Source: a phage
Sequence record: PX421306.1
Direction: 5' to 3' (one strand)
Length of the DNA stretch: 64,000 bases
The position numbers and the translations under genes were made by a program. This document shows, in pieces, positions 1 to 64,000 of the stretch. Positions within the stretch are counted from its first letter, which is position 1. The number at the start of each line of letters is the position of its first letter. The notes beneath the pieces were generated by a model. The model was not told where the DNA came from and did not search any database. It saw only the letters and a list, made by a program, of their open reading frames with translations.

Positions 1-537
1 AAATGACACTCTAATAAAATTTCTGGATTATAAATCGTGTACATCAAATTACCTGTTGCTCCACGATATTGGCAGATTTCTACTGATTGAGCATCATTCC
101 ACAATTTTGTTAAGACTAAATCACCTACTTCTAATTTCGGAAAGCTCACATTATTCACCAATTAAAGTTTCAATTAATTCTCTTAACTTAAAAGCTTGTT
201 CATTTGTCATTACATACTCCTTTGAATAATATCAATAATGTTGTTCACTAGATTATAAGTAAACATTGGGTAATTATATTGAATCATCACATACACAACA
301 AACAAAATTTTCATTCTCTTCTCCTTGGCAGTTGACAAGATTACTATACCATAACCTTGCCAACTTGTAAACCATTAAATGACGTTTTCAATAAAATTCT
401 GAAGCTTTGTGTGAGCATCAACCATGATTTTCATTTCTTCCTTTGCGAAAGCTGTACCTCTTTCACGAGAAGAATACTCATAGTCAGAAACTGCATTAGC
501 ATATTCTTCAATTAGCTTCATTAAAAACATCTGCTTT

Positions 538-732
538 TCAGTTTTCATTATTCCACCTAATCATTTCAAGATATTGAACTAACTTAGCTTTGGATTTATC
601 CAAATCCTTTTTAGCTGCTTCTATACCATCGTATGAATATCCTTCACAATGCTCAACTGCCAATTGGTATGAATCTATTTCAATATCACGTGCTAATTTA
701 ATGATTTTTTCAAACTGTTCACGTGTTAGCAT
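538..732 (-). CDS. hypothetical small early protein
   Basis: 64-aa ORF in tightly packed minus-strand early array; no recognisable motif. Confidence 0.4.
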   Translation of the reverse strand: MLTREQFEKIIKLARDIEIDSYQLAVEHCEGYSYDGIEAAKKDLDKSKAKLVQYLEMIRWNNEN

Positions 733-734
733 AC

Positions 735-938
735 TTAAACTCTCGTATTATGATCGATAATTTCATCAAGAAACATATCTAAAGCTTCTACAGCATTATC
801 AACTTTAGCTTCAAGTTCTTCAGCGCCTTTATTTGCAATGCCTGCCGAAAACCAAGCAAAGTCACTAAGTTCCTCGTCTGCTTTGCGAATTAAAGCTACC
901 AATTCTTTAATTTTATCTGCTTGTTCGATACTAATCAT
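735..938 (-). CDS. hypothetical small acidic protein
   Basis: Start moved to internal ATG (MISIEQ...) whose ATG overlaps the upstream stop in a TAATG junction at 936-940. Confidence 0.45.
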   Translation of the reverse strand: MISIEQADKIKELVALIRKADEELSDFAWFSAGIANKGAEELEAKVDNAVEALDMFLDEIIDHNTRV

Positions 939-1126
939 TATTCCACCACATATGAAAGAGAGAATATTGCACACGCCATATGAGTTGCAGCTTCATCACA
1001 CATATCATAACGTTTCTTAAGAAGTTTTTCAAGTTCTTCACTGGTAACTTCATCCATGTCGACGAAAAAATCACCATTAATGATGACGTAGATATTTCCT
1101 TCTTGATTAAGTGCTTCAATTTTCAT
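938..1126 (-). CDS. hypothetical small protein
   Basis: Start moved to ATG at 1126 (MKIEALN...) preceded by AAGAGGAG RBS; early-promoter-like motif lies just upstream. Confidence 0.45.
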
Positions 1127-1149
1127 GATGTTCTCCTCTTTATCCGATA

Positions 1150-1190
1150 GTTGTATAGTATCACAGCTCAAATGGAAAGTAAACCGGTAA
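1150..1190 (-). promoter_or_regulatory. early-type promoter (GTTTAC -35, 18-nt spacer, TACTAT -10)
   Basis: Minus-strand GTTTAC (plus gtaaac 1179-1184) and TACTAT (plus atagta 1155-1160). Confidence 0.5.
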
Positions 1191-1192
1191 AA

Positions 1193-1216
1193 TGAAAAAA
1201 GTCTCCCGAAGGAGAC
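1193..1216 (-). terminator. intrinsic terminator
   Basis: Hairpin GTCTCCCGAAGGAGAC followed on minus strand by U-run. Confidence 0.6.
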
Positions 1217-1221
1217 TAATG

Positions 1222-1608
1222 TTATTCGAGGGAAAGAAGATATTTACTTTGATAAAACATCCCAGTAATATCATCTATCGTGCTTTGAATGGCTGGAGGC
1301 ATTTCTTTATAAATGCTGTTAGATTGGTCTAGTATGCGATCAATCATTTTAATTGTGTCGGTAGGAAGTTTACTAGCATCTGGAATTGAAGGTGTATATT
1401 TTCTACCAGAATACCCTAAATATTGCTCACCAAATTTATCAATCAAATCTGGCAACTCAGAGAAAATAAAATCGTATGCCTTGTGTCTAGCATAACTTTT
1501 AGTTTCAAAATGCGCAGAATGAAAATAAGCTTGTGCAGCCATTAATAAACCTAAGTATTCATCTGCCTTTGAAGGTTTTCCACTTTGTGAAAAGTCGCTG
1601 AATTTCAT
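1222..1608 (-). CDS. hypothetical protein downstream of rI
   Basis: 128-aa ORF; stop followed by hairpin-T terminator at 1193-1216; 4-nt overlap with rI. Confidence 0.6.
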
Positions 1609-1898
1609 TCAGTCTCCAATTTAATGTTCATAATTCTAGCGTATGATTGTGCCATCTCCGCGCCTCGCTCTATACATTCAAAATCGGAAGAGCACGGGTC
1701 ATTTTTATAAGTCGTTCGCATAAAACTATAGAACTGTTCAGATGATTCTACGCTTTTATTTTCAAAAAGCATATAAACATGTCTAATGCCAGATTCCATA
1801 AATTTATCAAAATGAGGATCGACATTTGCTTCAATCGGTGGAGATAAAGCAAACGCTAATCCTAGCATGGCAAATAGTGCCGTTGCTTTTAAGGCCAT
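1605..1898 (-). CDS. rI: lysis inhibition regulator RI (periplasmic antiholin)
   Basis: 97 aa with N-terminal signal/SAR segment MALKATALFAMLGLAFALS; matches T4 RI as I recall it, in length and sequence. Confidence 0.88.
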   Translation of the reverse strand: MALKATALFAMLGLAFALSPPIEANVDPHFDKFMESGIRHVYMLFENKSVESSEQFYSFMRTTYKNDPCSSDFECIERGAEMAQSYARIMNIKLETE

Positions 1899-1910
1899 AA
1901 AGGCCTCCTA

Positions 1911-2123
1911 TCATTTTTGTCCTGTATTTACTTTGTGCCGATGCACGGCCTTAACTTTATCAAGGTATTTTTCAAAATTTCGCAATCTAGTATAGTCTGC
2001 CGGAGATTGGTTGAGTGATACTTCTCGACGCAAAGCTGAAATGATATTTCCAACTTCCCTACGAATTTCATCTAATTGAAGAACAGTAAGATTGCGAAGT
2101 TGCTTTTCAGTTAATTGTAGCAT
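1911..2123 (-). CDS. hypothetical protein between rI and tk
   Basis: 70-aa basic ORF in the position of T4 rI.1. Confidence 0.55.
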
Positions 2124-2165
2124 ATATACCCCTTTAGTTAGATAAACCTATTTATAACTTTTGCA

Positions 2166-2747
2166 CTAACCGAGCTTTTTAGTTAATTCATTCCAATGTT
2201 TTCTGCACAAAGAAACATAAATTTCATCACCAATACAGATTTGATTACCTTCTTTAACTGGTGTTCCATCTTCCATTAATCGAGCTGTCATAATCGCTTT
2301 TTTACCACAATGACAAACTGCTTTTAGTTCAATAAGTTTATCTGCAATCGCCAAAAGTTCTTTAGAACCTTCAAATAATTTTCCAGCGAAATCAGTCCTT
2401 AGTCCATAAGCCATAACAGGAACATTGTATGTATCGACAATTCGGCTTAATTGATGCACCTGTTCAGTTTTTAAAAACTGAGCTTCATCTACAAATACGC
2501 AATGAATATCTTTTTGTGCTTCAGCCCATTTATAGAACTCAAAAATATCCATATCATCCGTAATAATATTCGCTTCCTGTTTAATTCCAATGCGAGAAAC
2601 GACTTCACAGACAGAATCGCGAGTATCAATAGCAGGTTTAAGAACTAATACACCCATTCCGCGTTCTTTATAATTATGCGCAGCAGTCAAAAGAGAAGCA
2701 GATTTTCCAGCATTCATTGCTGCATAAGTAAAAATTAAACTCGCCAT
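2166..2747 (-). CDS. tk: thymidine kinase
   Basis: 193 aa; P-loop NAGKSASLL, FVDEAQF and C-terminal CxxC...CxxH zinc ribbon typical of type II thymidine kinase. Confidence 0.95.
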   Translation of the reverse strand: MASLIFTYAAMNAGKSASLLTAAHNYKERGMGVLVLKPAIDTRDSVCEVVSRIGIKQEANIITDDMDIFEFYKWAEAQKDIHCVFVDEAQFLKTEQVHQLSRIVDTYNVPVMAYGLRTDFAGKLFEGSKELLAIADKLIELKAVCHCGKKAIMTARLMEDGTPVKEGNQICIGDEIYVSLCRKHWNELTKKLG

Positions 2748-2756
2748 ATCACCTTC

Positions 2757-2942
2757 TTAAAGCGTATTCACATAATCTATTAATTCGTTTTCTTTCTTAT
2801 CAAACCGGTCAGCAAATTCTTCTTGCTGTTCGGGAGATAGCGGGCCGTATTCATCATAAAAGGTGTTTGCTTCTGTATGCTCATCTAGAAGTTCATGGAT
2901 AAGCTCAAACAATTTATCTTTTTGTTCTTTGCTTAGGCTCAC
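2757..2942 (-). CDS. hypothetical acidic protein
   Basis: 61-aa ORF immediately downstream of tk. Confidence 0.5.
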   Translation of the reverse strand: MSLSKEQKDKLFELIHELLDEHTEANTFYDEYGPLSPEQQEEFADRFDKKENELIDYVNTL

Positions 2943-3111
2943 AGTATGTTAATCCCCAAAAGTTTTAAAATGACTCGTTTCTGATTCATAACCGCTACGA
3001 TTGAATGACCGTTGGGGTCTTTTTGACCCGATCCAATTATAAATCCTTTTTGTGCAGAAAGTTCAATCAAAACATCAAGTTCACGTAATAATTGATATTT
3101 TAAATCATCAT

Positions 3112-3318
3112 TCATTTTGGTTTACCTTCTTTAACGAAATCAGGATAAGGATAAAATCCTGAATAAAATCCTTCACCTTTATGATTGATGCATCCTTTAT
3201 TAGAACAATAGCACCAATAATCGAAATCACAAGCCATTTCATCATTACATAAAGCAAAAACAACAGGCCATTTACACTTTTCACAATGGGCATTTTTAAG
3301 AATACTAGTTTGGCTCAT
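3112..3318 (-). CDS. hypothetical Cys-rich small protein (possible zinc binding)
   Basis: Start set at ATG 3318 (MSQTSIL...) forming ATGA overlap with upstream stop; many Cys/His (HCEKCKW...CNDEMACDFDYWCYCSNKGC). Confidence 0.5.
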   Translation of the reverse strand: MSQTSILKNAHCEKCKWPVVFALCNDEMACDFDYWCYCSNKGCINHKGEGFYSGFYPYPDFVKEGKPK

Positions 3319-3527
3319 AACCATGTAACCTTTAAGCAATATTCTTCTACATGTTGTTTACGACCTTTCCTATCAATAAAGGTATATTCAACGAATGTTC
3401 CAATATAGTCTTTATCTACATCATGAGGACTATTAATTGGGCATTTAGTACGGCAAATGCGTTCCCATTGACGAATAATTTCTGCTTTGTTTTTAGGATC
3501 AAACGGATGCGGGTAATGTACTTTCAT
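3315..3527 (-). CDS. hypothetical protein
   Basis: 70-aa ORF, overlaps neighbours in the polycistronic early array. Confidence 0.5.
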   Translation of the reverse strand: MKVHYPHPFDPKNKAEIIRQWERICRTKCPINSPHDVDKDYIGTFVEYTFIDRKGRKQHVEEYCLKVTWL

Positions 3528-3978
3528 AATCCACCACTATCAAATCAATATCAGGAGTAAACATGTCGATTAATTTAGAAACCTTATCCCAATCACCGCC
3601 AGCAATACCACAACCTATGCGTGGAATGTAAATTACTGGTTTAAACAAAAGGGTCTCTGCCTGTAGATTTAATTCTATCATGCAGTTTACTAAAGCACCA
3701 TAATCAAGATTAGGACCCGGTTCGTATTGCGTATAAAGGTTATAGCATATACCAAATCCTGTAGGACTGTGTTTAAAAACAATAGACATATCGCCTAATT
3801 TATCACGAGAACCGTACTCGGTAGTGGTTTTATCTATTTCTAAAATTTTGGGATAGGCTTTTGCTAATTGACCTGCTACGCCAGAGCCCATTGTGTGGAA
3901 GCAATTGCACCCGTGCGCAATAATATTACCTTGAAGAAATAGGGCGACAATATCGCCCTTGATATATTTTACAATCAT
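3499..3978 (-). CDS. macro-domain protein (putative ADP-ribose binding/hydrolase)
   Basis: 159 aa; motifs IKGDI, HGCNCFHTMGSGVAGQL and IPRIGCGIAGG resemble macro-domain signatures; ATGA overlap with upstream gene. Confidence 0.65.
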   Translation of the reverse strand: MIVKYIKGDIVALFLQGNIIAHGCNCFHTMGSGVAGQLAKAYPKILEIDKTTTEYGSRDKLGDMSIVFKHSPTGFGICYNLYTQYEPGPNLDYGALVNCMIELNLQAETLLFKPVIYIPRIGCGIAGGDWDKVSKLIDMFTPDIDLIVVDYESTLPASV

Positions 3979-4316
3979 CTAGTACTCAATCCTCGATTAT
4001 AAGAATCTACTAAACGGTCAACCATTGAATGACAAGCGGCTTTATCTTTCTCCTCCGCAACTGAACATTCTAAGGTATTCCACTTTTTAGCATATCGTTT
4101 TAATAAAGTATCGTTCTTGTATCTGCTTGATTTATCTCTTTCTCCGTCTTTATATGCATATATTAATTTCTGCGCAAATTCAGCTTGGCATGCTTTATTT
4201 TTCCCACAATAATCCGCGGCAGTACGGTTTACATACTCTCTAACTTCAGAATATGATATATCTGCTAACGCAGAAAATGAAATTAATCCTACACATAAAA
4301 CCAAAATTTTAGTCAT
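3975..4316 (-). CDS. secreted small protein (signal peptide), function unknown
   Basis: 113 aa; N-terminal MTKILVLCVGLISFSALA signal-like segment, several Cys. Confidence 0.6.
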   Translation of the reverse strand: MTKILVLCVGLISFSALADISYSEVREYVNRTAADYCGKNKACQAEFAQKLIYAYKDGERDKSSRYKNDTLLKRYAKKWNTLECSVAEEKDKAACHSMVDRLVDSYNRGLSTR

Positions 4317-4854
4317 TTACTATTTCCAACAGTTTATTATTTTTAAGGTAGTTAGCCTTTTCTAGGACTTCAGAAGCATATTTAGAACCTGCTTTAACAT
4401 TCCATCCCGAATTATAAGAGGATATTGCCTTTCTTATATCGCCCTTATGTATATTTAACCAATAAGAAAGTTCAATGTACGCCCAGGAAGCTGAATTGGA
4501 CCGTTTATTCAACATTCTTTTTATTTCGGCATCGGTCATATTATAACCAAGTTCCTTAACTCTTGCACGCATGGTTGGCAAATAATTTTGGAACATTCCG
4601 TAGGCATGATGTTTTGGTTTAGATTTTAAATTAACTCCGGCAGAGCTTTCTTGCCATAAAATGGCAGCCATTATATGACCTAATCCGCTCTTGTGGATAT
4701 TTTTGTGTGTTTTATATTTTCCATCCTTAGAAAATTGTTCCCCGAATTGATACGCGTAACGCATGTTATCGAGTTGGACATTACTGAAAGTATGCTCGGA
4801 GCTATGTGCCATCATAGAAATGGCCAATAGACCAGCGAGTAGTGCTTTTCTCAT
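4309..4854 (-). CDS. secreted lytic-transglycosylase-like protein
   Basis: 181 aa; signal peptide MRKALLAGLLAISMMAHS; ES...GMFQ...YNSG motif arrangement like SLT-domain murein transglycosylases. Confidence 0.6.
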   Translation of the reverse strand: MRKALLAGLLAISMMAHSSEHTFSNVQLDNMRYAYQFGEQFSKDGKYKTHKNIHKSGLGHIMAAILWQESSAGVNLKSKPKHHAYGMFQNYLPTMRARVKELGYNMTDAEIKRMLNKRSNSASWAYIELSYWLNIHKGDIRKAISSYNSGWNVKAGSKYASEVLEKANYLKNNKLLEIVND

Positions 4855-4861
4855 GCTTACC

Positions 4862-5323
4862 TCATTGAGTTTTAATTACTGCTTTAGAAGCCTTTCCTGG
4901 TAAACGACGACTGTTAATAATTGCCATCCTGCACTGAAGCGACGGGTCTTTGAACTTCGCATTAGGTTTACAAACTGTAAATCCAAGCCAAAGATTTCCA
5001 TCTGTGATTTCTAAACGTCCAGGACGATATTCAATCCCATCAATAAAATCCTCGTCAATGTCAGGACGCGGAGGCATACTCAGGAATTCATTAACTTCTA
5101 AAACATGGTCTTTTATTTTATGGAATAATTCAAAAACATATGTCTCATCAATCTCCCGTTGAATTGCACGATCAAGAAGATGTTGAGAATATTTTAGATG
5201 AAACGATGAGACCCCTGCTGCTTTTGATGCCTCACGAATCTCATTGTTAATTTGACGAAACTCCGACTCAAAGTGACGACGGAGCTTATTTCGACGGATA
5301 AAAACTTCTGTGTTGATAGTCAT
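4862..5323 (-). CDS. regB: RegB site-specific endoribonuclease
   Basis: 153 aa; translation matches T4 RegB as I recall it (MTINTEVFIRRNKLRRHFESEFRQ...). Confidence 0.92.
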   Translation of the reverse strand: MTINTEVFIRRNKLRRHFESEFRQINNEIREASKAAGVSSFHLKYSQHLLDRAIQREIDETYVFELFHKIKDHVLEVNEFLSMPPRPDIDEDFIDGIEYRPGRLEITDGNLWLGFTVCKPNAKFKDPSLQCRMAIINSRRLPGKASKAVIKTQ

Positions 5324-5344
5324 GTTATTCTCCTCTTAACTGAT

Positions 5345-5385
5345 AGAAAAATTATACCACAGTCAAGAGGAAAAGTAAACAGTTA
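5345..5385 (-). promoter_or_regulatory. early-type promoter upstream of regB
   Basis: Minus-strand GTTTAC (5375-5380) and TATAAT (5351-5356) with 18-nt spacer. Confidence 0.55.
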
Positions 5386-5661
5386 TTCTTTAAATCTAAT
5401 CAATTTATTCATAGACTTTGAAACTTCTGCACGAACCTCATGTAGGTTTTTGAGCTGTTCAAGACGTTGCTCATAGTAAGCAATTTCATCTTCTTCGAGA
5501 CAGTCCTGTGAATCTTCTTTTAGATAACGCGCATAGTCCTGGAAAGCTTTACGGACTACTTCCTGGAAGTCATCAAGACTTTGAATTTTCTTAGGAGCAA
5601 CAGATACACGACGAGGGGCAGTATAATACTCATAACCAAACCCTGCGCTTAATTGAGCCAT
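5383..5661 (-). CDS. hypothetical protein
   Basis: Start moved to ATG 5661 (MAQLSAG...) giving TAATG overlap with upstream stop. Confidence 0.5.
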
Positions 5662-5927
5662 TAATATTTTTCCTCTGGTTGGAACACAGCACGACAAGCC
5701 CACATACTGGCTTCTTTGAGTTTCGTTTTAGCAATAGTTAACTGATCAAGACTTTCAGCATAATTCTTCGCGAATTCACAGTCTTCACAATTATCTAGTG
5801 CTTCCCAGAATTCATCATATAAAGCATCAAAGATAAGTCCTAAACGAACTTCAGCATCTTTGATAGCATTCACTTTACCGATTTTCTCTTCAGTGTGCGG
5901 CTTATAACCCTTAATATCTTCAATCAT
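5661..5927 (-). CDS. hypothetical protein
   Basis: 88-aa ORF in coupled early array. Confidence 0.5.
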
Positions 5928-6141
5928 ATTCTACTTCCTCACCAGTACATAAATCATATTCAACTAAACGAATAGGTTCATGAATGCCATATCCCTGAAC
6001 AGAAATTTCTGTCGTAGGATAAATTCCATCAATATCACCCATATTCCATGCTTCATTAAATTGCTGTTCGCCTGAATTACTAAACCACTCGGCGAAAGCA
6101 TTTAGCACATCTTTAGAACCTTCAATAATTATCTTTGCCAT
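5920..6141 (-). CDS. hypothetical protein
   Basis: 73-aa ORF; start overlaps stop of upstream gene by 1 nt. Confidence 0.5.
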   Translation of the reverse strand: MAKIIIEGSKDVLNAFAEWFSNSGEQQFNEAWNMGDIDGIYPTTEISVQGYGIHEPIRLVEYDLCTGEEVEYD

Positions 6142-6515
6142 TACAGACTCTCGGTAAAGGTACGAGCGATAACGTCGCGCTGCTGTTCCGGAGTCAGAGA
6201 GTTAAAGCGAACTGCATAACCGGATACACGGATGGTCAGCTGCGGATATTTTTCTGGATGCTTAACTGCATCTTCCAGAGTTTCACGGCGCAGAACGTTA
6301 ACGTTCAGGTGTTGACCACCTTCAATTTTAACTGTAGGTTGTGTTTCAATTTCAATTTCACGGGCATGCAAACCGTAGAAAATTTCTGGGTCTACAAAAG
6401 AGTCCTCTTTAAAGGTTTTAGAGACAATAATTCGTGCTTGAATACCGTCTTCAAAATAAATAGTACCTTTATGCGTGCCTTCAAGAATTTGATATGCTTT
6501 CATATAACCTCTCAA
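6141..6515 (-). CDS. autonomous glycyl-radical cofactor (GrcA/YfiD-like, T4 Y06I-like)
   Basis: 124 aa; C-terminal RVSGYAVRF glycyl-radical motif as in pyruvate formate-lyase C-terminus and GrcA. Confidence 0.75.
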
Positions 6516-6838
6516 TTAGAAAATAAATTTATCCAAGACTGTTCTTTAATTAAAAATGGCTCAGAATCATATGCCATTAAACTTTGGGTGATTAGTCCTT
6601 TAAAAGGTCCATCAATAAATTCCATGGTAAAATATGGAATTTTATTCATTAATCTTGCATTAGGAGCAGTGCACAAAACTCTGCATCCTTTGAATACGCC
6701 TTTTTGTAATTTGTATTGCTTAGGATAAAATTCGCTCAAGACGTTATTATTTGCCAAAATTTCAAAATGATTCACCAATTTATTTTTAATAGTTTTTGGC
6801 GAAAAATAAAGATATTCGAAAAGTTGCGTGTCTGTCAT
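6512..6838 (-). CDS. hypothetical protein
   Basis: Start moved to ATG 6838 (MTDTQ...) overlapping upstream stop (TAATG); ATGA overlap with downstream gene. Confidence 0.5.
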
Positions 6839-7377
6839 CATTGCATTCCGATTATGAAAAACTGTGGACGAGTAATACCACCAATGCAGCATTTACTATT
6901 GCAACAGTGGTGCACAGTTTCAATATGAATATCGTAAATTTTATCCATATCAGGAGATTTAACAGGCTCATCGATTATATACAAAATCCGCGAAAGCGAT
7001 AAACCTCTGAACTTGCTTCCTTTATTACCGATAAAACTACGGACAGAATCGGTAAATAAGCGGAATCGAATATCATCGCCAGAATAACGAGAAAATTCTT
7101 TTTTAATGTGGCCCGCAGAAATTTTAGCGTAAGCTGAAGTATTAGAAAGAACAATAACTGTTCCACCGTCATATAACCAATTAGCGGCAAAATTAGTTAC
7201 TGCAGTTGATTTACCGGATTGACGTCCACCATCTAAACGAAGTGTGCAATACTGCTTAAGTAAGTCTTCAAATGGTGGGATATAATCGTTTTTACAAATT
7301 TCTTCTACTCTAGCATCAGAATGGTGTGTAAAAGCATTCATCAGGGATAGATAAGGACCAGTTAAAAATGTTCTCAT
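6838..7377 (-). CDS. P-loop NTPase-like protein
   Basis: Walker A-like GGRQSGKST; start set at ATG 7377 (MRTFLTG...) with purine-rich RBS; 5' extent uncertain. Confidence 0.5.
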   Translation of the reverse strand: MRTFLTGPYLSLMNAFTHHSDARVEEICKNDYIPPFEDLLKQYCTLRLDGGRQSGKSTAVTNFAANWLYDGGTVIVLSNTSAYAKISAGHIKKEFSRYSGDDIRFRLFTDSVRSFIGNKGSKFRGLSLSRILYIIDEPVKSPDMDKIYDIHIETVHHCCNSKCCIGGITRPQFFIIGMQ

Positions 7378-7517
7378 TTTATTCTCTCTAAATTTGGGCC
7401 ATTCCATGGCGCATGAATTGTCCATTTCTGTATTTACCCATTACCGCACTTGGGCTCGACCTTATTACAGGTTGGCGGAATCCCTCACAGAATCATGAGG
7501 TCCAGGTTGTTCCCATA

Positions 7518-7991
7518 TTATTTGAATGATTTGACGTACTGAATAGAACCTTTACTATTCACGAAAGCGATTTTACCATTCTTATTATACATGGTAGCAG
7601 TACGCTGATAGCCATAAGTTTGCTTACCGGATTGATAACCAACTAATGCGAAATTATCTTCACCCATTTTATTCTGTTTAGCACGAATACGTTCATGACC
7701 GTGTGCCATAAGAACCTTAGCATCACCAGTTGAAATTGATCTACGAGTTTTTTCATCTTCAACTGTATTAACAAAGTCGTCAAATGAATCAAATTTAGCA
7801 TGGGATTTATTATACAGTTTTCCATCTACTGCATAATTATATCCCTGTACATCCATCTCAACTTCTGTACCATCATCCAATACAGCAGTGATTTTTTGAC
7901 CTTTTTTAAATTTCAAAAGATCAGTAAAAGATTCAGCAATAATTTGAGAATTAATAGCTGCTTCAGTAATAAATTCTTGATATGTTTTCAT
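7518..7991 (-). CDS. internal head protein (IPIII-like, capsid-targeted)
   Basis: 157 aa; N-terminal MKTYQEFITEAA leader matching the T4 capsid targeting sequence cleaved by prohead protease after E. Confidence 0.75.
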   Translation of the reverse strand: MKTYQEFITEAAINSQIIAESFTDLLKFKKGQKITAVLDDGTEVEMDVQGYNYAVDGKLYNKSHAKFDSFDDFVNTVEDEKTRRSISTGDAKVLMAHGHERIRAKQNKMGEDNFALVGYQSGKQTYGYQRTATMYNKNGKIAFVNSKGSIQYVKSFK

Positions 7992-8005
7992 GTGTATCCT
8001 TTAAT

Positions 8006-8323
8006 TTATTCTTTAGGGAAGTTTTTAGAATATGCATCATAAAGCTTATTTCCAATACGGCGGAAAACTCTAGCCGCAAAACGATTTTCTGGGTTTTTAA
8101 TCATGATTTGCATCATATAAGTACCCGCGTCAGAAAGAGCTTCTTCATAGTACCCATTAATTTCTTTAAGAGTCCTACGTTTACCACCAGGACCATCAAC
8201 AGTAATTTTCCATTTACCTGTAGAAGTGCGGCTCGGTGGCTCAACTTGTTCAATCCAAATATAACCTCCTTCTACACGTTGTCCTTGGGCAGATTCTGCA
8301 ATAAATTCTTTATACGTTTTCAT
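8006..8323 (-). CDS. internal head protein (IPII-like, capsid-targeted)
   Basis: 105 aa; N-terminal MKTYKEFIAESA targeting leader. Confidence 0.75.
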   Translation of the reverse strand: MKTYKEFIAESAQGQRVEGGYIWIEQVEPPSRTSTGKWKITVDGPGGKRRTLKEINGYYEEALSDAGTYMMQIMIKNPENRFAARVFRRIGNKLYDAYSKNFPKE

Positions 8324-8332
8324 ATGTTTCCT

Positions 8333-8749
8333 TTAAATGTAAATATTTTTGCCGTAATACTTGTACCAGTGTGGCTTCATTAAAATTTTTTCATCGAGTC
8401 GTTGTTGACTCAATTTAATAGCTGATTTGCATGGATTATAATCATTTTTCCATTCTGCTGGAATATCACTGATGTCAGGAACTTCAGTATCTTTTATACT
8501 AAACCCACGTTTTAAGCATTCCGTTATAATGTCTGATTGACGCTTTCGCAAAAATTCTAACTTATCGTAAAAGAACGTAACATGACCAGAACCTAAAATA
8601 AACTCGGAAGATATTTTAAAATCTTTAACCCGCTTACCATTTGCCACGTGTTTACGAACTATACCAAAAACACGTGGCAATTCACGGTATTCTGCGATTA
8701 AATGCTGATCAGCAAGTTCAGATACTAAAGTCAAATTAATACGAGTCAT
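8333..8749 (-). CDS. denV: endonuclease V (pyrimidine dimer DNA glycosylase)
   Basis: 138 aa; [17 protein letters not shown]... closely matches T4 endonuclease V as recalled. Confidence 0.92.
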
Positions 8750-8769
8750 TTTATCCCTCCAAGTAACTG

Positions 8770-8805
8770 TGAATATACTATCACAATTCTAGGAGAAAGT
8801 AAACC
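8770..8805 (-). promoter_or_regulatory. early-type promoter upstream of denV
   Basis: Minus-strand GTTTAC (8799-8804) and ATAGTAT-like -10. Confidence 0.45.
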
Positions 8806-8808
8806 ACT

Positions 8809-9339
<531 letters not shown>

Positions 9340-9795
9340 TTAAAAGAGGCTGTTCATTATTCGGTAAAGTGAAGGACCCATCACATATTGCCACTGAGTA
9401 CGAGGAATAAGGGCAAAAGCATCCATCTCTGGAATCATAACACCATCTTTATTTTCAAAATAAGACTCGCAATGGCAATTTCTAAACATCTCATGCTCTA
9501 CTGGAATCGTATAATAAAATAACTGTAAGTCTTTATTACTAGAATATTTAAATACACCTAGGTCTTCTAGAAGGTCTGGACTATAATTGCTAAAACCGGT
9601 CTCTTCTAAACATTCTCTTCGTGCTGCATCTAGTGCGCTTAAATCAGAATTTTCTACGCGCCCCCTTGGAATATCCCAGCGATGTGCCATCATTCCAGGC
9701 TTACGAGAACCAGTAACTCGTCCCATAAATAAATCTTTATCTTCTGTCATAAAGATAATACCAGCTGATAATGTTTTCATTTTAATTTCCTGCAT
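9340..9795 (-). CDS. nudE: Nudix hydrolase
   Basis: 151 aa; Nudix box GRVENSDLSALDAARRECLEETGF; position downstream partner of e as in T4. Confidence 0.85.
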   Translation of the reverse strand: MQEIKMKTLSAGIIFMTEDKDLFMGRVTGSRKPGMMAHRWDIPRGRVENSDLSALDAARRECLEETGFSNYSPDLLEDLGVFKYSSNKDLQLFYYTIPVEHEMFRNCHCESYFENKDGVMIPEMDAFALIPRTQWQYVMGPSLYRIMNSLF

Positions 9796-10265
9796 TCGGT
9801 GATAAAATTATTTAAATTTTGAGTATATTTCTTTTCATCAAAAATCTTTTGCTGCCTACGTAACCGCCATGGCATTTCAATGAACACGCACCATATTCCT
9901 GATAGTACTGCTGCTGTAAAAATATTAACAAGTATAATTAAAAGAATCCAATCTTCCGTTCTGCCTACTGGACTTTCTCCAAAGAAGCAAAATACAAATG
10001 ATGTCACAGGAAAACTAATAATATACCACAGAATAACCTTCTTATCTGTGAACCAATCAGCGTTCGTTAACTTAGCGCGACCATTTCGAATACACACGAA
10101 TTTATCATCTGTTACAGTAGATGGCTTAACTGCTTGATATCCCATTCTAAACTCCCTAATCAGCAAATTTTTCATATCTTCGGAACAGCCATTCCAGTCA
10201 ACTCTATCGACTGAAATGCCATCGTCCCCATCATCTAAATCATACCAGCGAGTTTTTAAAATCAT
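9777..10265 (-). CDS. small membrane protein (2 predicted TM helices)
   Basis: 162 aa; hydrophobic segments VILWYIISFPVTSFVFCFFG and WILLIILVNIFTAAVLSGIWCVFI; C-terminal ...ECRKLK tail. Confidence 0.55.
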   Translation of the reverse strand: MILKTRWYDLDDGDDGISVDRVDWNGCSEDMKNLLIREFRMGYQAVKPSTVTDDKFVCIRNGRAKLTNADWFTDKKVILWYIISFPVTSFVFCFFGESPVGRTEDWILLIILVNIFTAAVLSGIWCVFIEMPWRLRRQQKIFDEKKYTQNLNNFITECRKLK

Positions 10266-10516
10266 TTAATTTTCCTACAATCACTCACAAACTCTTCCAT
10301 TGATTCTTTTTCAATATAAGACATGTAGTTATTATATTCCTTTAATTGTATTTTGTAATCCTTTTTTCTTTGCCAATTTATTTTAAAATTATCATAATGA
10401 AAATATAACATGGTACCAAAGAATGAAAATAATGAAATCGCTATAGTATAACGAAGTTCACTCCAAACCTCTGTTATAATTACTGTGCCGTCGATGTTTA
10501 AAATAATACAGTCCAA
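10262..10516 (-). CDS. small membrane protein
   Basis: 84 aa; one hydrophobic helix; C-terminal ...DCRKIK tail similar to neighbour. Confidence 0.5.
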   Translation of the reverse strand: MDCIILNIDGTVIITEVWSELRYTIAISLFSFFGTMLYFHYDNFKINWQRKKDYKIQLKEYNNYMSYIEKESMEEFVSDCRKIK

Positions 10517-10606
10517 TTAACAATCCAATAAGACTACCAGCAAGAGCTGCAAATACTGACACGGCAAGAATTAATAGTGCCTCAGGAAACGAATATTTGA
10601 CTTTAT

Positions 10607-11020
10607 TTAGTTTTGGCTTTTGCATCGTGATTCCTTAACAAATTTCATAATTTCATTAAATTCATGCATATCAAGTTTAAGCTGGTGTTCCTTTTTAATC
10701 TTTTTACACTGAGCTTTCCATTCGCGTACGCGTTTACGATAATGTCTTCCTTGATACCAGTATCCTACCCAATTTACAGGTACTAATAAAAGTGGAACTA
10801 TTAATGGAAGAATTAGCATTAACACAAGTATTTCGCCAGAATCAATATCAGTCATAACATCTAAAACACCTCCAATAATCAATAGAATTACAAATGATAT
10901 GAGTATAACAGGACCTATTAATACATCAGTAGAAATTAGCTGACGCTTTGGTTCATACTTCACAGGTTTACTTGGAAGGTATAGTGATGGCTTTGACATA
11001 TTCTCTACATTCCTTAACAA
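10607..11020 (-). CDS. small membrane protein (2 predicted TM helices)
   Basis: 137 aa (true start may be internal ATG at 10999); hydrophobic helices; C-terminal ...ESRCKSQN. Confidence 0.5.
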   Translation of the reverse strand: MLRNVENMSKPSLYLPSKPVKYEPKRQLISTDVLIGPVILISFVILLIIGGVLDVMTDIDSGEILVLMLILPLIVPLLLVPVNWVGYWYQGRHYRKRVREWKAQCKKIKKEHQLKLDMHEFNEIMKFVKESRCKSQN

Positions 11021-11573
11021 ATTTTTCTAATAATAAATCGCTTTCAAAATTAGGATTTTCCACGAATTTATCAAAAAGATCATCAACGATAGTTAAGATA
11101 TTCTTTTTACTAAGAATACGCTTATTTTCATATTTTGTTTCAGAGTCAACTATAAGAGTAAAGAAATATTTCTTTCCCTGAAATTTTACCGTAGTATCAA
11201 TATAGAACAAATTTGACTTTTGTAAATTACGTTTAAACCATGCGTCACTTAAACTGTAAACGCCAAGATAATCATAATCGTCATTTAAATAACAAACTGT
11301 CCATTCAGGAGAAATGAAATCAGTAAATTCAACATCAAAATCACACGTCAATGAATGAATTGATTCAATACTTTTAATGAGTATTCCAGGACGTATTAAA
11401 GACTTTTTACCTTTATAAAATCCAGAAAGACTTTCATCAGTTTCATATGAAGACCCCCAATAGTAATTACGTCCTTCTGCCATACGTTTAAGAGCATTTA
11501 GTAATTGGTCTGGAACATCAATCTGTCTTTGGAACTCTTCAAACATTGAATTGAAATCACTTTGCATTTTCAT
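10968..11573 (-). CDS. hypothetical protein
   Basis: 201-aa ORF; no recognisable motif; overlaps downstream gene. Confidence 0.55.
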   Translation of the reverse strand: MKMQSDFNSMFEEFQRQIDVPDQLLNALKRMAEGRNYYWGSSYETDESLSGFYKGKKSLIRPGILIKSIESIHSLTCDFDVEFTDFISPEWTVCYLNDDYDYLGVYSLSDAWFKRNLQKSNLFYIDTTVKFQGKKYFFTLIVDSETKYENKRILSKKNILTIVDDLFDKFVENPNFESDLLLEKFVKECREYVKAITIPSK

Positions 11574-11594
11574 TCCTATTTACTCCAAGTAATA

Positions 11595-11620
11595 GGGGCC
11601 GAAGCCCCTTATCATTATTT
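11595..11620 (-). terminator. possible intrinsic terminator
   Basis: GGGGCCGAAGCCCC tetraloop hairpin in intergenic gap; flanking T-richness moderate. Confidence 0.4.
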
Positions 11621-12208
11621 CAGAGAATTAATGTATTCCTGAACATCGGCAGAGGTAGTTTCAACCCCAGAAATATTGCCGTTAAAAGTTTCAACTCGAG
11701 CAAGGGTATCTTCAATATCAACCTTAGTCAGTGCTGCAATTTCAACTACATCATCGGCAGTACTAATTCCAAGGGCATTTGCCGCACGAGTTTCACGGAT
11801 ATATTCCAATTTAACTGCAAGTTCTTGGCGAGCATCATCTAACTCAACTACTTTCTTGGCGATTTCAATTCGCATTTCAGCATAACCGTCAGCTTTAGTA
11901 GTCAACTGCTCAGCTGTTCGACGATATAGCAAACCGAGTTTAGCATGCATTGTTACATCTTGACCTTCGGAAAGAAGTTTACGAATTTCACGCTCTTTTG
12001 ATTCGGCCTGTCGATTCTTTTCGATAACAAGTTCACGAATACGTTTTTCTTCATTAATAGATTTAATAGAAGCAGTTTTTAGATCTTTAATTTTATCAAG
12101 TAATTTTGCTGCTGCAGCAGTATACTGTTCTTCGACAGATAGATTTTTAGCCATAGCAGAACCAAGTTTAGTGCGAATAAACTCAACAATTTTCTTCAGT
12201 GTGTTCAT
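11615..12208 (-). CDS. coiled-coil protein, possibly PspA/IM30-like
   Basis: 197 aa, almost entirely helical heptad-like K/E/R-rich sequence; early-type promoter upstream, hairpin downstream. Confidence 0.55.
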
Positions 12209-12244
12209 AGTATTTCCTTAGGTTGATTGAAATTTAAAATCCAT

Positions 12245-12280
12245 GGAAGTATTATATCTTGTTCTCCAAGGGATGTAAAC
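12245..12280 (-). promoter_or_regulatory. early-type promoter
   Basis: Minus-strand GTTTAC (12275-12280) and TATAAT (12251-12256), 18-nt spacer; upstream of coiled-coil gene. Confidence 0.5.
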
Positions 12281-12283
12281 ATG

Positions 12284-12679
12284 TTATTTCATTTTTGCGA
12301 GGCAGATTTCATTGGCTTCCCATTGGGCTTGCTTAATAATAGCTTTGGATACAGGAACCTTTTGACCATAAGTTTTTGATGTTGAGAGAACAATATATTT
12401 GTTTGCCTCATTATGCCAACCCCACGATTTTTCACCATGAGTACCTTTAACTACAGCTGACACCTCAACAGAACAACCATCAGCTCCAATCTTGGTATCC
12501 ACAATCCATTCATTTCTCTCGGCAGCTTCATTTTCCGATCTCATTTTTTCTTCATACACGGCGGCCCAATCAGTTTTTGTCAAGCTTAAACTAAGAGCTT
12601 TCTCTAATTCTTTGGCAGCTTTTTGTTGTTCGGGTGTTAATGAATTATATAACTCTCGCATTTCTTTATCTTCACTCAT
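12284..12679 (-). CDS. hypothetical protein
   Basis: 131-aa ORF with its own upstream promoter-like motif. Confidence 0.55.
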   Translation of the reverse strand: MSEDKEMRELYNSLTPEQQKAAKELEKALSLSLTKTDWAAVYEEKMRSENEAAERNEWIVDTKIGADGCSVEVSAVVKGTHGEKSWGWHNEANKYIVLSTSKTYGQKVPVSKAIIKQAQWEANEICLAKMK

Positions 12680-12704
12680 AACAGTTTCCTCATATTGGCA
12701 TAAT

Positions 12705-12740
12705 TAGATAATATCACGTTTCCAATAGATTGTAAACTTA
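12705..12740 (-). promoter_or_regulatory. early-type promoter
   Basis: Minus-strand GTTTAC (12732-12737) and TATTAT (12708-12713). Confidence 0.45.
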
Positions 12741-13073
12741 TTCTTCGTCTAGTTCATCGATAAAGGCGTCGATGGCCTCGACAACGGCATCATTGATAGC
12801 CAATAAAATAAAATCATCGTCAGTACCTTTAGAAGATTCTAAAGCATTGATATATGCTTGGTTGGCGAGTTCCCAAGCCTTTTTAAAATAAGGAGCTTCA
12901 TCATCAGGACAAATATCCCGCACACCTTCAAAGATACGATTGGCATAATCTAACACCCATTGTACAGGCATGTTTTGAGAACGTTCATTAAACTCTTTAA
13001 AGTCCTTAGATTCAAAAAGCTCTTCAGGATAATCATTTCTATTACAAAAATCTTTGCTAAAGTTACGTTTCAT
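12738..13073 (-). CDS. hypothetical acidic protein
   Basis: 111-aa ORF, acidic C-terminus; promoter-like motif upstream. Confidence 0.55.
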   Translation of the reverse strand: MKRNFSKDFCNRNDYPEELFESKDFKEFNERSQNMPVQWVLDYANRIFEGVRDICPDDEAPYFKKAWELANQAYINALESSKGTDDDFILLAINDAVVEAIDAFIDELDEE

Positions 13074-13097
13074 ATTGTTTTCCTTTGTGATGATAAG

Positions 13098-13132
13098 TCT
13101 ATAGTAACGCCTTCATACTTAGATGTAAACTA
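13098..13132 (-). promoter_or_regulatory. early-type promoter
   Basis: Minus-strand GTTTAC (13125-13130) and TACTAT (13101-13106). Confidence 0.45.
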
Positions 13133-13283
13133 TTTTAACGTCGCCTTTTGCTGCTTTATAACCTTCAGCCCAAGATATAACCGACTTCTTATCTGAAGAT
13201 TCAAAGTCAGGCATTGGACTTTCATCAATGTTCACACAGTATGTTTCTTCATTTTCGTCAAACCAAATAGTTAAAGTAGTCAT
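13119..13283 (-). CDS. hypothetical small protein (54 aa)
   Basis: ORF below the 60-aa track cutoff found by eye: ATG at 13281-13283 preceded by GGAG RBS, MTTLTIWFDENEETYC...; stop overlaps promoter motif. Confidence 0.35.
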   Translation of the reverse strand: MTTLTIWFDENEETYCVNIDESPMPDFESSDKKSVISWAEGYKAAKGDVKIVYI

Positions 13284-13351
13284 TTATTTCTCCGCTTCTG
13301 TGATTGTTTTGATAAATCTATAATAACACCATCCTTGGTGTTTGTACACAT

Positions 13352-13615
13352 TTATTTCATATTATTGAAATATTCTTCTGCGATTTCGTCGTTATCATGA
13401 TAAACTTTAGAAGACAGTTTAACATAACCTTCTGCTGTGAACATGTTAATCACAACCTTTACAGTATACCACTGACCGTCTTCATTACCCATTACTGCGT
13501 AAGTTTCAAACATCGGATGATCAGGACCGATAACTTTAATATCATTCACTGTACGACCGAAATCTTCTGAAACGCATTTCATAAAGAAGTTGAACAGTTC
13601 GCCGTAATTATCCAT
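13352..13615 (-). CDS. hypothetical protein
   Basis: Start set at internal ATG 13615 (MDNYGELF...) with GGAGAATGAA RBS, downstream of early-type promoter at about 13655-13695. Confidence 0.5.
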   Translation of the reverse strand: MDNYGELFNFFMKCVSEDFGRTVNDIKVIGPDHPMFETYAVMGNEDGQWYTVKVVINMFTAEGYVKLSSKVYHDNDEIAEEYFNNMK

Positions 13616-13654
13616 TTCATTCTCCAAGTTGTTTTTCTGTATCAGTAGTTGATA

Positions 13655-13695
13655 GTTGTATAGTACCATGGAAGAACAGGGATGTAAACAGTTTT
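13655..13695 (-). promoter_or_regulatory. early-type promoter
   Basis: Minus-strand GTTTAC (13684-13689) and TACTAT (13660-13665). Confidence 0.5.
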
Positions 13696-13822
13696 GTGAA
13701 AAATTTTTTAAAAAGTTTTAGGGAATTCTAGGGAAGGGAGGGGCAATTAAAAGGTAGGATAATATATTATAAAGGGTATAAACTAAATGATGCCTAGAGA
13801 GATCCAGAAAGGCCTAGATGCC

Positions 13823-13847
13823 AAAAAGCCCTATCATTTAGATAGGG
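13823..13847 (-). terminator. intrinsic terminator after internal-protein-like gene
   Basis: Hairpin CCCTATC...GATAGGG followed on minus strand by CTTTTTGG. Confidence 0.55.
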
Positions 13848-13855
13848 ATTTAAAA

Positions 13856-14419
13856 TTATTTATCTAGTTTAGTTATTATAGCTTCTGCGGCAGCTTTTAG
13901 CTTAGATGCGGTGTTAATACGATTTTTAATTTCAGTATACGCATCGCCAAGAACATCAAGGCTATCAGAATAAACACTTACGCTATTGCGTTCGCTATTT
14001 GAAATAGAACCTTTAGTTTTACGATCAAAATCGGTGTACACGTCTTGAAGATCACGGGCTGCCTTCTTTGCATCATCCAATGCATCAAGAGCTTTATTCA
14101 AAGCATTAACGTATTTTTTAGTGTCGAACATATTCTTAGAAATTTTAACAGGTGCGCGTTCAGGAGTAGCTAATGCAGATTTAGGAACCTGAGCGCCAGA
14201 TGCCAATTTCTTAGAAATTTTGAAAAACGCTTTATTGAATTTATTTTCTTGACTCATCGTAAAAGAACTATTATCGATGTTGTACATTTCAATAGCTTTA
14301 GCTTTCCACTTAAGAAAATCGCCGCGGTCTTTTGGGTCCAAGTGGAAGAATACTTTAGTAAGATCTGCTTCAGATGGTAATTTTGCTGCTTCGGTTAAAA
14401 ATTCGGCATAGGTTTTCAT
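13856..14419 (-). CDS. internal-protein-like capsid-targeted protein
   Basis: 187 aa; N-terminal MKTYAEFLTEAA capsid-targeting leader; flanked by terminator hairpins. Confidence 0.7.
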   Translation of the reverse strand: MKTYAEFLTEAAKLPSEADLTKVFFHLDPKDRGDFLKWKAKAIEMYNIDNSSFTMSQENKFNKAFFKISKKLASGAQVPKSALATPERAPVKISKNMFDTKKYVNALNKALDALDDAKKAARDLQDVYTDFDRKTKGSISNSERNSVSVYSDSLDVLGDAYTEIKNRINTASKLKAAAEAIITKLDK

Positions 14420-14507
14420 TTAAAATCCTTGAAATAATCTATCGGTTGGTTATTAATTATTTATTACTTTGTTATTATCCGTAACAGCATTCTCTATGTG
14501 ATTCAAA

Positions 14508-14536
14508 CTAAAAACCCCAACCTTTCGGTCGGGGCT
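14508..14536 (-). terminator. intrinsic terminator
   Basis: Hairpin CCCCGACCGAAAGGTTGGGG then UUUUU on minus strand; duplicate copy at 15065-15094. Confidence 0.65.
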
Positions 14537-14543
14537 AAGAATG

Positions 14544-15017
14544 TTATTTGATTTGTTTAGCAGACCAAATGCGGTCTTTGATGATTTTTTGGATGTCTTC
14601 AACATACTCTAGGTCATGAGCATGTGGGTTATCTTTGAAACTATAAGCACGAGCTAGTTTTTGGCCTTCAGTTTTGATTACTAAAAGCTCTTTAAGGATA
14701 GCTTCATATTTAGCGATAATTCCTTTAACAATATTTTTTTCTTGTGCAGCTTTAGGATCTGCTTTAGGAGCAGGTTTACCCGAAGCCTTTGCAAAAGCAG
14801 CACCAGTAGCAACTAAACTTTTCCAGGCCATACTAACCGCATTTCCTGTAAATCCTTCTGCTTTCATGTCGCGAGCAAACTGGAATCGTGATTCGTCAGA
14901 AGCATCTTTATAGGAATATTTACCCGCTGCAATGGCTGCTTTTGCGACAGCTTGAATTTCGGTGCTAGATGCTTCATTTAACACCGCTTCATTTAAAAAT
15001 TGAGCATATGATTTCAT
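14544..15017 (-). CDS. internal-protein-like capsid-targeted protein
   Basis: 157 aa; N-terminal MKSYAQFLNEAV leader of same type; Ala/Lys-rich body. Confidence 0.7.
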   Translation of the reverse strand: MKSYAQFLNEAVLNEASSTEIQAVAKAAIAAGKYSYKDASDESRFQFARDMKAEGFTGNAVSMAWKSLVATGAAFAKASGKPAPKADPKAAQEKNIVKGIIAKYEAILKELLVIKTEGQKLARAYSFKDNPHAHDLEYVEDIQKIIKDRIWSAKQIK

Positions 15018-15064
15018 CTTATTTCCTGTTTTAATTCGTGATTTAATATACTACTATATTTATA

Positions 15065-15094
15065 CTAAAAAGCCCCAACCTTTCGGTCGGGGCT
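15065..15094 (-). terminator. intrinsic terminator
   Basis: Same AGCCCCGACCGAAAGGTTGGGGCT hairpin + U-run, upstream of the IP-like gene. Confidence 0.65.
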
Positions 15095-15097
15095 AAG

Positions 15098-15240
15098 CCT
15101 TGCGGCAACCTTGTCGGGGTTCCACCTGCTAAGGCAAGTGTTTGTACGAAACGCCGGGATTCGAACCCGGTTATTAAGCAGTTGACGCTACTTAATATTT
15201 TTAAAAGGCCATATCTCGACCATATCCGAACGTTCCGTCA
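15098..15240 (-). ncRNA. tRNA-like stable RNA candidate
   Basis: Perfect T-arm-like CCGGGTTCGAATCCCGG (minus strand, 15154-15170) with pairing 7-nt acceptor-like strands, but non-canonical D/anticodon region; boundaries approximate. Confidence 0.3.
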
Positions 15241-15405
15241 AAAACGCTACTCGGCTTACGGCAAAGATATTTCCTCGAATCGATAATTCGGTGCGCCGTT
15301 TCTGCTGTGATGTAAGAGGGCATCAACAAATCATAAAGATTTATTAACACAATTCCTTACCCAGGGAACATCAGTCCGACGACTTACCGGTAGCGACCCG
15401 GTTTC

Positions 15406-15756
15406 TTAATATTCTTTTAAAGCATCAATCTGTTCACGGCGTTTACGCCATAAATCAATTGCTTCATACGCAGATTCAGCATTTCGAATTGGACGGCATT
15501 TATATAAAGACTTATGATTTTGATATTGTGTAGATAACGGAATTTTATCTAAAAGGTCTTTACGTTCAAAGTATTCGTAACCATCTAAGCCAAATGAACG
15601 ATTTTTGAGAAATTGCCAATGACCGTATTCGTTTTCGACATAAACATAATCTGCGTGCTGATAAAGCAAATTAATTACGCGTTCAGAAATAACAGTGTCA
15701 TTATGATTAAAATAGAATGTTAAATCATGAACTACTAAATAAACATTACCTTTCAT
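15406..15756 (-). CDS. hypothetical protein within tRNA region
   Basis: 116-aa ORF between tRNA-Arg and the tRNA-like element. Confidence 0.5.
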   Translation of the reverse strand: MKGNVYLVVHDLTFYFNHNDTVISERVINLLYQHADYVYVENEYGHWQFLKNRSFGLDGYEYFERKDLLDKIPLSTQYQNHKSLYKCRPIRNAESAYEAIDLWRKRREQIDALKEY

Positions 15757-15772
15757 ATTTTCCTCACTTAAT

Positions 15773-15848
15773 TGGTCGAGGCAGTAGGGATCGAACCTAC
15801 GACCTAGGACTTAGAAGGTCCTTGCTCTTCCTTCTGAGCTATGCCTCG
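15773..15848 (-). tRNA. tRNA-Arg (anticodon UCU)
   Basis: Hand-folded cloverleaf: acceptor CGAGGCA/TGCCTCG, D-stem GCTC/GAGC, anticodon loop CUUCUAA, T-loop TTCGATC, encoded CCA. Confidence 0.8.
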
Positions 15849-15852
15849 GATT

Positions 15853-15927
15853 TGGCGGACGTGATAGGATTCGAACCTATAACCAATCGCTTAACAGGCG
15901 ATCGCTCTGCCATTGAGCTACACATCC
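15853..15927 (-). tRNA. tRNA-Asn (anticodon GUU)
   Basis: Hand-folded: acceptor GGATGTG/CACGTCC, anticodon loop CUGUUAA, T-loop TTCGAAT, encoded CCA. Confidence 0.7.
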
Positions 15928-15931
15928 AAAT

Positions 15932-16018
15932 TGGTGGGGAGTGATGGAGTCGAACCACCCGAGTCGCAATGACAATGGATTTACAGTCCACACCGCTACC
16001 TCTACGGGATAACTCCCC
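15932..16018 (-). tRNA. tRNA-Tyr (anticodon GUA), long variable arm
   Basis: Hand-folded: acceptor GGGGAGT/ACTCCCC, anticodon loop CUGUAAA, long variable arm, encoded CCA. Confidence 0.7.
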
Positions 16019-16031
16019 TTAATTCTTAATT

Positions 16032-16106
16032 TGGTGGCCCTGGGTGGAATTGAACCACCATCTGGCGATTATGAGTCGCTTGCTTGAACCTTCCAGCTAC
16101 AGGGCC
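16032..16106 (-). tRNA. tRNA with CAU anticodon (Met or lysidine-modified Ile)
   Basis: Hand-folded: acceptor GGCCCTG/CAGGGCC, anticodon loop CUCAUAA, T-loop TTCAATT. Confidence 0.7.
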
Positions 16107-16107
16107 T

Positions 16108-16183
16108 TGGTGCTGATTGACGGAATCGAACCGCCGACCTTCTCATTACAAGTGAGTTGCTCTACCTACTAAGCTAAATCAGC
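16108..16183 (-). tRNA. tRNA-Thr (anticodon UGU)
   Basis: Hand-folded: anticodon loop CUUGUAA, T-loop TTCGATT, encoded CCA. Confidence 0.75.
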
Positions 16184-16188
16184 AAAAC

Positions 16189-16278
16189 TGGCGGAGGCGA
16201 TAGGATTTGAACCTATGAGTCGCCGGAACGACTGCCGGTTTTCAAGACCGGTGCATTAAACCACTCTGCCACGCCTCC
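16189..16278 (-). tRNA. tRNA-Ser (anticodon UGA), long variable arm
   Basis: Hand-folded: acceptor GGAGGCG/CGCCTCC, anticodon loop CUUGAAA, long variable arm. Confidence 0.75.
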
Positions 16279-16281
16279 AGT

Positions 16282-16354
16282 CTCCATACAAGGATTTGAA
16301 CCTTGGACCTCCTGATCCCAAATCAGGCGCTCTACCAAACTGAGCTACACGGAG
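16282..16354 (-). tRNA. tRNA-Pro (anticodon UGG), CCA not encoded
   Basis: Hand-folded: D-arm TAGCTCAGTTTGGTAGAGC, anticodon loop UUUGGGA; abuts 5' end of tRNA-Ser (dimeric precursor arrangement). Confidence 0.7.
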
Positions 16355-16364
16355 TAAATTAAAT

Positions 16365-16438
<74 letters not shown>

Positions 16439-16443
16439 AAATT

Positions 16444-16530
16444 TGGTGCGAGAAGTGGGACTCGAACCCACAAGGAAATCATTCCGCAGCATTTTAAGTG
16501 CTGTGCCTTTACCAATTTGACCATTCTCGC
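16444..16530 (-). tRNA. tRNA-Leu (anticodon UAA), long variable arm
   Basis: Hand-folded: GCGAGAATGGTCAAATTGGTAAAGG..., anticodon loop CUUAAAA, T-loop TTCGAGT. Confidence 0.8.
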
Positions 16531-16531
16531 G

Positions 16532-16604
16532 CTGGGAATAAAGGACTCGAACCTTTGCATCCTGGAATCAAAATCCAGTGCCTTACCAACTTGGCTAATT
16601 CCCA
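16532..16604 (-). tRNA. tRNA-Gln (anticodon UUG), CCA not encoded
   Basis: Hand-folded: TGGGAATTAGCCAAGTTGGTAAGG..., anticodon loop UUUUGAU; directly abuts tRNA-Leu (dimeric precursor). Confidence 0.75.
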
Positions 16605-16701
16605 ATTATTAACAAAGGCTCTCAAGCAAGAACCCTTGATGATAGAGGGTATTAATCAGTGCGATATGAGTTAATAATAACAAATAATTCTTAAAGCATA
16701 T

Positions 16702-16989
16702 TTACCATTTATGATAATACATATTTACGATGCATTCAAGACCCAAAGGATTCTTGAAAATATCATATTCAAGAGGACCTTTTTCCGTTTCAATAAAGAA
16801 ATCAAAATTTACTGTATTAAATTTACGGTCTTCCTTCACTAATTTAACTTGAGAAGATGAACGATCAATGTAAACCTTTTCAACTTCAAAACATGTTAAA
16901 ATGCCATAATCATCAATCAAGGCTTTAGCTGCTTCTTGATCATATTTATATCCATTTTTAATGGATGATACTTTCGCATAAAGAATCAT
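16702..16989 (-). CDS. hypothetical protein
   Basis: 95-aa ORF between tRNA cluster and ipI. Confidence 0.5.
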   Translation of the reverse strand: MILYAKVSSIKNGYKYDQEAAKALIDDYGILTCFEVEKVYIDRSSSQVKLVKEDRKFNTVNFDFFIETEKGPLEYDIFKNPLGLECIVNMYYHKW

Positions 16990-16991
16990 TA

Positions 16992-17369
16992 TTAACCTTT
17001 ATCAACAATAGTATGTGTATGGGCATTTACGATTTGCCACCAGTCAAAACTATCGCCAAATCGTTTTGATTTATTGTCTTCAATAATTTGGCGTAATTCA
17101 TCTTCTGTTTCAGCATACGCAATCAAATCATCATATCCACCACGAGGATAATAATTATCACCTGCAAAAAGTAAAAAGTTTGGTTTAATATTATTGAACT
17201 CTTCAAGAGTAATAACTTTTCCTGATGGTAGTTGAACAATCTCTACATATTTATATCCTAATTTTTGAGCAGCATCTACTGCTTCAAGCAAAGTATCATG
17301 AGCCCATCCAATTTGACAACCTGGCTTTTCAGATGGATTAGCCTGATAATCCGCATACACTTTATACAT
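16992..17369 (-). CDS. hypothetical protein
   Basis: Start set at ATG 17369 (MYKVYADY...) preceded by AAAGGTG RBS; the longer track ORF appears to use a non-ATG start. Confidence 0.5.
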   Translation of the reverse strand: MYKVYADYQANPSEKPGCQIGWAHDTLLEAVDAAQKLGYKYVEIVQLPSGKVITLEEFNNIKPNFLLFAGDNYYPRGGYDDLIAYAETEDELRQIIEDNKSKRFGDSFDWWQIVNAHTHTIVDKG

Positions 17370-17370
17370 T

Positions 17371-17556
17371 CTATTCACCTTTAGAAATTTTATCCATAAC
17401 GATAGCAATTAAACCAATTAAAAATGCTACTACAAGTGAAAACACATTTTCTGCTGTAGTCAATAATCCGCATATAAATCCAACAAACATTGAAAAACTA
17501 AAAGCAGAAGCAGAAATTGCAATAGCAACATTTCGAATTAATTCACAGCGTTTCAT
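17371..17556 (-). CDS. small hydrophobic membrane protein
   Basis: 61 aa, mostly hydrophobic (two helices); early-type promoter upstream at about 17580-17620. Confidence 0.45.
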   Translation of the reverse strand: MKRCELIRNVAIAISASAFSFSMFVGFICGLLTTAENVFSLVVAFLIGLIAIVMDKISKGE

Positions 17557-17579
17557 TTTATTCTCCTCGGTAGTTGATA

Positions 17580-17620
17580 GGGTAATAGTATCACAACTAA
17601 AACCCTATGTAAACAACTTT
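17580..17620 (-). promoter_or_regulatory. early-type promoter
   Basis: Minus-strand GTTTAC (17609-17614) and TACTAT (17585-17590). Confidence 0.5.
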
Positions 17621-17632
17621 GTGAAATATTTA

Positions 17633-17920
17633 TTACAAAAGATTTTTAGCAATAATCTTGAGATGTGCCGCAGAAATGTGTTTAGCTTTAAACAACGCAG
17701 TTTCTTCAGCAGGAGAGATAATGATTGTAGCACCATCCTTTTTAGCAGACCACCCATCACCTAGGTAAACAGTACCTTTGATTTCTTCGCCATCAACCAA
17801 ACTAATCATTGGTTTACCTTCTCGTCCTTTATTTGCTTTAATAACTTCAGAAGTAAGAGTAGCTTCAGTAATAGTAGAAACCGGGGTAGTTGTAGAAGTA
17901 AATTCTTTGAAAGTTTTCAT
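17633..17920 (-). CDS. ipI: internal head protein I (injected, anti-restriction in T4)
   Basis: 95 aa as in T4 IPI; 19-residue leader MKTFKEFTSTTTPVSTITE then A, consistent with the IPI prosequence. Confidence 0.8.
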   Translation of the reverse strand: MKTFKEFTSTTTPVSTITEATLTSEVIKANKGREGKPMISLVDGEEIKGTVYLGDGWSAKKDGATIIISPAEETALFKAKHISAAHLKIIAKNLL

Positions 17921-17944
17921 TTTATTTTCCTAATTAATTTTGAT

Positions 17945-17985
17945 GAGATAATAGTATCACTACCTCATCAACGTGTAAACAACTT
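17945..17985 (-). promoter_or_regulatory. early-type promoter upstream of ipI
   Basis: Minus-strand GTTTAC (17975-17980) and TACTAT (17951-17956); near-duplicate of the 17580-17620 element. Confidence 0.5.
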
Positions 17986-17992
17986 TGTGAAA

Positions 17993-18689
<697 letters not shown>

Positions 18690-18690
<1 letters not shown>

Positions 18691-19403
18691 TATAGTACCT
18701 TTAGTGTATTTTTAATTTTAGAAAAAAGTTCTTCAAGAGAACCATCATTTGTAATTACTAAATCACCATCACGAATTGGCAATCCAGCTTCTGTAATATG
18801 AGTATCATTGGATTTTTGACCAGGACGAACTACATGAATTACTGTAGCACCCATCGCCCTAGCCGCATCCATTTCATGATCTTGACGAGTATCAGGAACG
18901 ATATAATAATCATAACCTGAATTAAATTTATCAAGATAATCTAAAGCAAATAATTTTACCCAATACATGCGGTCGAAGTTATTAACAATCAAATCCGTAC
19001 CTAGGGCTTGCATCAGACGACGGACTGACCATTGATCTTCAATATTATTTATAACGTCAGCAATCTTGTTAAATGCTACGAAATTAACTGCGTCATCAAA
19101 AACAAACACACCTTTAATTGGGCTTTTACTATTAAGATAGCAAAATGCTTGTTCCATAATCGTAATTACTTCTAATTTAGTCAGATTTAAATTAGTCTCA
19201 CGATCATAGTCAATTCCTTCAAACTCTTTACGAGTTAAGCAAGGATAGTCAGTGTTTGCTGCAAATACACCCCATGCATAAGCCAATGCATCCTTAATAG
19301 GACCAGCAAGTTGATATTTAACTGCAGAATAATTATTCATAATAAAATCTGCAGTAGTATCTTTTCCACTACGCTTTACACCACTTAAAAAGATTAGTTT
19401 CAT
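18690..19403 (-). CDS. 1: deoxynucleoside monophosphate kinase
   Basis: 237 aa; P-loop LSGVKRSGKDT; synteny 57A-1-3-2-4. Confidence 0.92.
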
Positions 19404-19452
19404 ATGTTTCTCCTCAAATTTAGTTAAGATTATAACACATGAAACTGAAGCA

Positions 19453-19983
19453 TTAAACTTCTGCTATAATTTTGCCATCTTTTTCTACTTGAAAATACGT
19501 ATAAGGAATCGTTGCTGTACATACTAAAGCTGGGTCTGAATCTTCCGTGTAGCTAAATTCTACTTCAGACAGGTCAGAAACCCAAGGCTTATAAAAATTT
19601 ATTGACATCACGATTTCAGTTTTACTGTTATCTAAAATGTAAAGCGTAATGTATTCAGGACCTGTTTTTTGGGCAGTATTTTCGCCTGTAAGATAGTTAC
19701 TAGTTCCTAGCATCCATTCATACATTCCTATCCACGACTTAAGCTCTTCATCAACTATAAATCTCACAATGAGTGGGTCGTACTCAAATGTAACTCCTGG
19801 ACGCTGTGCTCGGCCTAGTCCAAACGGCCCAGTCACGGTATCAGTAACAGGTATCCTAATTCCCGGAATAGGAACTGACTGAGCATTTAAAGTAAAAGCA
19901 GATGTAGTATTACTATGTGGTATTGATACTACAAAGTTAGTTGTATTTGCTTGGTTAAAAATTTGTTGTAGTGCTTGCGACAT
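19453..19983 (-). CDS. 3: gp3 tail tube terminator/completion protein
   Basis: Start set at internal ATG (MSQALQQ...) giving 176 aa, the T4 gp3 length; synteny. Confidence 0.85.
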   Translation of the reverse strand: MSQALQQIFNQANTTNFVVSIPHSNTTSAFTLNAQSVPIPGIRIPVTDTVTGPFGLGRAQRPGVTFEYDPLIVRFIVDEELKSWIGMYEWMLGTSNYLTGENTAQKTGPEYITLYILDNSKTEIVMSINFYKPWVSDLSEVEFSYTEDSDPALVCTATIPYTYFQVEKDGKIIAEV

Positions 19984-20089
19984 ATATTCCTCATAATGCT
20001 TCATAAATGTTGGTGGTATAATGGGTCTAAGTCCCTTCCATTCAATTCCAATTAGAACAAACAATAGAAAAGAATGGAAGATAATAGAA

Positions 20090-20914
20090 TTAGATATTTG
20101 ACCAGACTTTGTTTGCAGAGAAACGTTTTCCTTTTGAAACGAACTGCTGAAGTGGCATTAATACAACGTTCGCCCAGTCTTTCGGGGCGATTTCAACAAG
20201 GCTACCCATAATATTACCAGGTATATATGCCTTAATCATTTGGTCTGCACCCCTAAATCCTTTCACTTGACTCCAATCAATTTTTAATTTCGTTTTATTA
20301 GTAATAGTAGGTGTATTTGAATATTGCTTTAAAAGCTCTTCTAGAAATTGCTGACGAGCTTTAGGTGGAATATAGTGCAAGTTCAATCCATACATTAAAT
20401 TATGTTTACCTAAACCGAGGTAAATTATCAAAGGAAATTTATCCCAATAAGGAAGAGTTTCCTTGTGTTTAGCATCATAAGCAAAAGCATATATTCGTCC
20501 CGGCTGCGGGCGAACAACTTTATGTCCTTTTACTTGCTTAATAGTTTCAGCAAACCACTTTCTGGTTTTATTATTAATTGCTGCACCTTCATTACGAATT
20601 TTATCACGCAACGTTTGCCTGAATGAATTTATCATAAGCAGTTGTCTTTCTTGCTTATTGAGTTTATTCATTGGTTTTGATTCAAGCTTTTGAATCTTTT
20701 CAGCCGTTTTAATTCCTGAAGCATATTTTGACATTGCCGAAGTAAACGTAGAATATTTAATTCCTCTTTCTTCAGCAAATTGCTTTCCTGTCATTCCTTT
20801 TGCTTTGGCCTTTTTGTATTCAAGACCTATCTGAATCCATTTCTTTTCGTTTAATGATTGCTTAACCTTTGGAACTTGGGGAGTGCTTTCATTAATTATT
20901 TGAAAAATAGCCAT
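20090..20914 (-). CDS. 2: gp2 DNA end-protector protein
   Basis: 274 aa as T4 gp2; synteny; 1-nt overlap with gene 4. Confidence 0.88.
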
Positions 20915-21366
20915 TATGCCCCCTTAAAGCCAAGAGCTCGTAATCCATCTTCTGTTAGAATTCTAAATTTTATTCCACGCTTTTCAGCTAAAGCTTGCGC
21001 TGCTTTCCATTTATCAGTGTTAACAGAATATGTATAAATTTCATTCATAAATCTTTTCTTCGCTGCGGTTGTTAGATGTGCTGGTTTAACTGGTGGTTGT
21101 GTTTCTTTTTTAGGTTTTATTTCAATAAAAAATTCTTGTCCAGAAGAATCTTTCATCCAAATATCCATGAAGTATCTACGTTTTTTCCCTTCTGCATTAC
21201 AAAAATAAGGAATTACTGCTGTTTCACTACCCCATGCAATAATTTCTGGATTTTTATCTAACCATTCAAAAAAGAATTTTTCCCAATTTGATCTATACGT
21301 AATTTTTTTAGGGTCACCTCTGTATTTTGATATATTTTTAGGAACCCATTTTCCAGAATATGCCAT
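20914..21366 (-). CDS. 4: gp4 head completion protein
   Basis: 150 aa as T4 gp4; divergent from gene 53 with late-promoter motif upstream. Confidence 0.88.
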
Positions 21367-21377
21367 TGGATTCTCCT

Positions 21378-21400
21378 TATAAATAGATAATATATTTATA
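21378..21400. promoter_or_regulatory. divergent late promoters (TATAAATA) for genes 53 (+) and 4 (-)
   Basis: Plus TATAAATA at 21378-21385; minus-strand TATAAATA at 21393-21400. Confidence 0.6.
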
Positions 21401-21413
21401 AACAGGAGGGCCC

Positions 21414-22004
21414 ATGCTCTTTACATTTTTTGATCCGATTGAATATGCGGCCAAAACGGTGAATAAAAACGCGCCGACTATTCCTATGACAGATATTTTT
21501 AGAAACTATAAAGACTATTTCAAACGCGCTCTTGCGGGATATCGCTTACGTACTTATTATATTAAAGGTTCACCACGCCCGGAAGAATTAGCAAATGCTA
21601 TATATGGAAATCCGCAGTTGTATTGGGTTTTATTGATGTGTAATGATAATTATGATCCGTATTATGGATGGATTACTTCGCAAGAAGCTGCTTATCAAGC
21701 ATCTATACAAAAATACAAAAACGTAGGTGGAGACCAAATAGTATATCACGTGAATGAGAATGGTGAAAAATTTTATAATTTAATATCATACGATGATAAT
21801 CCATATGTTTGGTATGATAAAGGCGATAAAGCTAGAAAATATCCTCAATATGAAGGAGCACTTGCTGCGGTCGATACGTATGAAGCTGCTGTTCTTGAAA
21901 ATGAAAAACTTCGTCAAATAAAAATAATAGCAAAATCAGACATCAATTCATTTATGAACGACCTTATACGTATAATGGAGAAATCTTATGGAAATGATAA
22001 GTAA
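21414..22004 (+). CDS. 53: gp53 baseplate wedge protein
   Basis: 196 aa; synteny at head of late baseplate operon; TATAAATA and GGAGG upstream. Confidence 0.9.
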   Translation: MLFTFFDPIEYAAKTVNKNAPTIPMTDIFRNYKDYFKRALAGYRLRTYYIKGSPRPEELANAIYGNPQLYWVLLMCNDNYDPYYGWITSQEAAYQASIQKYKNVGGDQIVYHVNENGEKFYNLISYDDNPYVWYDKGDKARKYPQYEGALAAVDTYEAAVLENEKLRQIKIIAKSDINSFMNDLIRIMEKSYGNDK

Positions 22005-23715
22005 TAACCTCAACTGGTTTGTTGGTGTTGTTGAAGATAGAATGGACCCATTAAAATTAGGTCGTGTTCGTGTTCGTGTGGTTGGTCTGCATCCACCTCA
22101 AAGAGCGCAAGGCGACGTAATGGGTATTCCAACCGATAAATTGCCATGGATGTCAGTTATTCAACCTATAACTTCTGCAGCAATGTCTGGAATTGGAGGT
22201 TCCGTTACTGGACCAGTAGAAGGAACTAGAGTTTATGGTCATTTTTTAGACAAATGGAAAACTAACGGAATTGTCCTTGGTACTTATGGCGGAATAGTTC
22301 GCGAAAAACCTAATAGACTTGAAGGATTTTCTGACCCAACTGGTCAGTATCCTAGACGTCTAGGAAATGATACTAACGTATTAAACCAAGGCGGAGAAGT
22401 AGGATATGATTCGTCTTCTAATATTATTCAAGATAGTAATCTAGACACTGCGATAAATCCTGATGATAGACCGCTATCAGAGATTCCAACTGATGATAAT
22501 CCAAATATGTCAATGGCTGAAATGCTTCGCCGTGATGAAGGATTAAGACTAAAAGTTTATTGGGATACCGAAGGATATCCGACAATTGGTATTGGTCATC
22601 TTATCATGAAGCAGCCAGTTCGTGATATGGCCCAAATTAATAAAGTTTTATCAAAACAGGTTGGTCGTGAAATTACCGGAAATCCAGGTTCTATTACAAT
22701 GGAAGAAGCGGTAGCTTTATTTGAACGTGATTTGGCTGATATGCAACGTGACATTAAATCACATTCTAAAGTTGGCCCAGTTTGGCAGGCAGTTAATCGT
22801 TCTCGTCAAATGGCGTTAGAAAATATGGCATTTCAAATGGGTGTTGGCGGTGTAGCTAAATTTAACACAATGTTAACTGCTATGTTAGCCGGAGATTGGG
22901 AAAAAGCATATAAAGCCGGACGCGATTCATTGTGGTATCAACAAACAAAAGGCCGTGCATCCCGTGTTACCATGATTATTCTTACAGGGAATTTGGAATC
23001 ATACGGTATTGAAGTGAAAACACCGGCTAGGTCTTTGTCTGCAATGGCTGCTACTGTAGCAAAGTCTTCTGACCCGGCTGACCCTCCTATTCCGAATGAT
23101 TCAAGAATTTTATTCAAAGAACCTGTTTCTTCATATAAAGGTGAATATCCGTATGTTCACACAATGGAAACTGAAAGCGGTCATATTCAGGAATTTGACG
23201 ATACCCCGGGACAAGAACGATACAGATTAGTTCATCCGACTGGAACATATGAGGAAGTATCACCGTCAGGAAGAAGAACAAGAAAAACTGTTGATAATTT
23301 GTATGATATAACAAATGCTGATGGTAATTTTTTAGTAGCCGGCGATAAAAAGACTAACGTCGGTGGATCAGAAATTTATTACAACATGGATAATCGTCTT
23401 CACCAAATAGATGGAAGCAACACAATATTTGTGCGTGGCGATGAAACTAAGACAGTTGAAGGTAATGGAACTATCCTAGTCAAAGGTAATGTTACTATTG
23501 TAGTTGAAGGTAATGCTGACATTACAGTTAAAGGAGATGCTACTACTTTAGTTGAAGGAAATCAAACTAATACAGTAAATGGAAATCTTTCTTGGAAAGT
23601 TGCTGGTACAGTTGATTGGGACGTTGGTGGCGATTGGACAGAAAAAATGACATCTATGAGTTCTATTTCATCTGGTCAATACACAATTGATGGATCGAGG
23701 ATTGACATTGGCTAA
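21988..23715 (+). CDS. 5: gp5 baseplate hub cell-puncturing protein with lysozyme domain
   Basis: 575 aa; internal T4-lysozyme-like domain (MLRRDEGLRLKVYWDTEGYPTIGIGHL) and C-terminal VxGxxxxx beta-helix repeats. Confidence 0.95.
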   Translation: MEMISNNLNWFVGVVEDRMDPLKLGRVRVRVVGLHPPQRAQGDVMGIPTDKLPWMSVIQPITSAAMSGIGGSVTGPVEGTRVYGHFLDKWKTNGIVLGTYGGIVREKPNRLEGFSDPTGQYPRRLGNDTNVLNQGGEVGYDSSSNIIQDSNLDTAINPDDRPLSEIPTDDNPNMSMAEMLRRDEGLRLKVYWDTEGYPTIGIGHLIMKQPVRDMAQINKVLSKQVGREITGNPGSITMEEAVALFERDLADMQRDIKSHSKVGPVWQAVNRSRQMALENMAFQMGVGGVAKFNTMLTAMLAGDWEKAYKAGRDSLWYQQTKGRASRVTMIILTGNLESYGIEVKTPARSLSAMAATVAKSSDPADPPIPNDSRILFKEPVSSYKGEYPYVHTMETESGHIQEFDDTPGQERYRLVHPTGTYEEVSPSGRRTRKTVDNLYDITNADGNFLVAGDKKTNVGGSEIYYNMDNRLHQIDGSNTIFVRGDETKTVEGNGTILVKGNVTIVVEGNADITVKGDATTLVEGNQTNTVNGNLSWKVAGTVDWDVGGDWTEKMTSMSSISSGQYTIDGSRIDIG

Positions 23716-23749
23716 TATACTTCCAATGAGCGCTGATTTAGGAGAATCC

Positions 23750-24244
23750 ATGGAAGGTTCTTCTATCGACGTCACCTTTACCGCTCAATTAGAAACAGGT
23801 GAAACGTTAGTATCTATAAATATAACTAGTTACGAAGAAACTCCTGGGGTTTTAGTAGAAGAAAATCGTTTATATGGAACGTATGAATCTGTATTTGGAT
23901 TTGGAAATGACGCATTGAAATATCGTTTAGATAATGAATTTAAAACTGCTGCTTCATGGGAAGACCTTCCAACTGATTCTAATACTCAGTTATATCTATG
24001 GAACGCTCCTCAAAACCTCCAGAAGACATTCACTTACGAAGTAACATTAATATATGACTACCAAGAACAAAGTGAATCTGGAGGTTCTGGCAGTAATTCT
24101 AGGTCATCTTCTGATACTACTGAACCAACGAATCCTCCAGCTCCAATAAGAAAAACTCTTGTTAAAAATTATACAAAAACTATAGTTGGAAATTGGAGTC
24201 GTTGGGCTAATAAATTGAGAAGCTATGTGTATGAGAGGCCATAA
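23750..24244 (+). CDS. hypothetical protein between gp5 and gp5.4 (5.1-like)
   Basis: Start set at ATG 23750 preceded by AGGAGAAT RBS (track ORF begins 23687 inside gene 5); Ser/Gly-rich C-terminal part. Confidence 0.55.
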   Translation: MEGSSIDVTFTAQLETGETLVSINITSYEETPGVLVEENRLYGTYESVFGFGNDALKYRLDNEFKTAASWEDLPTDSNTQLYLWNAPQNLQKTFTYEVTLIYDYQEQSESGGSGSNSRSSSDTTEPTNPPAPIRKTLVKNYTKTIVGNWSRWANKLRSYVYERP

Positions 24245-24538
24245 ATGTCAGGATTAAGTTACGATAAGTGTGTTACTGCTGGCCATGCTTCATGGCCTCC
24301 AACAGTTGTGAATGCCACACAAAGTAAAGTATTCACTGGAGGAATTGCTGTTCTCGTAGCAGGTGATCCAATTACAGAACATACAGAAATTAAAAAGCCA
24401 TATGAAACACATGGCGGAGTGACACAACCTAGAACTTCTAAGGTATATGTCACTGGAAAGAAAGCTGTTCAAATGGCTGATCCAATATCATGCGGTGATA
24501 CTGTGGCTCAGGCATCATCTAAAGTATTCATTAAATAG
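24245..24538 (+). CDS. 5.4: gp5.4 PAAR-repeat spike-tip protein
   Basis: 97 aa; PAAR-like motifs (PITEHTE, GGV, CGDTVAQ); position immediately after gene 5. Confidence 0.85.
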
Positions 24539-24546
24539 GATTTAAA

Positions 24547-26529
24547 ATGGCAAATACCCCTGTAAATTATCAATTAACAAGAACAGCAAATGCTATTCCC
24601 GAGATATTCGTCGGGGGTACATTTGCTGAAATAAAACAAAACCTCATTGAATGGCTTAATGGTCAAAATGAATTTTTGGATTATGATTTTGAAGGCTCGA
24701 GATTAAACGTTCTATGCGACCTTTTGGCTTATAATACATTGTACATTCAGCAGTTTGGTAATGCTGCCTTGTATGAAAGCTTTATGCGTACTGCTAACTT
24801 ACGTAGTTCAGTAGTTCAAGCGGCACAAGATAATGGATATTTACCTACTTCAAAATCGGCTGCTCAAACTGAAATTATGCTAACTTGTACAGATGCATTG
24901 AATAGAAATTACATTACTATTCCTCGTGGTACTCGCTTTTTAGCATATGCAAAGGATACTTCTGTTAATCCTTATAACTTTGTATCTACCGAAGATGTTA
25001 TTGCTATTCGTGATAAAAATAACCAATATTTTCCGCGTTTAAAATTAGCCCAGGGACGTATAGTAAGAACTGAAATCATTTATGATAAATTAACACCTAT
25101 TATCATTTATGACAAAAATATAGATAGAAACCAAGTTAAACTATACGTTGATGGAGCAGAATGGATTAACTGGACAAGAAAGTCAATGGTTCATGCTGGT
25201 TCTACATCAACAATTTACTACATGCGTGAAACTATTGATGGAAATACTGAATTTTATTTTGGTGAAGGTGAGATTTCTGTTAACGCGGCAGAAGGAGCAT
25301 TGACCGCTAATTATATTGGAGGTCTTAAACCTACTCAGAACTCTACGATTGTTATTGAGTACATCAGTACTAACGGTGCAGATGCGAATGGCGCAGTCGG
25401 ATTTTCATACGCAGATACATTAACAAATATAACTGTCATCAATATTAATGAAAACCCAAACGATGACCCAGATTTTGTTGGGGCAGATGGCGGCGGCGAC
25501 CCAGAAGATATTGAACGTATTCGCGAATTGGGTACTATTAAACGTGAAACCCAGCAACGCTGCGTAACTGCGACTGACTATGATACATTCGTTTCAGAGA
25601 GATTTGGTTCTATTATTCAAGCAGTTCAGACTTTCACTGATTCTACTAAACCTGGTTATGCATTTATTGCTGCTAAACCTAAATCAGGTCTGTATTTAAC
25701 TACTGTACAACGCGAAGATATTAAAAATTATCTCAAAGACTATAATTTAGCTCCTATTACGCCATCAATTATTTCTCCTAATTATCTTTTTATTAAGACT
25801 AATTTAAAAGTCACATATGCTTTAAATAAGCTGCAAGAATCTGAGCAGTGGCTCGAAGGTCAAATAATTGATAAAATTGATCGTTATTATACCGAAGATG
25901 TAGAAATTTTTAACTCATCTTTCGCTAAATCTAAGATGTTGACATATGTAGATGATGCAGATCATTCTATCATTGGCTCATCCGCGACAATTCAAATAGT
26001 ACGTGAAGTACAAAACTTCTATAAAACGCCTGAAGCAGGTATTAAATACAATAATCAAATAAAAGATCGTTCTATGGAATCTAATACGTTTTCATTTAAT
26101 TCTGGACGAAAGGTTGTAAATCCTGATACTGGTTTAGAAGAAGATGTATTATATGACGTTCGTATAGTATCAACAGACCGAGATTCTAAAGGAACTGGTA
26201 AAGTTATTATTGGTCCATTTGCTTCTGGCGATGTTACAGAAAATGAAAACATTCAGCCATATACAGGCAACGATTTTAACAAATTAGCAAATTCTGATGG
26301 ACGCGACAAATACTATATTATCGGTGAAATAAATTATCCAGCTGATGTGATTTATTGGAATATCGCTAAAATTAATTTAACATCTGAAAAATTTGAAGTT
26401 CAGACTATTGAATTATATTCTGACCCAACAGATGATGTTATCTTTACTCGCGATGGTTCACTGATTGTATTTGAAAATGACTTACGTCCACAATACTTAA
26501 CTATCGATTTGGAGCCTATATCACAATGA
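24547..26529 (+). CDS. 6: gp6 baseplate wedge protein
   Basis: 660 aa as T4 gp6; synteny. Confidence 0.93.
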   Translation: MANTPVNYQLTRTANAIPEIFVGGTFAEIKQNLIEWLNGQNEFLDYDFEGSRLNVLCDLLAYNTLYIQQFGNAALYESFMRTANLRSSVVQAAQDNGYLPTSKSAAQTEIMLTCTDALNRNYITIPRGTRFLAYAKDTSVNPYNFVSTEDVIAIRDKNNQYFPRLKLAQGRIVRTEIIYDKLTPIIIYDKNIDRNQVKLYVDGAEWINWTRKSMVHAGSTSTIYYMRETIDGNTEFYFGEGEISVNAAEGALTANYIGGLKPTQNSTIVIEYISTNGADANGAVGFSYADTLTNITVININENPNDDPDFVGADGGGDPEDIERIRELGTIKRETQQRCVTATDYDTFVSERFGSIIQAVQTFTDSTKPGYAFIAAKPKSGLYLTTVQREDIKNYLKDYNLAPITPSIISPNYLFIKTNLKVTYALNKLQESEQWLEGQIIDKIDRYYTEDVEIFNSSFAKSKMLTYVDDADHSIIGSSATIQIVREVQNFYKTPEAGIKYNNQIKDRSMESNTFSFNSGRKVVNPDTGLEEDVLYDVRIVSTDRDSKGTGKVIIGPFASGDVTENENIQPYTGNDFNKLANSDGRDKYYIIGEINYPADVIYWNIAKINLTSEKFEVQTIELYSDPTDDVIFTRDGSLIVFENDLRPQYLTIDLEPISQ

Positions 26530-29500
26530 CAGTAAAAGCACCTTCAGTCACTAGTCTCAGAATTTCCAAGTTATCCGCAAATCAGGTGCAAGTACGCTGG
26601 GATGACGTTGGTGCTAATTTCTACTATTTTGTAGAAATTGCTGAGACAAAAACAAACTCGGGGGAAAATCTCCCGAGTAATCAATACAGATGGATTAACT
26701 TAGGATATACTGCAAATAACAGCTTCTTTTTTGATGATGCTGACCCATTGACATCATATGTTATTAGAGTAGCTACAGCTGCGCAAGATTTTGAGCAGTC
26801 TGATTGGATTTATACCGAAGAGTTTGAAACTTTTGCTACAAATGCTTATACATTTCAAAACATGATTGAAATGCAATTAGCTAATAAATTCATTCAGGAA
26901 AAATTTACTCTTAATAATTCTGATTATGTCAATTTTAACAATGACACTATAATGGCTGCATTGATGAATGAATCGTTCCAATTCAGCCCGTCATATGTTG
27001 ATGTTTCATCAATAAGTAATTTTATTATTGGTGAAAATGAGTATCATGAAATACAAGGTTCTATTCAGCAAGTATGTAAGGATATTAACCGAGTTTATTT
27101 GATGGAATCAGAAGGGATTCTATACCTTTTTGAGCGTTATCAACCTGTAGTTAAAGTATCCAATGATAAAGGACAAACTTGGAAAGCTGTAAAGCTCTTC
27201 AATGACCGCGTAGGATATCCTTTATCTAAGACAGTATATTACCAATCTGCGAACACAACATACGTTCTAGGATACGACAAGATTTTCTATGGCCGCAAAT
27301 CGACTGATGTTAGATGGTCAGCTGACGATGTCAGATTTAGTTCACAGGATATAACATTCGCTAAACTCGGTGACCAATTACATCTAGGATTTGATGTAGA
27401 AATTTTTGCCACTTACGCAACTTTACCAGCTAATGTATACCGTATTGCAGAAGCTATTACTTGCACCGATGATTACATTTACGTTGTCGCCAGAGACAAA
27501 GTTAGATACATAAAAACGAGTAATGCACCTATAGATTCTGATCCATTATCTCCGACATATTCGGAAAGACTTTTTGAACCTGATACAATGACTATAACCG
27601 GAAATCCTAAAGCAGTATGCTATAAAATGGATTCTGTCGGTGATAAAGTTTTTGCTCTTATTATTGGTGAAGTTGAAACATTAAATGCTAATCCTAGAAC
27701 ATCAAAAATAATTGATTCTGCTGATAAAGGAATATATGTTTTAAATCACGACACAAAAACATGGAAAAGAGTTTTTGGCAACACTGAAGAAGAAAGAAGA
27801 CGTATTCAACCAGGGTATGCGAATATGTCAACTGATGGTAAATTAGTTTCTCTATCATCGAGTAATTTTAAATTTTTAAGTGATAATGTTGTTAATGACC
27901 CTGAAACTACAGCAAAATATCAGTTAATCGGTGCTGTTAAATATGAATTTCCTCGTGAATGGTTAGCTGATAAGCATTATCATATGATGGCATTTATAGC
28001 AGATGAAAAGTCTGATTGGGAAACTTTTACTCCTCAGCCGATGAAATACTATGCAGAACCATTCTTTAACTGGTCTAAAAAATCCAACACACGTTGTTGG
28101 ATAAACAACTCTGATAGGGTTGTAGTAGTTTATGCTGATTTAAAATACACCAAAGTTATAGAAAATATTCCGGAAACATCACCAGATAGATTAGTTCATG
28201 AATACTGGGACGATGGCGATTGCACTATAGTAATGCCAAATGTTAAATTCACTGGATTTAAAAAATATGCATCTGGGATGCTTTTCTATAAAGCCTCTGG
28301 TGAAATAATTTCTTACTATGATTTTAACTATCGTGTTAGAGACACCGTAGAAATTATTTGGAAACCAACTGAAGTATTTTTAAAAGCATTTTTACAAAAC
28401 CAAGAGCATGAAACTCCTTGGTCGCCTGAAGAAGAGCATGGATTAGCTGACCCTGATTTAAGACCATTGATTGGCACAATGATGCCTGATTCTTATTTGC
28501 TACAGGATTCAAATTTTGAGGCATTTTGCGAAGCATATATTCAGTATCTTTCTGATGGATATGGAACTCAGTATAACAATTTACGAAATTTAATTCGTAA
28601 CAAATATCCACGAGAAGAGCATGCATGGGAATATTTGTGGTCAGAGATATATAAAAGAAACATTTATTTGAATGCTGACAAACGCGATGCTGTTGCAAGA
28701 TTTTTCGAATCACGCAGCTATGATTTTTATTCCACTAAAGGAATTGAAGCATCATACAAATTTCTTTTTAAAGTTCTTTATAATGAAGAAGTTGAAATTG
28801 AAATTGAATCTGGGGCTGGTACTGAATATGATATAATCGTTCAATCTGATTCTTTGACTGAAGACTTAGTAGGACAAACAATTTATACAGCTACAGGAAG
28901 ATGTAATGTTACTTATATAGAAAGAAGCTATTCTAATGGTAAATTGCAATGGACTGTAACTATTCATAATCTTTTAGGAAGATTAATTGCCGGTCAAGAA
29001 GTTAAAGCAGAAAGACTCCCTAGTTTCGAAGGCGAAATTATTCGTGGTGTTAAAGGAAAGGATTTGCTTCAAAATAATATAGACTATATTAATAGAAGTC
29101 GATCATATTATGTAATGAAAATTAAATCCAATTTGCCTTCTTCCCGCTGGAAATCTGACGTTATTCGTTTTGTTCATCCAGTAGGATTCGGATTTATAGC
29201 AATTACTCTTTTAACAATGTTTATTAATGTTGGTTTAACTCTTAAACATACAGAGACTATAATTAATAAATACAAAAACTATAAATGGGATTCTGGATTG
29301 CCTACTGAATATGCTGATAGAATAGCTAAATTGACTCCAACCGGTGAAATTGAGCATGATTCGGTAACAGGCGAAGCAATTTATGAACCTGGCCCAATGG
29401 CTGGTGTAAAATATCCTCTTCCTGATGACTATAATGCTGAAAATAATAATTCAATATTTCAAGGTCAATTGCCATCTGAACGACGTAAATTAATGAGTCC

Positions 29501-29624
29501 TTTATTCGATGCATCTGGAACAACATTTGCACAATTTAGGGATTTAGTTAATAAACGTCTAAAAGATAATATAGGAAATCCAAGAGACCCTGAAAATCCA
29601 ACACAGGTTAAAATAGATGAATGA
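26526..29624 (+). CDS. 7: gp7 baseplate wedge initiator
   Basis: 1032 aa as T4 gp7; synteny. Confidence 0.93.
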   Translation: MTVKAPSVTSLRISKLSANQVQVRWDDVGANFYYFVEIAETKTNSGENLPSNQYRWINLGYTANNSFFFDDADPLTSYVIRVATAAQDFEQSDWIYTEEFETFATNAYTFQNMIEMQLANKFIQEKFTLNNSDYVNFNNDTIMAALMNESFQFSPSYVDVSSISNFIIGENEYHEIQGSIQQVCKDINRVYLMESEGILYLFERYQPVVKVSNDKGQTWKAVKLFNDRVGYPLSKTVYYQSANTTYVLGYDKIFYGRKSTDVRWSADDVRFSSQDITFAKLGDQLHLGFDVEIFATYATLPANVYRIAEAITCTDDYIYVVARDKVRYIKTSNAPIDSDPLSPTYSERLFEPDTMTITGNPKAVCYKMDSVGDKVFALIIGEVETLNANPRTSKIIDSADKGIYVLNHDTKTWKRVFGNTEEERRRIQPGYANMSTDGKLVSLSSSNFKFLSDNVVNDPETTAKYQLIGAVKYEFPREWLADKHYHMMAFIADEKSDWETFTPQPMKYYAEPFFNWSKKSNTRCWINNSDRVVVVYADLKYTKVIENIPETSPDRLVHEYWDDGDCTIVMPNVKFTGFKKYASGMLFYKASGEIISYYDFNYRVRDTVEIIWKPTEVFLKAFLQNQEHETPWSPEEEHGLADPDLRPLIGTMMPDSYLLQDSNFEAFCEAYIQYLSDGYGTQYNNLRNLIRNKYPREEHAWEYLWSEIYKRNIYLNADKRDAVARFFESRSYDFYSTKGIEASYKFLFKVLYNEEVEIEIESGAGTEYDIIVQSDSLTEDLVGQTIYTATGRCNVTYIERSYSNGKLQWTVTIHNLLGRLIAGQEVKAERLPSFEGEIIRGVKGKDLLQNNIDYINRSRSYYVMKIKSNLPSSRWKSDVIRFVHPVGFGFIAITLLTMFINVGLTLKHTETIINKYKNYKWDSGLPTEYADRIAKLTPTGEIEHDSVTGEAIYEPGPMAGVKYPLPDDYNAENNNSIFQGQLPSERRKLMSPLFDASGTTFAQFRDLVNKRLKDNIGNPRDPENPTQVKIDE

Positions 29625-30621
29625 TTCAAGTGTTATCTATCGTGCGATAGTTACTTCAAAATTTAGAACAGAAAAAATGTTGAATTTTTATAATTCAATT
29701 GGAAGTGGTCCGGATAAAAACACTATCTTTATCACATTTGGAAGATCAGAACCATGGTCATCAAATGAAAATGAGGTGGGATTTGCCCCACCTTATCCTA
29801 CCGATTCTGTATTAGGTGTAACTGACATGTGGACTCATATGATGGGAACCGTGAAGGTTCTTCCATCAATGCTTGATGCAGTTATTCCTCGCAGAGATTG
29901 GGGAGATACTAGATATCCTGATCCATACACATTTAGAATTAACGATATTGTAGTGTGTAACTCAGCTCCTTACAATGCTACTGAATCAGGCGCAGGCTGG
30001 TTAGTATATCGCTGTTTAGATGTTCCTGATACTGGAATGTGCTCAATTGAGTCTTTAACTAATAAGGATGAATGCCTTAAGTTAGGTGGAAAATGGACTC
30101 CTTCTGCTAGGTCAATGACTCCTCCTGAAGGTCGAGGAGATGCTGAAGGAACAATTGAACCCGGAGACGGGTATGTGTGGGAATATCTATTTGAGATTCC
30201 GCCTGATGTATCTATAAATAGATGTACGAATGAATATATCGTGGTTCCTTGGCCTGAGGAATTAAAAGAAGACCCGACTAGATGGGGATATGAAGATAAT
30301 CTCACTTGGCAACAAGACGATTTTGGATTAATTTATCGGGTTAAGGCAAATACTATCCGTTTTAAAGCATATTTAGATTCAGTTTATTTTCCTGAAGCTG
30401 CATTGCCAGGAAATAAAGGATTTAGACAAATATCAATAATCACGAATCCTCTTGAAGCTAAAGCTCATCCAAATGACCCAAACGTTAAAGCTGAAAAGGA
30501 TTATTATGATCCGGAAGATTTAATGAGGCATTCGGGCGAAATGATTTATATGGAAAATAGGCCACCTATTATCATGGCAATGGATCAAACAGAAGAAATC
30601 AATATTCTGTTTACATTTTAA
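29617..30621 (+). CDS. 8: gp8 baseplate wedge protein
   Basis: 334 aa as T4 gp8; terminator hairpin follows. Confidence 0.93.
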   Translation: MNDSSVIYRAIVTSKFRTEKMLNFYNSIGSGPDKNTIFITFGRSEPWSSNENEVGFAPPYPTDSVLGVTDMWTHMMGTVKVLPSMLDAVIPRRDWGDTRYPDPYTFRINDIVVCNSAPYNATESGAGWLVYRCLDVPDTGMCSIESLTNKDECLKLGGKWTPSARSMTPPEGRGDAEGTIEPGDGYVWEYLFEIPPDVSINRCTNEYIVVPWPEELKEDPTRWGYEDNLTWQQDDFGLIYRVKANTIRFKAYLDSVYFPEAALPGNKGFRQISIITNPLEAKAHPNDPNVKAEKDYYDPEDLMRHSGEMIYMENRPPIIMAMDQTEEINILFTF

Positions 30622-30626
30622 ATTAA

Positions 30627-30653
30627 GGGAGCCCATGGGCTCCCTTTTTCTTT
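30627..30653 (+). terminator. intrinsic terminator after gene 8
   Basis: GGGAGCCCATGGGCTCCC hairpin followed by TTTTTCTTT. Confidence 0.75.
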
Positions 30654-30660
30654 ATAAATA
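30653..30660 (+). promoter_or_regulatory. late promoter upstream of gene 9
   Basis: TATAAATA immediately after the gp8 terminator. Confidence 0.6.
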
Positions 30661-30684
30661 CTATAAACTCATAAGGAAACCGCT

Positions 30685-31551
30685 ATGTTCATTCAAGAAC
30701 CAAAGAAATTGATTGATACCGGCGAAATTGGTAACGCTTCTACTGGTGATATCTTATTCGACGGTGGTAATAAAATTAATAGTGATTTTAACGCAATTTA
30801 TAATGCGTTTGGCGATCAACGTAAAATGGCAGTAGCAAATGGAACTGGAGCAGATGGCCAAATTATCCATGCTACTGGATATTATCAAAAGCACTCTATT
30901 GCAGAGTACGCAACTCCAGTAAAAGTTGGCACTAGACATGATATTGATACCTCTACTGTAGGTGTTAAAGTTATCATTGAAAGAGGCGAACTTGGCGACT
31001 GCGTTGAATTTATTAACTCAAATGGATCAATATCAGTTACTAATCCTTTAACGATTCAAGCTATTGATTCAATTAAAGGTGTTTCGGGTAATTTAGTAGT
31101 AACTAGCCCATATAGTAAAGTAACTTTACGCTGTATTTCATCTGATAATTCTACATCGGTGTGGAATTATTCTATTGAAAGTATGTTTGGCCAAAAGGAA
31201 TCACCGGCCGAAGGTACATGGAATATTTCTACATCTGGGTCAGTTGACATTCCATTATTTCATCGTACTGAATATAACATGGCTAAATTGTTAGTTACAT
31301 GCCAATCGGTAGATGGAAGAAAAATTAAAACGGCAGAAATAAATATTCTTGTGGATACTGTTAATTCAGCGGTCATTTCTTCTGAATATGCTGTCATGCG
31401 AGTTGGGAATGAAACCGAAGAAGACGAAATCGCTAATATTGCATTTAGTATTAAAGAAAATTATGTAACGGCGACTATAAGTTCTTCAACTGTCGGTATG
31501 AGAGCAGCAGTTAAAGTTATCGCTACGCAGAAAATCGGGGTGGCTCAATAA
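30685..31551 (+). CDS. 9: gp9 baseplate long-tail-fiber connector
   Basis: 288 aa as T4 gp9; TATAAATA late promoter upstream. Confidence 0.93.
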   Translation: MFIQEPKKLIDTGEIGNASTGDILFDGGNKINSDFNAIYNAFGDQRKMAVANGTGADGQIIHATGYYQKHSIAEYATPVKVGTRHDIDTSTVGVKVIIERGELGDCVEFINSNGSISVTNPLTIQAIDSIKGVSGNLVVTSPYSKVTLRCISSDNSTSVWNYSIESMFGQKESPAEGTWNISTSGSVDIPLFHRTEYNMAKLLVTCQSVDGRKIKTAEINILVDTVNSAVISSEYAVMRVGNETEEDEIANIAFSIKENYVTATISSSTVGMRAAVKVIATQKIGVAQ

Positions 31552-33359
31552 TGAAACAAAATATTAATATCGGTAATGTTGTTGATGATGGTACCGGTGA
31601 CTACCTGCGTAAAGGTGGTATAAAAATAAATGAAAACTTTGATGAGCTTTATTACGAGCTTGGTGATGGAGATGTTCCATATTCAGCCGGTGCCTGGAAA
31701 ACTTATGATGCTTCATCTGGTCAAACACTAAAAGCCGAATGGGGAAAATCATACGCTATTAATACCTCTTCTGGAAGAGTAACTATAAATCTTCCAAAAG
31801 GAACTGTCAATGATTACAACAAGGTAATTAGAGCTAGAGACGTATTTGCTACATGGAACGTCAACCCAGTTACACTAGTAGCTGCTTCCGGCGATACGAT
31901 TAAAGGGTCTGCAGTACCAGTTGAAATTAATGTTCAATTCAGCGATTTGGAATTAGTGTATTGCGCCCCAGGACGTTGGGAATATGTCAAAAATAAACAA
32001 ATTGACAAAATTACCAGTTCAGACATTAGTAATGTAGCTCGTAAAGAATTTTTAGTCGAAGTCCAAGGACAAACAGACTTTTTAGATGTTTTCCGTGGAA
32101 CTAGTTATAATGTAAATAACATCAGAGTAAAACATCGTGGTAACGAATTGTATTACGGCGATGTATTTAGTGAAAACAGTGATTTTGGCTCTCCGGGCGA
32201 AAATGAAGGCGAATTAGTTCCTCTTGATGGATTTAATATTCGATTAAGACAGCCTTGTAATATTGGTGACACTGTTCAAATTGAAACATTTATGGATGGT
32301 GTATCACAATGGAGAAGTTCATATACAAGACGTCAAATTAGATTGTTAGATTCAAAATTAACGTCAAAAACTTCTTTAGAAGGAAGCATTTACGTTACTG
32401 ATTTATCAACAATGAAATCAATTCCATTTTCAGCTTTTGGATTAATTCCAGGTGAACCTATTAATCCTAATTCTCTTGAGGTCCGTTTTAATGGAATTTT
32501 ACAAGAATTGGCTGGAACAGTTGGAATGCCATTATTTCATTGTGTTGGTGCTGATTCAGACGACGAAGTAGAATGCTCTGTTTTAGGTGGAACTTGGGAA
32601 CAGTCTCATACCGACTATTCAGTTGAAACTGATGAAAACGGCATACCAGAAATTTTACATTTCGATAGAGTATTTGAGCATGGCGACATTATCAATATCA
32701 CCTGGTTTAATAATGATTTAGGCACATTATTAACAAAAGATGAGATTATTGATGAAACTGATAATCTCTATGTATCGCAAGGACCAGGAGTAGATATTTC
32801 CGGTGATGTAAATTTAACAGACTTCGATAAAATTGGTTGGCCAAATGTAGAAGCAGTTCAATCTTATCAACGCGAATTTAACGCTGTTTCAAATATCTTT
32901 GATACGATTTATCCTATTGGAACTATATATGAAAACGCTGTTAATCCAAATAACCCTGTTACATATATGGGATTCGGCTCATGGAAATTATTTGGGCAAG
33001 GAAAAGTTTTAGTTGGATGGAATGAAGATATTTCGGACCCTAACTTTGCTCTAAATAACAACGATTTAGATTCGGGTGGAAATCCTTCACATACTGCAGG
33101 TGGAACAGGTGGTTCTACTTCTGTTACATTGGAAAATGCTAATCTTCCTGCAACTGAAACAGATGAAGAAGTTCTAATAGTTGATGAAAATGGATCAGTC
33201 ATTGTTGGTGGATGTCAATACGATCCAGATGAATCTGGTCCAGTTTACACGAAATACCGTGAAGCTAAAGCATCTACTAACTCTACTCACACTCCGCCAA
33301 CATCAATAACTAACATTCAACCATATATTACAGTTTATCGTTGGATAAGGATTGCATAA
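31551..33359 (+). CDS. 10: gp10 baseplate wedge/short-fiber attachment protein
   Basis: 602 aa as T4 gp10. Confidence 0.93.
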
Positions 33360-34018
33360 TGAGTTTACTTAATAATAAAGCGGGAGTTATTTCCCGCTTA
33401 GCCGATTTTCTTGGTTTTAGACCTAAAACTGGTGACATCGATGTAATGAATCGTCAATCAGTTGGGTCAGTGACAATTTCTCAATTAGCGAAAGGATTTT
33501 ATGAACCAAACGTAGAATCAGCTATTAATGACGTTCATAATTTTTCTATAAAAGACGTTGGTACAATTATTACTAATAAAACTGGTGTTTCTCCTGAGGG
33601 TGTTTCTCAAACTGATTATTGGGCATTTTCAGGAACTGTGACAGATGATTCGCTTCCTCCTGGTTCTCCTGTTACTGTATTAGTATTTGGTCTTCCAGTT
33701 TCAGCAACAACTGGAATGACAGCTATTGAGTTTGTCGCCAAAGTTCGTGTTGCACTGCAAGAAGCTATTGCGTCATTTACTGCTATCAATTCATATAAAG
33801 ACCATCCAACCGATGGTAGTAAATTAGAAGTTACTTATTTAGATAATCAAAAACATGTATTAAGCACATATTCTACGTATGGAATAACTATTTCCCAAGA
33901 AATTATTTCCGAATCTAAGCCTGGATATGGCACATGGAATTTGCTTGGTGCACAAACTGTAACTTTAGATAATCAGCAAACTCCAATAGTACTTTATCAT
34001 TTTGAGAGAACAGCATGA
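33359..34018 (+). CDS. 11: gp11 baseplate wedge protein
   Basis: Start at ATG 33359 ([10 protein letters not shown]...) overlapping gp10 stop (TAATG); 219 aa as T4 gp11. Confidence 0.92.
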
Positions 34019-35598
34019 GTAATAATACATACCAACACGTTTCTAATGAATCTCGCTATGTGAAATTTGATCCAACTGGCACAAATTTTCCAGCAGAGAT
34101 TACTGATGTTCAGGCTGCTATAGCAGCCATTTCTCCTGCTGGTGTAAATGGAGTTCCTGATGCATCATCAACAACAAAAGGAATTTTATTTCTTGCCACT
34201 GAACAGGAAGTTATCGACGGAACTGATAATACCAAAGCAGTTACACCCGCAACGTTGGCAACAAGATTATCTTATCCAAACGCAACTGAAACTGTTTACG
34301 GATTAACAAGATATTCAACAGATGATGAAGCGATTGCTGGAGTTAATAATGAATCTTCTATAACTCCTGCTAAATTTACCGTTGCCCTTAATAATGCCTT
34401 TGAAACTCGTGTTTCAACTGAATCAAAGAATGGAGTTATTAAAATTTCATCTCTACCGCAAGCATTGGCAGGTGCTGATGATACTACTGCAATGACTCCG
34501 TTAAAAACACAACAGTTAGCTATTAAATTAATTGCGCAAATTGCTCCTTCTGAAACCACAGCTACCGAATCTGACCAAGGTGTTGTTCAATTAGCAACAG
34601 TAGCTCAAGTTCGTCAAGGAACTTTAAGAGAAGGCTATGCAATTTCTCCTTATACATTAATGAATTCTACTGCTACTGAAGAATATAAAGGCGTAATTAA
34701 ATTAGGAACGCAATCAGAAGTTAACTCGAATAATGCTTCTGTTGCTGTTACTGGTGCAACTCTTAATGGTCGCGGTTCTACAACGTCAATGAGAGGCGTA
34801 GTTAAATTAACTACAACCGCCGGTTCACAGAGCGGAGGCGATGCTTCATCGGCATTAGCTTGGAATGCTGACGTTATCCACCAAAGAGGTGGTCAAACGA
34901 TTAATGGAACACTTCGCATTAATAATACGCTTACAATAGCTTCAGGTGGAGCAAATATTACCGGAACAGTTAACATGACCGGTGGTTATATTCAAGGTAA
35001 GCGTGTTGTAACGCAAAATGAAATAGATAGAACTATTCCTGTCGGAGCTATTATGATGTGGGCGGCTGATAGCCTTCCTAGTGATGCTTGGCGCTTCTGT
35101 CATGGTGGAACTGTTTCAGCATCAGATTGTCCGTTATATGCTTCTAGAATTGGAACAAGATACGGCGGAAGCTCATCAAATCCTGGATTACCTGATATGC
35201 GTGGTCTTTTTGTTCGTGGCTCTGGTCGTGGCTCTCACTTAACAAATCCAAACGTTAATGGTAATGACCAATTTGGTAAGCCTAGATTAGGTGTAGGTTG
35301 TACCGGTGGATATGTTGGCGAAGTACAAAAACAGCAGATGTCTTATCATAAACATGCTGGCGGATTTGGTGAGCATGATGATTCTGGAGCATTCGGTAAT
35401 ACCCGTAGATCAAATTTTGTTGGTACACGTAAAGGACTTGACTGGGATAACCGTTCATACTTCACCAATGACGGATATGAAATTGACCCAGCATCACAAC
35501 GAAATTCCAAATATACATTAAATCGTCCCGAATTAATTGGAAATGAAACACGTCCATGGAACATTTCTTTAAACTACATAATTAAGGTAAAAGAATGA
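34015..35598 (+). CDS. 12: gp12 short tail fiber
   Basis: 527 aa as T4 gp12. Confidence 0.93.
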
Positions 35599-37058
35599 CA
35601 GATATTGTACTGAATGACTTACCATTCGTTGACGGCCCTCCTGCAGAGGGCCAGAGCCGCATTTCCTGGATTAAAAACGGCGAAGAAATATTAGGAGCTG
35701 ACACACAGTACGGAAGTGAAGGCTCAATGAATAGACCTACAGTTTCTGTACTAAGAAATGTTGAAGTTCTCGATAAAAACATCGGAATACTCAAAACATC
35801 TTTAGAATCCGCGAATAGTGATATTAAAACAATTCAGGGCATCTTAGATGTATCTGGTGATATTGAAGCTTTGGCCCAAATAAGTATCAATAAAAAGGAT
35901 ATTTCTGACCTTAAAACGCTAACCAGTGAACATACAGAAATATTAAATGGGACTAATAGTACGGTTGACAGCATTCTTGCTGATATTGGTCCATTTAACT
36001 CCGAGGCTAACTCTGTATACAGAACAATCAGAAATGATTTATTATGGATAAAGCGTGAACTTGGACAATATACAGGCCAAGATATTAATGGTCTTCCTGT
36101 TGTAGGAAATCCTAGCACAGGAATGAAGCATCGCATTATTAATAATACTGATGTCATTACTTCACAAGGAATACGTTTAAGCGAATTAGAAACAAAATTT
36201 ATTGAATCTGATGTAGGTTCTTTGACTATTGAAGTTGGTAATCTCCGTGAAGAGCTTGGACCAAAACCACCATCGTTTTCACAAACTGTTTACAGTCGCT
36301 TAAATGAAATTGACACTAAACAGACAACAGTTGAATCTGACATTAGTGCTATTAAGACCTCAATAGGATATCCAGGAAATAATTCGATTATTACGAGTGT
36401 TAATACAAACACTGATAATATTGCATCTATTAATTTAGAGCTAAATCAAAGTGGAGGTATTAAACAGCGTTTAACCGTTATTGAAACTTCTATTGGTTCA
36501 GATGATATTCCTTCGAGTATTAAAGGTCAAATCAAAGATAATACAACTTCAATCGAAGCTCTAAATGGAATCGTCGGCGAAAACACTTCATCTGGTTTAA
36601 GAGCGAATGTTTCGTGGTTAAACCAAATTGTTGGGACTGATTCTAGTGGTGGACAACCTTCTCCTCCTGGGTCTCTTTTAAACCGAGTTTCTACAATTGA
36701 AACTTCTGTTTCAAGCTTGAACAACGATGTTCAAAACCTACAAGTAGAGATTGGTAATAACAGCACAGGAATTAAAGGGCAAGTTGTAGCGTTAAATACT
36801 TTAGTAAATGGAACTAATCCAAACGGTTCAACTGTCGAAGAACGCGGATTAACCAATTCAATAAAAGCTAACGAAACCAACATTGCATCAGTTACACAAG
36901 AAGTGAATACAGCCAAAGGTAGTATATCTTCTCTGCAAGGTGATGTTCAAGCTCTACAAGAAGCAGGTTATATTCCTGAAGCTCCGAAAGATGGCCAAGC
37001 TTACGTTCGTAAAGACGGCGAATGGGTATTACTTTCTACCTTTTTATCACCAGCATAA
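35595..37058 (+). CDS. wac: fibritin (whisker antigen control)
   Basis: 487 aa; coiled-coil body and C-terminal foldon [27 protein letters not shown]. Confidence 0.96.
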
Positions 37059-37061
37059 CAT

Positions 37062-37090
37062 GGGGCCGCAAGGCCCCAAAGGATTTTTAA
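37062..37090 (+). terminator. possible terminator after wac
   Basis: GGGGCCGCAAGGCCCC hairpin; weak T-tract. Confidence 0.45.
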
Positions 37091-38792
<1,702 letters not shown>

Positions 38793-38833
38793 TAAATATT
38801 ATAAACTAATTAAAGCCCAGATTAGGAGAAATC

Positions 38834-41974
<3,141 letters not shown>

Positions 41975-42002
41975 TATTAAAGCATATTAAAGAGGATTAA
42001 AA

Positions 42003-43982
42003 ATGACTTTATTATCTCCGGGCATTGAGCTCAAAGAAACTACGGTTCAAAGCACCGTGGTTAATAACTCTACTGGTACAGCAGCTTTGGCCGGTAAATT
42101 CCAGTGGGGTCCTGCTTTTCAAATTAAACAGGTTACAAATGAAGTAGATTTAGTTAATACTTTTGGTCAACCTACAGCTGAAACTGCTGACTATTTTATG
42201 TCTGCAATGAATTTCTTACAATACGGAAATGATTTGCGAGTTGTGCGTGCTGTCGATAGAGATACCGCTAAAAACTCATCTCCAATTGCCGGTAATATTG
42301 AATACACTATTTCTACCCCAGGTAGTAACTACGCGGTTGGAGATAAAATCACGGTTAAGTATGTTTCAGAAGACATTGAAACAGAATGTAAAGTTACCGA
42401 AGTAGATGCTGATGGAAAAATTAAGAAAATTAATATTCCTACCGCAAAAATTATCGCTAAAGCGAAAGAAGTAGGCGAATATCCAGAATTAGGTTCTAAC
42501 TGGACCGCGGAAATTTCTTCGTCTTCCTCTGGTTTAGCTGCAGTAATAACTCTTGGAAAAATTATTACTGATTCTGGTATTTTATTAGCTGAAATTGAAA
42601 ATGCCGAAGCTGCTATGACAGCGGTTGAATTTCAAGCAAATCTCGAAAAATATGGAATTCCAGGAGTAGTAGCTCTTTATCCAGGCGAGTTGGGCGATAA
42701 AATCGAAATCGAAATCGTATCTAAAGCTGACTACGCAAAAGGGGCTTCTGCATTACTCCCAATTTATCCAGGTGGCGGAACACGCGCATCTACTGCCAAA
42801 GCAGTGTTTGGATATGGACCACAAACTGATTCACAATACGCTATTATAGTTCGTCGCAATGATGCTATTGTTCAAAGCGTTGTTCTTTCAACGAAGCGTG
42901 GTGAAAAAGATATTTACGATAGTAACATTTATATTGATGACTTTTTCGCAAAAGGTGGTTCAGAATATATTTTCGCAACTGCACAAAATTGGCCAGAAGG
43001 CTTCTCTGGAATTTTAACTCTGTCTGGTGGATTATCGTCAAATGCTGAAGTAACAGCAGGAGATTTGATGGAAGCCTGGGACTTCTTTGCTGACCGTGAA
43101 TCTGTTGACGTTCAGTTGTTTATTGCGGGTTCTTGCGCCGGCGAATCTTTAGAAACAGCATCTACTGTCCAAAAACACGTCGTTTCAATTGGTGATGCTC
43201 GCCAAGATTGCTTAGTATTGTGCTCACCGCCGCGCGAAACTGTAGTTGGAATTCCTGTAACTCGTGCTGTTGATAACTTAGTCAATTGGAGAACTGCAGC
43301 AGGTTCATACACTGATAATAACTTTAATATCAGTTCAACCTACGCAGCAATTGATGGTAACTACAAGTATCAGTATGACAAATATAATGATGTGAATCGT
43401 TGGGTTCCATTAGCAGCTGATATTGCTGGTTTGTGTGCAAGAACTGATAACGTTTCTCAGACTTGGATGTCTCCAGCTGGTTATAATCGTGGTCAGATTC
43501 TTAACGTTATTAAACTTGCTATTGAAACTCGCCAGGCGCAGCGCGACCGTTTATACCAAGAAGCTATCAACCCGGTAACCGGTACAGGTGGTGATGGTTA
43601 CGTATTGTATGGTGATAAAACAGCTACTTCTGTTCCTTCTCCATTTGATCGTATTAACGTTCGTCGTCTGTTTAATATGTTAAAAACGAATATCGGACGT
43701 AGTTCAAAATATCGTTTGTTCGAATTAAACAACGCGTTTACTCGTTCATCGTTCCGCACAGAAACTTCCCAGTACTTACAGGGAATTAAAGCTCTCGGTG
43801 GAATTTATGAATATCGTGTAGTTTGCGATACAACAAATAACACTCCGTCAGTAATTGATAGAAATGAGTTTGTTGCAACATTCTACATTCAACCGGCTAG
43901 AAGCATTAACTACATTACCTTAAACTTCGTAGCAACTGCTACTGGTGCAGATTTCGATGAGTTAACTGGTCTTGCAGGTTAA
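42003..43982 (+). CDS. 18: gp18 contractile tail sheath
   Basis: 659 aa as T4 gp18; TATAAATA upstream. Confidence 0.95.
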   Translation: MTLLSPGIELKETTVQSTVVNNSTGTAALAGKFQWGPAFQIKQVTNEVDLVNTFGQPTAETADYFMSAMNFLQYGNDLRVVRAVDRDTAKNSSPIAGNIEYTISTPGSNYAVGDKITVKYVSEDIETECKVTEVDADGKIKKINIPTAKIIAKAKEVGEYPELGSNWTAEISSSSSGLAAVITLGKIITDSGILLAEIENAEAAMTAVEFQANLEKYGIPGVVALYPGELGDKIEIEIVSKADYAKGASALLPIYPGGGTRASTAKAVFGYGPQTDSQYAIIVRRNDAIVQSVVLSTKRGEKDIYDSNIYIDDFFAKGGSEYIFATAQNWPEGFSGILTLSGGLSSNAEVTAGDLMEAWDFFADRESVDVQLFIAGSCAGESLETASTVQKHVVSIGDARQDCLVLCSPPRETVVGIPVTRAVDNLVNWRTAAGSYTDNNFNISSTYAAIDGNYKYQYDKYNDVNRWVPLAADIAGLCARTDNVSQTWMSPAGYNRGQILNVIKLAIETRQAQRDRLYQEAINPVTGTGGDGYVLYGDKTATSVPSPFDRINVRRLFNMLKTNIGRSSKYRLFELNNAFTRSSFRTETSQYLQGIKALGGIYEYRVVCDTTNNTPSVIDRNEFVATFYIQPARSINYITLNFVATATGADFDELTGLAG

Positions 43983-44017
43983 TACGGTGCATTCTAAAGG
44001 CCTGTTTCGGCAGGCCA

Positions 44018-44084
44018 TATAAATACACTATATCCTTAATTCTTTAATTCTATATGCCCTAGGTTAAACATAGGGATATAAATA
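44018..44084 (+). promoter_or_regulatory. two late promoters upstream of gene 19
   Basis: TATAAATA at 44018-44025 and 44077-44084. Confidence 0.55.
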
Positions 44085-44098
44085 CTACAGAGGCTAAT

Positions 44099-44590
44099 AT
44101 GTTTGTAGATGATGTAACACGAGCGTTTGAATCTGGTGATTTTGCTCGACCTAACTTATTCCAAGTAGAAATTTCTTATCTTGGACAAAATTTTACGTTT
44201 CAATGTAAAGCCACTGCTTTACCAGCTGGTATTGTAGAAAAAATTCCAGTCGGATTCATGAACCGTAAAATTAACGTAGCAGGCGATCGTACATTCGATG
44301 ACTGGACTGTTACAGTAATGAACGATGAGGCACATGATGCTCGCCAGAAGTTTGTTGATTGGCAAAGCATTGCTGCTGGGCAAGGGAACGAAATTACTGG
44401 TGGAAAACCAGCAGAGTATAAAAAGAGCGCTGTTGTTCGCCAATATGCTCGTGACGCTAAAACTGTAACAAAAGAAGTCGAAATTAAAGGCTTGTGGCCT
44501 ACCAACGTGGGTGAACTTCAATTAGATTGGGATTCAAACAATGAAATCCAAACCTTTGAAGTAACTCTCGCTCTCGATTATTGGGAATAA
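44099..44590 (+). CDS. 19: gp19 tail tube
   Basis: 163 aa as T4 gp19; two TATAAATA motifs upstream. Confidence 0.95.
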   Translation: MFVDDVTRAFESGDFARPNLFQVEISYLGQNFTFQCKATALPAGIVEKIPVGFMNRKINVAGDRTFDDWTVTVMNDEAHDARQKFVDWQSIAAGQGNEITGGKPAEYKKSAVVRQYARDAKTVTKEVEIKGLWPTNVGELQLDWDSNNEIQTFEVTLALDYWE

Positions 44591-44622
44591 AATGAATGGG
44601 GAGAAATCCCCATCCTGCTTAA

Positions 44623-46247
<1,625 letters not shown>

Positions 46248-46248
<1 letters not shown>

Positions 46249-46493
46249 TGGAAGGTTTAATTGAAGCTATTAAATCAAACGACCTCGTAGCCGCTCGTAA
46301 ATTATTTGCTGAAGCCATGGCTGCAAGAACGATTGATTTAATTAAAGAAGAAAAAATCGCTATCGCTCGTAATTTCTTAATCGAAGGTGAAGAACCTGAA
46401 GACGAGGATGATGAAGACGAAGATAGTGATGATAAAGACGACAAAAAAGACAAAGACTCTGACGAAGATGACGAAGACGAGGATGATGAATAA
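46248..46493 (+). CDS. 67: gp67 prohead core protein (acidic)
   Basis: 81 aa; highly acidic C-terminus; position after portal. Confidence 0.88.
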
Positions 46494-46918
46494 TGCTTCT
46501 GATCCCTGAAACTCATGAATTAGTTCTCGAGAATGTCGAAGCACTTATTCCTGAAGCACAGGGTCGCTTTGACGAATTGTCTTCTGCTTTAAATAAAGAC
46601 GATATAAATACAATTATCGAGAATATGCTTGATGATGAAACTGATTTAGCAGTTGCATTAGCTTCTATTAATGAAAATATGCCGTTAAATGAATTCATTG
46701 TTAAGCATGTTTCAGCTCGTGGTGAAATTACACGTACTAAAGACCGCAAAACGCGCGAACGTAATGCATTTCAAACCACTGGGCTGTCTAAAGCAAAACG
46801 TAGACAAATTGCTCGCAAAGCTACCAAAACGAAGATTGCCAATCCAGCAGGTCAATCTCGTGCTCAGCGTAAGCGTAAAAAAGCTCTTAAACGCCGTAAA
46901 GCATTAGGATTAAGCTAA
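46493..46918 (+). CDS. 68: gp68 prohead core protein
   Basis: 141 aa as T4 gp68; basic C-terminus. Confidence 0.88.
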
Positions 46919-47556
46919 TGAATGAACCCCAATTACTAATTGAAACTTGGGGTCAACCTGGCGAAATTATTGATGGCGTGCCAATGCTTGAATCTCATGA
47001 TGGAAAAGACTTAGGTTTAAAACCTGGTTTATACATCGAAGGAATATTCATGCAAGCGGAAGTCGTCAATAGAAATAAACGTCTTTATCCAAAACGCATA
47101 TTAGAAAAAGCGGTAAAAGACTATATTAATGAGCAAGTTTTAACTAAACAAGCTCTCGGAGAATTAAATCATCCTCCACGCGCTAATGTTGACCCGATGC
47201 AAGCCGCTATCATTATAGAAGATATGTGGTGGAAAGGAAATGACGTATACGGACGAGCTCGTGTTATTGAAGGTGACCACGGTCCTGGAGATAAATTAGC
47301 AGCTAATATTCGTGCCGGATGGATTCCAGGAGTTTCTTCTCGTGGATTAGGTTCATTGACTGACACAAATAAAGGTTATCGTATCGTAAACGAAGGATTC
47401 AAATTAACTGTAGGTGTTGATGCAGTATGGGGTCCAAGTGCTCCAGATGCATGGGTAACTCCTAAGGAAATTACCGAATCACAGACGGCGGAAGCCGATA
47501 CAAGTGCCGATGACGCCTATATGGCTCTCGCAGAGGCCATGAAAAAAGCGTTATAA
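46918..47556 (+). CDS. 21: gp21 prohead core protease
   Basis: 212 aa as T4 gp21; synteny 68-21-22-23. Confidence 0.93.
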   Translation: MNEPQLLIETWGQPGEIIDGVPMLESHDGKDLGLKPGLYIEGIFMQAEVVNRNKRLYPKRILEKAVKDYINEQVLTKQALGELNHPPRANVDPMQAAIIIEDMWWKGNDVYGRARVIEGDHGPGDKLAANIRAGWIPGVSSRGLGSLTDTNKGYRIVNEGFKLTVGVDAVWGPSAPDAWVTPKEITESQTAEADTSADDAYMALAEAMKKAL

Positions 47557-47559
47557 ATA
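47552..47559 (+). promoter_or_regulatory. late promoter upstream of gene 22
   Basis: TATAAATA overlapping gp21 stop. Confidence 0.55.
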
Positions 47560-47586
47560 TTATTATCTAAACAACAGGACTACAAA

Positions 47587-48396
47587 ATGCTTAAAGAACA
47601 ACTGATTGCTGAAGCGCAAAAAATTGATGCTTCCGTTGCTCTTGATAGTATTTTCGAATCAGTTAATATTTCTCCGGAAGCAAAAGAAACTTTCGGCACT
47701 GTATTCGAAGCTACCGTCAAGCAGCACGCCGTTAAATTAGCTGAATCTCATATCGCTAAAATTGCTGAAAAAGCAGAAGAAGAAGTAGAAAAAAATAAAG
47801 AAGAAGCCGAAGAAAAAGCTGAGAAGAAAATCGCTGAGCAAGCTTCTAAATTCATCGACCATCTTGCGAAAGAATGGCTCGCCGAAAATAAATTAGCAGT
47901 TGATAAAGGCATCAAAGCCGAACTGTTTGAATCCATGCTTGGTGGATTAAAAGAGCTCTTTGTTGAACACAACGTTGTTGTTCCAGAAGAATCAGTTGAT
48001 GTTGTGGCTGAAATGGAAGAAGAGCTGCAAGAACATAAAGAAGAATCAGCTCGTCTGTTCGAAGAACTCAATATGCGCGACGCATATATCAATTATGTGC
48101 AGCGTGAAGTGGCATTGAGCGAAAGTACTAAAGATCTGACTGAGTCTCAAAAAGAAAAAGTCTCTGCTCTGGTCGAAGGTATGGATTATTCAGATGAATT
48201 CTCAAATAAATTGAGTGCCATCGTAGAAATGGTGAAGAAGTCTAATAAAGATGAAAGCACTATTACTGAGAGTATAAATACTCCTGATACTGAAGCAGCC
48301 GGACTGAATTTCGTCACTGAAGCTGTAGAAGATAAAGCTGCACCTGGTGCAGAAGATATTGTAAGTGTATATGCGAAAGTCGCATCTCGTTTCTAA
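47587..48396 (+). CDS. 22: gp22 prohead core scaffold
   Basis: 269 aa; long acidic helical scaffold sequence. Confidence 0.93.
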   Translation: MLKEQLIAEAQKIDASVALDSIFESVNISPEAKETFGTVFEATVKQHAVKLAESHIAKIAEKAEEEVEKNKEEAEEKAEKKIAEQASKFIDHLAKEWLAENKLAVDKGIKAELFESMLGGLKELFVEHNVVVPEESVDVVAEMEEELQEHKEESARLFEELNMRDAYINYVQREVALSESTKDLTESQKEKVSALVEGMDYSDEFSNKLSAIVEMVKKSNKDESTITESINTPDTEAAGLNFVTEAVEDKAAPGAEDIVSVYAKVASRF

Positions 48397-48414
48397 TTTT
48401 AAAGGTTAACACAA

Positions 48415-49980
48415 ATGACTATCAAAACTAAAGCTGAACTTTTGAACAAATGGAAGCCATTACTGGAAGGTGAAGGTTTACCGGAAATTGCTAATAGCAA
48501 ACAAGCGATTATCGCTAAAATCTTTGAAAACCAGGAAAAAGATTTCCAGACAGCTCCAGAGTACAAAGACGAAAAAATCGCTCAGGCGTTCGGTTCTTTC
48601 TTAACAGAAGCTGAAATCGGTGGTGACCACGGTTACAATGCTACTAACATCGCTGCTGGTCAGACTTCTGGCGCAGTAACTCAGATTGGCCCAGCTGTTA
48701 TGGGTATGGTACGTCGTGCTATTCCTAACCTGATTGCTTTCGATATTTGCGGTGTTCAGCCGATGAACAGCCCGACTGGCCAGGTATTCGCACTGCGCGC
48801 AGTATATGGTAAAGACCCAATCGCTTCCGGTGCTAAAGAAGCATTCCACCCAATGTATGGCCCAGATGCAATGTTCTCTGGTCAGGGTGCTGCTAAGAAA
48901 TTCCCGGCTCTGGCTGCTAGCACAGAAACCACAGTAGGTGATATCTATACTCACTTCTTCCAGGACACTGGTACTGTGTATCTGCAGGCTTCTGCTCAAG
49001 TAACAATTAGTGCAAGCGCAACTGATGCAGCTAAATTAGATGCTGAAATTAAGAAACAAATGGAAGCTGGTGCATTGGTAGAAATCGCTGAAGGTATGGC
49101 TACTTCTATCGCTGAACTCCAGGAAGGTTTCAACGGTTCTACCGATAACCCATGGAATGAAATGGGCTTCCGTATCGATAAACAAGTTATCGAAGCTAAA
49201 TCTCGCCAGCTGAAAGCTGCTTACTCTATCGAATTAGCACAAGACCTCCGCGCTGTTCACGGTATGGATGCTGATGCCGAACTGTCTGGTATTCTGGCTA
49301 CCGAAATCATGCTGGAAATCAACCGTGAAGTTGTTGATTGGATTAACTACTCGGCTCAGGTTGGTAAATCTGGTATGACCCTGACTCCAGGTTCTAAAGC
49401 TGGTGTATTTGACTTCCAGGATCCGATTGATATTCGTGGTGCTCGCTGGGCGGGTGAATCCTTTAAAGCTCTGTTGTTCCAGATTGACAAAGAAGCAGTT
49501 GAAATTGCTCGTCAGACCGGTCGTGGTGAAGGTAACTTCATTATCGCTTCCCGTAACGTAGTTAACGTTCTGGCTTCAGTTGATACTGGCATTTCTTATG
49601 CTGCACAGGGTCTGGCTACCGGCTTTAACACTGATACTACCAAGTCAGTATTTGCTGGTGTTCTGGGTGGTAAATACCGTGTATATATCGACCAGTATGC
49701 TAAACAGGATTATTTCACTGTAGGTTATAAAGGTCCGAACGAAATGGATGCTGGTATTTACTATGCTCCATATGTAGCTCTGACTCCGCTGCGTGGTTCC
49801 GATCCGAAGAACTTCCAACCAGTAATGGGATTCAAAACTCGTTACGGTATCGGTATCAACCCATTTGCAGAATCCGCTGCTCAGGCTCCGGCTTCTCGCA
49901 TCCAGAGCGGTATGCCTTCTATTCTGAATAGCCTTGGTAAAAACGCTTACTTCCGCCGTGTATATGTTAAAGGTATCTAA
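48415..49980 (+). CDS. 23: gp23 major capsid protein
   Basis: 521 aa as T4 gp23 precursor; strong terminator follows. Confidence 0.97.
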   Translation: MTIKTKAELLNKWKPLLEGEGLPEIANSKQAIIAKIFENQEKDFQTAPEYKDEKIAQAFGSFLTEAEIGGDHGYNATNIAAGQTSGAVTQIGPAVMGMVRRAIPNLIAFDICGVQPMNSPTGQVFALRAVYGKDPIASGAKEAFHPMYGPDAMFSGQGAAKKFPALAASTETTVGDIYTHFFQDTGTVYLQASAQVTISASATDAAKLDAEIKKQMEAGALVEIAEGMATSIAELQEGFNGSTDNPWNEMGFRIDKQVIEAKSRQLKAAYSIELAQDLRAVHGMDADAELSGILATEIMLEINREVVDWINYSAQVGKSGMTLTPGSKAGVFDFQDPIDIRGARWAGESFKALLFQIDKEAVEIARQTGRGEGNFIIASRNVVNVLASVDTGISYAAQGLATGFNTDTTKSVFAGVLGGKYRVYIDQYAKQDYFTVGYKGPNEMDAGIYYAPYVALTPLRGSDPKNFQPVMGFKTRYGIGINPFAESAAQAPASRIQSGMPSILNSLGKNAYFRRVYVKGI

Positions 49981-49995
49981 TCTTTGACGATTTAA

Positions 49996-50024
49996 GGGAC
50001 CTTCGGGTCCCTTTAGTTGTTTTT
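49996..50024 (+). terminator. intrinsic terminator after gene 23
   Basis: GGGACCTTCGGGTCCC hairpin followed by TTTAGTTGTTTTT. Confidence 0.75.
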
Positions 50025-50027
50025 ATG
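50020..50027 (+). promoter_or_regulatory. late promoter upstream of gene 24
   Basis: TATAAATA following gp23 terminator. Confidence 0.55.
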
Positions 50028-50063
50028 GTATAAATAAATCATATAAACCAAAAGGAAAGCGCA

Positions 50064-51347
50064 ATGGCTAAAATCAACGAACTTCTGCGCGAATCAACCA
50101 CAACGAATAGCAACTCAATCGGTCGCCCAAATCTCGTTGCTTTGACTCGCGCTACCACTAAATTAATATATTCTGACATTGTAGCAACGCAAAGAACTAA
50201 TCAACCTGTTGCTGCTTTTTATGGTATCAAATACCTTAACCCAGATAACGAATTTACATTTAAAACTGGTGCTACTTACGCTGGCGAAGCTGGGTACGTA
50301 GACCGAGAACAAATCACAGAATTAACAGAAGAGTCTAAATTAACTCTCAATAAAGGCGATTTATTCAAATATAATAATATCGTTTATAAAGTATTAGAAG
50401 ATACACCATTTGCTGATATTGAAGAAAGCGATTTAGAATTAGCTCTTCAGATTGCAATTGTTCTTTTAAAGGTTCGTCTATTTTCTGATGCAGCATCAAC
50501 AAGCAAATTTGAAAGCTCTGATAGCGAAATTGCGGATGCTAGATTCCAGATTAATAAATGGCAAACCGCAGTTAAATCTCGTAAACTTAAAACTGGCATC
50601 ACAGTTGAATTAGCACAAGATTTAGAAGCAAATGGATTCGATGCTCCTAATTTCTTGGAAGATTTGCTTGCAACTGAAATGGCGGATGAAATCAATAAAG
50701 ATATTCTGCAGTCTTTGATTACAGTGTCAAAACGCTATAAAGTTACAGGAATTACTGATACTGGATTCATTGATTTGAGTTATGCATCTGCACCTGAAGC
50801 TGGTCGTTCATTATACCGAATGGTGTGTGAAATGGTTTCGCATATCCAAAAAGAATCAACTTATACTGCAACGTTCTGTGTTGCTTCAGCTCGTGCCGCT
50901 GCGATTCTTGCTGCATCAGGTTGGTTAAAACATAAACCAGAAGATGATAAATATCTTTCACAAAATGCCTATGGGTTCTTAGCTAATGGTTTACCGCTTT
51001 ATTGCGATACTAACAGCCCATTAGATTATGTAATCGTTGGCGTAGTAGAAAATATTGGTGAAAAAGAAATTGTCGGATCAATTTTCTATGCTCCGTATAC
51101 AGAAGGTCTTGACTTAGATGACCCTGAACATGTAGGTGCATTTAAAGTTGTAGTTGATCCAGAAAGCTTACAACCATCTATCGGTTTATTGGTTAGATAT
51201 GCTTTATCTGCAAATCCTTACACTGTAGCAAAAGATGAAAAAGAAGCAAGAATAATTGATGGTGGAGACATGGATAAAATGGCGGGTCGTTCAGATTTGT
51301 CTGTTTTATTAGGTGTTAAATTACCAAAAATTATCGTTGATGAATAA
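50064..51347 (+). CDS. 24: gp24 capsid vertex protein
   Basis: 427 aa as T4 gp24; gp23 paralogue (shared ...FYAPYT... type motifs). Confidence 0.95.
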   Translation: MAKINELLRESTTTNSNSIGRPNLVALTRATTKLIYSDIVATQRTNQPVAAFYGIKYLNPDNEFTFKTGATYAGEAGYVDREQITELTEESKLTLNKGDLFKYNNIVYKVLEDTPFADIEESDLELALQIAIVLLKVRLFSDAASTSKFESSDSEIADARFQINKWQTAVKSRKLKTGITVELAQDLEANGFDAPNFLEDLLATEMADEINKDILQSLITVSKRYKVTGITDTGFIDLSYASAPEAGRSLYRMVCEMVSHIQKESTYTATFCVASARAAAILAASGWLKHKPEDDKYLSQNAYGFLANGLPLYCDTNSPLDYVIVGVVENIGEKEIVGSIFYAPYTEGLDLDDPEHVGAFKVVVDPESLQPSIGLLVRYALSANPYTVAKDEKEARIIDGGDMDKMAGRSDLSVLLGVKLPKIIVDE

Positions 51348-51353
51348 AACAAA

Positions 51354-51377
51354 GGGACCAAAAGGTCCCTTTTATTT
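51354..51377. terminator. bidirectional terminator between gene 24 (+) and rnlB (-)
   Basis: GGGACCAAAAGGTCCC hairpin with T-runs on both sides. Confidence 0.7.
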
Positions 51378-52380
51378 AACTTACCAATTCAATCCAAGCC
51401 GGACGAAGTACATCTTGTACCATTTTAACTAATTCCTTTTTAATCAAAGAAGGATTATCCGCTTGAGTTAGAGTAATACCTTCACGAGAAGTTTCTTCCA
51501 AAATATCTTGAACAGTTAGCCCCATCACCTTTCCAAAATCTTTTGGACCAATTTCGCCAATTTTAGAAATAACATTATTTACTCGGTTCAGTGTAACGTA
51601 GCAAGCTAAAATTCCCAGCAATTTATTATCAGCTTCTGACAACTCAACTTTAGCTTTAATAGGCTTATCAGACTTTTTCTTTTCGCTAAATTTAGAGTTC
51701 TTGCATTTAATAGCGACACGATTGCCATTAGGCATCCAAGAAGGATAACAAGGTTTCAATACATATCCTTCAGCAGTAAATACTTCGCCTTTTGCTTCGG
51801 CATTCCAAACGCATTTATTTGCATCAACTAATCCAGCATGGTCTACTGTAAAATTATAATCCTGGACGACAGAATCTAAATCATTTGGCAATTTAATAAG
51901 TTCTTCAAATTTACCACGACCCAAAAGTGGAGCCATTTTAAATTTGAATGTATTACAGAATGATTCCATCATATAATCATCGACATAAGTCACATCACCA
52001 CTTTCTGTAGTAACAATAATGTCAAATACATAAAAATCTTTATCACCATAATCGACATTCTTCTGAATGCCAGGTCCAGCGAATTCGCCGAAGACTTGAT
52101 AAGATACAACTGCCGAAGTTTCCATAATATCTTGTACTGCTTTAATGGAATCAGCGTAATTCTTTAGAATAATTTCATACCCAAAGAAATCTTCAGCAGG
52201 AAGAATCGGTCCAGTACGTTTAGCACAAGTTGCTTTATCGCGTTCAATAATCAGTGAGAAATTTGTGCCATGAATCTTTTCACGAGCTACCCATTCGCCG
52301 CCAGTCAATCTTAAACTGTAAAGTTTTTCAATGAACTTAGAATTGTAATGATTTTCAAGACTGCTATACTTTTTAAACAT
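51376..52380 (-). CDS. rnlB: RNA ligase 2
   Basis: 334 aa; nucleotidyltransferase motif I KIHGTN; matches T4 Rnl2 as recalled. Confidence 0.93.
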
Positions 52381-52389
52381 AATTAATCC

Positions 52390-52668
52390 TCAAAATGTAA
52401 TTTCTAACCAATCACCATCACGCTGATCACTATTGACTTTAAAGCTAAATCCTTCTTTTCTCAGCCAATCACCAATTTCTTCAGTAATCAATTTATCGCG
52501 AGCAGTACAATAATAACTAAAATATGTTTTACCTTGTTCAGCTGCTTTATTAGCAAGTTCCGAAAAATCTTTAATAAAACACTCTAGTTTAAACTGTTTA
52601 CTTTTAAGTGCTTTTTCGCGTAATTGATTAGCAAAAGATTCATTTTCATAAAGATCATACTGTTCCAT
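52390..52668 (-). CDS. hypothetical protein (24.2-like)
   Basis: 92-aa ORF; synteny downstream of rnlB operon position. Confidence 0.6.
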   Translation of the reverse strand: MEQYDLYENESFANQLREKALKSKQFKLECFIKDFSELANKAAEQGKTYFSYYCTARDKLITEEIGDWLRKEGFSFKVNSDQRDGDWLEITF

Positions 52669-52870
52669 TTTTCACCTTTTTATTAATATGTCTTTTTCTA
52701 TAGACAACTTTTTCTCGAGTCTCAAATTTATTCTTAGCAGTCATAGCTCGAGCCCATAATATAGCCACTTCTTTCGCCTGTAAGTTCAATTCACGAGCAA
52801 TTTCAATGAATGACTTTCCAGACTCATGGAGTGTAAACACCACAACCTCAGTTCTCATAATCAATCTCAT
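52655..52870 (-). CDS. hypothetical protein with helix-turn-helix-like segment (24.3-like)
   Basis: 71 aa; SFIEIARELNLQAKEV resembles an HTH; basic C-terminus. Confidence 0.55.
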   Translation of the reverse strand: MRLIMRTEVVVFTLHESGKSFIEIARELNLQAKEVAILWARAMTAKNKFETREKVVYRKRHINKKVKNGTV

Positions 52871-52924
52871 GTTATCGAGTTGGTGCCATTATATACATCA
52901 TTTTCTGAGTGTGTTTTATTTGCT

Positions 52925-52953
52925 TTCAAAATGAAGAAAGGGGCCGAAGCCCC
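52925..52953 (-). terminator. intrinsic terminator after hoc
   Basis: GGGGCTTCGGCCCC hairpin followed on minus strand by TTTCTTCATTTT. Confidence 0.7.
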
Positions 52954-52958
52954 TAAGA

Positions 52959-54089
52959 TTATGGATAGGTATAGATGATACCAGTTTCTAAAGCAGTTTT
53001 ATGAATGATGTATCCATTGCGTGATTCTTGAACATCAACTTCTGGATAGTCTTTCATCATCTTCTGAAGAGTGTAACGATGCAAGTAGTACTTACTATCT
53101 GGGTCGTCAGTTTTCCAATCTTTACCTTCTTCAGTCATTTTTTGGATTTCATCCATAACCCACCAACCGCACCAGATATAAGCTGAAGTACGATGTGGAA
53201 GAGGATGAACATAAGGTAATTCACCTTCTGGTTCCGGAGCAACTTTATCAGTTACCTGAACTTGACCTTCTGCTGTGATAGTTTTGCTATCATAGTCAGT
53301 AGCGGTAACAGTTGCAGTAACTTCAATAGTTTGACTTCCAATAGATGATGTATCAACAGTGTATACATTAGTTGACCCTTCTACTGGAGAAGAATCTTTC
53401 TTCCATGAATACGCAATTTGTGCTTCTTCCGGAGCATCCGTAACGTTAGCAGTAAATGTAGCCGAAGCATCTTGCTGAACGTTAATAGAAGGAGGAGTCA
53501 ATGTAACCTGTGGATTCATTGTCTTCTTATTAACAGTCAGTGATACTTCATTAGAAGTAACTTCCTTTGCATCATAATCTGCCGCAGTTACTTGAGCTAC
53601 ACACTTAATTGTTTTAACTCCGCTTGTGGAAGGAGTGTAATTGAATGTAGCAGAAGTTGCTTCGCCCACAGGAGAACCGTCAACGTACCATTGATACGTA
53701 GCAGATGCGCCTGATGGTTGAGAAGCTAAAGCAGCAGTAAATTCAACAGGAGTTCCAATCACTCCAGCAGCAGGACTATCAGGAGTTACAGCTAAGGTAG
53801 TTGTTTGTGTCTTATTTTGAACTGTGATAGTTGTACTAATTTCAGCTGTTTCGGGACTACTATCGGCAACTTGATTGGTTGCAACTACTTTAATAGTCTT
53901 TTGACCGGCAGGTCCTTTTAGTACATAACTAAAAGTTGCTTCAGTTCCATCTTGTGGAACATCGTCTACAGTCCAAGCATATGTAATAGGTCCATCTCCA
54001 GTTTGACCACTGGGTGTAGCAGTAAACTGCTGAGTCTGATCTATAACTCCAGTAGGTGTTTTAGGAGTTATATCAACTGTAAAAGCCAT
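52959..54089 (-). CDS. hoc: highly immunogenic outer capsid protein Hoc
   Basis: 376 aa as T4 Hoc; repeated Ig-like Thr/Val-rich modules. Confidence 0.93.
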   Translation of the reverse strand: MAFTVDITPKTPTGVIDQTQQFTATPSGQTGDGPITYAWTVDDVPQDGTEATFSYVLKGPAGQKTIKVVATNQVADSSPETAEISTTITVQNKTQTTTLAVTPDSPAAGVIGTPVEFTAALASQPSGASATYQWYVDGSPVGEATSATFNYTPSTSGVKTIKCVAQVTAADYDAKEVTSNEVSLTVNKKTMNPQVTLTPPSINVQQDASATFTANVTDAPEEAQIAYSWKKDSSPVEGSTNVYTVDTSSIGSQTIEVTATVTATDYDSKTITAEGQVQVTDKVAPEPEGELPYVHPLPHRTSAYIWCGWWVMDEIQKMTEEGKDWKTDDPDSKYYLHRYTLQKMMKDYPEVDVQESRNGYIIHKTALETGIIYTYP

Positions 54090-54098
54090 AAGTTATCC

Positions 54099-54779
54099 TT
54101 ATTTTAATGTTACGAAAGAAGAATTACGTGTTTCACGAATTAGAACTGATCCGTCACGATTAATGTAGTAAATTAAGCTAAATAAAGTTTGGTGTGCCGA
54201 CGCATGTTCAAAACTAGTTGGGTGAGATTTCCAATCCGGAGTTTCAGCAATCCACTGGTAAATCCACCAAGGAACAGTACAGAATCCTGGATTTTTTCCA
54301 ATCAGCTGAAGATTCGGACTAAAGTTTTCCGGAAGAGTAAATACAGACGGCTTTTCAGATTCAATAATCTCAGCTACAGCCTGCTCGAATTTTTCTTCAA
54401 CAAAAGGAGTATCTTCAATCAAAACATCGGTATTTTCAGGAATTTTATCCATTTCTACTACTTCAATTTTAATGTCAGATTTAACCGGAGAATCAATCAG
54501 AAGTGCTGCCTCTGGATTGACTTCTTCATCGTCATATTTTAATCCCTCTGCGGCATCAGCAGCATTGATTAAGTCTTTAATAGATAACCCATCAGTCTCT
54601 GGCATAGGTTCACTAGCGAGCTTCTGGAGGGCTTCTTCAATATCATTAACGATATTATCAAAAGATTTATTCTTTTTAACCTTTATACCAAACTGTTCAG
54701 CATATTCAGCTAATTTAGCTTTAGCTTCTTTATTATCATCAAGAGCCTTCAGCTCTGCAATATAATCTTTATCTATCAT
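54099..54779 (-). CDS. inh: Inh, inhibitor of prohead protease
   Basis: 226 aa as T4 Inh; synteny between hoc and uvsW. Confidence 0.85.
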   Translation of the reverse strand: MIDKDYIAELKALDDNKEAKAKLAEYAEQFGIKVKKNKSFDNIVNDIEEALQKLASEPMPETDGLSIKDLINAADAAEGLKYDDEEVNPEAALLIDSPVKSDIKIEVVEMDKIPENTDVLIEDTPFVEEKFEQAVAEIIESEKPSVFTLPENFSPNLQLIGKNPGFCTVPWWIYQWIAETPDWKSHPTSFEHASAHQTLFSLIYYINRDGSVLIRETRNSSFVTLK

Positions 54780-54792
54780 AATATTTCCTCAG

Positions 54793-54800
54793 TATAAATA
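54793..54800 (+). promoter_or_regulatory. late promoter upstream of uvsW
   Basis: TATAAATA about 30 nt upstream of uvsW ATG. Confidence 0.55.
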
Positions 54801-54829
54801 TAGATATATTTATTACATGGTATTTAGAC

Positions 54830-56341
54830 ATGACTGACATTAAAGTACATTTTTATGATTTTAGTCACGTGAGAATTGATTGTGAAGAAAGTACATTTCA
54901 TGAACTCCGTGATTTCTTTAGCTTTGAAGCTGATGGGTATCGTTTTAATCCGAAGTACAAATATGGCCATTGGGATGGACGAATCCGTCTTTTAGATTAT
55001 AATCGCCTTCTTCCGTTTGGCTTAGTCGGGCAAATTAAAAAGTTCTGTGATAACTTTGGCTATAAAGCTTGGATTGACCCACAGATTAACGAAAAAGAAG
55101 AATTATCAAGAAAAGATTTTGATGAATGGCTTTCTAAGTTAGAAATCTATTCAGGAAATAAAAGAATTGAACCACACTGGTATCAAAAAGATGCAGTGTT
55201 CGAAGGATTAGTTAATCGTCGTAGAATTCTTAATCTTCCAACATCCGCAGGTAAATCTTTAATTCAAGCTTTGCTTGCTCGATATTATTTGGAAAATTAT
55301 GAAGGTAAAATTCTTATCATTGTTCCAACAACTGCTTTAACAACTCAGATGGCTGATGACTTTGTTGACTATCGTTTATTCAGTCATGCAATGATAAAGA
55401 AAATCGGTGGTGGAGCATCAAAAGATGATAAATATAAAAATGATGCACCAGTCGTTGTTGGTACATGGCAAACTGTAGTAAAACAACCGAAAGAATGGTT
55501 CTCACAGTTTGGAATGATGATGAATGATGAATGCCATCTTGCTACAGGAAAAAGTATTTCATCTATCATATCAGGTTTAAATAACTGCATGTTTAAATTT
55601 GGTTTGTCCGGTTCATTGCGTGATGGCAAAGCTAATATCATGCAGTATGTTGGAATGTTTGGTGAAATATTTAAGCCAGTAACGACTTCTAAATTAATGG
55701 AAGATGGACAAGTAACTGAGTTAAAAATTAATAGTATTTTTCTTCGCTATCCTGATGAGTTCACTACTAAATTAAAGGGAAAAACTTACCAAGAAGAAAT
55801 AAAAATTATTACTGGGCTCAGTAAAAGAAATAAATGGATCGCTAAATTAGCTATTAAACTTGCACAAAAAGATGAAAACGCTTTTGTCATGTTTAAACAC
55901 GTATCGCACGGTAAAGCTATTTTCGATTTAATTAAAAATGAATACGATAAAGTTTATTACGTATCAGGGGAAGTTGATACCGAAACACGCAACGTAATGA
56001 AAACCCTAGCTGAAAACGGTAAAGGAATAATTATAGTAGCTAGTTATGGTGTATTTTCTACTGGTATTTCAGTTAAAAATCTGCATCACGTTATTTTAGC
56101 ACACGGTGTTAAATCTAAAATTATTGTATTGCAAACAATAGGTCGCGTATTACGTAAGCATGGTTCTAAAACAATCGCAACGGTCTGGGACCTCATTGAT
56201 GATTGCGGTGTTAAGCCAAAATCTGCTAATACGAAAAAGAAATACGTTCATTTGAACTATCTTTTAAAACACGGCATTGATCGTATTCAGCGCTACGCAG
56301 ATGAAAAATTTAATTACGTAATGAAAACAGTTAATTTATAA
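54830..56341 (+). CDS. uvsW: UvsW DNA/RNA helicase
   Basis: 503 aa; SF2 helicase motifs (PTSAGKS, DECH, QTIGRVLR); late promoter upstream. Confidence 0.95.
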   Translation: MTDIKVHFYDFSHVRIDCEESTFHELRDFFSFEADGYRFNPKYKYGHWDGRIRLLDYNRLLPFGLVGQIKKFCDNFGYKAWIDPQINEKEELSRKDFDEWLSKLEIYSGNKRIEPHWYQKDAVFEGLVNRRRILNLPTSAGKSLIQALLARYYLENYEGKILIIVPTTALTTQMADDFVDYRLFSHAMIKKIGGGASKDDKYKNDAPVVVGTWQTVVKQPKEWFSQFGMMMNDECHLATGKSISSIISGLNNCMFKFGLSGSLRDGKANIMQYVGMFGEIFKPVTTSKLMEDGQVTELKINSIFLRYPDEFTTKLKGKTYQEEIKIITGLSKRNKWIAKLAIKLAQKDENAFVMFKHVSHGKAIFDLIKNEYDKVYYVSGEVDTETRNVMKTLAENGKGIIIVASYGVFSTGISVKNLHHVILAHGVKSKIIVLQTIGRVLRKHGSKTIATVWDLIDDCGVKPKSANTKKKYVHLNYLLKHGIDRIQRYADEKFNYVMKTVNL

Positions 56342-56358
56342 GGGCTTCGGCCCTTTGG
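56342..56358 (+). terminator. possible attenuator/terminator after uvsW
   Basis: GGGCTTCGGCCC tetraloop hairpin followed by TTT. Confidence 0.4.
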
Positions 56359-56597
56359 AGAAAAAGATGTTACTAGAATTTAAACAATTTCTTTATGAAG
56401 CTTCTATTGATGAATTTATGGGTAAAATTGCATCATGTCAAACATTAGAAGGTCTAGAAGAACTTGAAGCTTATTACAAGAAAAGAGTTAAAGAAACTGA
56501 ATTAAAAGACACTGATGACATCTCTGTGAGAGATGCTTTGGCAGGAAAAAGAGCTGAATTAGAAGATTCAGACGATGAAGTAGAAGAAAGCTTTTAA
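56355..56597 (+). CDS. uvsW.1: UvsW.1 small acidic protein
   Basis: 80 aa; directly downstream of uvsW. Confidence 0.75.
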   Translation: MEKKMLLEFKQFLYEASIDEFMGKIASCQTLEGLEELEAYYKKRVKETELKDTDDISVRDALAGKRAELEDSDDEVEESF

Positions 56598-56652
56598 ATT
56601 AAAAAAGGCCCAACCAAAAAGGAAGGGCCAAAACTATAGACTAAAGGTCACA

Positions 56653-56820
56653 CTATAGCAAAAGTTGTGTTTCATTTAATTGTTCTTCCGAACTTTCTGA
56701 AACTGGTAGTTCTTTAATGTAATTATAGCAAGGCCCAGGATGTACAGGACCTTTGTCTGTTTCAACAACCAATGCAGAATCGATTGGAGTTTTACAGACA
56801 ACACAAATCTTATCTGACAT
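56653..56820 (-). CDS. hypothetical small Cys-containing protein (55 aa)
   Basis: Found by eye below track cutoff: ATG 56818-56820 with GAGGAG RBS and TATAAATA (minus) at 56848-56855; MSDKICVVCKTPIDS... Confidence 0.4.
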   Translation of the reverse strand: MSDKICVVCKTPIDSALVVETDKGPVHPGPCYNYIKELPVSESSEEQLNETQLLL

Positions 56821-56850
56821 GATTGTCTCCTCTAAATTATATATATCTAT

Positions 56851-57075
56851 TTATATAACTCTCATATGCATATCAATGCCCATATCTTTAGAATAAAAAT
56901 ATTCATCAAGATATCCGGCAAATTTTCCTTTAATATAAAGTACATCTTCACCGCATGGGTGGTCGGCCAGGATACGAATATCCTGACGTTTGAGATTATA
57001 CTTTTTCATTAAGAATTGAATTTCCGTTTCGAATTCTTCTTCATAATTAAAAGCATCATCAATGCTATATCTCAT
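56851..57075 (-). CDS. hypothetical protein downstream of uvsY
   Basis: 74-aa ORF; 1-nt overlap with uvsY stop. Confidence 0.6.
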   Translation of the reverse strand: MRYSIDDAFNYEEEFETEIQFLMKKYNLKRQDIRILADHPCGEDVLYIKGKFAGYLDEYFYSKDMGIDMHMRVI

Positions 57076-57488
57076 TATTTTCCAGCCTCAAATGCTCGCA
57101 TGTCTTGAATATGCTTAATAGCAAATCCACGTGATTTAATAGCATCAAGAGCTCCGCTACAGAAATCCAATAAAATTCCCCAATATTGTAATGAAGTATC
57201 AACTTTTAAAACATCCTTATCAGCTGATAGAACTGTCTTCATTTCTGATTTCTCATAACGGTCCATACTAAATTCATCACCATCTCCTCGTCCCGAGTAG
57301 TAGTCTAATTTAGCTTTAAGAGCAACTTTTTTCTGTGCGTCAATTCTAAGCATTTCCTTTTTAATACTTGAATGCTTATTGAGCCATTTACTATATAACA
57401 TCACATTATTAGCTGCTTCATACTGTAATTTAGTCGAATCTATAAACACATCTTTCTTCAATTCTTCTTGAAGATCTTCTAATTTCAT
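57075..57488 (-). CDS. uvsY: UvsY recombination mediator
   Basis: 137 aa as T4 UvsY. Confidence 0.92.
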   Translation of the reverse strand: MKLEDLQEELKKDVFIDSTKLQYEAANNVMLYSKWLNKHSSIKKEMLRIDAQKKVALKAKLDYYSGRGDGDEFSMDRYEKSEMKTVLSADKDVLKVDTSLQYWGILLDFCSGALDAIKSRGFAIKHIQDMRAFEAGK

Positions 57489-57554
57489 ATTGTTCTCTAT
57501 TCAATTGTTATTGGATGGACTTAGATTCATTATACCACGTTTATACGTGAAGCA

Positions 57555-57953
57555 TTATACTCTGTTACTGGAAGCCAGTTGTAGTTTTATCTGCTCAATA
57601 TCATCAGGATTATCGATGACCGAAAAGCGTATTTCTACTATCAGAGTATAATCATCATAAACTGGTATTACATTAACTGCTAATTTATCAATACGTGGCT
57701 CGTAGTTTCTTACTGCGCTTTCAATGTTACGCTCAACAGTATCAGCAGTAAGAGGAGTCATATTCTCAAAAAGCTGATCAGATAAATCGCATCCAAATTC
57801 TGGGTCAAATGGCCTTGACCCTTTCCTGGTTGTAATAATTCCTAAAAGACTATTTTTAATTGACCTTAATCCAAGAGATCTGGAAACGTCTTTGTCCCAA
57901 TCCATTTTCATTTCTGGGTCAATGTCAGAATAAAGCTTATTAATATTTGCCAT
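57555..57953 (-). CDS. 25: gp25 baseplate wedge (gpW/lysozyme-like fold)
   Basis: 132 aa as T4 gp25; synteny 25-26 divergent from 51-27-28-29-48-54. Confidence 0.92.
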   Translation of the reverse strand: MANINKLYSDIDPEMKMDWDKDVSRSLGLRSIKNSLLGIITTRKGSRPFDPEFGCDLSDQLFENMTPLTADTVERNIESAVRNYEPRIDKLAVNVIPVYDDYTLIVEIRFSVIDNPDDIEQIKLQLASSNRV

Positions 57954-58579
57954 TACAATAGCTCAAAGAATTCTTTGAGTCCTCTTATTACATGAGCGTG
58001 AGATTTTCCACACTCTGGACATTTAATTGGAACAGCCAAATAAACAGTAGGCTTTAAAAGCATATCTTTTATAGCTACAATATCTGACTCTGTGATGATA
58101 GAATATAAATCTTCCAACTCTTTTTCATTCAAGTCTTCAATTGGAATGCTTTCACCGTTAGCATGAATTGTTTCTATACATGATACTATCATGTGGGCTA
58201 TGTTTTTATCATCAAAAATTTTAGGGTAATGGAACTTAATTTTAATGTCGCCCAGTGTATACCAGAGGTCTTCTGGTGCATCTATTTGTGTATGTAATAG
58301 ATTTATATGGGTTGGTATTTCAGTTCCACAGGTGCACTTCCAGGAGTTTTCGTGATTAACTTCTCCAAGAGAATGTGCCCATAAATGAATCAGCAGTAGT
58401 TCTGATTCTTGACGGTTTAAATCTTTTGCATTTGTACAGTCTTTAATTAGCTTTTTAACGATCTCTTCTACTGAACCGTTCTTTTTAGCAGTAATAAGTT
58501 CTAGATATTCTTTAAGAGTAAATGCGCGACAGTTGATTATTTTAGAACCAACTCTCACATCAAATTTGTATTCATACAT
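57953..58579 (-). CDS. 26: gp26 baseplate hub protein
   Basis: 208 aa as T4 gp26. Confidence 0.9.
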
Positions 58580-58600
58580 ATTTAGCTCCTTTATTTATCA

Positions 58601-58612
58601 TATTTATAAATA
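58601..58612. promoter_or_regulatory. overlapping divergent late promoters for gene 51 (+) and gene 26 (-)
   Basis: Plus TATAAATA 58605-58612; minus-strand TATAAATA 58601-58608. Confidence 0.55.
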
Positions 58613-58629
58613 GAATAAAAGGAGCATCT

Positions 58630-59379
58630 ATGGCAAACATTATTCGTTGTAAATTACCAGATGGTGTTCATCGTTTTAAACCATTTACGGTAGAAGATTA
58701 TCGAGATTTTTTGTTAGTTCGAAACGATATAGAACATCGGTCACCACAAGAACAAAAAGAAATAATTGCTGATTTAATTGCCGATTATTTTGGAGACTAT
58801 CCGAAGACTTGGCAACCATTTATATTTTTGCAGGTATTTGTAGGGTCAATAGGTAAAACTAAAGTACCGGTCACATTTGTATGTCCAAAATGTAAAAAAG
58901 AAAAGACAGTTCCATTTGAAATATATCAAAAAGAATTAAAGGAACCTGTTTTTGATGTAGCTAATGTTAAAATTAAATTAAAGTTTCCTTCTGAGTTTTA
59001 TGAAAATAAAGCAAAGATGATTACTGAAAATATTCATTCTGTTCAAGTAGATGAAATGTGGTATGATTGGAATGAAATTAGCGAATCAAGTCAAATAGAA
59101 CTTGTTGATGCCATCGAGATAGAAACATTAGAAAAAATTCTCGATGCAATGAATCCTATTAATTTAACATTGCATATGTCATGTTGTAATAAGTATGTAA
59201 AAAAATACACTGATATAGTAGATGTGTTTAAGCTATTAGTTAACCCAGATGAAATATTTACTTTTTATCAAATCAATCACACGCTCGTAAAAAGTAATTA
59301 TAGCTTAAATTCAATAATGAAAATGATTCCTGCTGAGCGCGGATTCGTATTAAAACTGATTGAGAAGGATAAACAATAA
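58630..59379 (+). CDS. 51: gp51 baseplate hub assembly catalyst
   Basis: 249 aa as T4 gp51. Confidence 0.9.
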
Positions 59380-60554
59380 TGAGTATGTTGCAACGCCCAG
59401 GATATCCAAATCTCAGCGTTAAATTATTTGATAGCTACGACGCTTGGAGTAATAATAGATTTGTTGAATTAGCTGCTACTATTACCACATTAACTATGCG
59501 GGATTCTCTTTATGGCCGAAATGAAGGAATGCTGCAGTTTTATGATTCTAAAAACATCCATACAAAAATGGATGGAAATGAAATAATTCAGATTTCTGTA
59601 GCTAATGCAAACGATATTAATAATGTTAAAACACGAATTTATGGATGTAAGCATTTTTCTGTATCTGTAGATTCAAAGGGTGATAACATCATTGCTATTG
59701 AATTGGGAACTATTCATTCTATAGAAAATCTTAAATTTGGCAGACCGTTTTTCTCTGATGCAGGTGAATCTATAAAGGAAATGCTTGGTGTCATTTATCA
59801 GGATCGCACGTTATTAACTCCAGCAATAAATGCTATAAATGCTTATGTTCCTGATATTCCATGGACTAGCACATTTGAAAACTATTTGTCGTATGTTAGA
59901 GAAGTTGCTCTAGCTGTAGGAAGTGACAAATTTGTATTTGTGTGGCAAGACATCATGGGAGTTAACATGATGGACTATGATATGATGATAAATCAAGAAC
60001 CATATCCAATGATTGTCGGTGAGCCATCTTTAATAGGTCAATTCATCCAAGAATTAAAATATCCATTAGCATATGATTTCGTTTGGTTGACTAAATCGAA
60101 TCCTCACAAACGTGACCCAATGAAAAACGCTACTATCTATGCGCATTCATTTTTAGATTCTTCATTGCCAATGATTACTACAGGAAAGGGCGAAAACTCT
60201 ATTGTAGTATCAAGGTCAGGTGCTTATTCTGAAATGACTTATAGGAATGGATATGAAGAAGCTATTCGTCTTCAAACTATGGCACAATACGATGGCTATG
60301 CTAAATGTTCTACTGTCGGTAATTTTAACTTGACTCCTGGCGTTAAAATTATTTTTAATGATAGTAAAAACCAATTTAAAACAGAATTTTACGTTGATGA
60401 AGTTATCCATGAATTATCAAATAATAATTCAGTAACACATCTATATATGTTCACTAATGCAACGAAACTGGAAACAATAGACCCAGTTAAGGTTAAAAAT
60501 GAATTTAAATCTGATACTACCACTGAAGAAAGTAGTTCTTCCAATAAGCAATAA
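59379..60554 (+). CDS. 27: gp27 baseplate hub
   Basis: 391 aa as T4 gp27. Confidence 0.93.
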
Positions 60555-61032
60555 AGAAGTTTCTATTCCTAAAATGGGTCTTAAACACTATAACATTTTA
60601 AAAGATGTTAAAGGTCCTGATGAAAATTTAAAACTTCTTATTGATTCTATTTGTCCGAATTTATCACCGGCAGAAGTTGATTTCGTTTCTATTCATTTAT
60701 TGGAATTTAATGGAAAGATTAAATCTCGTAAAGAAATAGATGGTTATACTTATGACATTAATGATGTTTATGTATGCCAAAGATTGGAATTTCAATACCA
60801 AGGAAATACATTTTATTTTAGACCGCCTGGAAAATTTGAACAATTTTTAACTGTGAGCGATATGTTATCCAAATGCTTGCTTAAGGTCAATGATGAAGTT
60901 AAAGAAATTAATTTTCTTGAGATGCCAGCATTCGTTTTAAAATGGGCAAATGATATTTTTACAACTTTAGCAATTCCTGGCCCTAATGGTCCAATAATCG
61001 GAATTGGCAATATTATTGGATTATTTGAATGA
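60499..61032 (+). CDS. 28: gp28 baseplate hub distal subunit
   Basis: 177 aa as T4 gp28; overlaps gene 27 end. Confidence 0.88.
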
Positions 61033-62801
61033 AAAAGCCACAAGAAATGCAAACGATGCGTAGAAAAGTTATTTCAGATAATAAACCAACACAGGAAGCG
61101 GCTAAATCCGCTTCTAACACTTTATCTGGACTTAACGATATATCTACGAAATTGGATGATGCTCAAGCTGCTTCTGAATTAATTGCTCAAACTGTCGAAG
61201 AAAAATCGAATGAAATAATTGGAGCAATTGACAACGTAGAAAGCGCAGTGAGTGATACTACTGCCGGTTCTGAGTTAATTGCTGAAACTGTCGAAATTGG
61301 CAATAATATTAATAAAGAAATCGGTGAATCACTCGGGAGCAAATTAGATAAATTAACAAGTTTACTAGAACAAAAAATTCAGACAGCTGGAATTCAACAG
61401 ACGGGAACTAGTTTAGCTACGGTTGAAAGCGCTATTCCTGTTAAAGTTGTTGAGGATGATACAGCTGAATCTGTGGGTCCTTTATTACCGGCTCCTGAAG
61501 CAGTTAATAATGATCCTGATGCTGATTTTTTCCCTACCCCTCAGCCAGTTGAACCCAAACAAGAATCGCCAGAAGAAAAACAGAAAAAAGACGCATTTAA
61601 CTTAAAATTATCTCAAGCTTTAGATAAATTAACAAAGACTGTTGATTTTGGATTTAAGAAATCCATTTCAATTACTGATAAAATATCGAGCATGTTATTT
61701 AAGTATACTGTCAGTGCTGCTATTGAAGCCGCTAAAATGACTGCAATGATATTGGCTGTTGTTGTTGGAATAGATCTGCTGATGGTTCACTTTAAATATT
61801 GGTCAGATAAATTTTCACAGGCATGGGATTTATTTAGTACAGACTTTACTAAATTCTCTAGTGAAACAGGAACATGGGGTCCTTTATTACAGAGCATCTT
61901 TAGTTCTATTGATGAAATTAAAAAATTCTGGGAAGAGGGAGATTGGGGCGGTTTGACGGTAGCTATTGTAGAAGGGCTTGGAAAGGTTCTTTATAATTTA
62001 GGAGAACTTATTCAGCTTGGAATGGCTAAATTATCTGCTGCAATTCTTCGAGTCATTCCTGGCATGAAGGATACCGCTGATGAAGTAGAAGGAAGAGCAC
62101 TAGAAAATTTCCAAAATTCTACTGGAGCATCTCTCAATAAAGAAGACCAGGAAAAAGTTGCAAATTATCAAGATAAACGAATGAACGGAGACCTTGGTCC
62201 GATAGCAAAAGGATTAGATAAAATTGCTAATTGGAAAACTCGTGCATCTAACTGGATTCGTGGCGTTGATAATAAAGAAGCACTAACTACCGACGAAGAA
62301 CGTGCAGCAGAAGAAGAAAAATTAAAGCAACTTTCACCAGAAGAAAGAAAAAATGCTTTAATGAAGGCTAATGAAGCCCGTGCCGCGATGATTCGTTTTG
62401 AAAAATACGCTGATTCGGCTGATATGAGTAAAGACTCAACGGTTAAATCAGTTGAAGCTGCCTATGAAGACCTTAAAAAACGGATGGATGACCCAGATTT
62501 AAATAATTCACCGGCAGTTAAAAAAGAACTTGCTGCTAGATTTTCTAAAATTGATGCTACTTATCAAGAGCTCAAGAAAAATCAGCCTAATGCCAAACCT
62601 GAAACTTCTGCTAAATCGCCAGAAGCAAAACAAGTCCAGGTAATAGAAAAGAACAAAGCACAGCAAGCTCCTGTTCAACAAGCATCTCCTTCGATCAATA
62701 ATACTAATAATGTTGTTAAGAAAAATACTGTCGTTCATAATATGACACCCGTAACGAGCACGACTGCTCCTGGTGTATTTGATGCGACTGGAGTTAATTA
62801 A
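61029..62801 (+). CDS. 29: gp29 tail tape-measure/baseplate hub protein
   Basis: 590 aa as T4 gp29. Confidence 0.93.
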   Translation: MKKPQEMQTMRRKVISDNKPTQEAAKSASNTLSGLNDISTKLDDAQAASELIAQTVEEKSNEIIGAIDNVESAVSDTTAGSELIAETVEIGNNINKEIGESLGSKLDKLTSLLEQKIQTAGIQQTGTSLATVESAIPVKVVEDDTAESVGPLLPAPEAVNNDPDADFFPTPQPVEPKQESPEEKQKKDAFNLKLSQALDKLTKTVDFGFKKSISITDKISSMLFKYTVSAAIEAAKMTAMILAVVVGIDLLMVHFKYWSDKFSQAWDLFSTDFTKFSSETGTWGPLLQSIFSSIDEIKKFWEEGDWGGLTVAIVEGLGKVLYNLGELIQLGMAKLSAAILRVIPGMKDTADEVEGRALENFQNSTGASLNKEDQEKVANYQDKRMNGDLGPIAKGLDKIANWKTRASNWIRGVDNKEALTTDEERAAEEEKLKQLSPEERKNALMKANEARAAMIRFEKYADSADMSKDSTVKSVEAAYEDLKKRMDDPDLNNSPAVKKELAARFSKIDATYQELKKNQPNAKPETSAKSPEAKQVQVIEKNKAQQAPVQQASPSINNTNNVVKKNTVVHNMTPVTSTTAPGVFDATGVN

Positions 62802-62809
62802 GGAATAAT

Positions 62810-63904
62810 ATGGCAATTGTTAAAGAAATAACTGCTGATTTAATTAAAAAGTCCGGTGAGAAAATTTCAGCCGGACAGAGTACTAAATCAGAAGTAGTAA
62901 CTAAAACATACACTGCCCAGTTTCCAACTGGGCGTGCTAGTGGTAATGACACTACAGGGGACTTCCAGGTAACAGATCTATATAAGAATGGATTATTATT
63001 TACTGCATACAATATGTCATCTAGGGATTCTGGAAGTCTTAGATCGATGAGATCTAACTACTCTTCTTCATCTTCGAGTATTTTAAGTACAGCTAGAAAC
63101 ACTATTAGTAGTACAGTATCAAAACTATCAAATGGATTAATATCAAACAATAATTCAGGAACAATAAGTAAAGCTCCTGTGGCAAATATTCTTTTACCGA
63201 GATCTAAATCTGATGTTGATACATCATCACACAGATTTAATGATGTTCAAGAAAGTCTTATCAGCAGAGGCGGAGGTACTGCTACTGGCGTGTTAAGTAA
63301 TATTGCTTCAACTGCAGTATTTGGGGCACTGGAAAGTATAACGCAAGGTATAATGGCTGATAATAATGAACAGATTTATACGACAGCCAGAAGTATGTAT
63401 GGCGGTGCTGAGAATAGAACTAAAGTGTTTACATGGGATTTGACGCCACGTTCAACAGAAGATTTAATGGCTATTATTAATATCTATCAATATTTTAACT
63501 ATTTTTCTTATGGTGAAACGGGTAAATCTCAATATGCTGCTGAAATAAAGGGGTATTTAGATGATTGGTATCGTTCTACGTTAATTGAACCTTTATCTCC
63601 GGAAGACGCAGCTAAAAATAAAACACTATTTGAGAAAATGACATCGAGTTTAACTAACGTTCTAGTAGTTTCAAACCCGACAATTTGGATGGTGAAAAAC
63701 TTTGGCGCAACATCTAAGTTTGATGGAAAAACGGAAATATTTGGCCCATGCCAAATACAGAGCATCAGATTTGATAAAACACCTAATGGTAACTTTAACG
63801 GATTAGCTATTGCTCCAAACCTCCCTAGTACATTTACTCTTGAGATTACTATGAGAGAAATTATCACGTTAAACCGTGCTTCTTTATATGCGGGGACTTT
63901 TTAA
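62810..63904 (+). CDS. 48: gp48 baseplate tail-tube cap
   Basis: 364 aa as T4 gp48. Confidence 0.93.
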   Translation: MAIVKEITADLIKKSGEKISAGQSTKSEVVTKTYTAQFPTGRASGNDTTGDFQVTDLYKNGLLFTAYNMSSRDSGSLRSMRSNYSSSSSSILSTARNTISSTVSKLSNGLISNNNSGTISKAPVANILLPRSKSDVDTSSHRFNDVQESLISRGGGTATGVLSNIASTAVFGALESITQGIMADNNEQIYTTARSMYGGAENRTKVFTWDLTPRSTEDLMAIINIYQYFNYFSYGETGKSQYAAEIKGYLDDWYRSTLIEPLSPEDAAKNKTLFEKMTSSLTNVLVVSNPTIWMVKNFGATSKFDGKTEIFGPCQIQSIRFDKTPNGNFNGLAIAPNLPSTFTLEITMREIITLNRASLYAGTF

Positions 63905-64000
63905 TGTATTCTTTAGAGGAATTTAATAATCAAGCAATAAACGCAGATTTCCAACGTAATAATATGTTTAGCTGCGTTTTTGCGACAACTCCATCAACTA
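63904..64000 (+). CDS. 54: gp54 baseplate tail-tube initiator (5' partial, runs off window)
   Basis: ATG 63904 overlapping gp48 stop (TAATG); MYSLEEFNNQAINADFQRNNMFSCVFATTPST... Confidence 0.85.
   Translation, partial: MYSLEEFNNQAINADFQRNNMFSCVFATTPST

Follow-up and report, generated by a model that had tools for sequence, protein, structure and literature searches.

The early gene pair vs.1–vs of a T4-like phage is predicted to encode an exported SLT-type enzyme and a secreted four-cysteine protein

Two overlapping genes in a 64,000-nt stretch of phage record PX421306.1 (hereafter the window) are the long-known T4 genes vs.1 and vs, names that the first-pass annotation had missed. The reading we favour, at a probability of roughly two in three, is that Vs.1 is an early, Sec-exported, murein-cleaving enzyme distinct from the endolysin, co-translated with Vs as a periplasmic disulfide protein. 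Both genes and the SLT match of vs.1 are already known, and their rediscovery adds little. The one point of interest left is that the secreted look of Vs clashes with its annotation as a modifier of cytoplasmic valyl-tRNA synthetase (ValRS).

The vs.1–vs locus and its expression

The window belongs to a Tequatrovirus (T4-like) phage and shows ~98% identity to phages REP4 and PP01 across positions 3400-5400. Both ORFs were confirmed in the ORF list with the boundaries first assigned to them, and both lie on the minus strand. The vs.1 CDS (4309..4854, (-); PHROG 600, E=5.6e-69) is the orthologue of T4 vs.1 (NP_049725; UniProt P13311), in the same slot between regB and vs. Its product is identical at 180 of 181 residues, and the single substitution, G72A, is not expected to cause a functional difference. 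The vs CDS (3975..4316, (-)) is the orthologue of T4 vs (NP_049724; UniProt P13310), with 108 of 115 residues identical (94%); its neighbours and its overlap with vs.1 are as in T4, and it matches PHROG 1256 (‘valyl tRNA synthetase modifier’, E=3.7e-39). The few substitutions relative to T4 Vs fall mostly in the signal-peptide c-region and around the predicted cleavage site, and the sole indel, a two-residue deletion, lies in the c-region as well.

Upstream of vs.1 is regB, the early endoribonuclease gene (4862..5323, (-); Pfam REGB_T4, E=1.6e-68), and downstream of vs is the macro-domain gene tk.4 (3499..3978, (-); Pfam Macro, E=1.4e-7), whose T4 product has been reported as the anti-DarTG2 factor AdfM. 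The end of vs.1 and the start codon of vs overlap by 8 nt (ATGACTAA, 4309..4316, (-)), an arrangement compatible with translational coupling, and the vs stop shares 4 nt with the start of tk.4. A consensus scan placed a candidate sigma-70-like promoter with an extended -10 element (TTTACT-17-TG-TATAAT, 10/12 matches) upstream of regB at 5351..5379 (-), which is the likely start of a regB-vs.1-vs-tk.4 transcript. No late or MotA-type motif lies between this promoter and vs: the MotA-box middle-promoter pattern was not found upstream of either vs.1 or vs, and the late-promoter motif TATAAATA is absent from the minus strand from 2156 to 9317. In T4 omics data (PMC9697503, supplement) the RNA of both genes is classed as early and the protein as middle, a timing measured on T4 rather than on the phage of PX421306.1. 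The promoter context here and the T4 data together bear out the early expression that had been proposed, and place both genes among the pre-replicative rather than the late ones. The four genes would form a tightly packed unit transcribed ahead of DNA replication.

Vs.1 as a predicted exported SLT/GH23-type enzyme

The assignment of Vs.1 as an SLT/GH23-type enzyme is supported by profile, motifs and predicted fold, and it is from these that we infer its activity. The ES...GMFQ...YNSG arrangement noticed in the first-pass annotation is present as E69-S70 (within LWQESS), G86-M-F-Q89 and S146-Y147-N-S-G150, in a predicted SLT domain (lytic transglycosylase, GH23-like) that spans aa 61-154 (4393..4674, (-)). 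Across 34 homologues, down to 42% identity, E69, G86, F88, Q89, Y147, N148 and G150 are invariant and S70 nearly so, and sequence and homologue conservation alike mark the Glu69-Ser70 codons (GAA AGC, 4645..4650, (-)) as the predicted catalytic pair. The E-S pair and the SLT motifs are retained in homologues from Felixounavirus and Kuttervirus. Taken together, three phage groups keep Glu-Ser, GxFQ and YNxG without exception down to about 30% identity, the pattern expected from purifying selection on an active site.

The search for an SLT profile, which the first-pass annotation had named as a check, returned Pfam SLT (PF01464) at E=4.8e-5 and 23.4 bits, only 2 bits over the cut-off of 21.3; 32 of the 34 homologues match at E<=0.01, the best at 1.3e-7. 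Searches of PDB sequences with Vs.1, both as a single sequence and as a profile, gave nothing significant. Given this marginal Pfam score and the lack of a PDB sequence match, the assignment rests on the motifs and the predicted fold. The structure model (pLDDT 88.4) has the lysozyme-like all-alpha fold of goose-type lysozyme and Slt70, and its best Foldseek matches are MltD, goose-type lysozyme, a GH23 chitinase and Slt, all lysozyme-superfamily folds. The likeness has been published before, as a marginal match of vs.1 orthologues in six T4-like genomes, in a paper that credits earlier PSI-BLAST work for it (PMC1524935), and it is also written into several GenBank records. Our literature search for experimental work on Vs.1 turned up only a 2006 comparative-genomics paper; it found no experiment addressing enzymatic activity or localisation, whether of Vs.1 or of this Vs ORF.

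Vs.1 shares 13-21% identity with family 1 lytic transglycosylases (E. coli Slt70 and MltC/E; P. aeruginosa MltF, MltD and Slt) and goose-type lysozymes (GH23). Unlike the family 1 enzymes, it is phage-encoded and early-expressed, and it consists of a bare 163-aa catalytic domain without a lipobox, U/L superhelical domains, LysM or ABC-type modules. It also stands apart from the specialised transglycosylases that serve envelope-spanning machines (EtgA of the type III secretion system, VirB1 type): no secretion, pilus or flagellar genes lie near vs.1, which is surrounded by regB, vs, tk.4, tk and rI, and all phage loci examined are free of secretion and pilus genes. Defence, anti-defence and NCBIfam profile libraries gave no match to either Vs.1 or Vs.

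A positive n-region, a hydrophobic h-region and small residues at -3/-1, the features of a Sec-type signal peptide, are found at both N-termini. The 181-aa Vs.1 precursor opens with a predicted signal peptide of 18 residues (MRKALLAGLLAISMMAHS, 4801..4854, (-)), ahead of SEH. The first five residues carry a net charge of +2, the hydrophobic core measures 13 aa and -3/-1 reads A-x-S; n/h/c analysis, homologues and the model all point to this peptide. That of the 113-aa Vs precursor also covers aa 1-18 (MTKILVLCVGLISFSALA, 4263..4316, (-)), ahead of DIS and with A-x-A at -3/-1, as indicated by n/h/c analysis, the family alignment and the model. The predicted mature proteins are of 163 aa (18.8 kDa, pI 9.65) for Vs.1 and 95 aa (11.0 kDa, pI 8.9) for Vs, beginning with SEHTFSNVQLDNMR and with DISYSEVR (DTSYTEIR in T4), respectively. 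A lipoprotein form of Vs was considered and rejected by inspection, as LVLC is no lipobox and has Leu at position -1. Signal-anchor-release (SAR-type) export of Vs.1 was judged unlikely, given a core of only ~13 residues and a good cleavage site.

Putative signals were detected with a crude n/h/c plus (-3,-1) heuristic, which picked out four of the 87 non-overlapping ORFs in the window, namely rI, vs, vs.1 and a hydrophobic ORF of 61 aa. In T4, rI and Spackle reach the periplasm. Applied to homologues, the heuristic passed all 34 Vs.1 sequences and 63 of the 72 full-length Vs-family clusters; most of the Vs failures look like signal peptides missed by the rule, or truncated gene calls. The N-terminus is the least conserved stretch in both families. 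In Vs.1 it drifts in sequence across the alignment while retaining its hydrophobic character, and the model gives residues 1-20 a low pLDDT; in Vs it carries indels in the c-region, and residues 1-19 are modelled as unstructured with low confidence. The n/h/c features, the specificity of the heuristic and the conservation among homologues thus uphold the Sec-type signal peptides first proposed for both products, and from these sequence features we infer their export.

On the reading we favour, the Vs.1 precursor would be exported by Sec and cleaved after Ala-His-Ser18 to give a basic, single-domain SLT/GH23 enzyme (family 1 lytic transglycosylase, goose-lysozyme-like) with Glu69 as the acid/base. 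Once in the periplasm, it would most likely make limited cuts at MurNAc-GlcNAc bonds in host murein without lysing the cell.

Vs between the periplasm and valyl-tRNA synthetase

Vs, whose start codon lies within the end of vs.1, would most likely be exported too, with cleavage after Ala-Leu-Ala18. The count of four cysteines first given for this ORF is right for the mature part (C37, C43, C84 and C95); a fifth, C8, lies in the signal peptide. These four are invariant in 72/72 full-length clusters, where they account for 4 of the 10 invariant non-Met positions of a family spanning 24-94% identity, and are spaced C-x5/6-C and mostly C-x8/10-C. In the four-helix model of Vs they stand on either side of the H1-H2 and H3-H4 loops. 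Sequence and model together suggest disulfides C37-C43 and C84-C95, such that mature Vs would be an 11-kDa four-helix protein with two loop-closing disulfides. PF26829 (precomputed) is assigned to 75/75 homologues of the final profile search and 6/6 of the first; three further cluster representatives, from a separate search, carry no Pfam tag. Vs gave no profile or fold match to periplasmic inhibitors of lysozymes or lytic transglycosylases (Ivy, MliC/PliC, PliG, LprI/DUF1311), and no role like that of Spackle, which inhibits gp5, is indicated for it. Four cysteines of this kind could in principle also coordinate a metal in a cytoplasmic protein.

The vs gene directly follows vs.1 in ten genera (Tequatrovirus, Dhakavirus, Marfavirus, Jiaodavirus, Lazarusvirus, Acajnonavirus, Gelderlandvirus, Roskildevirus, Muldoonvirus and Krischvirus), with junctions of -8 to +7 nt and differing outer neighbours, and in 4 of the 10 a third signal-peptide protein is encoded after vs. 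By tblastn, Vs.1 was found in 2085 records, and two divergent Vs queries in 796 and 365, sets that may overlap. Many phages thus have Vs.1 but no Vs; among those examined, phages of Aeromonas and Vibrio as well as Felixounavirus and Kuttervirus phages lack an adjacent Vs. Vs is therefore not an obligate partner of Vs.1.

The signal peptide and the four invariant cysteines point away from a cytoplasmic protein. The product of the vs gene studied by Neidhardt, Marchin and McClain (1966-1980) reportedly binds and stabilises cytoplasmic ValRS in vivo, which argues against export of Vs if the genetic vs locus is this ORF. T4 vs mutants of that literature are likewise said to fail to modify ValRS and to behave unlike the wild type on valS(ts) hosts. 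A possible, if doubtful, alternative is that Vs is a cytoplasmic ValRS-binding factor of 10-13 kDa, with an N-terminus that either has no working export signal or allows partial export, and that its adjacency to vs.1 reflects genomic inertia. The ValRS-modifier annotation, present in PHROG 1256 as well as in hundreds of GenBank records, favours this alternative, as does a clean vs knockout that makes poor plaques on M9 glucose, which the HIDEN-SEQ authors ascribe to a nutrient- or translation-linked defect; the inclusion bodies formed by His-tagged Vs made in the cytoplasm are neutral. Set against it are a canonical signal peptide that keeps its character while its sequence and length drift, the cysteine conservation, the third secreted protein seen after vs in four genera, and a vs.1-vs junction kept across ten genera, Acinetobacter phages included, while the flanking genes change. 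In addition, our literature search, whose reach did not extend to the older originals, found no evidence tying the genetic vs locus to this ORF.

An exported Vs would share the compartment of Vs.1 and probably its pathway as well. The further idea that Vs is (or is also) a periplasmic, disulfide-bonded partner or regulator of Vs.1, within an early envelope module that includes a third secreted protein in some genera and matters most in poor medium, is tentative. If true, the identification of this ORF as the ValRS-modifying factor, now 50 years old, would be wrong or incomplete. Fitness data bearing on the pair come from the supplement to HIDEN-SEQ, a 2025 transposon screen performed on T4 and not on the phage of PX421306.1. 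Both genes were non-essential, with insertions at 30/32 and 46/52 TA sites, and in LB these insertions yielded ~10-40x fewer reads than those in neighbouring genes. On M9 glucose relative to LB, vs had a log2FC of -2.19 (adjusted p reported as 0) and vs.1 one of -0.87 (p 0.0055, adjusted p 0.155). The shared defect may reflect polarity of vs.1 insertions on a translationally coupled vs.

Relation to end-of-cycle lysis

Vs.1 could instead be an accessory lysis enzyme, a second Sec-exported endolysin for end-of-cycle lysis or for the collapse of lysis inhibition, a reading we consider unlikely. SLT domains are common in phage lysins, the fold matches include the lysins phiKZ gp144 and phi6 P5, and homologues are called ‘putative lysin’ in some records; ‘some role in cell lysis’ has also been suggested (PMC1524935). 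The early RNA and middle protein of T4 and the absence of a late-promoter motif speak against it, as does the cleavable signal, which would put the enzyme in the periplasm many minutes before lysis in a cell that is not killed. Phage endolysins are late, holin/spanin-linked and required for lysis, whereas vs.1 has an early context, is non-essential in T4 and lies outside holin/spanin/endolysin cassettes in all phages examined. T4 e mutants do not lyse, and Vs.1 therefore cannot replace the endolysin. The known murein hydrolases of T4, gp e (acting at lysis) and gp5 (acting at infection), are GH24 muramidases without a signal peptide, unlike the GH23-like, early and predicted exported Vs.1. On our preferred reading, Vs.1 would be distinct from the endolysin (gene e, late) and dispensable for plaque formation.

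Across the three phage groups, Vs.1 homologues lie in early or nucleotide-metabolism regions and none in lysis cassettes; those of Felixounavirus follow rIIA-rIIB and those of Kuttervirus follow recombination nuclease genes. This placement, together with pre-replicative expression, makes it reasonable to see in Vs.1 a function apart from end-of-cycle lysis, as first proposed. The accompanying description of the locus as far from the endolysin was overstated, since gene e (8809-9303, (-)) lies 3.95 kb upstream of vs.1 on the same strand. A connection with lysis inhibition had also been suggested, with shared orientation as its only basis: rI (1605-1898, (-); 97% identity to T4 rI) is indeed co-directional, but 2.1 kb separate it from vs, and a late-promoter motif of its own lies at 2149-2156. 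In phage Acj9 a co-oriented rI is only two genes past vs, which the accessory-lysis reading can claim in its favour.

Least probable of all, and in our view very unlikely, is that Vs.1 is a dead or non-murein lysozyme-fold protein (peptidoglycan-binding or chitinase-like) and Vs an unrelated small envelope protein: the marginal Pfam match and good fold matches to a GH23 chitinase, a GH124 cellulase and a mannanase would allow it, but the catalytic motifs are invariant across three phage groups and the host periplasm holds no chitin or cellulose.

Hundreds of genomes thus label as a tRNA-synthetase modifier an ORF whose product resembles an exported disulfide protein and which, in ten genera, is locked beside the gene of a predicted exported murein-cleaving enzyme. 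Disrupting either gene affected T4 fitness in the transposon screen, and vs was of importance in minimal medium. If Vs is periplasmic, a widely propagated annotation would be corrected and an early phage cell-wall function defined; alternatively, the pair would show by what route a signal-peptide-bearing protein comes to a cytoplasmic target.

The vs.1-vs locus and its expression

The window derives from a T4-like myovirus, with positions 3400-5400 ~98% identical to many Tequatrovirus genomes. Its minus strand carries, in order, e (8809-9303), denV, two internal-protein-like ORFs, homologues of vs.8-vs.3, regB (4862-5323), vs.1 (4309-4854), vs (3975-4316), the macro-domain gene tk.4 (3499-3978), tk.3-tk.1, tk (2166-2747), rI.1 and rI (1605-1898). 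The first-pass annotation had reported two secreted ORFs, one of them SLT-like, and the observation is confirmed with exact coordinates for both. It had left them unnamed; comparison with T4 identifies them as vs.1 (180/181 identical) and vs (108/115 identical; PHROG 1256, annotated 'valyl-tRNA synthetase modifier'). This much is already known, as vs.1 and vs are named genes and the similarity of vs.1 to SLT domains is published and annotated. Annotation errors are spread in public records, where Vs.1 homologues are called 'RegB', 'endoribonuclease' or 'C-type lysozyme/alpha-lactalbumin', Vs is frequently labelled 'valyl-tRNA synthetase' with 'modifier' lost, and vs of Klebsiella phage vB_Kpn_F48 (locus L007:1974-2324) lacks any annotation.

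The two internal-protein-like ORFs (7518-7991 and 8006-8323, minus strand) start with MKTYQEFITEAA and MKTYKEFIAESA, the leader that targets T4 internal proteins to the capsid, and show no other relationship to IPII or IPIII. Their position is 3' of denV, whereas the T4 internal-protein genes lie between denV and e. Both have the appearance of alternative internal-protein alleles whose locus is shifted.

Consensus matching placed a sigma-70-like promoter with an extended -10 just 5' of regB, and a pattern scan found no MotA box before vs.1 or vs. Late-promoter motifs (TATAAATA) occur on the minus strand as two copies just upstream of e (9317-9337) and upstream of rI.1/rI (2149-2156); the motif scan detected none on this strand from 2156 to 9317, and the block from vs.8 to tk, between the e and rI motifs, has none. 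In T4, vs.1 and vs are early as RNA and middle as protein, and both proteins are detected in infection (PMC9697503 supplement).

Signal peptide, SLT domain and distribution of Vs.1

In n/h/c analysis the N-terminus of Vs.1, MRKALLAGLLAISMMAHS/SEH, reads as a classic Sec signal. A simple heuristic (n/h/c plus the (-3,-1) rule) was positive for 4 of 87 non-overlapping window ORFs, namely rI (a known periplasmic protein), vs, vs.1 and a short hydrophobic ORF, and for 34/34 Vs.1 homologues tested. The short ORF (61 aa, MKRCELIRNVAIAISASAFSFSMFVGFICGLLTTA..., 17371-17556, minus strand) is by appearance a small membrane protein. Vs.1 scores 23.4 bits against Pfam SLT (cut-off 21.3), a match shared at E<=0.01 by 32/34 homologues, and the SLT motifs claimed for this ORF in the first pass (E69-S70, G86-M-F-Q89 and Y147-N-S-G150) are confirmed. 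The key residues of these motifs do not vary among homologues down to 42% identity, and motifs and signal peptides are also retained in ~30%-identical Felixounavirus and Kuttervirus proteins. AlphaFold2, run on the family alignment, gives a confident model (pLDDT 88.4). Searching the PDB by sequence alone found no match, and the SLT link therefore stands at the level of profile, motif and fold.

By tblastn the family occurs in 2085 phage records, spanning Straboviridae, Felixounavirus, Kuttervirus and others. In every locus examined the gene lies within early or nucleotide-metabolism regions, with no holin, spanin or endolysin gene beside it. Two non-Straboviridae members, from Escherichia phage tootiki (Felixounavirus; L002:4001-4549, directly 3' of rIIA-rIIB) and Salmonella phage heyday (Kuttervirus; L003:3953-4570, after gp46/47-like recombination nuclease genes), have signal peptides and keep the E-S, GxFQN and YNAG motifs intact. 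The earlier interpretation is supported in part: it holds for the SLT motifs and signal peptides, whereas gene orientation is the one thing that speaks for its proposed link to rI and lysis inhibition. Incidentally, rI lies two genes past vs in phage Acj9.

Vs and the conserved gene pair

Vs begins with a canonical signal by n/h/c analysis (MTKILVLCVGLISFSALA/DIS), leaving a predicted mature part of 95 residues (11.0 kDa) with four Cys. Profile searching of 5.8 billion proteins returned 75 clusters, every one tagged PF26829, and comparison with known fold families and Pfam matched nothing except this family. All four Cys are kept in the 72 full-length clusters pooled from all searches (72/72), spaced C-x5/6-C and, in the second pair, mostly C-x8/10-C; 63/72 pass a crude signal rule, the remainder being mostly evident signals or truncated gene calls. 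Across 11 aligned sequences (24-94% identity) four of the 10 invariant non-Met positions are Cys, and variation is greatest over the first 20 residues, which contain indels. In the Vs model (pLDDT 82.5) a disordered N-terminus precedes four helices, with Cys pairs flanking loops H1-H2 and H3-H4, a geometry that suggests two predicted loop-closing disulfides.

The vs start, with a weak Shine-Dalgarno sequence, lies 8 nt ahead of the vs.1 stop (ATGACTAA), and vs overlaps tk.4 by 4 nt. A Vs homologue lies directly 3' of Vs.1, the two spaced -8 to +7 nt apart, in ten genera (Tequatrovirus, Dhakavirus, Marfavirus, Jiaodavirus, Lazarusvirus, Acajnonavirus, Gelderlandvirus, Roskildevirus, Muldoonvirus and Krischvirus). 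Genes flanking the pair vary, with regB or a homing endonuclease upstream and tk.4, tk or another gene downstream. Vs.1 occurs without Vs in the Aeromonas, Vibrio, Felixounavirus and Kuttervirus phages examined, and Vs is therefore accessory to Vs.1, not the reverse. A third signal-peptide protein, absent in the window and in T4, follows vs in Klebsiella phage Mineola (L008:2863-3255), Acinetobacter phages AC4 (L009:2821-3246) and Acj9 (L012:1737-2153) and Erwinia phage Cronus (L010:1857-2225); these proteins are mutually homologous (~130-140 aa, two conserved Cys, 29-36% pairwise identity). The Acj9 call begins MAWEQ, its start apparently too late.

The T4 orthologue of tk.4 was recently reported to be AdfM, an anti-DarTG2 factor (bioRxiv 10.1101/2025.11.20.689424), placing an anti-defence gene directly 3' of vs within the same compact gene unit. 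Within the first tk.4 codons, 16 nt beyond the vs stop, a hairpin at 3941-3959 (AGGGCGATATTGTCGCCCT; perfect 8-bp stem, 3-nt loop) scored terminator-like on either strand, and may act between vs and tk.4 in RNA processing, attenuation or the control of translation.

Location and possible role of Vs

Work by Neidhardt, Marchin, McClain and colleagues (1966-1980) reportedly tied a ~10 kDa, vs-locus-dependent T4 factor to cytoplasmic valyl-tRNA synthetase, which it is said to bind and stabilise, with effects in vivo on valS(ts) hosts. If the vs locus is indeed this ORF, that work favours a purely cytoplasmic Vs, as annotated, a reading we consider less likely than not. Sequence, family-wide conservation and synteny all indicate a periplasmic protein, and the evidence refutes neither view. 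That Vs is really the periplasmic partner of Vs.1, its modifier annotation being wrong or incomplete, is a tentative proposal to which we assign a probability of roughly 0.3. Our literature search found no paper discussing the conflict between annotation and periplasmic features.

In the best-supported reading, the phage would export Vs.1 to the periplasm soon after infection as a small SLT-type enzyme, which would cleave murein locally without lysing the cell; Vs, from the adjoining, translationally linked cistron, would be exported too, as a small disulfide-stapled helical protein. Candidate purposes that we infer for the cleavage are wall remodelling while cell growth continues, turnover or recycling important in poor medium, and readying the envelope for what follows. 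In architecture, small 'specialised' transglycosylases such as EtgA offer the nearest working analogy, although the secretion machine that defines the context of that group is absent around Vs.1.

Both T4 genes are non-essential in the HIDEN-SEQ transposon screen, with insertion reads far below those of neighbouring genes (vs 26.6 and vs.1 22.6, against tk.4 290, regB 179 and vs.3 652, in one liquid-LB control; 33.9 and 15.0 for vs and vs.1 in a second control pair). On M9 glucose versus LB the strongest hit was vs (log2FC -2.19), confirmed by clean knockout, and vs.1 showed the same trend (-0.87, p 0.0055, adjusted p 0.155; all bioRxiv 10.1101/2025.11.20.689424). These parallel effects could reflect a common pathway; alternatively, vs.1 insertions could be polar on the coupled vs. 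The importance of the pair rests on the localisation problem of Vs and on the fact that two genes whose putative function has so far been deduced from sequence are conserved together in ten genera and have a measurable fitness effect in T4.

Follow-up and report, generated by a model that had tools for sequence, protein, structure and literature searches.

Two proteins, E. coli YfiD (GrcA) and Y06I, the product of phage T4 gene vs.6, are named as the sole two validated spare parts for oxygen-damaged pyruvate formate-lyase (PFL) in a report that summarizes the earlier work (Wagner et al. 2001, via PMC8683613). According to the same report, the activating enzyme PFL-AE installs a radical on the spare part, the activated protein then forms a complex with oxygen-cleaved PFL (cPFL), and T4 Y06I restored PFL activity in vitro. 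In YfiD, residues 1-60 are disordered and important for cPFL binding and activation, and residues 61-127 reproduce the fold of PflB residues 693-759 (PMC8683613). Gene vs.6 was present in 6 of 6 T4-like genomes (Nolan et al. 2006, PMC1524935). We found no in vivo phage phenotype of vs.6 in the searchable literature.

The locus described here lies in a 64,000-nucleotide stretch of phage DNA (record PX421306.1; here, the window), which on sequence grounds is assignable to Tequatrovirus, the T4-like phages. The 2 kb surrounding the gene share 98.4% identity with Escherichia phage vB_EcoM_P8 and at least 97% with many Tequatrovirus genomes, with 900 phage records matching the region. Between 3.5 and 9.3 kb, the gene order is that of T4 tk.4, vs, vs.1, regB, vs.3-vs.8, denV, and e. 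Within it, an open reading frame (ORF) at 6141..6503 on the minus strand, stop codon included, occupies the T4 vs.6 position between vs.7 and vs.5; T4 synteny and the Pfam, PDB, and PHROG searches described below identify it as the ortholog of vs.6 (Y06I), encoding a 120-amino-acid (aa) GrcA-like autonomous glycyl radical cofactor.

A first-pass annotation of the window had placed this gene at 6141-6515. The ORF is real and does end at 6141, but that start is 12 nucleotides (nt) too far upstream. It derives from the ORF list, in which the frame 6141..6515 (minus strand) opens with a TTG at 6515 and yields 124 aa, the C-terminal end being the motif that the annotation had quoted. ATG 6503 is almost certainly the true start because the TTG overlaps the stop codon of vs.7, the gene upstream (TGA, 6512-6514, minus strand), a Shine-Dalgarno GAGG lies 4 nt ahead of the ATG (6508..6511, minus strand; both elements were read directly), and T4 vs.6 is annotated as 363 nt, equal to 6141..6503. 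On the downstream side, the ORF list, the sequence, and the T4 annotation place the ATG of vs.5 at 6139..6141 (minus strand), where it overlaps the vs.6 stop as TAATG. With the stop of vs.7 before it and the start of vs.5 after it, the 120-aa ORF is free-standing, with no fused catalytic barrel. The genes vs.8-vs.7-vs.6-vs.5-vs.4 form a tightly packed and translationally coupled cluster. A promoter and terminator scan of 5300-7700 returned 10 promoter-like sites against 8.7 expected, none of them convincing upstream of vs.6, which seems to be transcribed together with the rest of the vs.8-vs.3 cluster.

Profile and structure searches confirmed the glycyl-radical motif that had been noticed at the C terminus of this minus-strand ORF. 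The Pfam Gly_radical family (PF01228) matched residues 60-101 with an E value of 2.2e-18 (67.2 bits against a cutoff of 22.2), and phrog_1209 (PHROG 1209) matched at full length (5.4e-63; residues 1-120 against a 121-position profile). Among PDB entries, E. coli GrcA (6OWR) was recovered at 4.6e-42, with vs.6 residues 22-120 aligned to GrcA residues 28-127, and PflB (1H16) was recovered at 4.8e-26 over vs.6 residues 58-120 (63 aligned); other glycyl radical enzymes scored weaker. The predicted alignment to GrcA over the radical region is thus present, and across the final 60 residues the two proteins are identical. The radical loop RVSGYAV is present with every catalytic-loop residue intact, and alignment to GrcA and PflB predicts as the glycyl radical site Gly95 (GrcA G102, PflB G734), whose GGT codon lies at 6219..6221 on the minus strand. 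A single-sequence AlphaFold2 run on the 120-aa protein gave an unusable model (pLDDT 35, pTM 0.22).

The best NCBIfam model was TIGR04365, the GrcA equivalog (IPR011140 in InterPro), yet vs.6 scored 154.6 bits, below the 170-bit cutoff (E. coli GrcA, 233.9), because its N-terminal half is divergent. That half aligned to GrcA with 35% identity in a pairwise blastp search (E value, 3e-6), and an hhalign comparison of the N-terminal halves from 10 diverse phage sequences with those from 66 host sequences gave a probability of 95% and an E value of 3e-8 over 59 aligned columns, with 27% identity. These alignments make the N-terminal half of the phage protein a remote homolog of its GrcA counterpart from end to end. 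The GrcA-like spare-part identity proposed in the first-pass annotation is therefore upheld by the alignments to GrcA and T4, with the qualification that the protein falls below the strict TIGR04365 cutoff and diverges in its N-terminal half.

The expected kinship with T4 proved close. T4 Vs.6 (Y06I, NP_049730) shares 118 of 120 aa (98%) with the window protein, along with its length, syntenic position, and chimeric structure; the two differ by 2 aa (T54P and R73H in T4) and 11 nt, and at residue 73 the window protein agrees with E. coli GrcA in having R, whereas T4 carries H. The feature is the already known T4 gene vs.6, so that its re-identification, although a correct annotation of a textbook T4 accessory gene, adds nothing new on function. 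E. coli GrcA (P68066, 6OWR) is likewise a small stand-alone protein, 97.3% identical at the DNA level over the shared last 60 aa, but it is 127 rather than 120 aa long and is transcribed from the host grcA promoter, whereas vs.6 is transcribed from a phage polycistronic early-region cluster. The N-terminal half of the phage protein is AT-rich in its coding sequence, phage specific, and only ~27-35% identical to GrcA; because this half serves binding and activation in YfiD, partner preference or kinetics could differ from those of GrcA. The C-terminal glycyl radical domain of PflB (~693-759, 1H16) shares a fold element and the RVSGYAV loop with vs.6, but it sits within a 760-aa enzyme while vs.6 is a free-standing module, and vs.6 resembles GrcA more closely than it does PflB, whether proteins or DNA are compared.

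We assign a probability of about 85% to the reading that this ORF, a Tequatrovirus gene orthologous to T4 vs.6, encodes an autonomous glycyl radical cofactor that reconstitutes oxygen-cleaved PFL and that its radical-domain half was recently replaced from the host. Conservation favors this reading, with dN at 0 in the 3' half and well under dS in the 5' half. On the model of Y06I, with which the protein is 98% identical, the host radical-SAM activase PflA would install the radical on Gly95 in the RVSGYAV loop, and the C-terminal domain (residues 61-120, with the fold of PflB 693-759) would then dock into PflB that had been cleaved by oxygen at Gly734. Docking would restore the conversion of pyruvate to acetyl-CoA and formate. 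In an infected facultative anaerobe under microaerobic conditions, the fermentative supply of acetyl-CoA and ATP could thereby be sustained for phage production, with the phage reliant on host PflA and PflB. The upkeep of host anaerobic pyruvate metabolism during infection and its importance in the gut, both put forward in the first-pass annotation, are inferences.

The same searches bear on which enzyme the protein serves. It is improbable that vs.6 is a spare part for another glycyl radical enzyme, either host TdcE (2-ketobutyrate formate-lyase) or phage NrdD, activated by NrdG. A nucleotide-metabolism role has been proposed on the grounds that NrdD also has a Gly_radical domain (Nolan et al. 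2006, PMC1524935), a vs.6 homolog in Aeromonas phage PX29 (NC_023688.1) directly adjoins nrdG, whose product activates the anaerobic ribonucleotide reductase of the phage, and the C terminus of TdcE is close to that of PflB, with a ~78% nucleotide match to the 3' half of a Jiaodavirus gene (phiA85). Against these points, the C-terminal 60 aa are those of GrcA, 63 aa align with PflB at 4.8e-26, class III ribonucleotide reductase chains account for 0 of 33 PDB matches, and Y06I works with PFL and PFL-AE (PMC8683613); rescue of TdcE would be an activity additional to PFL rescue and not a substitute for it. Even less probable is a decoy that competes with host GrcA or PflB for PflA, or that blocks cleaved PflB unproductively, and so redirects host metabolism. 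The part of YfiD that controls binding and activation corresponds to a phage half that is strongly diverged but that purifying selection still maintains in the phages, which counts in favor of a decoy. However, all catalytic-loop residues are intact, a flawless radical domain would be superfluous in a decoy, and the restoration of PFL activity by T4 Y06I in vitro (PMC8683613) speaks directly against one.

Repair of PFL thus remains the preferred function, and the structure of the gene adds to it a history. In a blastn search of 5,426 complete E. coli genomes, vs.6 nt 179-363 matched grcA at 97.3% identity in 5426/5426, and nt 1-178 had no match. The alignment switches abruptly to host-type sequence at codon E61 (TTGAAGGTGG). 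We therefore distinguish a phage-type 5' segment of 180 nt (6324..6503, minus strand), which is AT-rich, without an E. coli nucleotide match, phage-like in GC content at third codon positions (GC3), and remotely GrcA-like by hhalign, from a host-type 3' segment that runs from codon E61 to the stop (6141..6325, minus strand) and encodes the structured radical domain. The two halves of vs.6 differ in GC3 (5' half, 0.22; 3' half, 0.44), against 0.42-0.43 in each half of E. coli grcA. The 3' segment (183-185 nt) differs from E. coli grcA at five positions, all of them synonymous and three of them in the last 13 nt. Over the 170-nt core (6154-6323), identity to E. coli grcA is 98.8% for the window, 99.4% for T4, and 100% for Mosigvirus RPN187; among the remaining members of an 80-species panel, none approaches E. 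coli (Citrobacter, 91%; Klebsiella pneumoniae, 87%; Salmonella, 83%).

After the 170 host-like nt, the final 13 nt (6141-6153) keep phage-specific variants, as they do in five other phage sequences compared; these variants are synonymous or, in Jiaodavirus, S-to-A. Because these last 13 nt are phage type, the 3' edge of the host-derived tract can be placed just before the overlapping vs.5 start. They may have stayed phage type owing to their overlap with the ribosome binding site and start codon of the next gene.

Phages of different hosts share this structure but carry different host sequences. Sequences that match E. coli grcA with 95-99% identity, starting at nt 200, occur in approximately 500 records of Escherichia, Shigella, and related phages. 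For K. pneumoniae grcA, a database-wide comparison gives 106 phage records with 95-99% identity over nt 202 to ~369, and almost all of those listed are Klebsiella phages. The K. pneumoniae gene was taken from the PLSDB "plasmid" collection, in which complete or incomplete chromosomes also occur (entries CP125156.1 and LR134122.1), one example being a 5.37-Mb K. pneumoniae "plasmid unnamed2." In Jiaodavirus, a genus of Klebsiella phages, the vs.6 5' half is clearly homologous to that of the window (equal in length and 72-75% identical in nucleotide sequence), is preceded by a vs.7-type gene where labels are given, and meets the 3' half at the junction found in the window phage. The Jiaodavirus 3' halves, however, match K. 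pneumoniae grcA (90-98%), and their cores are 90-96% identical to it versus 82-88% to E. coli grcA. At 20 core sites that separate the two host genes, E. coli phages have the E. coli base at 18-20 and Jiaodavirus has the Klebsiella base at 14-19, and an amino acid signature likewise tracks host type (LEDAVK for E. coli, LLDAVE for Klebsiella). Host matching would thus reach synonymous sites as well as this signature, with hints of further events within genera.

Longer blastn matches between grcA and some Mosigvirus genes (query 255-491, 88-91%) had suggested a different junction there, but alignment showed these to be low-identity extensions, with the junction unchanged. A search for a third host-matched case with Salmonella enterica and Enterobacter asburiae grcA against phage records returned none more than 90% identical. 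The annotation of grcA in K. aerogenes NCTC10006 shows a truncated gene (324 nt), probably the product of an assembly frameshift. Although contamination would also look like near-identity to host DNA, it is scarcely credible that the host-like 3' half is an assembly or contamination artefact or a neutral passenger in a gene with no selected function, given the same chimeric junction in ~500 independent E. coli-phage and ~106 Klebsiella-phage genomes, an intact reading frame translationally coupled to its neighbors, and 0 nonsynonymous changes in the 3' half among the window phage, three Mosigvirus phages, and E. coli grcA (T4 has one, R73H).

Two other histories of the host-type half were rejected. 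Against a single capture followed by codivergence with the hosts, the 5'-half dS between Tequatrovirus and Jiaodavirus is 1.1-1.9 (saturated), while each 3' half is far closer to its own host's grcA; the 3'-half dS between E. coli phages and E. coli grcA is 0.05-0.17. Transfer from phage to host was set aside because the 3' halves of host grcA diverge with species relatedness (Escherichia sp., 99%; Citrobacter, 93%; Klebsiella, 85-88%), a pattern that sets the direction as host to phage, and because GC3 does not differ between the two halves of E. coli grcA. Since the junction is the same but the 3' halves match E. coli and K. pneumoniae grcA, respectively, the radical domain has been replaced from host DNA at least twice independently, with an E. 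coli-type sequence in Tequatrovirus and Mosigvirus and a K. pneumoniae-type sequence in Jiaodavirus.

Comparisons of the two halves within and between genera bear on later events. Between the window and Mosigvirus, identity is 76-80% in flanking genes, 91% in the vs.6 5' half, and 96-97% in the 3' half, with 19-21 differences in the 5' half versus 5-8 in the 3' half (Fisher P values of 0.002-0.03). Within Jiaodavirus the reverse is seen in pairs whose 5' halves differ at 0-2 positions, since their 3' halves differ at 10-14, all synonymous (P values of 0.0004-0.01), which suggests further exchanges or rapid amelioration. In six Jiaodavirus vs.6 sequences, changes relative to K. pneumoniae were biased from GC to AT (8-14 versus 4-8).

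The most likely course begins with an ancient capture of full-length grcA, after which the N-terminal half would have diverged while the highly constrained radical domain retained a likeness to host grcA sufficient for conversion, probably through homologous recombination with fragments of host DNA. We somewhat favor the view that the radical-domain half is overwritten now and then by the grcA of the current host, which would keep the spare part matched to the host PFL and PFL-AE. A description of the host-matched vs.6 3' half was not found in the searchable literature, beyond whose reach several key papers lie, and we regard it as a modestly interesting addition to a known gene. Host-phage intragenic recombination has reportedly been described for cyanophage psbA (by Zeidner in 2005 and Sullivan in 2006). 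The likeness is that of an auxiliary metabolic gene common to phage and host with patches swapped between copies; the vs.6 tract differs in that it spans one defined domain (~170 bp), has a 5' junction that is fixed, and occurs in T-even phages, whose DNA contains hmC. If true, recurrent host-to-phage gene conversion would have a clear case in hmC-containing T-even phages, which destroy host DNA and yet, as the host-matched 3' half shows, still recombine with it. The 170-bp tract could serve as a simple natural marker for measuring how genes flow from host to phage and for tracing the hosts that a lineage has recently used.

By tblastn, vs.6 homologs occur in 1589 of 50,697 phage records, including T5-like, jumbo, Aeromonas, and Vibrio phages, which would put a PFL repair module in ~3% of sequenced phage genomes. 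Most are labelled GrcA or pyruvate formate-lyase, and the GrcA label stands in hundreds of the records matching the region. The 142-kb record PV654520.1 carries the name "Pseudomonas phage vB_PSGBLB0006," and its vs.6 protein shares 99.2% identity with that of the window; either its host label or its assembly seems open to doubt. The nrdG neighbor in PX29 hints that, in some lineages, a radical-SAM activase encoded by the phage itself may activate the vs.6 product or be regulated together with it.

Two observations concern the neighborhood of vs.6. The vs.4 ortholog (5661-5927, minus strand), two genes downstream, is probably the "anti-CBASS protein 2" of the closest phage record, PV390659.2, an equation that is only probable because the gene names under that match are given without assignment to individual genes; on that basis, the spare-part gene appears to be clustered with a counter-defense gene and regB. 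Farther upstream, the ORFs at 7518-7991 and 8006-8323 (both minus strand; 157 and 105 aa) open with MKTY(Q/K)EFI(T/A)E, the leader that targets T4 internal proteins to the capsid, and beyond it bear no likeness to T4 IPIII or IPII. They lie between vs.8 and denV, whereas T4 ipII and ipIII lie between denV and e, and the pair looks like an alternative internal-protein cassette.

Follow-up and report, generated by a model that had tools for sequence, protein, structure and literature searches.

The window analysed here is a stretch of 64,000 nucleotides from phage sequence record PX421306.1. The phage is T4-like and belongs to Tequatrovirus. Two small genes, encoding precursors of 105 and 157 amino acids, lie side by side close to the lysozyme gene e and the endonuclease V gene denV (Table 1). 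In the list of open reading frames (ORFs), all genes of this locus are on the minus strand, and their transcription order is e-denV-[105 aa]-[157 aa]-vs.8. No ORF lies in the 59 bp between e and denV, and the gaps that separate denV from the 105-aa gene and the 105-aa gene from the 157-aa gene are 9 bp and 14 bp, respectively. A 1-kb stretch around the two genes is matched by 769 phage records, with Shigella phage A2 as the best full-length match (96%). The original prediction, made from the letters of the window, had placed two ORFs with the same leader downstream of denV rather than between denV and e, in an order that differs from T4. The ORF list and the T4 record bear this out. In the T4 record, the transcription order is e, ipIII, ipII, denV, vs.8, vs.7, vs.6.

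The leader shared by the two products is the capsid-targeting type of the T4 internal proteins. A degenerate DNA pattern for the leader has 3 matches in the window and none in 100 dinucleotide-preserving shuffles. A looser protein scan of the window identified five leader-bearing ORFs, including ipI, which agrees with the earlier count of five genes against T4's three. The ipI product of the window and T4 IPI are the same except at one residue.

Table 1. Features of the e-denV-vs.8 locus and related features elsewhere in the window (a slash marks the end of the leader)
Feature	Position	Strand	Basis or remark
vs.6, GrcA-like	6141-6515	-	ORF list
vs.7	6512-6892	-	ORF list
vs.8 homologue, downstream border of the locus	6838-7425	-	
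Right junction, vs.8 5' region	7426-7517	-	Next after the denV stop codon in T4
ipIV/ip4-type internal protein gene, 157-aa precursor	7518-7991	-	ORF, Pfam DUF7412
48-nt direct repeat, copy 2	7957-8004		Before ipIV
IpIV leader coding sequence, 10 residues, MKTYQEFITE/AA	7962-7991	-	I-T-E/A fits the gp21 motif L/I-x-E
ip10-type internal protein gene, 105-aa precursor	8006-8323	-	ORF, PHROG 3966
48-nt direct repeat, copy 1	8289-8336		Ribosome-binding region and leader; overlaps the last denV codons
Ip10 leader coding sequence, 10 residues, MKTYKEFIAE/SA	8294-8323	-	I-A-E/S fits the gp21 motif L/I-x-E
denV (endonuclease V), fixed gene between two cassette slots	8333-8749	-	
PeSL-type early promoter, TTTACT-N17-TAGTAT, e-denV spacer	8775-8803	-	Consensus from PMC4122927
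e (lysozyme), upstream border of the locus	8809-9303	-	
Two TATAAATA late-promoter boxes upstream of e	9317-9337	-	
nudE	9340-9795	-	ORF list
Leader-bearing ORF, MKTYAEFLTE/AA	13856-14419		Protein scan
Leader-bearing ORF, MKSYAQFLNE/AV	14544-15017		Protein scan
ipI, 19-residue leader variant	17633-17920		Protein scan
Gene 21, prohead protease	46918-47556	+	Pfam Peptidase_S77, 371 bits
Gene 22, scaffolding core protein	47587-48396	+	Pfam T4_CASP

By its sequence, the 157-aa protein is IpIV, also named Ip4. It matches Pfam family DUF7412 at 318.2 bits (cut-off 27), with residues 1-157 aligned to profile positions 1-158, and PHROG 3155, "internal virion protein". Its mature region and that of the T2 ipIV product are 99.3% identical. 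Homologues occur in 471 phage records (tblastn) and are named "IpIV internal head protein", "Ip4", or "lp4" in other records. Carriers include phages of Klebsiella, Salmonella, and Serratia, at 60-74% identity. The predicted mature protein has 147 aa, a mass of 16.5 kDa, and a pI of 9.1, and the AlphaFold2 model is a compact alpha/beta domain (pLDDT 76.6). In the family alignment (60-99% identity), M1, K2, F7, E10, and E20 are invariant, and two homologues carry Phe in place of Y4. A second hydrophobic-x-E sequence ends at residue 20 and is as conserved as the one at the end of the leader; it may be a second gp21 cleavage site.

The 105-aa protein, judged on the same kind of matches, is Ip10. 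It matches PHROG 3966 over residues 1-105 (E 3.9e-34), and a Pfam search gave no match. It is 98.9% identical to the "Ip10 internal head protein" of PP01, which has the same leader and locus, as do the Ip10 proteins of SP18 and VR25 (71-72% identical). Karamvirus phages, such as CC31, encode unnamed proteins of approximately 50% identity. Homologues are found in 190 phage records. Throughout the family, down to 33% identity, M1, K2, T3, Y4, E6, F7, and E10 are invariant. The predicted mature protein is 95 aa, 10.9 kDa, with a pI of 9.6, and its AlphaFold2 model is also a compact alpha/beta domain (pLDDT 84.1). An exhaustive phmmer search against 1.84 billion representatives returned one true homologue cluster. 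The five other matches were to giant repetitive proteins (FG-GAP, RTX, Ig/SLH, filamin, and Calx-beta) and were rejected as artefacts of composition or repeats.

The Gly/Lys-rich segment pointed out earlier in the 105-aa protein is present, at residues 36-61. It is not of low complexity. In the AlphaFold2 model, residues 37-43 and 49-56 form the two strands of a beta-hairpin around a GPGG turn; this hairpin makes up most of the segment and is followed by the start of a long helix. Eleven of its positions are invariant in nine closer homologues: G36, K39, T41, D43, P45, G47, K48, R49, T51, K53, and Y59. As modelled, residues 36-61 are a conserved structural element and possibly a functional surface.

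T-even internal proteins are a diverse set that have only the capsid-targeting sequence in common (PMC3012670, PMC9026906). In T4, the first ten residues of IPIII are enough for packaging, residues 4 and 7 of the leader are needed for targeting, and residues 8 and 10 are needed for processing by gp21, which cleaves after L/I-x-E (PMC9026906). All four of these residues (Y4, F7, I8, and E10) are kept in both the Ip10 and the IpIV leader, and in both a small residue (Ser or Ala) comes right after the cleavage motif. The window also encodes the prohead machinery that these steps use in T4. Since gp21 is present and gp22, the scaffolding core protein, shares 99% identity with its T4 counterpart, the T4 experiments should transfer to this phage. 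Both mature proteins are predicted to be basic, and the T4 mature proteins have pI values of 9.6 (IPII) and 9.65 (IPIII). The internal-protein reading of the original prediction is upheld by the leader and by the family matches, and we consider it highly probable that the two products are IpIV and Ip10 and are packaged in the virion. Literature searches on virion proteomics of Ip4 and Ip10 returned no report on either protein. The precursors would bind the prohead scaffolding core through the leader, and gp21 would cut after Glu10, with a possible second cut after Glu20 in IpIV. Hundreds of copies of each would stay with the packaged DNA and enter the host with it.

Characterised proteins of this class inhibit restriction enzymes. 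T4 IPI* (Pfam IPI_T4), an inhibitor of GmrSD from E. coli CT596, is a small compact injected protein. [quoted passage not shown] Targets beyond GmrSD exist as well, as Bas37_0260, a leader-bearing protein, inhibits McrBC (bioRxiv 10.1101/2025.11.20.689424). Compared by description, Bas37_0260 has the same leader as Ip10 and IpIV but is non-homologous to them and is encoded at a different locus, the ipI locus. By analogy, each of Ip10 and IpIV would bind and block one DNA-targeting defence enzyme of the host. This enzyme would most probably be a restriction endonuclease of type IV, active on DNA with glucosyl-hydroxymethylcytosine. Neither the sequence nor the predicted fold of either protein shows likeness to IPI* or any known inhibitor, and their models resemble no solved structure. 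No significant match came from profile searches in PDB sequences, NCBIfam, and PADLOC. Because the two proteins resemble no known inhibitor, the anti-restriction step is argued from analogy and genomic position. Taken as a whole, the reading of Ip10 and IpIV as alternative T-even internal proteins that are packed, trimmed by gp21, injected, and, by analogy, able to block type IV restriction is the likely one. For type IV restriction as the target class itself, the chances seem roughly balanced.

Ip10 and IpIV could instead be mainly structural, as packaged basic proteins that serve DNA charge, core assembly, or packaging and ejection and have no specific host target. Both mature proteins are basic, and the lysines of T4 internal proteins touch DNA phosphates (PMC3012670, PMC9026906). 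Loss of IPIII slows head assembly in T4, and because IPIII has this additional effect (PMC9026906), a structural role for Ip10 and IpIV keeps some weight. Of the four families compared, IpIV also has the widest distribution, and within Tequatrovirus its sequence is highly conserved. Moreover, "ip4-10", which is matched to IpIV/Ip10 by name only, did not reproducibly inhibit the GmrSD variants in the tested panel (PMC12373910). Against this, a generic charge role needs no compact folded domains with many invariant non-basic residues and leaves the replacement of unrelated proteins between close relatives unexplained. All four characterised members of the class, furthermore, have specific restriction-enzyme targets. 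We regard a mainly structural role as unlikely.

Similarly, the two proteins could be injected effectors with some other target, such as another class of defence, a competing phage, or a component of host take-over. Injection suits any function that is needed at the first moment of infection, and T4 also injects the head protein Alt, which has ADP-ribosyltransferase activity (PMC9026906). The folds of Ip10 and IpIV, which match no known inhibitor, would also be compatible with such a role. However, no enzymatic domain or motif was detected in either protein, and the sole precedents for small leader-bearing internal proteins are inhibitors of type IV restriction. This alternative is improbable.

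A further alternative concerns ancestry. The original prediction had named as its refutation the finding that the pair are simply T4 IPII/IPIII orthologues in conserved order, and here both the proteins and the order proved different. Orthologues that have diverged or been rearranged would explain the shared leader and neighbourhood and the similar sizes (105 vs 100 aa and 157 vs 193 aa), and some GenBank records indeed call the 105-aa protein "IpII" or "internal head protein III". The leader is nearly identical over its ten residues, the mature proteins are basic, the hotspot is the same, and T4 IPII and IPIII presumably follow the same route of packaging and injection. The likeness is confined to these features. 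In BLASTP comparisons of Ip10 or IpIV with T4 IPII and IPIII, the aligned part ends at residues 12-14. IpIV and IPII gave the sole longer alignment (77 residues, 31% identity); it is anchored on the leader and receives no support from the family models. PHROG matches to other internal-protein families are either confined to the leader or marginal, and a profile-profile alignment of the IpIV family with the Ip10 family covers 13 leader columns only. The mature proteins are unrelated to each other and to T4 IPI, IPII, and IPIII. Because similarity ends after about 13 residues, Ip10 and IpIV are not orthologues of IPII and IPIII. The 157-aa protein sits in a separate Pfam family (DUF7412), both sets of proteins form distinct conserved families across hundreds of genomes, and the T4 genes lie between e and denV whereas those of the window lie after denV. 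Orthology is refuted at the level of sequence, which leaves it a very slight probability. Least credible is that the leader is a relic of recombination on unpackaged cytoplasmic accessory proteins: the leader and ribosome-binding region do recur as a DNA element that recombination could spread, but the targeting and cleavage residues are invariant in several phage genera while the bodies of the proteins have diverged to 33-60% identity, and ten IPIII residues suffice for packaging in T4 (PMC9026906), whose scaffold is 99% identical to the one encoded here.

The difference from T4 can be followed at both boundaries of the gene pair. On the left, the 27 nt before the ip10 ATG and the leader read AAAAATATTTACATTTAAAGGAAACATATGAAAAC... 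This start region and that of T4 ipII differ at 3 of 57 nt, none of them within the 27 nt upstream. The ribosome-binding stretch of ip10 overlaps the end of denV, and the denV product terminates in ...YGKNIYI vs ...YGKAIYA in T4. On the right, the sequence from the ipIV stop codon (GGGAACAACCTGGACC...) aligns at high identity to T4 sequence immediately after the denV stop codon. Therefore, relative to T4, ip10 and ipIV together make up an insertion of 806 bp whose borders fall exactly at denV and at the region upstream of vs.8. The 92-bp spacer after ipIV (the right junction in Table 1) is relatively G+C-rich and was considered as a structured RNA; it had no Rfam match and a folding z-score of +0.59, and it corresponds to the T4 vs.8 5' region. 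The two 48-nt repeat copies are 83% identical, are spaced 332 bp apart, and bracket ip10. In genomes where ipIV comes immediately after denV, homology to the window is lost at approximately position 8300, the end of the leader-coding segment.

Promoter elements also distinguish the two arrangements. The PeSL element in the e-denV spacer is nearly the same as the one that T4 has between e and ipIII. T4 has additional PeSL elements before ipII and denV, such that ipII and ipIII each have their own, in contrast to the ip10-ipIV pair of the window, which has none. On the coding strand of positions 7426-8333, there is no TATAAATA late-promoter box and no PeSL-type early promoter. The boxes upstream of e are the nearest late-promoter consensus upstream of ip10 and ipIV. 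The same late-promoter pair precedes e in T4, where none is found directly before ipII or ipIII. From these sequence features, ip10 and ipIV would lack a promoter of their own and would be expressed from transcripts that start at the early promoter before denV or at the late promoters before e and read through. According to a published proposal, genes that lie between PeSL elements may be deleted or exchanged by way of these elements (PMC4122927). Such an event between two PeSL elements could delete ipIII-ipII and give the arrangement seen in the window. Alternative cassettes would be swapped between phages by recombination in the shared leader and ribosome-site sequence and in the PeSL promoter elements.

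The e-denV-vs.8 interval is documented as a hotspot for internal-protein cassettes (PMC12373910, PMC4122927). At least 10 internal proteins have been reported, from "two Ip loci" that are called a hotspot (PMC12373910, citing Repoila et al. 1994). Between phage PST and T4, five internal-protein sequences differ (PMC4122927). Sampled genomes have variable cassette content on both sides of denV (Table 2). As in the window, ipIV lies directly upstream of vs.8 in T2, PP01, and slur07. In T2 and PP01, however, ipIV follows e or ip10 and denV is absent, whereas in the window denV is upstream of the pair. The position of ip10 also varies: it is after denV in the window, VR25, RB69, and CC31, before denV in fGh-Ecl04, and found without denV in PP01 and VPA32. 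The ip10 remnant of RB69, a phage of another genus, is near-identical.

Table 2. Gene order between e and vs.8 in the window and in other phages (IP, internal protein gene)
Phage	Gene order	Remark
T4	e-ipIII-ipII-denV-vs.8	
T2	e-ipIV-(truncated vs.8)	denV absent
PP01	e-ip10-ipIV-vs.8	denV absent
slur07	e-IP-denV-ipIV-vs.8	
Window and Shigella phage A2	e-denV-ip10-ipIV-vs.8	
RB69	e-IP-denV-IP-(ip10 remnant)-ORF123c-vs.8	
VR25	e-ip5-denV-ip10-IP-ip7-vs.8	
CC31	e-IP-denV-ip10 homologue-vs.8	
fGh-Ecl04	e-ip10 homologue-denV-vs.8	
VPA32	e-ip10 homologue-vs.8	

The arrangement found in the window is frequent. A 201-bp probe of the e/denV junction is covered to at least 80% in 239 records, and a probe of the denV/ip10 junction is covered in at least 28 published genomes. 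The 3.8-kb block from vs.6 to nudE is colinear at 94-97% in JLBYU22, PinkRuby, ESh33, A2, Ge15, JK38, and teqhal, among others, and the teqhal record labels the pair "putative internal head protein (x2)". T4-type IPIII is present in 261 records and IPII in 198, compared to 471 for IpIV. The T4 complement, with its IPII/IPIII pair, is therefore not the commonest state of the locus. Because its genes are the catalogued IpIV/Ip4 and Ip10 alleles in a documented hotspot, the ip10-ipIV arrangement is ordinary: it is named and annotated in public genomes and common among sequenced T4-like phages. The genes with their names and leader are already on record, the locus has been described as variable since 1994, and the window represents a known polymorphism of a known hotspot.

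Because all four characterised members of the class inhibit type IV restriction enzymes, Ip10 and IpIV are reasonable candidates for the next inhibitor-target pairs. Such pairs would matter for host range and for selecting T4-like phages for therapy. A more specific proposal, to which we give slightly less than an even chance, is that Ip10 and IpIV each counter a defence nuclease of enterobacteria and that the e-denV-vs.8 region is a two-slot exchanger. The nuclease could be a GmrSD subtype outside the panel tested, a McrBC- or Mrr-like enzyme, or another DNA-targeting system. The T4 ipIII-ipII genes occupy the e-denV slot and the ip10-ipIV genes of the window occupy the denV-vs.8 slot. In such an exchanger, the 48-nt ribosome-site-plus-leader sequence and the PeSL elements would be the recombination joint at which injected inhibitors are replaced, and the RB69 ip10 remnant would be a trace of cassette exchange across genera.

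The interval from the e.8-like gene to the tRNA cluster, in which T4 has no protein gene, holds two further open reading frames (ORFs) whose N-termini resemble the capsid-targeting leader. Both encoded proteins match PHROG 2280, a family of unknown function, and a BLASTP alignment of the 187-aa protein with the 157-aa protein covers the leader only. The 187-aa protein is present in 165 phage records. In all 25 of the 25 sampled rows, it is annotated as "hypothetical", as a generic "phage protein", or not at all. Together, the two ORFs have the look of an internal-protein locus, the third of its kind, which annotation has missed.

Features in the window (a slash follows residue 10 of each leader-like N-terminus)
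Feature	Position	Strand	Detail
Leader-like ORF, 187 aa	13856-14419	minus	N-terminus MKTYAEFLTE/AA
Leader-like ORF, 157 aa	14544-15017	minus	N-terminus MKSYAQFLNE/AV
tRNA cluster, ten genes	15773-16604	minus	Arg, Asn, Tyr, Met-CAT, Thr, Ser, Pro, Gly, Leu, Gln
IpIV residues 11-20	7959-7934 region		segment ending in conserved Glu20
vs.6 homologue	6141-6515	minus	GrcA-like autonomous glycyl radical cofactor; glycyl-radical motif RVSGY

The adjacent tRNA cluster also differs from that of T4, whose record annotates eight tRNAs and the homing endonuclease gene segB within the cluster. The ten tRNA genes of the window are packed nearly end to end, leaving no space among them for a segB-sized ORF.

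The internal protein IpIV may be cut by the prohead protease gp21 at a second site. Glu20 is invariant in 14 of 14 sequences of the IpIV family and is preceded by a hydrophobic residue and one variable residue (IAE, ISE, MTE, LTE, and others). Judged from this pattern, Glu20 is a possible cleavage site, and the mature protein would then begin at residue 21.

The junction of the internal-protein cassette is inside the denV reading frame. At the 3' end of denV (8333-8353), the window encodes a C-terminus of ...YGKNIYI*, whereas T4 has ...YGKAIYA*. The last codons differ because they overlap with the conserved 5' untranslated sequence of the internal-protein gene. A copy of ip10 is also found in RB69, a phage of another genus, Mosigvirus. 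This copy, ORF124c (L005, the RB69 sequence NC_004928, 3462-3774), is 97.8% identical to Ip10 of the window but is in two pieces, with a divergent and shortened C-terminus that is either frameshifted or truncated. Such near-identity suggests a recent horizontal transfer, which would have been followed by decay.

Coding of the first ~24 codons of vs.8, as annotated in T4, is not kept in the window (7380-7520, compared with ~4800-4940 of L001, the T4 sequence). Indels of 1 nt and 8 nt shift the frame in this 5' region, and protein identity with T4 vs.8 is clear only from the Met encoded at 7377 (MRTFLTG...). Either vs.8 starts later in the window, or the start annotated in T4 is too far upstream. 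The GrcA-like annotation of vs.6 is also found in T4 and its relatives. Just 5' of the e start codon, an 11-nt inverted repeat (9304-9333) surrounds one of the two TATAAATA late-promoter boxes; presumably, it corresponds to the T4 hairpin that keeps the ribosome-binding site of e masked on early transcripts.

Follow-up and report, generated by a model that had tools for sequence, protein, structure and literature searches.

The T4-type phage genes e.2, e.3, e.4 and e.5 encode proteins whose C-termini share a helix motif, [LIM]-x-x-F-[IV]-x-[ED]-[C/S/V/I]-[RK], and lie behind e.6, which is likely a divergent PspA/Vipp1 (IM30)-like protein. The tail is very probably a genuine conserved protein motif on a paralogous C-terminal module, and with equally high confidence its nucleotides double as the ribosome-binding site (RBS) of the next gene and as a recombination junction. 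The best explanation of the cluster as a whole, to which we give an even chance, is that of shared-tail membrane anchors and adaptors in a phage Psp-like module, with tail codons that double as RBS.

The window, i.e. the whole stretch of 64,000 nucleotides analyzed from the phage sequence record PX421306.1, belongs to a Tequatrovirus (T4-like) genome, and the region is 92–98% identical to Tequatrovirus genomes. The ORFs picked out by a first-pass annotation are found on the minus strand where it had placed them and are the T4 genes e.2, e.3, e.4 and e.5: the products are 80–98% identical to the T4 hypothetical proteins P32273 (e.2), P32274 (e.3), P39222 (e.4) and P39223 (e.5), which are their orthologues, and the genes have the same order between nudE and e.6. 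The annotation gives e.2 to e.6. All genes of the cluster are on the minus strand: e.6 (11615..12208) encodes a 197-aa helical-hairpin protein; e.5 (10968..11573) a 201-aa soluble protein; e.4 (10607..10999) and the disrupted e.3 (10262..10625) follow; e.2 (9777..10265) encodes a 162-aa inner-membrane protein; and the Nudix hydrolase gene nudE (9340..9795), with its RBS inside the e.2 tail, is the final gene of the overlapping chain. Several annotators place the nudE start at the ATG at 9780. The e.2–e.5 group matches PHROGs 2203, 2330, 2604 and 2607, categorized as unknown or "membrane protein", and carries the precomputed Pfam assignments PF26896, PF26873 (Phage_T4_Y06O, e.4) and PF26876 (Phage_T4_Y06P, e.5). 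Existing annotation treats e.2–e.5 of T4 as separate families, named "predicted membrane protein" or "hypothetical", and the e.2–e.8 region of T4 has been "hypothetical" ever since the genome was sequenced. The annotation and literature searched held no description of the shared tail motif, the RBS overlap or the wide conservation, and the literature search returned no paper on the function of e.2–e.6. Expression, the lack of which was to have spoken against the first-pass reading, is documented in T4, where early RNA and protein were detected for all genes from e.2 to e.6 (PMC9697503, supplementary files 4 and 6). A sigma-70-type promoter-like site upstream of e.6 (12251..12279, minus strand; TTTACA-17-TATAAT, 11/12) is a candidate early promoter for e.6-e.5-e.4-e.3-e.2-nudE; it is a consensus match only, and promoter-like matches across the region occur at chance level (20 found vs 15.5 expected).

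The protein e.2 features a 75-aa N-terminal soluble domain, TM helices at residues 77–95 and 106–124, and a basic cytoplasmic tail that ends in NNFITECRKLK directly before the stop codon. It is full length in the window; the T4 form is truncated to 102 aa. The protein e.3 is intact at 120–124 aa in other phages and then has two TM helices. In the window sequence, one extra G (+1) at 10513–10514 splits the gene into an N-terminal piece missed by the first-pass annotation (10458–10625, minus strand; a 55-aa ORF with TM1) and a C-terminal piece (10262–10516, minus strand; an 84-aa ORF with a TTG start, TM2 and the cytoplasmic tail), so that what had been read as an 84-aa gene is the C-terminal part of a split e.3. 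This fragment retains only a weak second helix; the description of each protein as having one or two strongly hydrophobic helices holds for e.2 and e.4, with two each, and not for the fragment. The length of 137 aa formerly given for e.4 is obtained from an upstream TTG, but the orthologues begin at the ATG at 10999, which is probably the start and yields a 130-aa product. The protein e.4 has a basic N-terminus and a TM hairpin (31–49 and 57–75), and its AF2 model features a single long helix from TM2 through to the C-terminus (H54–129, pLDDT 77.6), with the tail as the helix end. The protein e.5 has no TM helix and ends in the same motif, LLEKFVKECREYVKAITIPSK followed by the stop; as a single sequence and as a nine-lineage profile it matches nothing in the PDB and Pfam. 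Scans of e.2–e.5 with Pfam, NCBIfam and PADLOC gave nothing meaningful, and the name "sulfurtransferase", which NCBI attaches to e.3/e.4, is supported by no model. Breakage or loss of e.2, e.3 or e.4 is seen in T4, RB32, the window and AV110 (e.4), and since e.2 and e.3 in particular are often broken or lost, each single member is dispensable.

The four tails FITECRKLK, FVSDCRKIK, FVKESRCKSQN and KFVKECREYVK read exactly as first quoted, and their similarity is real. A scan of all six-frame window ORFs of at least 50 aa (28,365 aa) finds four matches to the pattern F[IV]x[ED][CS]R, each within the last 25 residues of the adjacent e.5, e.4, e.3 and e.2. In 175 control ORFs, taken from the window and seven loci of other genera, 12/12 strict matches fall in coding-strand genes of the cluster, as do 17 of the 18 matches to a loose motif. 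When the C-terminal 20-mers of 87 genes are compared in all 3,741 pairs, e.2–e.3 ranks 1st, e.3–e.5 3rd, e.2–e.5 5th and e.4–e.5 10th; e.3–e.4 (249th) and e.2–e.4 (351st) are unremarkable in the same ranking. Pairwise BLASTP among e.2, e.3 and e.4 is marginal (E 0.006–0.14), and a first round of hhalign with shallow Tequatrovirus-only profiles gave probabilities of 3–11%, one result being left out because its alignment was contaminated by the chimeric protein P0051. With three-lineage profiles, the whole C-terminal domains of e.3 and e.4 align with a probability of 76.5% (E 2.2e-5, 39 columns). In the further profile comparisons, e.2–e.3 gives 56.8% over 15 columns; the remaining pairs reach 21% (e.5–e.3), 10% (e.5–e.2), 1% (e.5–e.4) and 0.5% (e.2–e.4). 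In six of six profile comparisons, the sole match is tail to tail in one common register. The bodies, i.e. the N-terminal and TM parts of e.2–e.5, cannot be aligned and have no homology detectable by BLASTP or hhalign. Paralogy is probable for the C-terminal modules. The e.4 family is very narrow by sequence, as an exhaustive HMM search of 1.84 billion representatives with the e.4 profile returned only seven matches, including the distant P0197/L028 lineage.

The tail codons coincide with the translation signals of the following gene. The e.5 tail motif FVKECR (11004..11021, minus strand; TTT GTT AAG GAA TGT AGA) lies just upstream of the e.4 ATG (10999–10997), and e.5 and e.4 overlap by 32 nt. 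The e.4 tail motif FVKESR (10625..10642, minus strand; TTT GTT AAG GAA TCA CGA) holds AAGGAA as the Shine-Dalgarno (SD) sequence, e.4 and e.3 overlap by 19 nt, and the e.4 Cys is forced because the e.3 ATG (10625–10623) straddles the R and C codons (CGA TGC). The e.3 tail motif FVSDCR (10274..10291, minus strand; TTT GTG AGT GAT TGT AGG) leads into AGGAAA (10276–10271), the SD for the e.2 ATG (10265–10263), and the e.2 tail motif FITECR (9789..9806, minus strand; TTT ATC ACC GAA TGC AGG) into AGGAAA (9791–9786), the SD for the second nudE ATG (9780–9778). Both junctions are ATGA stop/start overlaps with AGGAAA 5 nt upstream. The SD of the next gene is read out as RK in e.2/e.3 (AGGAAA) and as KE in e.4/e.5 (AAGGAA). 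The "Cys-Arg-Lys tail" of the first-pass annotation is a shared tail indeed, but it is F-[IV]-x-x-[C/V/S/I]-[R/K] that defines it, and RK comes from the next gene's SD. A 16-nt exact repeat, AAATTTGTTAAGGAAT, has copies at 10630–10645 (e.4 tail) and 11009–11024 (e.5 tail). The chain from e.5 through e.4, e.3 and e.2 into nudE is presumably a set of translationally coupled overlapping genes. It resembles other translationally coupled ATGA genes in its stop/start overlaps and in the placement of the SD within the upstream ORF, and differs from usual coupled overlapping genes in that the peptide over the signal itself is conserved and common to several genes. One short sequence carries three constraints whatever the function of the proteins—as peptide motif, as RBS of the next gene and as in-frame gene-deleting recombination junction—and C-terminal similarity in overlapping phage genes calls for a check of the DNA before it is interpreted. 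This has relevance to the annotation and engineering of T4-like therapeutic phages. Nothing supports a role of the minimal start–stop ORF (ATG TAG, in GAATGT AG). A resemblance of the junction AAAUUUGUUAAGGAAU to the SELEX consensus suggested a RegA translational-operator-like site, an idea that was dropped.

At least nine Straboviridae lineages keep the motif, both in the protein at the e.5 position and in the small membrane proteins, one to four in number, that are encoded downstream of e.6; the orthologues in other genera were chosen by gene position and not by motif. The tails are FIMECREY, FVKEIRC and FIKECRK-stop in Mosigvirus; FIAECREY, FIKEVRNGTA-stop and ...TFIK in L028; FIKECREY and FIKECKS-stop in CUA3; FIKYCRE and FVKEVRRK-stop in Jiaodavirus; FVKMCRT and FIKECR-stop in Winklervirus; FVDQCRA and FIKNVRRK-stop in Kanagawavirus; FIDYCRR in Biquartavirus; and FIHSCKK in Pseudotevenvirus. 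The similarity between the e.5-like protein of L028 and the window e.5 is confined to the tail. The motif Cys is not universal, being replaced by S, I or V in e.4-type proteins. The codons vary by lineage: AGA, AGG, CGA, CGT or CGC for R, TGT or TGC for Cys, and TTT or TTC for Phe. The description of the interval as a variable region is apt for e.2, which is truly variable, but the module of e.6, e.5-like protein and membrane protein(s) is kept across many Straboviridae genera. Among nine Tequatroviruses, the tails carry synonymous polymorphisms. The variable codons of e.2/e.3/e.4 are 11 nonsynonymous vs 26 synonymous-only in the cytoplasmic C-domains and 70 vs 27 in the TM hairpins (Fisher p = 1e-5 between the two). 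As judged by these codon counts, purifying selection acts on the cytoplasmic C-terminal helices, and the TM hairpins evolve almost freely; the periplasmic loops and TM helices are the least constrained part of the membrane proteins.

The repeated junctions have mediated the clean deletion of whole gene cassettes. RB32 is devoid of e.2, with two BLAST segments overlapping by 21 nt at the junction repeat, and CUA3 is devoid of e.4, with an e.5 tail that is a hybrid of two L028 junctions. The exact 18-nt junction pattern was found at 16 loci in IMG/VR, of which only the T4-like junctions are relevant: the three unrelated families matched are about the number expected by chance, and no mobile junction was seen outside the cluster.

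Two explanations would make the peptide secondary to its DNA. One takes it as a functionless by-product of coupling signals, AGGAAA/AAGGAA and ATG, that force R-K, K-E and Cys (xxA TGy). It is favored by the overlap of 4/4 tails with the next gene's SD and ATG, by the invariance of the SD and ATG nucleotides across the nine genomes, by the e.4 Cys being dictated by the e.3 ATG, by AGGAAAATAAAATGA-type signals at other T4 junctions, and by the 16-nt exact DNA repeat at two junctions. We nonetheless regard it as improbable, since the motif is kept in nine lineages with other codons at its F-[IV] and C/R positions, and also without an overlapping downstream gene: the SD lies outside the motif, downstream of it, in L028, KP179 and LC53, and in the Aeromonas phage avDM7 the next gene begins 85 nt off with no motif overlap. 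Moreover, the SD falls on different motif positions (R-K in e.2/e.3, K-E in e.4/e.5) with the peptide register unchanged, conservation reaches 30–50 residues further upstream than the overlap and is accompanied by synonymous changes, and the motif F and C make up two of the only three invariant columns in the nine e.5-position proteins. The other explanation, to which we give just as little credence, sees the junctions mainly as recombination cassettes, a coding analogue of PeSLs, with the motif conserved by selection for in-frame gene shuffling. The precise loss of e.2 in RB32-type phages between two TGYAGGAAAWTWAAATGA junctions speaks for it, as do the roughly 60 of 505 records that cover less than 80% of the query, the e.5/e.3 fusion junction in CUA3 relative to L028, and the chimeric proteins P0051 and P0198; modular shuffling via conserved intergenic cassettes is documented for T4-type phages (PMC2839356). 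Like PeSL cassettes (PMC2839356, PMC4122927), the junctions are short boundary repeats at which recombination adds or removes small ORFs in plastic regions. PeSLs, however, consist of an intergenic promoter and stem-loop, whereas the four junctions here are coding sequence (C-terminal codons, SD and ATG of overlapping genes), with the defining promoter absent and a stem-loop at none of them. In addition, repeats of 16–21 nt need no amino-acid conservation with changed codons across genera, and in distant genera the junction DNA similarity is gone while the peptide is still alike; the repeats are better taken to cause the recombination than to result from it.

The gene e.6 is the conserved head of the cluster, present in 1,107 phage records, and the cluster is always downstream of it. 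In a Foldseek search, the top nine matches of the e.6 model are all Vipp1/PspA (E 2e-4 to 8e-3), the model being built from a single sequence and of low confidence in its C-terminal third. A nine-genus profile against PDB sequences has Vipp1 as its top four matches (E 0.0035–0.033), collinear from residue 1, and the protein has a long alpha-helical hairpin as its core, which from the N-terminus onwards is collinear with PspA/Vipp1. By sequence, e.6 stays below family thresholds: one of nine e.6 orthologues matches Pfam PspA_IM30 (PF04012; E 4.6e-4), and the window e.6 has no match to PF04012 at E up to 1 and does not reach the gathering threshold. Searches of the PDB with phmmer and with a six-sequence profile returned nothing, and hhalign against an E. 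coli PspA sequence was negative. By eye, the N-terminus of e.6 looks amphipathic.

In the shared-tail reading, e.2, e.3 and e.4 would be N-in/C-in membrane hairpins with a TM part that is little more than an anchor, and their functional part would be the conserved cytoplasmic C-terminal helix ending in the motif. The motif would act as a shared docking or oligomerisation element by which the membrane proteins and the soluble e.5 bind a common partner, most plausibly the adjacent, always co-located e.6 as a PspA/Vipp1-like membrane-protecting protein; the cluster would form a phage-encoded Psp/Lia-like module at the inner membrane early in infection. The proteins e.2–e.5 are suggested as membrane partners of e.6 because the cluster sits behind this PspA/Vipp1-like gene; since the lineages are all related phages that have kept their gene order, finding the genes together does not count as independent evidence of a functional link. 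Docking of the e.2–e.5 tails to e.6 or a common partner is a tentative proposal drawn from synteny, topology and selection pattern, and would parallel the anchoring of LiaH by LiaI and the engagement of PspA by PspB/PspC. Genes for small membrane anchors have been described next to those for PspA homologues (PMC9239133). The likeness to the Psp (PspA with PspB/PspC) and Lia (LiaH with LiaI) modules lies in a PspA/IM30-like hairpin protein beside small inner-membrane proteins with cytoplasmic helices, in one promoter-like site ahead of the whole e.6–e.2 cluster, and in the cytoplasmic face of the inner membrane as the expected site of action. Unlike these modules, the cluster is phage-encoded and early in lytic infection, a PspF- or LiaRS-type regulator is absent from it, and the short C-terminal motif common to its partners is not known from Psp/Lia; e.2–e.4 and e.5 match none of the PspB, PspC and LiaI-LiaF-TM families (Pfam at E up to 1; NCBIfam). 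In a wider and still more speculative form, T4-type phages might own a "phage shock" system of e.6 (more than 1,100 phages), the soluble adaptor e.5 and the variable inner-membrane anchors e.4/e.3/e.2, with further paralogues elsewhere, all docking via the C-terminal F-[IV]-x-x-C-R helix; it would stabilize or remodel the host inner membrane during infection, and the same codons would couple translation and let anchors be gained and lost in frame. If the shared-tail reading is true, the five neighbouring early genes can be tested as a single unit—a PspA/Vipp1-like protein and membrane partners known by a six-residue tail—and viruses join the ESCRT-III/PspA story.

Two further explanations concern the proteins themselves. 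The first-pass annotation had proposed superinfection exclusion or interference with host defence, in which e.2–e.4 are independent small membrane effectors acting via their TM or periplasmic regions, with an incidental tail. Imm and Sp of T-even phages are small, early proteins of the inner membrane, and e.2–e.4 share the early expression and the inner-membrane hairpin topology; the frequent loss or disruption of members is typical of accessory genes, and the fast evolution of TM hairpins and loops (the 70:27 ratio) is what an arms race would predict. This ratio need not mean an arms race, as it is close to the value under relaxed constraint alone. The periplasmic loops comprise only about 5–12 residues, the strongly constrained part is cytoplasmic, and a TM-based mechanism leaves the motif of the soluble e.5 unexplained. 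The proteins e.2–e.4 have no sequence similarity to Imm or Sp, and e.2–e.5 match no known anti-defence or defence family in Pfam, PHROGs, NCBIfam or PADLOC. With nothing pointing to either role, we consider this explanation unlikely. Far less probable is a shared metal or redox site, or a covalent modification, formed by tail thiols in a hetero-oligomer of e.5 with e.3/e.2. The Cys is invariant in 9/9 e.5-position proteins, in every e.3-type tail and in every e.2 tail, and lies on the hydrophobic face of a helix predicted from sequence to be amphipathic; against such a site, S, I or V takes its place in e.4-type proteins, each tail has one Cys with no CxxC or His partner, and similarity to known metal-binding or sulfurtransferase families is absent. 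A screen of early proteins of AV110 yielded six inhibitory proteins, Gp94, 135, 204, 208, 214 and 263 (bioRxiv 10.64898/2026.09.14.751387); e.3, e.5 and e.6, which by numbering inferred from the protein accessions would be Gp234, Gp236 and Gp237, lie outside this list.

The DNA is a T4-type (Tequatrovirus) genome, and positions 9700-11700 are matched by 505 phage records at 91–98% identity, the best match being Salmonella phage Lv5cm (97.8%). By T4 annotation, the minus strand carries denV (8333-8749), the lysozyme gene e (8809-9303), nudE (9340-9795), e.2 (9777-10265), e.3 (10262-10625), e.4 (10607-10999), e.5 (10968-11573), and e.6 (11615-12208). The genes e.2–e.6 are known T4 hypotheticals with existing Pfam and PHROG families; in T4, early RNA was found for all of them and all were detected as protein (PMC9697503 supplement). 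The e.2–e.5 region is a chain of overlapping early genes—presumably translationally coupled. Upstream of e.6, a strong promoter-like site spans 12279-12251. On the mRNA strand, the 41-nt gap between e.6 and e.5 contains a GC-rich hairpin closed by a UUCG loop (11594-11609, GGGGC-UUCG-GCCCC), whose role might be attenuation or stabilisation of the mRNA. Many e.3/e.4 proteins (e.g., the retrieved proteins P0052, P0110, and P0122) are named "sulfurtransferase" by NCBI; no NCBIfam or Pfam model stands behind this name, which looks like a propagated misannotation. Likewise, e.6 is named "host specificity protein" in some records.

The first-pass annotation proposed three tandem paralogous small membrane proteins of 162, 84, and 137 aa. 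Its observation is essentially right and the tails it quoted are exact, but two of its ORF calls were in error. The 84-aa ORF matches positions 37–122 of PHROG 2330, and a missed 55-aa ORF at 10458-10625 matches positions 1–39: both are parts of e.3, 120 to 124 aa long elsewhere and here split by one extra G at 10513-10514, as judged by alignment with five other phages. This frameshift is either true pseudogenisation or a sequencing error. The 137-aa ORF was called from a TTG; all orthologues start with ATG, giving an e.4 of 130 aa.

The tails resemble each other far more than chance would allow. In the 28,365 residues of the window's six-frame ORFs, F[IV]x[ED][CS]R is found at four places: the C-termini of e.2, e.3, e.4, and e.5. 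When the 3,741 pairs of C-terminal 20-mers are ranked, e.2–e.3 comes 1st, e.3–e.5 3rd, e.2–e.5 5th, and e.4–e.5 10th; e.4 is joined to the other tails mainly via e.5 and a 16-nt exact DNA repeat, AAATTTGTTAAGGAAT (10630-10645 and 11009-11024). In a control set of 175 ORFs, drawn from seven loci and the window, 12/12 strict and 17/18 loose matches are coding-strand genes of the cluster. Hhalign-type comparison of three-lineage profiles matches e.3 to e.4 along the full length of the cytoplasmic domain (76.5%, E 2.2e-5, 39 columns) and e.2 to e.3 in the tail only (57%); the remaining pairs are weak. In all six pairwise comparisons, the sole match is tail to tail in one register. Hence, the claimed paralogy is partly right: the proteins share a C-terminal module, probably duplicated, on bodies that are not alignable and are otherwise diverged or unrelated.

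Under each of the four tails, the DNA also serves to initiate translation of the gene that follows. The e.2 tail (TGC AGG AAA TTA AAA TGA) provides AGGAAA and the second nudE ATG in an ATGA overlap; the e.3 tail (TGT AGG AAA ATT AAA TGA) is arranged likewise and serves e.2; the e.4 tail (AAG GAA TCA CGA TGC) provides AAGGAA and the e.3 ATG, spanning the Arg and Cys codons; and the e.5 tail (AAG GAA TGT AGA GAA TAT GTC) serves e.4. Because of this overlap, "RK" in e.2/e.3 and "KE" in e.4/e.5 are Shine-Dalgarno sequences read in two different frames, and the Cys of e.4 is imposed by the start codon. For nudE, with in-frame ATGs at 9795 and 9780, annotators are divided between a 151-aa and a 146-aa form; the second ATG lies at the usual distance from the AGGAAA and shares bases with the e.2 stop.

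The motif could thus be read as a by-product of ribosome binding only. However, this is contradicted by nine Tequatroviruses, in which Shine-Dalgarno and ATG are invariant, yet the tails carry synonymous changes (TGT/TGC, TTT/TTC, GTT/GTG, ACC/ACT, and ATT/ATC) with residues unchanged; by conservation reaching 30 to 50 residues upstream of the overlap; and by retention of the motif in genes picked by position in other genera. On these sequence comparisons, the tail motif is more than a by-product. In five further genera, the gene after e.6, chosen by position and not by motif, carries it in 5/5 cases: Jiaodavirus (FIKYCRERVQK), Winklervirus (FVKMCRTKHTEVNNG), Kanagawavirus (FVDQCRANIK…), Biquartavirus of Aeromonas (FIDYCRRTAPKRD, with the next gene 85 nt off), and Pseudotevenvirus (FIHSCKKNV…). 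The membrane protein next in order also bears it (FVKEVRRK, FIKECR, FIKNVRRK, and FIKECKS). Mosigvirus tails are FIMECREYVKA (e.5), FVKEIRCKSLNS (e.4), and, for e.3, FIKECRK; there, an unrelated gene comes after e.3. In the more distant contig L028, the e.5-position protein matches e.5 of the window in the tail alone (LNRFIAECREYAKGV versus LEKFVKECREYVKAI, the sole BLASTP match); its Arg codon is CGT, and the called e.4 start has its Shine-Dalgarno (AAGGGG) downstream of the motif. Aligning nine e.5-position proteins leaves just three invariant columns, two of which hold the motif's F and C.

Kyte-Doolittle hydropathy, in a simple scan, gives two strong transmembrane (TM) helices each in e.2 and e.4, two TM helices in intact e.3, and none in e.5. 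The hairpins have basic flanking termini and short acidic loops. By the positive-inside rule, an N-in/C-in topology follows, placing the tails in the cytoplasm like soluble e.5. The AF2 model of e.4 (pLDDT 77.6) features TM1 (30–49) and a single continuous helix, 54–129, reaching the tail. Pooled over three genes, variable codons are 11 nonsynonymous versus 26 synonymous-only in the cytoplasmic C-domains, and 70 versus 27 in the TM hairpins (Fisher p = 1e-5); the hairpins evolve almost without constraint, which fits an anchor role.

The cluster is always headed by e.6 (197 aa), its best-conserved gene, found in 1,107 phage records at identities down to 25–33%. Its single-sequence AF2 model is a confident helical hairpin, for which the best nine Foldseek hits in the PDB are Vipp1/PspA, followed by ESCRT-III. 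A nine-genus e.6 profile has Vipp1 as its four best matches among PDB sequences (E 0.0035–0.033, collinear, 1–140 versus 1–142). Pfam PspA_IM30 is matched by one orthologue (E 4.6e-4) and not by e.6 of the window alone. By model and profile, e.6 looks like a divergent PspA/Vipp1 (IM30, ESCRT-III superfamily) protein; no published account of this was found in the annotation or papers searched.

In this cluster, cytoplasmic helices share a C-terminal motif at the protein level, cassettes are lost through the junctions, and a PspA/Vipp1-like gene lies alongside. The motif would serve as a common docking or oligomerisation element through which soluble e.5 and the membrane anchors e.2, e.3, and e.4 bind a single partner; e.6 is the most plausible candidate. 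A parallel exists in LiaI, which anchors LiaH, and PspB/PspC, which engage PspA (PMC9239133). Sequence did not place the cluster proteins in the PspB, PspC, or LiaI families; by analogy, the cluster may work like such a system rather than be one, as a phage-encoded Psp/Lia-like module with unrelated partner proteins. The earlier guess of superinfection exclusion or interference with host defence has a low probability and is unsupported: nothing found speaks for it, and the conserved part lies on the wrong membrane side for a periplasmic mechanism. Cysteine-centred chemistry is weakened by e.4-type tails without the Cys.

The repeats could also be seen as recombination cassettes. Recombination at the junction repeats is real, though it is more likely an effect of the repeats than the reason for them. 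RB32-type phages precisely lack e.2: the e.3 tail runs straight into the start of nudE, with a 21-nt overlap of the two RB32 BLAST segments at the junction repeat. In phage CUA3, which lacks e.4, the end of e.5 (…ECREYAKEVQNGTA) combines the e.5/e.4 and e.4/e.3 junctions of the related contig L028. Two retrieved proteins are chimeras: P0051 (UFV05), e.4(1–31)::e.2(87–162), and P0198, e.3::e.4. Neither the shared motif, its triple role, nor its spread across Straboviridae was found in the annotation or papers searched.

Cluster genes are frequently damaged or lost among phages: e.2 is truncated to 102 aa in T4 (L001 1757-2065) and about 30 cluster sequences, RB32 has an e.3 frameshift in a poly-A run (L003 1540-1760) besides its e.2 loss, and e.4 is truncated to 59 aa in AV110 (L029 4648-4827). 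The control showed further paralogues in CIP9 (KFIKQCRRNQNVS) and Klebsiella phage KP179 (L032), where unannotated ORFs of 98 and 102 aa (4575-4871 and 5881-6189) with tails AWIRSCRK and LFIAKCRAK are probably missed genes of the family. Ranked second among the window's tail pairs, the genes at 735-938 and 12738-13073 (both minus strand) have similar acidic C-terminal segments (NAVEALDMFLDEIID and NDAVVEAIDAFIDELDEE) and may be another paralogue pair. Downstream of e.3, Mosigvirus and several other genera carry a further family in tandem, whose members are small, soluble proteins of 65 to 105 aa (L004 2010-2804; L031 4522-5103; L033 4829-5394; L035 4711-5306), most ending in G-x-W-[VI]-S-S-S-x-x-C with a conserved C-terminal Cys.

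Follow-up and report, generated by a model that had tools for sequence, protein, structure and literature searches.

The window analysed here is a single 64,000-nucleotide stretch of phage DNA (PX421306.1), within which we examined a minus-strand open reading frame of 197 codons that runs from an ATG to a TAA with the limits the first-pass annotation had given it (Table 1). Its product shares 193 of 197 residues (98%) with T4 protein e.6 (NP_049742.1), officially labelled a 'conserved hypothetical protein', and falls into PHROG 1203 ('unknown function') with an E value of 3e-87. The gene order (e, nudE, e.2, e.3, e.4, e.5, e.6 and, further on, the tRNA cluster) is that of T4 and of ime09. The window comes from a T-even phage of the Tequatrovirus type, and its 2-kb stretch around the gene has 94-96% identity with many Escherichia and Shigella phages. 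Judged from sequence and gene order, the reading frame is orthologous to gene e.6 of bacteriophage T4. It is more than a chance reading frame, being conserved in ~1,100 phage records, matching PHROG 1203 and having a T4 orthologue that has been seen as both RNA and protein.

Table 1. Features of the e.6 gene and its flanks in the window (positions of the whole 64,000-nt stretch)
Feature	Position	Strand	Basis
CDS, T4-type gene e.6, 197 aa	11615..12208	(-)	ORF list; ATG start, stop TAA 11617-11615
Shine-Dalgarno AAGGA	12215..12219	(-)	6 nt 5' of the e.6 ATG; read from sequence
sigma-70 / T4-early-type promoter, (G)TTTACA-17 nt-TATAAT	12251..12279	(-)	11/12 consensus; OL960580.1 annotation; T4 RNA class
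Hairpin AGGGGC-UUCG-GCCCCU, GC-rich, UUCG loop	11594..11609	(-)	terminator-like scan; fold; OL960580.1 annotation
Codons 2-22, N-terminal amphipathic net-positive helix (α0 equivalent), predicted membrane-binding element	12143..12205	(-)	AF2; aligns to Vipp1/PspA α0
Codons 25-145, long helical hairpin: α1 25-80, tip E81-G82, α2/3 86-145	11774..12136	(-)	AF2, HMM, hhalign
Codons 151-196, short helices 151-175 and 186-196 at α4/α5 positions	11621..11758	(-)	AF2

The promoter candidate upstream of e.6, in which a G precedes the first hexamer (GTTTACA), was the top-scoring site in the 2.5 kb scanned. By itself the scan is weak evidence, because this AT-rich stretch holds no more promoter-like sites than its shuffled counterparts (12 vs 10.1 +/- 3.1). 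In OL960580.1, from a phage ~96% identical over the e.6 stretch, a 'T4 early promoter' is annotated at the equivalent place, and T4 e.6 itself belongs to the early class as RNA and, its protein having been detected, to the middle class as protein (PMC9697503 supplement). We conclude that e.6 is transcribed from its own early promoter; the site lies inside positions 12245-12280, where an early-type promoter had been proposed on first reading, and the downstream hairpin noted at the same time was also recovered. This hairpin starts 5 nt past the e.6 stop codon, has a local folding energy of -15 kcal/mol (z = -1.8) and coincides with a 'rho-independent terminator' annotated in OL960580.1. Its U-tract is poor (AUUACUU), and read-through into e.5, whose ATG lies beyond the hairpin at position 11573, is therefore likely. 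The hairpin may thus be a partial or weak terminator, or an RNA stabiliser, between e.6 and e.5.

Spread and naming of the e.6 family

Homologues of e.6 were found by tblastn in ~1,100 of 50,697 phage records, at identities down to ~32%. The hosts of the matched phages include Escherichia, Shigella, Klebsiella, Enterobacter, Aeromonas, Yersinia, Citrobacter, Salmonella, Cronobacter and Stenotrophomonas, and the family spans Straboviridae and Ackermannviridae. Many records name the gene 'host specificity protein', a label that we found unsupported: e.6 is transcribed early, and neither knock-down nor disruption measurably affected fitness in T4, where it was scored 'Not Fit' in CRISPRi-ART (dCas13d knock-down; PMC11879866 supplement) and 'Non-essential' in HIDEN-SEQ, in which 43 of its 43 sites were hit (10.1101/2025.11.20.689424 supplement). 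The label 'tail completion protein' was rejected as unsupported too. As a separate observation, PspA-like genes occur in other phage lineages, namely in Jug jumbo phages, where the gene adjoins terD, and in Acinetobacter phage ME3, which carries a 'PspA/IM30 family protein'.

A relationship between this family and the bacterial membrane-stress protein PspA has been remarked upon before. Klebsiella phage Metamorpho gp163, described as 'a homolog of T4 protein e.6', matched E. coli PspA (4WHE_A) at 99.9% in HHpred (PMC7862958), and Gp_125 of the Salmonella Kuttervirus SeF3a, which represents phrog_1203, was described as a PspA homologue (PMC9409062). The latter paper singles the gene out as a peculiarity of one Kuttervirus and proposes, in one sentence, that the Kuttervirus homologue could be an anti-abortive-infection factor preventing PMF loss. 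Both reports are single bioinformatic remarks about members of the same family as e.6 (PHROG 1203), and the links that they draw (HHpred, pdb70) agree with our tests. Our search of the literature found these two remarks and the genome-wide screens, and no functional work on e.6 or on a phage-encoded PspA. The homology of e.6 to PspA, having been published in 2021 and 2022, is already known and is not a new discovery. What is added here is that the family includes canonical T4 e.6 and extends over ~1,100 phage genomes, and that the limits of the homology, at the C-terminus and in direct Pfam matching, are defined.

Relationship to PspA and Vipp1

When the window protein was searched on its own, it gave no match to PF04012 in Pfam even at E <= 10, phmmer gave no hit among PDB sequences, and NCBIfam returned nothing relevant. 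The weak top matches of these single-sequence searches (USP8_interact, LegC2C7 and sll1863_fam) were discarded as coiled-coil noise. A profile (A1) built from 30 T4-type sequences alone, all at least 47% identical, reached Vipp1 chains among the PDB sequences at E values of 1.8-4.4, which are non-significant though the alignments were co-linear (4-143 to 4-145), and hhalign with this subfamily profile alone gave a probability of 3%.

The same profile, run with hmmsearch against 1.84 billion cluster representatives, returned 45 proteins with E values up to 0.001 and reached much more divergent members, down to ~18% identity. None of the 45 was longer than 209 aa (full length being ~200 aa), so that proteins of PspA length were absent. 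We aligned 35 of the divergent members (alignment A2) and scanned each singly against Pfam. PF04012 (PspA_IM30) was matched by 5 of the 35 at E <= 10, with a best E value of 8.9e-10, and was matched more often than any named family of known function. Two members, P0065 and P0066, scored 35.1 and 39.0 bits, above the PF04012 gathering score of 33.9 bits, and a third scored 22.3 bits. Residues 6-146 of P0065 and P0066 correspond to positions 2-143 of the 220 in the model, at which point the match ends.

These two proteins are also full-length matches of the T4-type profile (E 1.4e-21 and 2.6e-20, respectively). Both derive from phages of the Ackermannviridae type, which for P0066 are Klebsiella vB_KpnM-20 and Zahir, Escherichia FEC14 and Salmonella moki. 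P0066 belongs to PHROG 1203 (E 3.5e-65) and carries PF04012 in its precomputed annotation as well; pairwise tblastn links it to RB43/GAP161-type phages (~1e-19) and to genes annotated as e.6, for example in PEi20 (2e-7). Since the direct match to PF04012 fails, the membership of the window protein in the PspA/IM30 family is transitive, passing through the T4-type profile and these bridging members. Within the e.6 family, no branch has diverged further than the T4-type subfamily.

Searching all PDB sequences with the A2 profile placed Vipp1/PspA chains first (E 2e-4 to 2.7e-3, residues 1-146 aligned to 1-147), with unrelated coiled coils appearing from ~1e-3 as short partial alignments. Against a target made of 24 enterobacterial PspA sequences plus Vipp1 (residues 1-149), hhalign with A2 gave a probability of 90%, a P value of 1.6e-6 and a score of 45.8 over 168 columns, co-linear from residue 1 onwards. 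Reversing the target or the query reduced the score to 17.8 or 18.1, column shuffling gave a mean of 12.5 (maximum 17.5), and shuffling in blocks of seven columns, which preserves the heptads, gave a mean of 16.3 (sd 3.1, maximum 26.0). At the profile level, the similarity of the e.6 family to PspA/Vipp1 exceeds the coiled-coil background and points to homology. In a 5.8-billion-protein database, a search in which the word prefilter was limiting, the A2 profile brought in no protein from outside the family, and neither this search nor the hmmsearch with A1 recovered cellular PspA at database-wide significance.

As far as the alignments tell, the signal is carried by α0-α3, and the C-terminal third has no significant sequence similarity to PspA. 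In PspA and Vipp1 it is the C-terminal region that provides the polymer contacts (between subunits, at α4/α5). A permissive hhalign run pairs a 13-residue C-terminal stretch of e.6 with KLDEAMARFESFE and a 10-residue stretch with DAISEQLAQLKAK, and includes e.6 '...DTLARVETF' against PspA '...EAMARFESFE', but a comparison limited to the C-terminal parts (e.6 147-197 vs PspA 145-222) scored 15.1, within the shuffled maximum of 15.4.

Predicted structure and comparison with known systems

An AlphaFold2 model of e.6 computed on the diverse alignment has a pLDDT of 83.8, and its helices (Table 1) account for 173 of 197 residues (88%); D, E, K and R make up 34% of the sequence. Over most of the hairpin formed by residues 25-145 the pLDDT exceeds 90, and this part is co-linear with PspA/Vipp1 residues 25-146. 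The C-terminal helices, which include the family-conserved Y192, are modelled with lower pLDDT (59-83). The model has the arrangement that characterises ESCRT-III, PspA and Vipp1, an α1-α2/3 hairpin with two short helices after it at the positions of α4 and α5. At the N-terminus, e.6 is predicted to have an amphipathic α0 of the PspA/IM30 type, and membrane binding through it is likewise a prediction: the hydrophobic moment of helix 2-19 is 0.45, compared with 0.42 for PspA and 0.57 for Vipp1, its net charge is +3 (family mean +2.7), and its amphipathicity is marginal against shuffles (6%). In a Foldseek search of the PDB, Vipp1 took every one of ranks 1-9 (E 9e-4 to 6e-2), and filaments of the archaeal ESCRT-III protein CdvB2 came next (E 0.08-0.26).

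Taking the bridging members, the A2 searches of PDB, hhalign, Foldseek and the published HHpred match together, we consider it very probable that e.6 is a compact and highly diverged homologue of the PspA/IM30(Vipp1) family, and hence belongs to the ESCRT-III superfamily. The first-pass annotation had arrived at a PspA/IM30/ESCRT-III-like protein from the look of the sequence, and this resemblance now stands as homology. Its description of a charged, nearly all-helical product agrees with the model, the structure prediction that it recommended gives the α0-α5 helix order of PspA/ESCRT-III, and its remark that the similarity is weak is apt for the window protein itself, with which Pfam and phmmer searches are blind to PspA.

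E. coli PspA (PF04012; PDB 4WHE) shares with e.6 the N-terminal amphipathic helix and a helical hairpin of ~120 residues with matching helix boundaries, and profile homology extends over residues 1 to ~146; the two are also similar in size (222 aa vs 197 aa for e.6). Their identity in the hhalign alignment is only ~13-14%, and, as described above, PF04012 is not matched by the window protein directly. The α4/α5 region is shorter in e.6 (~50 aa vs ~75 aa in PspA), and homology there is not demonstrable. Cyanobacterial Vipp1/IM30 (sll0617; PDB 7O3W, 6ZVR, 8QBR and others) is the best match of the e.6 family by sequence (E 2e-4) and of e.6 by structure among solved structures, and has a basic amphipathic α0 in common with it. 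Unlike e.6, Vipp1 has an extra C-terminal helix, α6, is ~267 aa long and is a cellular thylakoid-maintenance protein. With ESCRT-III proteins (archaeal CdvB2, eukaryotic Snf7/CHMP) e.6 shares a fold likeness at the superfamily level and no sequence-level signal, and a cursory look revealed neither a Vps4-type ATPase partner nor a MIM motif for e.6.

Another difference from PspA concerns genetic context. The gene for PspA is expressed from a sigma-54/PspF promoter, whereas e.6, a gene of a lytic phage, has a sigma-70-type early promoter and no pspBCDE or pspF in its vicinity. A Pfam scan of the neighbouring ORFs found no PspB-, PspC- or PspF-like product; the neighbours belong to phage-only PHROGs of unknown function, and several of those in the same block, e.2-e.4, are small predicted membrane proteins. 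Because it lacks such neighbours, and because its promoter is of the sigma-70/T4-early rather than the sigma-54 type, e.6 is best described as a homologue of the PspA family that lies outside any Psp system. In the Ackermannviridae locus, uvsX and a DnaB-type helicase lie close to the e.6-family gene, and the gene just downstream of it encodes a predicted membrane protein, phrog_11433. We looked for a conserved e.6-e.5 pair, but e.5 and this downstream gene are unrelated (BLASTP E 0.45; different PHROG), so no conserved partner was found, and the neighbours in general show no sequence conservation between T4-type and Ackermannviridae-type loci.

Possible roles in infection

T4 blocks host transcription early, within minutes of infection. 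A host in this condition would be unable to mount its PspF/sigma-54-dependent Psp response, and we propose that, because the inducible PspA of the host is unavailable under shut-off, the phage supplies a PspA-like effector of its own. In this scheme, e.6 would bind the cytoplasmic face of the stressed inner membrane through helix α0 and polymerise via its hairpin, in the manner of PspA and Vipp1, and the polymer would limit proton leakage, keeping the infected cell energised for a latent period of 25 minutes or more, and for far longer under lysis inhibition. The stresses countered could be damage from injection or superinfection, holin accumulation together with lysis inhibition, and abortive-infection effectors that depolarise the membrane. 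PspA is reported to bind membranes and repair proton leakage (Kobayashi et al. 2007, as cited in PMC12795941), and the weak induction of host psp genes by T4 relative to ΦX174 (PMC12795941) is in agreement with an early block to host transcription. That e.6 is dispensable in standard laboratory conditions is expected of a conditional accessory function. We regard the reading of e.6 as a membrane stabiliser, made by the phage while host transcription is shut off, as the likeliest of the roles considered, and as evenly poised between right and wrong.

A more specific version of this idea is that e.6 acts in counter-defence, as a form of 'membrane insurance': an ESCRT-III-like polymer made early in infection would patch the inner membrane, guarding it from abortive-infection effectors that form pores or depolarise and from the damage done by superinfection. 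Candidate opponents would be RexAB-type effectors and membrane-disrupting CBASS, retron or gasdermin-like effectors. We consider this specific role rather doubtful.

Alternatively, the polymer could serve the phage by remodelling membranes rather than repairing them, whether at sites of replication or prohead assembly or in the timing of holin action and lysis. PspA, Vipp1 and ESCRT-III polymers are reported to tubulate, fuse and bud membranes, and e.6 sits in a block with the predicted membrane proteins e.2-e.4, as its Ackermannviridae relative does with phrog_11433. These neighbours, however, differ in sequence between the two types of locus, and the dispensability of e.6 for plaque formation makes an essential role in structural assembly unlikely. 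Remodelling for the phage's own ends is in our estimation improbable.

A regulatory function, in which the hairpin of e.6 binds host PspF, to which PspA itself binds, or the PspB/C sensors and so silences or rewires the Psp response instead of acting on the membrane, would account for the part of the protein that has been conserved. This part, α0-α3, corresponds to PspA residues 1-146, and the C-terminal region has diverged; it matches the crystallised PspA(1-144) fragment 4WHE, which is described as the PspF-binding domain and to which the published HHpred match was also made. However, there would be little to repress, because T4 shuts off host transcription and psp is weakly induced, and the retention of a basic amphipathic α0 across the family argues for contact with the membrane. 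The family also occurs in phages that infect Aeromonas, Stenotrophomonas, Klebsiella and Erwinia, which may count against such mimicry if their hosts do not share a conserved PspF surface. We judge this regulatory reading to be quite unlikely.

The hairpin architecture common to e.6 and host PspA would also allow for a dominant-negative protein that co-assembles with PspA and inactivates or redirects it, and in Klebsiella both envelope properties and susceptibility to phages can shift with altered alleles of pspA (PMC12234005); a heteropolymer is nevertheless doubtful because identity to E. coli PspA is ~13-14% and the C-terminal helices have diverged, and we hold this to be very unlikely. Finally, that the likeness to PspA/Vipp1 is a compositional or heptad artefact of an unrelated coiled coil with another role, such as that of a 'host specificity protein', is largely refuted and highly improbable, given that the reversed, column-shuffled and heptad-block-shuffled controls scored at most 26 against 45.8, that all alignments are co-linear from residue 1, that two members exceed the Pfam cutoff and that HHpred independently gave 99.9% to 4WHE_A (PMC7862958). 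The first-pass annotation had held that its idea would fall if there were no profile similarity to the PspA/IM30 family, or if the protein were a known T-even coiled coil of unrelated function; the profile comparison that it suggested did find similarity, and the gene is T4 e.6, which has no other known function.

Although T4 is the reference lytic phage, e.6 is still 'hypothetical' or of 'unknown function' in the reference record and in the genome-wide screens of 2025. The homology to PspA has been poorly propagated into annotation, and many related records mislabel the gene as a 'host specificity protein'. Membership in the PspA/Vipp1 family gives a testable hypothesis for a gene found in ~1,100 phage genomes of the Straboviridae and Ackermannviridae, and e.6 is a cheap and well-defined experimental target in the best-studied phage. 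The hypothesis is that large lytic phages carry a membrane-maintenance factor of their own because the inducible one of the host has been switched off. If the counter-defence reading were true, e.6 would be the first case of a virus putting a bacterial repair machine of the ESCRT-III family to functional use. If the membrane-maintenance hypothesis is true, e.6 would provide a minimal ESCRT-III-like protein of 197 aa for mechanistic study, and the 'phage shock' system, named for the stress that phages induce, would gain a phage-encoded counterpart.

Insertion point upstream of e.6

Between e.6 and the upstream ORF that shares its PHROG family (phrog_7266) with T4 e.7, the window carries an extra 131-aa ORF, whereas in T4 just 62 nt separate e.6 from e.7. 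Nucleotide similarity between the window and most of its relatives ends at about position 12675, and therefore the interval between e.6 and the phrog_7266 ORF is a variable insertion point. Further features of the neighbourhood are collected in the table below.

Features of the e.6 neighbourhood (window coordinates)
Feature	Coordinates	Strand	Remarks
e.3 homologue	10262-10625	(-)	Predicted membrane protein; split
e.3 fragment, 84-aa ORF	10262-10516	(-)	Out of frame; matches phrog_2330 at positions 37-122 only
e.3 fragment, 55-aa ORF	10458-10625	(-)
131-aa ORF	12284-12679	(-)	phrog_8232, unknown function
phrog_7266 ORF	12738-13073
187-aa ORF	13856-14419	(-)	phrog_2280, RB69ORF149c-like, unknown function
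tRNA cluster	15773-16604	(-)	10 genes (Arg, Asn, Tyr, Met, Thr, Ser, Pro, Gly, Leu, Gln)

The 187-aa ORF is a second protein of all-helical appearance near e.6, and its sole Pfam match is a weak, sub-threshold one to cytochrome b562 (E 0.007). Compared with that of T4, the tRNA set of the window includes Asn, Tyr and Met but lacks Ile, and the homing-endonuclease gene segB, which interrupts the T4 cluster, is absent from within the cluster of the window.

A split e.3 gene

The e.3 homologue is broken in two by a 1-bp insertion, the window reading 'ATTGGACTG' at a site where both T4 and ime09 read 'ATT-GACTG'. The break could mean that e.3 is a pseudogene created by the frameshift or is split deliberately, or it could come from a sequencing error.

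Database names and sources of e.6 homologues

Homologues of e.6, which occupies 11615-12208 of the window, carry the label 'host specificity protein' in numerous public records and UniRef clusters, and in Klebsiella phage UPM 2146 the homologue is labelled 'tail completion protein'. We found no support for either name in this analysis, and both look like annotation errors that propagated. P0083, a divergent member of the e.6 family, lies on a 50.5-kb contig and is recorded as 'hypothetical protein [Proteus mirabilis]'; it may come from phage DNA that was assembled together with bacterial sequence, or may represent the e.6 family in a prophage or as a cellular gene.

Membrane-protein genes beside the PspA-like gene

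Directly downstream of e.6 lie e.5 and a row of genes, e.2, e.3 and e.4, whose small products are predicted to be membrane proteins (window 9777-11020, (-) strand). At the Ackermannviridae locus used for comparison (L002:7391-7951), a predicted membrane protein of family phrog_11433 is encoded immediately 3' of the PspA-like gene; this protein and e.5 are unrelated in sequence. PspA-like and membrane-protein genes may form a recurring pairing, one that would bear a loose likeness to pspA-pspBC, though no homology was detected.
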